34,302 bases of DNA from Salisapilia sapeloensis CBS 127946 (GCA_023334545.1 JAADVB010000207.1:1-34302); one strand, 5' to 3'; numbered from the stretch's first letter, positions 1 through 34,302 are shown. Notes: generated by a model not told the origin, from the sequence alone. Numbers and translations are program-made.

Positions 1-11875: not shown

Positions 11876-14173
11876 TCAATGCATGTTCGAAGTCTGCATG
11901 AATGGAGGCACTTGCACCAGCGTATTCTGCCATTTCTTATGTCGGAGAGTCACCGCTGCGACTTCAAAGTCACGGATATCCTGTGAAGACTCCATATCGT
12001 CGCCTTCGATGTGCAGCAAGTTGCCATTAAGCAACCGGAGGGGATTATGTCGCGTCTCGGCCAGCATCTGAGCCAAGTGCTTTGGCTTGAAGCACTCTTC
12101 AATCACGCTCGCGCGTCTGTTGCCGGCCACGAACACTAGCAGACACAAGACCACCAGCACTCCACAACCCACGTAGGCGAGTATCGCCGGGACTAAGGGA
12201 ATGGACATGACAATGTCTACATTCTCAGGCGTCGCTAACGATGTCGACGTCTTCATGTCTCTGCCGTCCGCTCGCTTCTGGACGCCATTCTGTAGGAGCC
12301 AAAAGGCGGACGAATAAAAGGCAGGGCTGAAAGAGTCATCTGTGTACCAGTGATTTCGCTCGATCTCGGTCAGCATTCGCCCTCGGTTCACCTGACAGTC
12401 GTTTCCAGTCACCGATTTCCACTTTGAAAAGTCTTCAAACCTTCTCGGGATGATCAGATCGGACTTGATTTCCTCCGAAGCGCCAATCTCCTGCGTATTG
12501 GCAGCAAGTAACATAGGCCACATGTCCATGTTCGGCACGAACTTGGTCAAGTGTCCGTTCGGAAGGTTAGCTTTGCCGACCAGCAATTGCGTGCTACTTT
12601 TGTCGCTCAACTGAATGGCAACTCCTTCGCACGCACCTTCCACCTCACAAGACCGACCAGTAATAGCAGACAGGTCGGTGGTCACCCACTTTAGAATGCC
12701 AACCGTCACGGATACGCTCTTCCTGGCACCACTCACAAGCACTTTCGACCCGTTTCTCTCTATCCTGTCTCCATCGATTGCGGACGAGAAACTGACAACC
12801 AGAAAAGAATTCGTGGCTTTTGTACAGTCAGAAGTTAGTGGGTCCATAGACAGATCGACGTCGACTTGGCCACTCTTGTCCAGACACAGCGACAGAGCCT
12901 TGACTGTTGGGCCCCTATTCAGGAAGGAAGTGGTGCTTCTCTCCGACTTGGGGCCGGTGCCTACGATACAAGCGTCTTCACCACAAGCCTCCTTCGCATT
13001 AATCTCAAAAATGTCTTCTTTCGGCGAGTAGGCAGATTTCGTAGTCTCTCCTGTAACCTCTGATATGGAAATTTTCCTCCGCAAGTAGTTGCTGATGAAA
13101 GGAATGTTAAACGTCACGGAAGACATGGATAATGCGTGCCCATCGACAGCGGTCTCTTGGAAGGACACCGACGCGTCGTCCACATTCAGTAGTCTGGTGT
13201 TGGGATTCGTCGTCCGGTCGAGCACCTTGTCGGACAAGATGGTTGCTGCGTCTTTCACCACCGAGTGTGACTTGGATGTTAGTTGCGTCATTGACCTGTT
13301 TGAAAAGACCGACTGGAGGACATTGAAACCCAGGACCATCAACATCTCCGTCTTCTCCTTGCCAGTCGGTAAGCCATCCACCTTTTCACTCAGCTCTGAT
13401 ACAGCTACTTTGCTCTGCCGCACGTCGTTTGCCACCCGTAGCTTGTCATGCCAACTTGTCGGCGCAAAAGCATACTCGACAGACGTTGAAATGAGTCGAG
13501 GCGAAGGCAGAGAGCACGTTGGGGTCAATCGGGATGGCGGGACTGGAAGCTCCATGCTTCCTCTAACGATCGAGTCCACTGGCGAGTTCGCCCACCACGT
13601 TTCCCTCGTAAAAGTCTCCATGCTCGAATCGTTGATAGTAGAGACGGTCTTCAGGTCACTTCCGGTGATAATGTTGATGACTTCCGACTGTGTCGCATCC
13701 ATACGAATCGCAAAGAAGGCTGTGGTGAGCAACCAGATCACGATCGTACTCGCTGCAATGGTGGCTATCCTGGTAGTTCGCATGTGCTTTTCGTCCAGAG
13801 ATAGATAGAACTTGGTTGACAAGCATAATAGAGTGAGTGGGACAAGCGACGAAACTAGGAATACCACGGGATTCACGACGAGTGCTACGAGAAGCGCCAT
13901 GGACGTCGTATAGTCGGCTAGGTCGACGTCATTGCTGTTGGATGCACTGAGACTGCGTATCGTGATTCCTTCATGGCAAAAGTAGACGAAGAGCACGATG
14001 CATAGGATGCCGACGACCGTCGGCAGCAAGACGCGCAGTCGACGGACCTGCAGTAGTAGAGGCACCGCATTGGTGGCCGCCGTGCGTGAATGAGACGGCT
14101 GTACATTTGCCGAAAGCATGACCTGTGACATGGAGAATGGAGCGGCATTTGTCATGTTCAGTGCGTGGAACAA
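11876..14173 (-). CDS. Uncharacterised membrane protein: about 3 N-terminal TMs, large Cys-containing loop, C-terminal TM
   Basis: 765-aa open frame with hydrophobic segments VLLPTVVGILCIVLFVYF, ALLVALVVNPVVFLVSSLVPLTLLCL, IAASTIVIWLLTTAFFAI and IPLVPAILAYVGCGVLVVLCLLVFVAG. The start codon could be one of several Mets. Confidence 0.8.
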   Translation of the reverse strand: MFHALNMTNAAPFSMSQVMLSANVQPSHSRTAATNAVPLLLQVRRLRVLLPTVVGILCIVLFVYFCHEGITIRSLSASNSNDVDLADYTTSMALLVALVVNPVVFLVSSLVPLTLLCLSTKFYLSLDEKHMRTTRIATIAASTIVIWLLTTAFFAIRMDATQSEVINIITGSDLKTVSTINDSSMETFTRETWWANSPVDSIVRGSMELPVPPSRLTPTCSLPSPRLISTSVEYAFAPTSWHDKLRVANDVRQSKVAVSELSEKVDGLPTGKEKTEMLMVLGFNVLQSVFSNRSMTQLTSKSHSVVKDAATILSDKVLDRTTNPNTRLLNVDDASVSFQETAVDGHALSMSSVTFNIPFISNYLRRKISISEVTGETTKSAYSPKEDIFEINAKEACGEDACIVGTGPKSERSTTSFLNRGPTVKALSLCLDKSGQVDVDLSMDPLTSDCTKATNSFLVVSFSSAIDGDRIERNGSKVLVSGARKSVSVTVGILKWVTTDLSAITGRSCEVEGACEGVAIQLSDKSSTQLLVGKANLPNGHLTKFVPNMDMWPMLLAANTQEIGASEEIKSDLIIPRRFEDFSKWKSVTGNDCQVNRGRMLTEIERNHWYTDDSFSPAFYSSAFWLLQNGVQKRADGRDMKTSTSLATPENVDIVMSIPLVPAILAYVGCGVLVVLCLLVFVAGNRRASVIEECFKPKHLAQMLAETRHNPLRLLNGNLLHIEGDDMESSQDIRDFEVAAVTLRHKKWQNTLVQVPPFMQTSNMH

Positions 14174-14812
14174 GCAATGGCGCCACCTCCGTTCCTTCGT
14201 GAAGTGGTGGCGAAGTACGAGACCAGTCTATTTGATAATGGTATTAGCTACCAGTCGAATAGATTTTTTAGTATGTCCCAGTTGTTCACTGCCCTCGCTC
14301 TCTTGCCTCTTGCCTTGCTTGGTTCGAAAGTGCCACGATTGCTTATGCAAGGCTGTCCTCCAGCATCAGGACGACCGGATGGCGATCTGGTCCAAAAGCG
14401 ATGCGAGTGTTGGAAGCTCCATGACAACCATACAACACGAAACCGCTGTGACTACCCTCCTCGACCGTGTTGTGATAGCTCGTCGGACGTGGACATGAAG
14501 GAGGTACCTGGCCATACGTGGCATCCAAGGGTACAAGCGATCATGATCGGCAGATACGTTATCAGGGATAGAGTATCCGGTGGTTCGGGGTGGAACGCGG
14601 GATGGACGCTTTTCTGACCAGCGTCGGGAACACAAGATAGATGGTGCAGTAATCTGACAATCGACAAGGCCGACATCTACAACAGAAATGATAGTCCGAT
14701 ATGCGCACGCTAACTGTGCACCACACACACGCGTCCTTTTGCGCAAATTTAAATGGCCATGCTGCTATTATCTCGCGTCCTTACGCTGACTCTTGCTACT
14801 TCTGTTACGACC

Positions 14813-15544
14813 TCAACCTGTATCTTCTGAAGCGGCGCTCGTAGTTGGAATGGGTGCTGTTTGACCGAAAGGAAAATTTCTCTCCAGTCGGCTGTATTTC
14901 GCTTCCATCAAAGCTAACTTCCCCTTGAGTTCTTTGTTCCGATTCTCACTTGCATAAACTCGGCGTTCGAGTCGGCTGACTTTACGGCACAGGAACGAAT
15001 TCGTGCGTTCCTCGTGGCTTACTTGAAGTGTCAGCCGCTGGAGTTGAAGACCCAAACTTTGAACTTGCTGCATCAGCCGACGTTCACCCGGCTCGAGTCG
15101 ATGCAAGCTTTCTCTAGTTGCTTTTGTATGTGAATTCCAACCTTCTCCGGTGAATATTGGAGAGGAGAAAGTAGACGCTCGATCGGATGCATGCAAGTAG
15201 GAAGGTGTCGTATCAATAAGCGCATTCGGTCTTTTTCCAATACTGTCCAATGTTTCATGTGCATCTCTCTCGTTCCGTTCAAAGGCAAAAGCCATTCGAA
15301 GCTGTGTCTGAAGCCTGTCAATCTCTGCCTCCATTCGCTGTTTCTCGTCATGAAAGTTGCCAGTCACTTTTTCCAATCGTTCAAGCATCTCTTCGTTGTG
15401 CTTTAACAATCCCAAGCCATGTTCTGTTGCCTGTCGAAGTGCCTAACATGACTATAGTACGCTAGCTTTTTTCCTATGCAGCAAGCCACTCACCCTTCCC
15501 GAGTCGAGGACGATCTTTGCATGACAAAGTACATTTTTGTCCAT
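14813..15544 (-). CDS. Coiled-coil protein with N-terminal CC1-box-like motif (226 aa, 2 exons)
   Basis: Exons 15544-15494 and 15442-14813; 51-nt intron GTGAGT...TTAG, phase 0. The join gives MDKNVLCHAKIVLDSGR|ALRQATEHGLGLLKHNEEMLERLEK. Confidence 0.7.
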
Positions 15545-15580
15545 GTTCTATCCTTTATGAAGCAGAAGAAATTGTATTTT

Positions 15581-16686
15581 CTATTTACTTAGCACAGTCC
15601 GTACCACCCACTCGATTGTCACGATCTCACTTAAAGCGCTCGAAACGATGACGCCCACTGCCATCTTGCATGCAACACTCGCCGTCATCTCCGGTAGCTG
15701 CTTTACTGTTTCATGCCGGAAATCTTCCACAGCGTCCTTAATTTCTCCCATAAAAAAGACCAAGGCGAAGTTGAAGAGGTAACCCATCATGAAGCCAACT
15801 AGGACGACATTGGCAAAGCCTAGCGCGATCAACAAGACGTATACTTGGTAGCAGGCGTCGTATCCAATCTTTAACGACAGATTGGTCTGAGTTGCCGACC
15901 GCTTTTTGCTCTTATGAAGCTGCATCGCCAATGGAGCCGAACGCACACTTGATGCGACCATATAGGCGCCGACAAAAAGTGCCGCCCCTATCGAGTAGAC
16001 TGCGACGACAAGGTTCACTTTGTTTTCGAGAAAGTAGATGATGGAAAGCATGGCTACTGGTCCACAATAGACGCTGACAGCAAATTCTTCTAGCCCCTCC
16101 AGCCTGTTAAGTAGAGGTAGGCCACCCATGGAGTACAGCACGGCAATGGACAGCTCCAGTAGCACGATTGCAGAGGTAGCAAGAGGCTTGTCGAGCATGT
16201 AGCACGCCGGGATGACTGCTGAGAACAGCCCAAGCACAAATATATAGGACCAGTTCTGCACTTGCGTCTTCGTTAGCAGGCTACAGCATCAATATATATT
16301 TAGTCACAAACGAAATTGAGGGCATCGAGACTGACGTACTTGAGGACGACGCGATCTTGCTGACTGGAAGAGCTGTCGGAGGAAAAGTTGCTGGCATCAA
16401 CCATCTTTGGCTGGATGGATAGCCGAGCCATGGAGTATACATTGTTTAAATTACTAAGCGCCTGGAGAAAGATTGCTGCAACGAAGACGGCCATGACGTC
16501 CGAACGTAGCAACTCTATCGCTTCGGAGCTATGAAAAGCTGCGATAGGGACACCTGCCACACAAATCGCTGCCACAAGCGACTGTGGTCTGACGGCAGTC
16601 ACCTGTGACGTCCACTGTCAGCAAAGACCAAGTTAGAGGAATATACACGTCCAACGCACCAAGTTCGTCCGGTATTGGGAGCTCAT
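15581..16686 (-). CDS. Multi-pass membrane protein of unknown function (329 aa, 3 exons)
   Basis: Exons 16686-16660, 16602-16340, 16280-15581. Introns of 57 nt (GTGCGT..GCTGAC..CAG) and 59 nt (GTACGT..TAG) join two track ORFs in frame; many hydrophobic segments. Confidence 0.72.
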
Positions 16687-16829
16687 ATCCAAGTGCCGGA
16701 GCAGGTTCCGTTTTCACAGAATACCCCTCATTATTGAAGTTCAGTGCGCCTCCGCTTTTTCCTCTTGGATTTTGTATGGCGACTGGTTTTTGAAGTCGAG
16801 ACAGAATCAAAGAGCTTGGCGGACGGAAG

Positions 16830-17609
16830 ATGGAAGAGGCGACGACGGCCCTGCCAGCGCAGCCCGAGGCATTCCGGCCAGACATGGCGCACTTGAAGGA
16901 GCCCCAGTTCGACCTCAGCATCGAGCCAGAGCAAGAGATGCCGTCACAACCTCTGAAGAAATCGCGAGGAGGCCGAGCCGAAGGAAATAAGCGACACTCG
17001 ACCAAAAGCAAAGCTCGCCCTGGTCTGCGCAAGGGAAAATGGACGATACAAGAGTCCAAATATGCGGAAAGGCTGATCTTTTACTTCAAGGAAGGGCTCT
17101 TGGACATTGGTCGAGGCACCATGCTCCGCATCTTTCTAGCAAACGAACTCAATTGCGAGCCCATGCGCATCACGAAACGATTCACAGGCAGCACTTGCAT
17201 TGGAAAGCAGGTGTATAGACCGTGTCTGGCCACAGCAGAGACGAAGGCTCGGATGATCGAGGCCAAGACAGAGCTAGCGCAGTTGGAAAAGGCCTTCCGA
17301 GCCAAAGTGGAGAACCCGAGGGATTTTGGACCCAAGATGTCGGACAGCGACGAAGATGGGAAGCGGGAAAAAAAGTCTGGCCGAAAGAAACGCAAGACTC
17401 GGGCGAATGAAGAGGCGAATGCGGTGGGACTGTTGCTGGACTTTAGCCAGAAGGCTCAGAGTCGAGACGACGAGAGCGACGAGGACGACGGTGGCGAGAA
17501 GAAAGCAAAGGTGAAGGAAGAATGTGGGGAGAAGAGAGCAAAGGTGAAGGAAGAAGGCGAGGCAGAGGAAGCTCCAAAGGTAGACACGCCGCCGATATTT
17601 TCCATCTAG
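16830..17609 (+). CDS. Putative nuclear protein with a stramenopile-type Myb/SANT-like domain
   Basis: 259 aa containing RKGKWTIQESKYAERLIFYFKEGLLDIGRGTMLRIFLANELNCEPMRITKRFTG..CIGKQVYRPC, followed by a helix and a basic NLS-like stretch (KKSGRKKRKTR). Confidence 0.8.
   Translation: MEEATTALPAQPEAFRPDMAHLKEPQFDLSIEPEQEMPSQPLKKSRGGRAEGNKRHSTKSKARPGLRKGKWTIQESKYAERLIFYFKEGLLDIGRGTMLRIFLANELNCEPMRITKRFTGSTCIGKQVYRPCLATAETKARMIEAKTELAQLEKAFRAKVENPRDFGPKMSDSDEDGKREKKSGRKKRKTRANEEANAVGLLLDFSQKAQSRDDESDEDDGGEKKAKVKEECGEKRAKVKEEGEAEEAPKVDTPPIFSI
17496..17561 (+). repeat. Two-copy 33-bp tandem duplication in coding sequence
   Basis: GAGAAGAAAGCAAAGGTGAAGGAAGAATGTGGG / GAGAAGAGAGCAAAGGTGAAGGAAGAAGGCGAG, encoding EKKAKVKEECG and EKRAKVKEEGE. 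Confidence 0.9.
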
Positions 17610-18526
17610 TCAACACATCCATAAACAATAACCTGTTTTCAAAACTACAAACCAAATTCTCACAAAAAGAATTTTTCATCTAAGCACATCACGCTTTAAA
17701 TTACGACCTGTATAAGAACACCTCCACTCGAATCCCACAGTCGGAGAACTCCGTCCGAGTCCCCTGCCATCAGTCTGCCTGACCGTTTGCTCTTTTTATC
17801 ACACTGCCGACACTCGGTGCGGACGGAGACAGGAAGGCCAGGCCACTGTAGCTGGAAGACGGACGGCTCGAATCCCGCAGGATCCGCTGCGGTCGAGTGG
17901 GAACTTTTTGCAATTAAAACAAGTGAACCTCTATCTTCGACGCGCAGCACACGGCGATCTCGTCCTACTCAAAAGTTAGCATTCGAATGAACAGAGGAAG
18001 CATGCAATATATGCTACTATCATATTCAGAAAATTCCACCGGATGCGCCGAACCTCATACCAGGTCGAGATGAGGTGAATCCAGCGATGTAATGTTAGAC
18101 AATGGTCGTAAAAAATATAAGTGAGTAGATATGAGAAACACAAACAGGCTCTACTCTTCGACACTTGAAGGACTCGCCTCGAGGTGCTTCGTCTGCCGCC
18201 TGGCGCGACCTCTATGTCTGCACTGCATTTATGCTTCGGTGGAAATGCTAATCAAAGTCGTACACGGCGATCACACCTGTGTTGGAGCCAGCCACCAGTA
18301 GAGCGCCTTGTCTTTCAAACTCGAGGCACGTGGCTGTTATCCGGTCCAACATAGTGGGGGCATGTTTCCCACCACGCGACTAGACTTGTGCTAAAAAAGC
18401 CTGCGATCGGCTGCGCCCGCGACCGCTTCATTCTGTAGCTGAATCATATCAAACTCCCACCATTAGGTATCCGCTCTAAAGGGATGTTGAACCCATATCT
18501 GGTTTTGAAGGGAAAGACACTATAAC

Positions 18527-20081
18527 ATGCCATTTGACAACACGATTGGGAGAGATTCTCCACATATTTACCTCTTGATTGTAGTACAGACCTACTTATC
18601 GTATCTTTTTAAAGGATAGATGGCTATCCTTTATCACATGAAGTCACGGCTCCAGGTTTCCATCAATTCCAATGTGAGTCTGATGGACTTGAGCGCTGTA
18701 AGCCAACCTGAATCAGCATCTTAAAATTCATCTGCGACCACTCTCCAGCAGCTCTATCTACGATTTGTTCCCGTTAAGCAAGCGATCCATCATAAAATAA
18801 AGCGTAGCTGTAAGCAGTGGTGGCAATTTGCATTCGGAACCTACTTGCGGGCTTCCACGCCAGTGGACGCATCAGCAGACAGCTCAGCTTGGCCATACTC
18901 ATCTGCGCTACACAAACCCAAGTGGAGCGCATCCTCCGACAACTTCCGCCGACTCAAGTTTATCGTTCTACGCTTTCCGGAAACAGCCCAGCCAGATACC
19001 CACTTCCAGCTCGGCTTCTCTCTCGAAGAGCACTGCGTCACCACGCTCACATCTAACATCTACGCCAAGCAGAGCAGCATGGAGCTTGTCGTCAGCGACA
19101 TCTCGCACGCGCACTTGTGGAAACTGGGCTTCGTGTCGGCGATGTTTTGGAGTGTGTCGGTGGCAAGCCCATTGCTGGGCTGGGCGGTTGCAATGCCTAT
19201 CCTTCGCGTGATCTCCAGTTTGCCAACTACATTCTTAGCGATGGAAAAGGAGTTTCCATTGTCTACAAGAAGCAGCGCCAGCCACCAGCTCCAGCTCGTC
19301 AGTACCCAATTACGCTTAACGCCGAAGACGTTGTCTAGGGCTTGGATCCCGGACGAACAGAGTTCTATAACGCAATCAGCTCAACGGATCGGAAGCTCTC
19401 CTACGCTACTGCCCAGTACTTTCGAGATGCTGGCTCGATAAGAGCACTCGCCGTCGTCAAATTAAGATCAACAGTGATCAGTTTATTCGTACGACATTTA
19501 ATACGATGCCGACGAAGAAGTTGTCGACGCTAAGGGCATTCAGAGTACACCTGGAGTATGTCCTTCCGAAGATCGATATATTGCTCCGATTCTTTATGCA
19601 ACCATTGTTTCTGAATTTAACCTTTACTCACAGTTGATATCATCGCGTCTTGAAAAAATTGTGTCGTCGATTTGTCGACGGAAATGGTACTACGTAAATC
19701 GGATTTGGTGATTGAAGTGCGACCAATTATAATTGTCACCTCAAGAAGACTCAACCAGGTCCGGTGAAACGGTTTGAACGGTAGCTTCGAAGATACTGTA
19801 CCGTGGTCCCGGTCGATGAATTTCGTACGAGTCAGAAGCACCATGGCTGTCATGAACAACTTAAGAATCAAGTATCTCATCGACGTTGTCGCGATGGCGT
19901 AATTCGGAAGCACAAGGTACATAAAGTTCTACATTGTAGTTCGCCTCGACGTAGAAATGCTACGGTCGATCGAGATGAAAACGCAAGTCAAAACATTTTC
20001 GCAACTTTTATGCGTCAGCTCCAAGGCCAGGAGCGATCAGCACCGTTCCAACGACCGCAACGAACCAACGCACAAGACTGA
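18527..20081 (+). pseudogene. Fanzor: Decayed Fanzor1 (eukaryotic TnpB-like RNA-guided RuvC nuclease)
   Basis: Strong core 19219-20081: FANYILSDGKGVSIVYKK (19219-19272); VV*GLDPGR (RuvC-I Asp 19345-19347); YATAQYFRDAG; a frameshift near 19435; then MPTKK...YVLPKIDILLRFF...RVLKKLCRRF...IGFGD*S...PGPVKRFER*LRRYCTVVPVDEFRTS (RuvC-II Glu 19818-19820), HHGCH...VLHC (Zn-finger remnant) and DRDENASQNI (RuvC-III Asp 19974-19976). Five in-frame stops in the core. The N-terminal extension 18527-19130 lies in a third frame with two more stops and is only weakly supported. Confidence 0.88.
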
Positions 20082-20225
20082 AATGTAGAGCAAAACTAGT
20101 AGTTTATTTTATCATGCAGTGCCTCTCTTTGGAGTTGTAACTGCATGACAGCTTCTTGTCTTAGATTTATGATTCATAGCATTAAGCCGTTCGACCACGC
20201 GGTATTGGATATTACAATTCAATAT
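20040..20225 (+). ncRNA. Candidate Fanzor omegaRNA scaffold / element right end
   Basis: Position inferred from known Fanzor/TnpB architecture. Stems seen: TCATGCAGT (20112-20120) / ACTGCATGA (20140-20148), GACAG/TTGTC (20147-20160), TATTGGAT/ATTCAATA (20203-20224). Boundaries are not determinable. Confidence 0.3.
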
Positions 20226-20277
20226 TGTGGGGATCCAAACAGGGCCTAAAACTACATAATTTAATTGGTTTGCGTCT

Positions 20278-20694
20278 TCAGTTCACGCCTTCGATCCGAG
20301 GCAGATTGAAATTGATTGGAGGAACCTTGGACGACACGCGCTGGTACGGCGAGTACCGGTACTTGGTCATGCACCGACGGCGGTGACGAGACTGCATGCT
20401 CATTCGCTCGGCACAAGTCCGGCAATGGCATTCGACGCTGCCGGTGCGATCATCACCGAGCCAGAAGACCAAGTCCGTGTACGAGATGTCGTCGCACATG
20501 GGCTCCATGGCCGGCTCCAGCTCGCACTTGGTCGGTACCATTTGGGCAGGTGGCAGTTCATAAGGGTTCAACGTGATGTTGGAGGAGTTGACGAGAATAG
20601 CTTGCATAAGGTCTTCTTCCTCCCAGAGCTTAAAGTCTTCCGTGTCGAGCCATGAAGGCGAAGTGGGAAGGTCGGACGTGGGAGTGTTCGGCAT
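20278..20694 (-). CDS. Small hypothetical protein (138 aa) with CxCxxC and basic C-terminus
   Basis: The first ATG in the 171-codon track ORF is at 20694: MPNTPTSDLP...VECHCRTCAERMSMQSRHRRRCMTKYRYSPYQRV. Confidence 0.6.
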   Translation of the reverse strand: MPNTPTSDLPTSPSWLDTEDFKLWEEEDLMQAILVNSSNITLNPYELPPAQMVPTKCELEPAMEPMCDDISYTDLVFWLGDDRTGSVECHCRTCAERMSMQSRHRRRCMTKYRYSPYQRVSSKVPPINFNLPRIEGVN

Positions 20695-21409
20695 CGTCTT
20701 GAGCGAAACGAGCGGAGAAGGAGAGAAGCGAGTAAAGCTGACGTTTGTGCACTTTCCAGTGAATTGAGGAATGAGAGCGTAGATGCCACGCACAAAGAGC
20801 GAAAAAAATTGGAAGACGTAGCGAAAGGACGGTCGAGTAGCATTTCAAACCTTTTTCTTCCGCGTGCCTCGGATGAACCCTGCATGTAGCCCAGTTGGTA
20901 GCAACAATGGTACACCCGAAGCGTTGCGATCCACGCGTTCTGGATGTTCCAGGGCTGCACTGGACGTCAAACAGGTCGAAATATGGAAAGGAAGTAGCCA
21001 TAACCTTCTTCCGACACGCTACTTCCATCTCCAAGATCGAAGCCGTCTCGGATAACCCACCTCACTTCTGTTTCACCGTATGGTGACAAAAGTTCGCTTT
21101 ATCTGGACGCTAATGGAAACTTGTCAGAAGACAGGCGGATTAGTTGCAATGGAGCAGCTTCGCACGGTCTAAGCGACGTACGAACGACGACTTGCACCGC
21201 TTCAGACGGATTGAAGCGCAGACACGAGGGAGATGGATGGCTGTTCAGAACCTTTCCTCTCGCTCTATCCTTCGGTTCAGACAGCTAAGTTTCCACGGTC
21301 GTTCGCCTGCCCATCTGCTCTCGACGCCTTCGACCAAAGAGGTTGCTCCTCGCTATTCGACATCCTCTTGAGCCCAATTCAACCTCTTGATTTATTTCGA
21401 TCAAATTAA

Positions 21410-22994
21410 TCACTGGACTTTCAGAATCAAGTCCGTCTTCACTTGCATACTCTCCCGCTTATACACGTCTACATTCACACCGTACTGGTCGCGCAGTACC
21501 GGCACCAGCAGCTGCAGAAACCCAGCACACACGTTCTCCTCCACTCCATCCACCCGGAAAGCATCCTTCTTGCCAGTGCCTCGGAGCACACGATGCAGAA
21601 AGTCAGTCAGTTCCATTCGCTTCTTACTGTCACCAGCGCTCCAATTCGCCACAAAGTTCTTTATCAGCGGAGACGTCAAGTCCACCGGCAGTGAAGGGTA
21701 CCCTTCCACTTGCTTCCATGTCTCCTTGCTTTTCTCTTCCAACCCAACAGCCACTGCACTCTCCAGACGTGTTTGCTGCAAGTCGTCCACCTCCTGCTTC
21801 AGTTGCTGCACATGCGCCTCCAAAGCCTTTTGCGACACTACCGCAGCACTCCACTCGCTTTTTGTCTGCCTCAGAATGTCACGCGTTAGTTGGTGCTGTT
21901 TCTGAAGTAAGCGATAGTCGTCCATCAGCTTTTCCAGATCGGACGCTTGGTTATCGATCGGCTCTGGCTCTTCCATCGAAGTCTCCGTCTTGGACGCTTG
22001 GTTCCCGATCTCCTCCGGCTCTTCCGGTTCTTTCCGACCCAGTATCTCGGAGCTAGCAAGAGCCGACCGTAGCTCCTTGATCTGGAGCTCCAGCGTCAGA
22101 TTGCTTTCAATCAGCACGTCCTGCACTGACGTCTCGCTCGAGTCGATGGCTGCAGTCGGACTCGATGGCTGCGATCCATTCGGCACTTCCAGCAGTTCCT
22201 ACAAAAGGCGTTCAACAAGATACTCCAGTCTACATCCCCTGCAAAAGTACCTTGTACTTGTAGTTCATGTTCGTCAGACTCTCGATCATGGCCTGACTCT
22301 CCTTTGCTTCCGCCTCCAGCTCCTCATTCAGCTCCTGTACTCGACTCACTTTGGCCTCCAAGTGACTGATATAAGACGCAGCCTCCTCCTGCATCTGAAG
22401 CCTCCTCTTCAAGCCCTCATTCTCTTTTGCAACACTCTTCTTCTCCCTCTCTAGCCTCGCCTTTTCGTCTACTACTCGATCGTATCTTTGCGTCAGCTCG
22501 GCGTACTCCTCCTCATTCTTCAAATCCGCCAAGGATCCTTTTCGAATGAGGTGCTCGGACTGGAAGCGACGCATTGAAGGCATCACAACCGCATTCTCCT
22601 TGTTCTGCTCCTGCAACCGCTCGTTCTCCTCCATGAGCTGCGCTGCCCGACGCTTGTACTCTGCAATAGACTGTTCCATTCGCGTCTGCCTCTCCAGCAG
22701 CTCCTCCACATATCGAGTCTTGGCTGCCAAGTTCGTCCGCAGTTCACTCAGCTCCATGTAATTCTGTCTGCGCTCGGTCTTCAAAGCGTCCAGCTCATGC
22801 GTCTTGTCCTCGAGGTGCGACTGGAAGTTCGTTTCGGCATCCAACTGCTGGAGCACTTCCAGTTGAGCTCGAAGGGCTGCATTTTCATCCTGTAGCTCTC
22901 TCGTCTGTTCCAGCAGTTGGATGCCAAAACGCGCAGTTCTTCTCAGGATTGCAGACTCTCCGTCACTCTCTTCCCCATCCTCACATGCCAGCAC
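21410..22994 (-). CDS. Coiled-coil protein with CC1-box-like N-terminus and conserved C-terminal domain (510 aa, 2 exons)
   Basis: Exons 22994-22251 and 22198-21410; a 52-nt intron GTACTT..TGTAG joins two track ORFs in frame (YK|ELLEVPNG). N-terminus ILRRTARFGIQLLEQTREL; C-terminal domain shared with 30476-33157. Confidence 0.82.
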
Positions 22995-23259
22995 ATCCGA
23001 CGAAAAGGACGCAGCTACACATTTTTAATTACGCCATATTAATCAAGAAGCATACCATATACATTGCAAAAGACATGTACTTGATACGGGAGGGCTGCGG
23101 GCGACCGGAGCTAGGTACTCGTCCTCCATGCTGCTCAAAAGCCTTTCAAGTTGCGTAGTGGCAGAGGATTAGGCATAGCCGCGTCCTTCCACATTAAACA
23201 CTGTACACAGTCCCCACAATTGATCCTTTGCACCCACTCCAGTTTTGACCCGAAACACG

Positions 23260-24071
23260 ATGCAAGCTGTGAAGAAGACGCTACGACGAGAGATTGCGCA
23301 AAAGCTCAAAGCACTGTCCCCAGCAGAGATTCACGAGCAATCCAACCTCATTGCATCCAATCTATTTGCTCTTCCTGAATTCCAAAATGCCCAAATCATC
23401 AACGTCTACTTGAACATGGCAACGGAGGTGGTGACGCTGGCCATCCTGGAGCAAGCTTTTACATCGAACAAGCAAGTTTTTGTCCCCAAAATACTGGGCA
23501 AGAGGTCGGAAGACATGAAGATGGTTCGGATGGAGTCTATGGCCGAGGTTCTGGGTTTACCAAAGGTGCGCTGAATAGACAACTGACACTGTGTATGACC
23601 AATGCGAAAGTTTATTGTTATCGTGTAGGACTCATGGGGAATCCCAGATCCTCCTCTGACGGATGGTAAAGGAACAATCAAGGAAGAAGTCCTTAAGGAT
23701 GATGTAAGCATCGATCTGATACTCCTTCCCGGCGTTGGGTTCGACACGACGGGCGGTCGACTCGGGCACGGCAAAGGATATTACGGTATGCTGCCTCCTC
23801 AAACATCTAAAATATTCTTCTAACTCGAAGATGAAGACTGCTTTCTGGACCGCCTAGTTGCCAACTGCCAGCGTACTGGCAAATCGTTCCCAAAGACAAT
23901 CGTAAGCTAGCCTCGTGTACTGCTACCTTTTAACTTGCGCTCATCACACTAAACTTGCAGGGTCTCGGATTGAGAGAACAAATGGTCGACCAGGTTCCGA
24001 CAGACCCACATGACTACATGCTGGATGTGATCGTCACGCCGGATGAAACGATCCGGCCTGTAAAGCAATAA
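23260..24071 (+). CDS. MTHFS: 5-formyltetrahydrofolate cyclo-ligase (212 aa, 4 exons)
   Basis: Exons 23260-23565, 23629-23785, 23837-23901, 23961-24071. Motifs [62 protein letters not shown]. Confidence 0.93.
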
Positions 24072-24140
24072 GATACAACCAGTTCATCAAACTCGCGGTG
24101 CTTAGTCTTTACATAGACTGTTTATTTCCAATGAAAGAAT

Positions 24141-25694
24141 CTAGATGCGAGCCCCATTGTTGACCGAGTCGAGCTTGGATTCAAAAGACAGCTCCACTGG
24201 TGTGTTCACCTCAGGCTCCCGCCGTTTATTCTTGTATGCAGCCAGCGCAAAAACTGCGACGATCAGCGCCATCACAAAGATGGCACCCAAGGCCCAGTAC
24301 AACGTTCCATTGGAAGAATTGCTGCCACTGTCCGCTCCAGAAAGCTGCGTCTTCGAAACCATAAAATCAAATTCCTCGGACTCGCTGCTCGGGTCGTTAA
24401 TCCCATCCAGGTTGGCGCAAAAGTGCAGGTCGGCACCTTGGGTCAAGTACGTTTTGCAAAGTCGGCAGGAGGTGTCAGGCTGGCAACCCAGGAGATCCTC
24501 CCCATTGCTGTCAAGGCATCGTTCATCAATGATAAAGTGGGCATCGTAGTAGCTGACTGAGCCAAGATAATCTTCACACTGCGTCGGGCACTCTACCAAG
24601 TTGCTGTTAAAGTCGTTCACATCGCCCGATCGACAGAACCTGCAGTTTCCCTCCGAAAAGCAGCCAACGCCTCCGTCTTCGCACGCAGCATCTAGGTACG
24701 CATTGATCCCGACTGCTAGGTCTCCATCAGGAACATTAGCAGTACAAAAGGTCTCGTAGGTGTCTTGGTCGTGGCACCGGTACAGATGAGAGCTGTGGTG
24801 TGTCTGTCTGACATGACAATATCTGCAGTTGAGGGTTTTGTTGGTGGCGTTTCCGGCTCCTTTAAAGCAACCAGTGCTAGGCACTTCCTCGCAGAAATCA
24901 TCCACTTCAGCCGATACGCCGACGCTGTTGCCATACAAGGACACTTGAACTCCACACTCGTCTCTTTCAAAGATGACAGCAGAAGCATTATACTGACGAT
25001 CGCAAGAGTACAAGTGCTGGCTCGCGCTCGTCTCTTCCGTCTTGCAGTAGCGGCACCCGGCACTCGCCATCGAGTCGATGCATCCCAGTCCTCCTCTCAT
25101 CAAGCACTCTTCATCAAAGTAGGCAGAGATGCCGTTGTCCGCATCTCCACTGGACACGAGGTCGTCGCACACAGCTTCTTCATCACCAGCCCAACGACTG
25201 GAAGTCGTGTTGGTGATGTTCATCGTCACGTCCTCACACAGGACCAGGTGTTGGCTTTGAGATGTGAGCGTAGTGGCGCAGAAGCGGCAATCGGTGTTGT
25301 TTTCCGGTGGGAAGCATCCAATGCCACCGAACTCAGAACAGCCTAGGTCAGCCTGAGCTGAGATTCCGACGGCTTTGTCGCCAGGAGATACCTTGGCACT
25401 GCAGTTTCTGTCCTTAATGGCAGCTAGTTCTTCACACGTGTAATAATTTGGCGTCTCTTCGGTTGGCGTGAAGAAGAGGCACTTGCGGCAAGTCGAATCG
25501 AAGCAGCCGAGCCCATCTGGATCATATCGACAGGCTTCGTCAAACACGGCAGTGACACCGACGTACTCTTCAATCTCCTGCACAGCGAGAACGCAGTCGT
25601 CAATGTCTCCCACGTCTGCCAGTGCTCTGGATATGAGCGGAATCGTGATACCAAGCATGGCGGGAATGCAGGCAATTATCGAGTGGAGACGCAT
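24141..25694 (-). CDS. Type-I membrane protein with six Cys-rich repeats
   Basis: 517 aa: N-terminal signal peptide, six repeats of C..V..GD..vGi.a..D..C...G.GC....CR.C.......l..C, a Ser/Gly linker, TM LYWALGAIFVMALIVAVFALAAY and a short basic tail. Confidence 0.85.
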   Translation of the reverse strand: MRLHSIIACIPAMLGITIPLISRALADVGDIDDCVLAVQEIEEYVGVTAVFDEACRYDPDGLGCFDSTCRKCLFFTPTEETPNYYTCEELAAIKDRNCSAKVSPGDKAVGISAQADLGCSEFGGIGCFPPENNTDCRFCATTLTSQSQHLVLCEDVTMNITNTTSSRWAGDEEAVCDDLVSSGDADNGISAYFDEECLMRGGLGCIDSMASAGCRYCKTEETSASQHLYSCDRQYNASAVIFERDECGVQVSLYGNSVGVSAEVDDFCEEVPSTGCFKGAGNATNKTLNCRYCHVRQTHHSSHLYRCHDQDTYETFCTANVPDGDLAVGINAYLDAACEDGGVGCFSEGNCRFCRSGDVNDFNSNLVECPTQCEDYLGSVSYYDAHFIIDERCLDSNGEDLLGCQPDTSCRLCKTYLTQGADLHFCANLDGINDPSSESEEFDFMVSKTQLSGADSGSNSSNGTLYWALGAIFVMALIVAVFALAAYKNKRREPEVNTPVELSFESKLDSVNNGARI

Positions 25695-26275
25695 GTTCTG
25701 ATGATAGGTAGACTTGGATGGGCACTAGGAGGAAGGTTGACTTATGAAGACGACCTTGATACCGAGCGTTAGCTGGAAGTGAATGTCCAGCAGGGGCATC
25801 CCATGGGAGCGTTCCTACGGCTGAGCTTCTAGCAATTCAAGTTCATTATAACTTGCTACCTGACACACTCTCACCTGCGTCTCTACGGAACGCTCTTTGT
25901 TGGAGAAACCGTCTTAATGAATTCGTTCCTTTTAAATGCACTCGGAAGCGTCAGCCTTGTCTACTGACCAGTCCAGTCCGTATCGCATGTGCCACCTTGC
26001 GCAAAATCTGAGTAAATATCTAGATTCTTCACTGCGCGATGCATCCTGTTCTATCTTTGGACTGAATACAAAGCCTAGAGGGAGACGTCTTGGGACGTAT
26101 CCTGTCGAGGCCGACTCGTGGTAACTTCGGACGGGTCGCGCCCTTTCAGGCTCCGTTTCCAAGCTACACATCATAAATGGGTTTCCAATGATGTCAGTAG
26201 GAAGGCAGTATCAATTACGTATTCTAACGTCTGGAAACAGCCATCCGACCTCAAGTTTACGTGAACGGAAAGAGG

Positions 26276-27528
26276 ATGTCGACGCTGGCTTCTTATGTGC
26301 CTCTACGTCGGTCGACGAGCCCCATGAGCACTGTCACAGCGTCTAGTTTTGGAGAACGTGAGGACGACATGGCCGGATACAACCTCTCTCAGTCCATGTC
26401 TTCTTTTCGAAGCACCGAGCACTCTGGTCCCGACCACAGCCACAGCTTATGCGAGTCCTGCGGCGATCTCGAGCGCGACTTTGCCGCCGCCGTCCTCTTT
26501 GTCGATAGCTATCAAGGTATTTATTAGTATTCCCGTTGTTGTATACGTCGACTGAAACGAATTGTTCTCGGCATCAGGTCCGCATCGGATTCTGACCCAG
26601 GAGAATTCTGGCCCAAAGAAGGACTTTTACGCCTACTACCAGCAAGCGACGGTCGGGCCCTGTCCGAACAGCAGCCAAGCCCAAGGTCTTTCTGGGATCG
26701 AAGCAGCGAAATGGTAACCGACGTACATGGTTAGAATCAAAGTCTCATCGAAATAACGCGCGAGATGTAGGGACAAGTGGCGGCAATTGGGAGACATGAC
26801 CAAGCATGAAGCTATGAAACGATACACTTCGACGCTGGACAATCTGGTGGACGGGTGGAGACGTAGTGCTCGAAACACGACCGTCAGCCGTTCCCGCAAT
26901 GGGGACAACAACTCCTCGAACCCCGTACGTGTTTCTCCGTCAGCGCCTTTTGCATGATGCTGACGTTGTTAAAACAGGCTCTGAAGAAGTCTGTGAGCAT
27001 GTTTGAGCGACTGCCGCATCTATACGAGGAGATCGGAAGCATTGAAAGCCGCCTGGAAGATGAAAGCCATAAGCGACAGCTACTAGAGACTCAGTTCCAC
27101 AACGTGTCTTCTGTTCACGTACGTCCACACTCATACCATACGACTACCAGCTCTAACGTGAAGATATGCAGGAAGCTGCTATGGATGACCATTCTCATCG
27201 ATTAATGGACACGGAAGAGGCGTTCAAGACGTTGATGGAAGACATGGAGGCCAAGGTGTCGGAGCAAGCAAGAGAGCTAGAGTCTCTGTCGGCTACAAAC
27301 CGAGAGCTGTCGGATCAGATCGACAACTCCATCATCCTCTCGTCAGAAAAAAAGGTAGCAGGTGCTGGAAAGAAGGCGTGGGGCCTGATCATGCAGCCGA
27401 CGGTGTGGAAGACAGTGCTGGTAGTCGTTGCCTTCCAGTTGTACGTGTACGGGAAGCGTCGGAGAGTGCCGCAGAAGCTGGCGCAGTACCTCGTCCAGTG
27501 GCTCTTGAAGATCTCTCAGTCCGAATAA
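26276..27528 (+). CDS. Acyl-CoA-binding-domain protein with coiled coil and C-terminal TM (ACBD4/5-like architecture; about 342 aa, 5 exons)
   Basis: Exons 26276-26516, 26578-26713, 26771-26924, 26978-27118, 27172-27528 (introns 61, 57, 53, 53 nt). Spliced ACB domain: DFAAAVLFV...DFYAYYQQATVGPC...AKWDKWRQLGDMTKHEAMKRYTSTL. C-terminal TM VWKTVLVVVAFQLYVYG. An extra 5' exon is possible. Confidence 0.85.
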
Positions 27529-27602
27529 ATTGTGTTGGATTTGTCTCGTAATGTCAGTCTCTTTCCTCTTCAACATGACGTCAGCATCATTTCTCGACAA
27601 GC

Positions 27603-29607
27603 ATGCCGGCGTACACATCTGTAGCGATAGCTGTCGTCCTCGCTCTCTGTAGCGGTCTCCTCGTACTGACGGAAAAGCCTACGCTATTATCCCAAGAGGA
27701 TGCAACTCTCGAGATGCAGCAGACTAAGGGATACGTTCCCAACACGCTCCAAGCTCCTCGTCTCGCTGGTTCCCTCCTGCAGGTATCTACTGCCTCGTAC
27801 TCATGGTGTGCATCTCAAGTATAACTTTCGGGGAATATAGACGGCGTCGAAAGTAGTTCGAGTGCCAGGCATCTCGAACCTCTTTGCTGCACAAATGTAC
27901 CGCGACAACAAGATCGTAGACGTGCGAAAGTGAGTAGCGTGACCCTATCTTCCATATCCTACGGCCTCAGACCTTATGACATCTACTAGACTGGCTGCGT
28001 CGCTTCCGGACAACCCGACCTACTTCCCTCTCGTCGCGCCAAAGCAAGAAGACTCCACGGCCGTCGATCTTGTCGCGTTCCGAGATGAAACGCCATCGTT
28101 GGATGCTTCGGCCTTTCGCTACTGGACCGTCAAGGACTACACCTCTCGTTATGCTTCCAAAGAACTTACGCCTCTCCAAGTGGCCAAGGCGATCCTCCAT
28201 TACCTCAAGTCGGAAGAGCACAACAACGTCTTCATCGCCAAGCACGATGAAGAGGTGCTGCGAGAAGCAGAGCTGTCCACCAAGCGCTATGCGACCAACC
28301 AGCCCAAAGGTGTCCTAGACGGAATCTTTGTTCCTATCAAGGACGAGATGAATGTCAAGGGATTCCCTGTCACCGGTGGCACATCGTTCCTCGGCGACCT
28401 GAACGGCATCTCGGAAGAGGACGACAAGGTCGTCACTCTCTTGCGCAACCAAGGCGCCATCATCCTGGGCAAGAGCAACATGCACGAATATGGCATCGGC
28501 GTCACGGGCCACAATAATAACCACGGCTTCCCTCGCAACCCGCACAACACGAGCCACTACACTGGAGGATCTTCCAGCGGAGCAGCTGCAGTCGTCAGCT
28601 CTGGCCTCGTGCCCTTCGCCATCGGATCAGACGGAGGCGGCTCTGTGCGTATCCCATCTTCCTTTTGCGGCGTCGTCGGCATTAAACCCACCTTCCAGCG
28701 GGTGGAGCACGTGACCCCACCGTGTCCGACCGTCACCAACCCAGGAGTACTTGCCAACAGCGTGAGAGACGCAGCGCTCGCGTACGCTGTCATCAGTGAA
28801 GCGACGGAGGAAATGGAGCTCGCGAGTTTCACACTGTCCAAGCCAGCACCCTCCCTTCGCGATCTGGAGGCGTCTGACTTGACTGGCCTCCGTATCGGCT
28901 ACTTTGAAGACTACGCTCTGGATGCGACTGACCGCGTGCAGGAGAACGTCAAGAGCGCGATCCAAAAGCTTGAGAAGAAGGGCGCCAAAATCATCCCAGT
29001 CAAGCTCGAGTACCTGAACATCATCCGCTCAGCACACATGCTGACCATCTTGTCCGAGCTGGCCACAGCCACGGACGCACACTACCTTTCGCACTTCCAC
29101 GAGCTCGGACCGGAGACATCGATACTGCTCACCTTTGCTCGAGGCTTTTCTGCTGTCGACATGATTTCTGCCCAAAAGGTCCGTGCCTTTGCCATTCGCC
29201 AACTGCGTGACATCTACCGCCACGTGGACGTCATGATCACCCCAACGACGGCCATGACTGCTCCAAAGCTAAAGGAGGATGCTGCGATACTTGGAGAGTT
29301 GGACGCCGTGCAGACCAGCATCATCATGCGCTTTGCCGTCTACGCGAACTTTGCCGGCACCCCTGCGATGACTGTTCCCACTGGCGTCGATGACGATGGA
29401 CTACCGCTCGCCATCCAGGTAGAGTAGACAGGATCTTATCACACTATACAATTCTAAAGTTTCACTGCGTAGGTCGAATCGGAGCACTGGAAGGAAGACG
29501 TGATGATGCGCGTGGGGAGAGCGCTGGAAAAAGAGTACGAGGGCAAGATGCCAAAGCCTCAACTGCACTACGACATCGAGGCTCAAGTGAAGAGCCAAGG
29601 CAAGTGA
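27603..29607 (+). CDS. FAAH: Amidase-signature enzyme, fatty acid amide hydrolase-like (610 aa, 4 exons)
   Basis: Exons 27603-27782, 27841-27929, 27990-29418, 29473-29607. Catalytic Lys in VPIKD, GGSSSG, GSDGGGSVRIPSSFCGVVGIKPT; N-terminal hydrophobic anchor. Confidence 0.88.
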
Positions 29608-29646
29608 AAAGTAGAACGATGACCTTTTGCTACTTGAAATGTGCGT

Positions 29647-30359
29647 TTATTTCTTGACTGGTTTCGTCGGACCTGATCGTGCATCAAGTTAGTCAATAGC
29701 AAACGACAGAGTGCAGGAGATGTAGTGTACGTTTCTTTCTGCTACTCTTGCGATTGTTCGAGGCCATCCGCATGAAGGCAACAGGAATGATACCAGCAGA
29801 CACAATGAGGATGAGTCCAAGCCAGTTCGTCCACGAGTCCTCCACACCTTCGTGGGAAAAGCGGAAGGCGTCGTCAAAGTTTCTATTCAAAAGGCCCAAG
29901 TGGGTCAGTCCTACGATCGAAACCCATGAATGTACAGGCCCTCCTACTTGAATCCTTCTTCGTCTGCGATACCGTACAGGTCGTACTTTTCACGACGGTC
30001 CGGGTCCGACAGCACTCGATACGCTGTACACGCAAAGTCAATCACAACCGTGTTTTGTCAGCAAAAGGACAGTTTGCATCGTACCATTCGTAATCTGAAC
30101 GAAGCGGTCTTCTACAGCTTCTCTTTTGTCTGCAGACTGCTTATCGGGATGGTACTCGACAGCCAGCTTCCTGTATCTATTACCACGTCACGCAGCTTAG
30201 GACGATGGCAGACATCAACTTCCATCAAAGATACTACCTCTTTTTTAACTGGGCTGGCGTCACCGAAGACGAGACGCCGAGCATCTCGTACAAGTCCTCT
30301 CCAGCCACGAACGAGCATAGGAGGACGAGTAGAGTGATTGCCAACGTGATGCCACGCAT
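29647..30359 (-). CDS. Small DnaJ/Hsp40 J-domain protein with signal peptide and C-terminal TM (155 aa, 5 exons)
   Basis: Exons 30359-30238, 30176-30085, 30023-29948, 29882-29731, 29672-29647. Spliced: MRGITLAITLLVLLCSFVAG-EDLYEMLGVS...LKKRYRKLAVEYHPDK...FVQITNAYRVLSDPDRREKYDLYG...WLGLILIVSAGIIPVAFM-RMASNNRKSSRKK. Confidence 0.88.
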
Positions 30360-30475
30360 ACTTTCGTTTGAATGACCATGTTTGTGTCCTGTATTATTAA
30401 CCAATCACTGCAAGCTCTATGACTTTCTACCAATCCCAATAAATCTATGTCCGAGAAGTTGTCTTGAAAACCACT

Positions 30476-33157
30476 TCAAGTGAAGCAGGGCCGTGGACTA
30501 CGGTGCCGAGGTGAATATGTCCTCGGATCATGCTCCATCCTCCTACTTTCGAGGTCTCCAATCCAGAAGTCTGCTCTATTCGATCTGTGGTTCCCAGTGT
30601 TCGTCCCTGCTCTAGTGACGGAAAGTCGAAGATCCGTGACCACTGTCTTCCGAAGTCTTTTGCCAATATGGATATGCATACCAAAGAATTTCTTTAAGAC
30701 AGGAACGAAAACCTTTTCAAAAGCAGTGGTGAGTTCTGTCGTCAGCTCTTCCAGATACAGCGGTTTGCGCATCCCTGTGCCGCGAATGCCATTCGTCAGC
30801 CAGTCATACAGTTTCATCCTCTTCGATTCGTCTCCTGTCCAACTATCCACCACTCTTCTCAGTAGACCGAAAGACCTCTGCTCCGTCTCGTGACTCGGCT
30901 CTAAACCGTCACCATCGGCGCTCAGCGAAACGAGTAAGGATTCACCAACGTCATCCGTCTCCACTTGTTCATATGGCATAGCAACACCGACATGCTGTTC
31001 GAGTTGACGCTGAAGAGAGTCCACCTCAGTGAGCAATTGTTCATTTTCGGTCTGCACTGCACTCAAGTGGTTTCGTGAAACCTTCCACTCACTCGTGACT
31101 CGACGAAGGAAGGTATCTAGGACTTCCAAGTGCAGCTCTAGATGCCTTGCTCGTTTCCAATAACCCAGCATCGCAGGACTCTTGCTCGGGCTAAGGTCGA
31201 ATGATCCAAACTTTCCATGGCCTTCAATCGACTTCATTGGGGACATTGATGTATGCTGCTTCAAATTGACCATTTGTTCACTTAGTAAATTGAGCACATC
31301 CCGAAGCTTTTCTTGTTCGTCATGAAGGCGGTATTTAGTAAAGAAAAAGCTGGCAAGACTTTCCTTTGAACTAGGTACTGCGATGTCACTGTTTTCCATG
31401 GTCGACGATAGAACGTCACTTTTGCCCGTCTCACCTAATCCAGTCGATATATTGCTATCAAATACCTTTTTAAAAACATCCAGCTCCGCTGACATCTCGC
31501 CAATCTCTTCAGTCTTCTTTTCGTCTTCCAGTTTAAGCGTATCTATCTCTTCTACCAAAACGTCCTTCTCTTCTTGTACTATACCTAACTCGTGATTCAA
31601 CTCATTGATCTGAAGTTTATAGATCCCTGCCTGGACTTTCATCTTCTTGAGCTTCATTTCTAAATCTGCAAACTTGACGGCAGTGATTCCTGTCGTTGCC
31701 ACTCGGGCACTAGCAGACCGGTATAGTGTCGAACGCTCTTTGTCGGGTATCTGCTTTGGTAGTGCACCAAATCGTAAAGCATTCTCTGTCATATCAGGAC
31801 TAACTTCGCCATTAAGGTTTCCATCTGAAGAACCACATTGACTTTGCGCCATGTCCGATACACCGTCTGCTGGATTCTTTCCAACTATGCTGTCTGTAAT
31901 CATCGTCTCCTGTGTCACATCAAGTTCATAGTATGTTCTCATAAAGGTTCGAAGGGTCCGAATGAGCTTAATGGATTCCTGTTTCTCCGTCTCCAAGACA
32001 GAAATTCGCGCCTGAAGGTCTGACTCTTCTCGGTCAAAATCAATCCCATTCTCCCCATCACAACTTTCAGTCTGTTCGTCATCAAGATCTGGATGTGTGC
32101 ATTCATTTAGCACATCCTGCATGCTCGAAGTAAGTTCAGTCTCTGCTTTTGCAAAGAGCTGGTACGCAATACTTTCACCTGAGCTTGCAGTGGTAGCCTG
32201 GTCGGTAACACCATCTCTCATATCTACCGTGACTTCGCCCCGTCCACTTTCACATCCCAATGCATCGCTTTCAAAGCTTAGTTTTTGATACTCTTCCAAG
32301 GTTTTACGAAGACTGTTGACGACTTCTTTTTCCTCTTCTCTCTCCTTTTCAAGAGCTTCAATTTGTCGTTCTCGCTCCTCGAGTTGAGTAACAAGCAAAC
32401 GATTGTAGTCTTGTGCTTCTTCCAACTCTACTTGGATGTGCTCCATACTTTTCAATTGTTTCTTTGTCAGGTGAAGTTGCTGCATCAGGTCTCTGCTTTC
32501 ACGAAAAGATTCCACGTATCGTTCTTCAGCTTCCGCTGCTCGCCGTTCTAACTCGCTAAGTAGCTTTGTTGTTTCCGCTTTTGCGTTCCGACTAGCATGC
32601 TCCATGTCCTCTTGGGTTGAGCTGGAACTTATCATTGGTCGTGGGGTGGTGTCGATATACGTAGGCCTTCTAGTCGTACATAGCGCTTCTTTTGAAGAAG
32701 ATTGACCAGGTGTTAACGAATAGTCTACTGTAGGCATACACGATGACCGTCGAGCTGACCTTCCTGTGACTGTTGAAAAATAAGAGTTATGGTTTTCCTC
32801 ACTATCTGTTGAGGGAGTTGGAGGTAGCAATGGGTAGGTCATCTGTGATTTAACATGATCTAGCTCCGAAGTTAGCGTTTGGGTCTCTTGCAAAGCTTGC
32901 CTCCATCTTTTGGTCATCTCGTCCAAATGCAATTCCGTTTCATGCAGTTGGCGAAACAGAGAGTTTTGCCGTACTTGCATATCGCTCTGTTGACTATGTA
33001 GATCCTCGATCTCCAGTTGGAGCTCCGCGTTTTCTTCGAGAAGCCGAATACCTGCTCGAGCAGCTTGCTGGAGTGCTCTTGTTTCGTCGAATTCATCGTC
33101 CTGTTCACCCAATGATGAGTTGTCATCCTCACCACAACCTTCTGAAAGTGAAGCCAT
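30476..33157 (-). CDS. Large coiled-coil protein with CC1-box-like N-terminus and conserved C-terminal domain
   Basis: 893-aa intronless ORF; ALQQAARAGIRLLEENAEL at residues 28-46; several E/K/Q/L heptad regions; C-terminal domain aligns with the 21410 gene. Confidence 0.85.
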   Translation of the reverse strand: MASLSEGCGEDDNSSLGEQDDEFDETRALQQAARAGIRLLEENAELQLEIEDLHSQQSDMQVRQNSLFRQLHETELHLDEMTKRWRQALQETQTLTSELDHVKSQMTYPLLPPTPSTDSEENHNSYFSTVTGRSARRSSCMPTVDYSLTPGQSSSKEALCTTRRPTYIDTTPRPMISSSSTQEDMEHASRNAKAETTKLLSELERRAAEAEERYVESFRESRDLMQQLHLTKKQLKSMEHIQVELEEAQDYNRLLVTQLEERERQIEALEKEREEEKEVVNSLRKTLEEYQKLSFESDALGCESGRGEVTVDMRDGVTDQATTASSGESIAYQLFAKAETELTSSMQDVLNECTHPDLDDEQTESCDGENGIDFDREESDLQARISVLETEKQESIKLIRTLRTFMRTYYELDVTQETMITDSIVGKNPADGVSDMAQSQCGSSDGNLNGEVSPDMTENALRFGALPKQIPDKERSTLYRSASARVATTGITAVKFADLEMKLKKMKVQAGIYKLQINELNHELGIVQEEKDVLVEEIDTLKLEDEKKTEEIGEMSAELDVFKKVFDSNISTGLGETGKSDVLSSTMENSDIAVPSSKESLASFFFTKYRLHDEQEKLRDVLNLLSEQMVNLKQHTSMSPMKSIEGHGKFGSFDLSPSKSPAMLGYWKRARHLELHLEVLDTFLRRVTSEWKVSRNHLSAVQTENEQLLTEVDSLQRQLEQHVGVAMPYEQVETDDVGESLLVSLSADGDGLEPSHETEQRSFGLLRRVVDSWTGDESKRMKLYDWLTNGIRGTGMRKPLYLEELTTELTTAFEKVFVPVLKKFFGMHIHIGKRLRKTVVTDLRLSVTRAGTNTGNHRSNRADFWIGDLESRRMEHDPRTYSPRHRSPRPCFT

Positions 33158-34136
33158 GACCCGATCCTAGTCTACCTACTCTTAGATCACTAACTCTGTT
33201 TTCAGCGCTGGCTTTAGCACCTCATTTATCGTTCGTTTCGGTATATTTTTAGAAATACATCACATACGTGTTTTATTTGAAATGCATTTCAGTTAGTCTG
33301 CATAAGATGACTTTATGTATTGGTGCGAAGAATGCGCTTTCCATCTAAACCCAATAGCATCCATCATAGGGAGTTTTGCAAATTAAACGTCATCGGGCTA
33401 GTACATGCGATAAACATGACCAGAGTATATGCTTCAAATAGTCGACAGTAAATGCAGGCAAATGATCTAGAACAATTCATTTATTTGTTCTGTTCAATTA
33501 AACTTCCATCGACAAAAGCGTAAGAATGAATTACGTTCATTCAATTTCCCATAAAAGCAGATCCTCCATCATAAACTCACGCAGCTCTAGGAATAAGAAC
33601 CCAATAAAATATAAGATCTGGAAACTTCTACATCAGAACCTGTTCAAATTCACCTCAAGATTTCAACTATTCTTTTGTACTTCTTCATTAATAATAATTT
33701 ATTTATTAAAGTATAATTTAATAAAACGATATCAGAGTCAAGAGCAGCATCTACAACTTTGGGGCCTTGAAAATGCCTCTATCTTATCGTAACTACAACA
33801 AATGTTGAACAGTATCAGGAACATCATTCGCATGTTCGTGGTTGTATTTAAGGGCTTTTAAGCTATCACATACTAGTTCATAGCAATAAATTTGTTCATA
33901 CATCTACACTAAAGCCCTTTTGCTACATAGTGATAGCTATCAAAACATTTCGTATTCATCAAAGCAATCACATTTATCGAAAGGGCATGTTTTACTTCAA
34001 ACTACTGTACTAGGCCTTCCCATCAGCTCGTAAACACCTCAACTTTCTAGTCCACGTTAATCGATAACATTTTCCAAAATGGTAAACATCGCTTTGATAC
34101 AGAGACATTCGTGTACACGACCTCTGAGATCATGTT

Positions 34137-34302
34137 CTACTGCTCAAACAACCTATCATCGTCTTCGCTTTCTCGTTCGAGTGACACGAGTCCGGTTCCT
34201 TCTTCCAGCGTCGAGCTGAGGACGCGGTAGTCTGGTCGCAGACGCTGCGTCTGGGTCAGCGCTGGCTGCCGGTACACTTGGTTCAAGAAGTCAAACACCC
34301 CC
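34137..34302 (-). CDS. C-terminus of a probable second OSCA/CSC1 paralogue (5' part outside window)
   Basis: Open frame from 34301 to stop 34137: GVFDFLNQVYRQPALTQTQRLRPDYRVLSSTLEEG..., aligning with SYEQPAMYQRAPIKPDYHALGS at the end of the 2456-4906 protein. Confidence 0.65.
   Translation of the reverse strand, partial: GVFDFLNQVYRQPALTQTQRLRPDYRVLSSTLEEGTGLVSLERESEDDDRLFEQ

Follow-up and report, generated by a model that had tools for sequence, protein, structure and literature searches.

The stretch from about 19100 to 20081 on the plus strand of the analyzed DNA is very probably a non-functional, truncated Fanzor1 pseudogene fragment corresponding to the C-terminal ~45% of the protein. 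Fanzor1 proteins are eukaryotic TnpB-type nucleases that are guided by an omegaRNA and cut DNA with a split RuvC domain into which a zinc finger is inserted. The analyzed DNA, hereafter the window, is a whole stretch of 34,302 nt from Salisapilia sapeloensis CBS 127946. The first-pass annotation had proposed a whole gene, hidden in pieces, at 18527–20081. The interval ~19100–20081 stands, and 18527–19100 had to be given up because it matches the family in no frame; the relic is thus ~980 nt long, not 1555 nt, and what begins at 18527 is a small ORF unrelated to it. The locus itself shows the homology and its collinearity, the lesions, the loss of the N-terminal half, and the lack of a transposase or terminal repeats, and the Fanzor1 affiliation was established at the family level.

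The family was represented by A1, an alignment and profile of 30 full-length relatives with 648 positions, and the relic pieces were searched either singly or with the breaks written as X. On the plus strand, seven pieces, each running from stop to stop in one of two frames, fall in strict order on A1 positions 319–626 of 648, with E-values per piece from 7e-41 to 0.05. The features are as follows, with frames labeled by the start coordinate modulo 3.

18527–19101, plus strand: stretch not demonstrably part of the relic, with no family match above noise in any frame
19057–19335 and 19339–19530, plus strand: stop-to-stop pieces in frame 1
19371–19634, 19638–19694, 19698–19712, 19716–19781 and 19785–20078, plus strand: stop-to-stop pieces in frame 0
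19102–19335, plus strand: piece 1, frame 1, the strands immediately ahead of RuvC-I, including the motif FANYILSDGKGVSIV; hmmalign places 19204–19284 on A1 319–345
19336–19338, plus strand: stop 1, TAG, where many aligned relatives have the Trp before GLDPGR
19339–19446, plus strand: piece 2, frame 1, RuvC-I with GLDPGR; 19342–19440 falls on A1 378–412
19431–19446, plus strand: frameshift zone, frame 1 to frame 0, where the two tblastn matches meet; the profile matches overlap at 19437–19446
19437–19634, plus strand: piece 3, frame 0, between RuvC-I and RuvC-II, with MPTKK; 19440–19634 falls on A1 413–476, E 1.3e-10
19635–19637, plus strand: stop 2, TGA
19638–19694, plus strand: piece 4, frame 0, on A1 483–496; weak alone, but in order
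19695–19697, plus strand: stop 3, TAA, directly before IGFGD
19698–19712, plus strand: piece 5, frame 0, IGFGD, on A1 502–506; G, F and G nearly invariant
19713–19715, plus strand: stop 4, TGA, where relatives mostly have Trp and some Cys (GFGDW or GFGDC)
19716–19781, plus strand: piece 6, frame 0, with PGPVK, on A1 509–528, E 0.05 by itself; GPVK has an invariant Pro
19782–19784, plus strand: stop 5, TAG
19785–20078, plus strand: piece 7, frame 0, RuvC-II, zinc finger, RuvC-III and C-terminal tail, on A1 530–626, E 7e-41
20079–20081, plus strand: stop TGA, about where relatives end; alignments reach within a few residues of the C-termini of P0001 and others
20082–20277, plus strand: 3′ flank, the expected site of an omegaRNA and of the right end

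The motif strings on which the first-pass annotation was built are all present on the plus strand in the order it gave: frame 1 bears FANYILSDGKGVSIV and GLDPGR, and frame 0 bears MPTKK, IGFGD, PGPVKRFER, VDEFRTS, the zinc-finger residues, and DRDENAS. Its proposal that these blocks, joined across stops and a frameshift, are collinear with Fanzor is borne out by the strict order on A1, and the profile comparison it called for confirms the homology. Piece 7 (98 aa) matches the Pfam family PF07282 (Cas12f1-like TNB domain) at E 1.2e-5 and 25.8 bits, just below the cut-off of 26.3, and aligns with the C-terminal end of the NCBIfam model guided_TnpB (positions 334–386 of 389). Searched against 1.84 billion cluster representatives, the same piece retrieved 143 proteins at E ≤0.001, the best at 1.6e-16; most of these are 550–800 aa long, and the match is their C-terminus. 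In tblastn comparisons with the window, full-length relatives match at two collinear sites, the first in frame 1 and the second in frame 0, with E-values of 1e-33 to 1e-43; the matches cover only residues ~309–599 of a 599-aa relative, and the pattern recurs across 245 relatives. With stops read as X, the profile built from the nearest sublineage reaches E 2e-55 for 19437–20057. At the left margin, the tblastn matches of some relatives start weakly at 19099–19114 in piece 1. Piece 2 aligns with positions 473–515 of the sublineage profile (19318–19446, E 1e-6), and its DPG columns are invariant in the family. The counterpart of piece 3 in the model of the metagenomic relative P0002 (residues 435–525) is helical. 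No other Fanzor1 copy was found within the window, where the profile matches nowhere outside the relic.

The three catalytic acids are intact, as had been claimed. The RuvC-I Asp (codon 19345–19347), RuvC-II Glu (19818–19820), and RuvC-III Asp (19974–19976) fall in the near-invariant family columns 380, 541, and 594, and these columns align with the DPN, DEYKTS, and NRD motifs of Spizellomyces punctatus Fanzor1 (SpuFz1), which hold its catalytic residues D383, E541, and D606 (PMC10432273). The zinc-finger (TNB) insertion sits between RuvC-II and RuvC-III. The D-E-D order with an inserted zinc finger stands, with the reservation that the relic retains three of four ligand positions (His 19839–19841, Cys 19848–19850, and Cys 19935–19937) and the fourth has been lost by a change from Cys to Arg at 19950–19952. 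A His instead of Cys at the first position occurs in 83 of ~159 relatives; HxxC is thus a family variant, not decay. The signature that Yoon et al. give for Fanzor combines DPG at RuvC-I with a RuvC-II Glu that precedes the first zinc-finger pair by six residues (PMC10711439), and the relic carries GLDPGR as well as Glu, six residues, and then HxxC.

The distinction between Fanzor1 and Fanzor2 was drawn on the family and on P0002, its closest full-length member to the relic, and the relic is joined to the family at 7e-41 and 2e-55. The A1 profile matches the solved structures of SpuFz1 (8GKH) at E 3.8e-37, Parasitella parasitica Fanzor1 (PpFz1, 9CF0) at 5.5e-34, and Guillardia theta Fanzor1 (GtFz1, 9CER) at 2.9e-30 over profile positions 29–604, but mimivirus Fanzor2 (9B0L) at only 1.3e-5. 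The suggested structural comparison with SpuFz1 was carried out on the AlphaFold model of P0002 (pLDDT 84, pTM 0.81) and agrees: SpuFz comes first at E 1e-21 (TM 0.59/0.66), GtFz and PpFz follow (1e-21 to 3e-19 across SpuFz and GtFz), and Cas12f, TnpB, and Fanzor2 lie at 1e-5 to 1e-4 with TM ~0.2–0.35 (Fanzor2, 1.4e-4). Searched alone against the solved structures, the relic pieces gave no match, and the link to the Fanzor1 structures runs via the family profile. As judged from sequence, the relic is a decayed gene of the TnpB superfamily and of the Fanzor1 type.

The relatives are distant. The best identity of any protein to the relic is 37–45% over the aligned parts and at most ~45% over the whole relic; piece 7 (98 aa) is 52% identical to P0002. 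Oomycete relatives come from Nothophytophthora, Phytophthora capsici, P. nicotianae, P. citrophthora, P. palmivora, P. sojae, and Globisporangium, green-algal relatives from Klebsormidium, Coccomyxa, and Asterochloris, and one cluster lies on a contig with an NCLDV capsid gene. In a tree built with FastTree only (A1 columns 319–626, 256 aligned positions), the relic, on a long branch, groups with P0025 of P. sojae, P0240 of P. nicotianae, and P0002 at an SH-like support of 0.98. The own sublineage of P0002 comprises Nothophytophthora and P. citrophthora.

P0002 is encoded in a complete element of 3.4 kb (contig L004, 3260–6621), which consists of TA, a 37-nt TIR, a transposase, Fanzor1, ~85 nt, the TIR, and TA; the genes are a DDE_3 Tc1/mariner transposase at 3345–4232 and the 679-aa Fanzor1 at 4458–6497. 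By analogy, the carrier of the relic may have been a Tc1/mariner-type transposon, a proposal to which we give an even chance. It is a best guess only, because the window holds neither a transposase nor TIRs and because some sublineage members, such as those at L007 and L008, stand alone between host genes, with another relative located on a giant-virus contig (L002); a further point against it is that it is drawn from one relative, ~40% identical. No credible terminal repeats were found around the relic in the window, nor was any remnant of a DDE_3 transposase. On the P0002 contig, a second, identical copy of the last 119 nt of the element (the post-stop sequence and right repeat) lies at 46–164, and this copy carries no gene. 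It resembles the 'ghost' loci that have reportedly been found for SpuFz1.

Several relatives deserve separate mention. P0001, an annotated 599-aa protein of Nothophytophthora sp. Chile5 (L001, 1906–3705), has Val at the position of the RuvC-II Glu, a residue present in 149 of 159 relatives and kept by P0161, its 89%-identical paralogue. Despite its open reading frame, P0001 is probably catalytically dead, to judge by this substitution. Public databases list P0179, a 648-aa member of this eukaryotic Fanzor1 family, as a 'transposase' from a 3.3-kb contig of a Thermoplasmata archaeon MAG; its 47% identity to a protein of an oomycete suggests that a contig of eukaryotic or viral origin was mis-binned. 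A third contig, L002 (features at 1684–3360 and 12679–13360), is of metagenomic origin and bears the Fanzor1 homologue P0159 together with genes for an NCLDV major capsid protein, a helicase of the SNF2 type, and RNase H; P0159 is thus a family member carried by a giant virus.

Five in-frame stops and a single frameshift break the reading frame of the relic. Over 16600–21600, no differing letter or indel appears in the contigs of three RNA libraries (2019) or in those of one DNA run (2022), the latter possibly the source of the assembly itself. Since RNA and DNA contigs agree letter for letter, the lesions are real and not assembly errors. Across 18526–20277 the RNA contigs are free of splice joints, and the two short introns of a neighboring minus-strand gene are visible in the same contigs; the stops are therefore not spliced out. 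At columns conserved in at least 60% of the family, the relic keeps 59 of 80 scorable residues (74%), compared with a median of 82% and a 5th percentile of 65% among intact members. Decay since inactivation has therefore been moderate, and its timing cannot be fixed. The relic is clearly dead, yet not heavily eroded.

The N-terminal half of the protein is missing. A1 positions 1–318 have no counterpart in any frame of the window, whether A1 was run on six-frame fragments or the sublineage profile was used with X at the stops. A permissive search with the N-terminal halves of 149 relatives, followed by a diagonal test, returned only noise upstream of ~19100: the matches lie off the expected diagonal and are equally frequent on the opposite strand. 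Several N-terminal motifs are well conserved in the family consensus of 30 relatives, such as the near-invariant Pro and Lys of LLPxK. Across 245 relatives, the leftmost tblastn match begins at 19099, and every relative has ~290–470 residues ahead of the part that matches the relic. The relatives are 599–806 aa long, and the relic lacks the N-terminal WED and enlarged REC architecture of Fanzor1. The room upstream amounts to ~570 nt (18527–19100), or ~700 nt up to the first exon of a minus-strand gene, whereas ~950 nt would be needed.

The same upstream region holds most of a 239-codon stop-free stretch in frame 2 (18725–19441, plus strand), whose right part lies over the relic but in a different frame. 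Pfam and the Atlas give no match for this stretch, which shows no Fanzor homology either, and it could conceal an N-terminal remnant too diverged for detection. The ORF at 18845–19441 was rejected as a real gene, given the absence of a Pfam match and Atlas scores at chance level. An inverted duplication was likewise discarded: a 40-nt imperfect inverted repeat (19078–19117/20470–20509) exists, but tblastx gave no supporting similarity, and the repeat is attributed to chance.

A spliced and expressed minus-strand gene was observed at 17650–18398, in a 2.7-kb gap that was supposedly empty. According to the RNA contigs, this gene extends from ~17650 to 18398 with exon ends at 17963, 18017, 18222, and 18277. 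Its GT..AG introns lie at 17964–18016 (53 nt) and 18223–18276 (54 nt), with an alternative donor five bases away; the first exon is 18277–18398, where the promoter region also lies, and the probable ATG is at 18352. The product looks WD40-like, and one exon has no Pfam match. Another neighbor encodes a Myb-like protein with homologues in oomycetes only, at 42–62% identity. Synteny could not be established through this Myb-like protein, as the nearest contig is not syntenic and the best orthologues are only 42–62% identical.

Unspliced RNA contigs of 4.4–4.7 kb from three samples (18526–21600) extend from the right-hand side of the first exon of that gene through the relic into the minus-strand genes at 20278–20793 and 21410–22186. 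They cover the relic continuously, and their left ends lie at 18277 in one sample and at 18526 or 18558 in the other two. The contigs carry no direction and therefore attest presence in RNA libraries, not a sense transcript. The RNA signal of the relic probably comes from transcription of neighboring genes.

An omegaRNA is expected at the 3′ end of a Fanzor1 gene, next to the right end of the element. In the window, the fold of 19960–20260 is modestly stable relative to shuffled sequences (z −2.5), and the 3′ flank has no Rfam match; 20082–20277 may be the 3′ UTR of the minus-strand gene ending at 20278. At four related loci from Nothophytophthora, P. citrophthora, and metagenomes (L004 6438–6562, L009 2770–2881, L007 5243–5360, and L008 5198–5322), a structured region spans the Fanzor1 stop and ~85 nt beyond it; RNAalifold gives 25 pairs, seven of them with compensatory changes. 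This conserved 3′ structure is a plausible candidate for the omegaRNA scaffold of the oomycete sublineage of P0002. A covariance model of it gave a best E of 0.72 in the window, on the wrong strand, and missed the P. sojae relative too. This negative result says little because the model is too narrow, missing the P. sojae locus as well.

Several other explanations of the locus were weighed. That the gene still functions, through stops lying in introns, through readthrough or programmed frameshifting, or with piece 7 serving as a small zinc-finger protein, has a probability close to nil. The region does occur in RNA-library contigs of three samples, and the catalytic residues and most conserved columns are kept. 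However, introns would have left splice joints in 18526–20277, where none is seen in runs that reveal those of the neighbor. The stops lie inside conserved motifs (the Trp before GLDPGR; right after GFGD) and not in spacers, the N-terminal half is absent, and piece 7 has no ATG ahead of its conserved part. It is also very unlikely that 18527–20081 contains a whole decayed Fanzor1 whose N-terminal half has diverged beyond recognition. Such a reading could draw on the 239 stop-free codons of frame 2, on the poor conservation of Fanzor1 N-terminal regions, and on a few weak tblastn matches of the relatives' residues ~155–260 in frame 2 at 18704–19024. Yet these matches have E-values of 0.02–0.3 among 149 queries, lie off the diagonal, and occur in similar numbers on the opposite strand; both profiles are silent even though the family has well-conserved N-terminal motifs; and the interval from 18527 to 19100 falls short of the required length, with the promoter region and first exon of the minus-strand gene lying at 18277–18398.

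The origin of the fragment was considered as well. Fanzor1 has been reported in giant viruses (PMC10432273; PMC3627910), and the P0022/P0159 cluster, whose identity to the relic is 37–39%, comes from a metagenome contig with an NCLDV major capsid gene, as would suit a fragment left by an integrated giant-virus segment and not by a cellular transposon. We regard this origin as highly improbable, since no viral gene is nearby, the neighbors are spliced host genes, and the tree places the relic with the Phytophthora copies and not with the cluster on the NCLDV contig. The relic is at most ~45% identical over its length to anything among 1.8 billion representatives, and there is a slim chance that it marks a divergent oomycete Fanzor1 sublineage alive elsewhere in the genome, or that its transcribed, hairpin-bearing 3′ part was retained as a non-coding RNA once the protein had died.

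Under the preferred reading of a truncated pseudogene fragment, a Fanzor1-bearing mobile element would have inserted between two host genes of an oomycete. The likeliest type would be Tc1/mariner, like the carrier of the closest full-length relative. The 5′ part would then have been lost, including the transposase (if any), the left end of the element, and the WED/REC half at the Fanzor N-terminus, and the remainder would subsequently have gained five nonsense mutations and one frameshift and lost one zinc ligand. In this scheme, the type of carrier, the succession of events, and the cause of the RNA signal are inferred. No nuclease can be made from the relic.

The first-pass annotation had expected that the ancestral protein could be reconstructed. 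This expectation fails: the nearest proteins are 37–45% identical, and with half of the protein gone and no close relative to draw on, the locus does not allow the ancestor to be rebuilt. For the same reasons, as no close intact relative is known, the locus does not lead to a new nuclease. The find, although real, is ordinary, because the family has been known in water molds since 2013. Its value lies in annotation: the three small ORFs at this site are not genes but belong to a single transposon-derived pseudogene, and the locus should be masked as a Fanzor1 fragment. Furthermore, it adds one more data point to the repeated entry and decay of Fanzor1 elements in oomycete genomes.

The occurrence of Fanzor1 in oomycetes, which the first-pass annotation had asserted, is well documented. 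The set of Bao and Jurka from 2013 covers Pythium ultimum (PUl-1 to PUl-6), three Phytophthora species (P. sojae, P. capsici, and P. ramorum), and Albugo (PMC3627910, Table 1). It includes mariner-borne Fanzor1 elements of Pythium, among them PUl-1 with a transposase upstream of Fanzor1 (PMC3627910). These belong to the same protein family and host group as the relic, and the layout of the P0002 element is that of PUl-1. The relic differs from them in being 5′-truncated, with five stops, a frameshift, and no transposase, TIR, or target-site duplication; the locus is one more degenerate copy of this published oomycete family. SpuFz1 and GtFz1 share only ~16% sequence identity even with the intact relative of the relic, and their first zinc ligand is Cys, whereas the relic and about half of its family have His. 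Fanzor2 (Acanthamoeba polyphaga mimivirus L79, 9B0L) and TnpB (ISDra2, 8H1J) share the split RuvC and the zinc finger (TNB, PF07282). However, their matches to the family of the relic are far weaker (1.3e-5 by profile for Fanzor2; ~1e-4 by fold, with TM 0.2–0.33), and unlike Fanzor2 and TnpB, the relatives of the relic are proteins of 600–800 aa that bear the extensive N-terminal and REC additions characteristic of Fanzor1.
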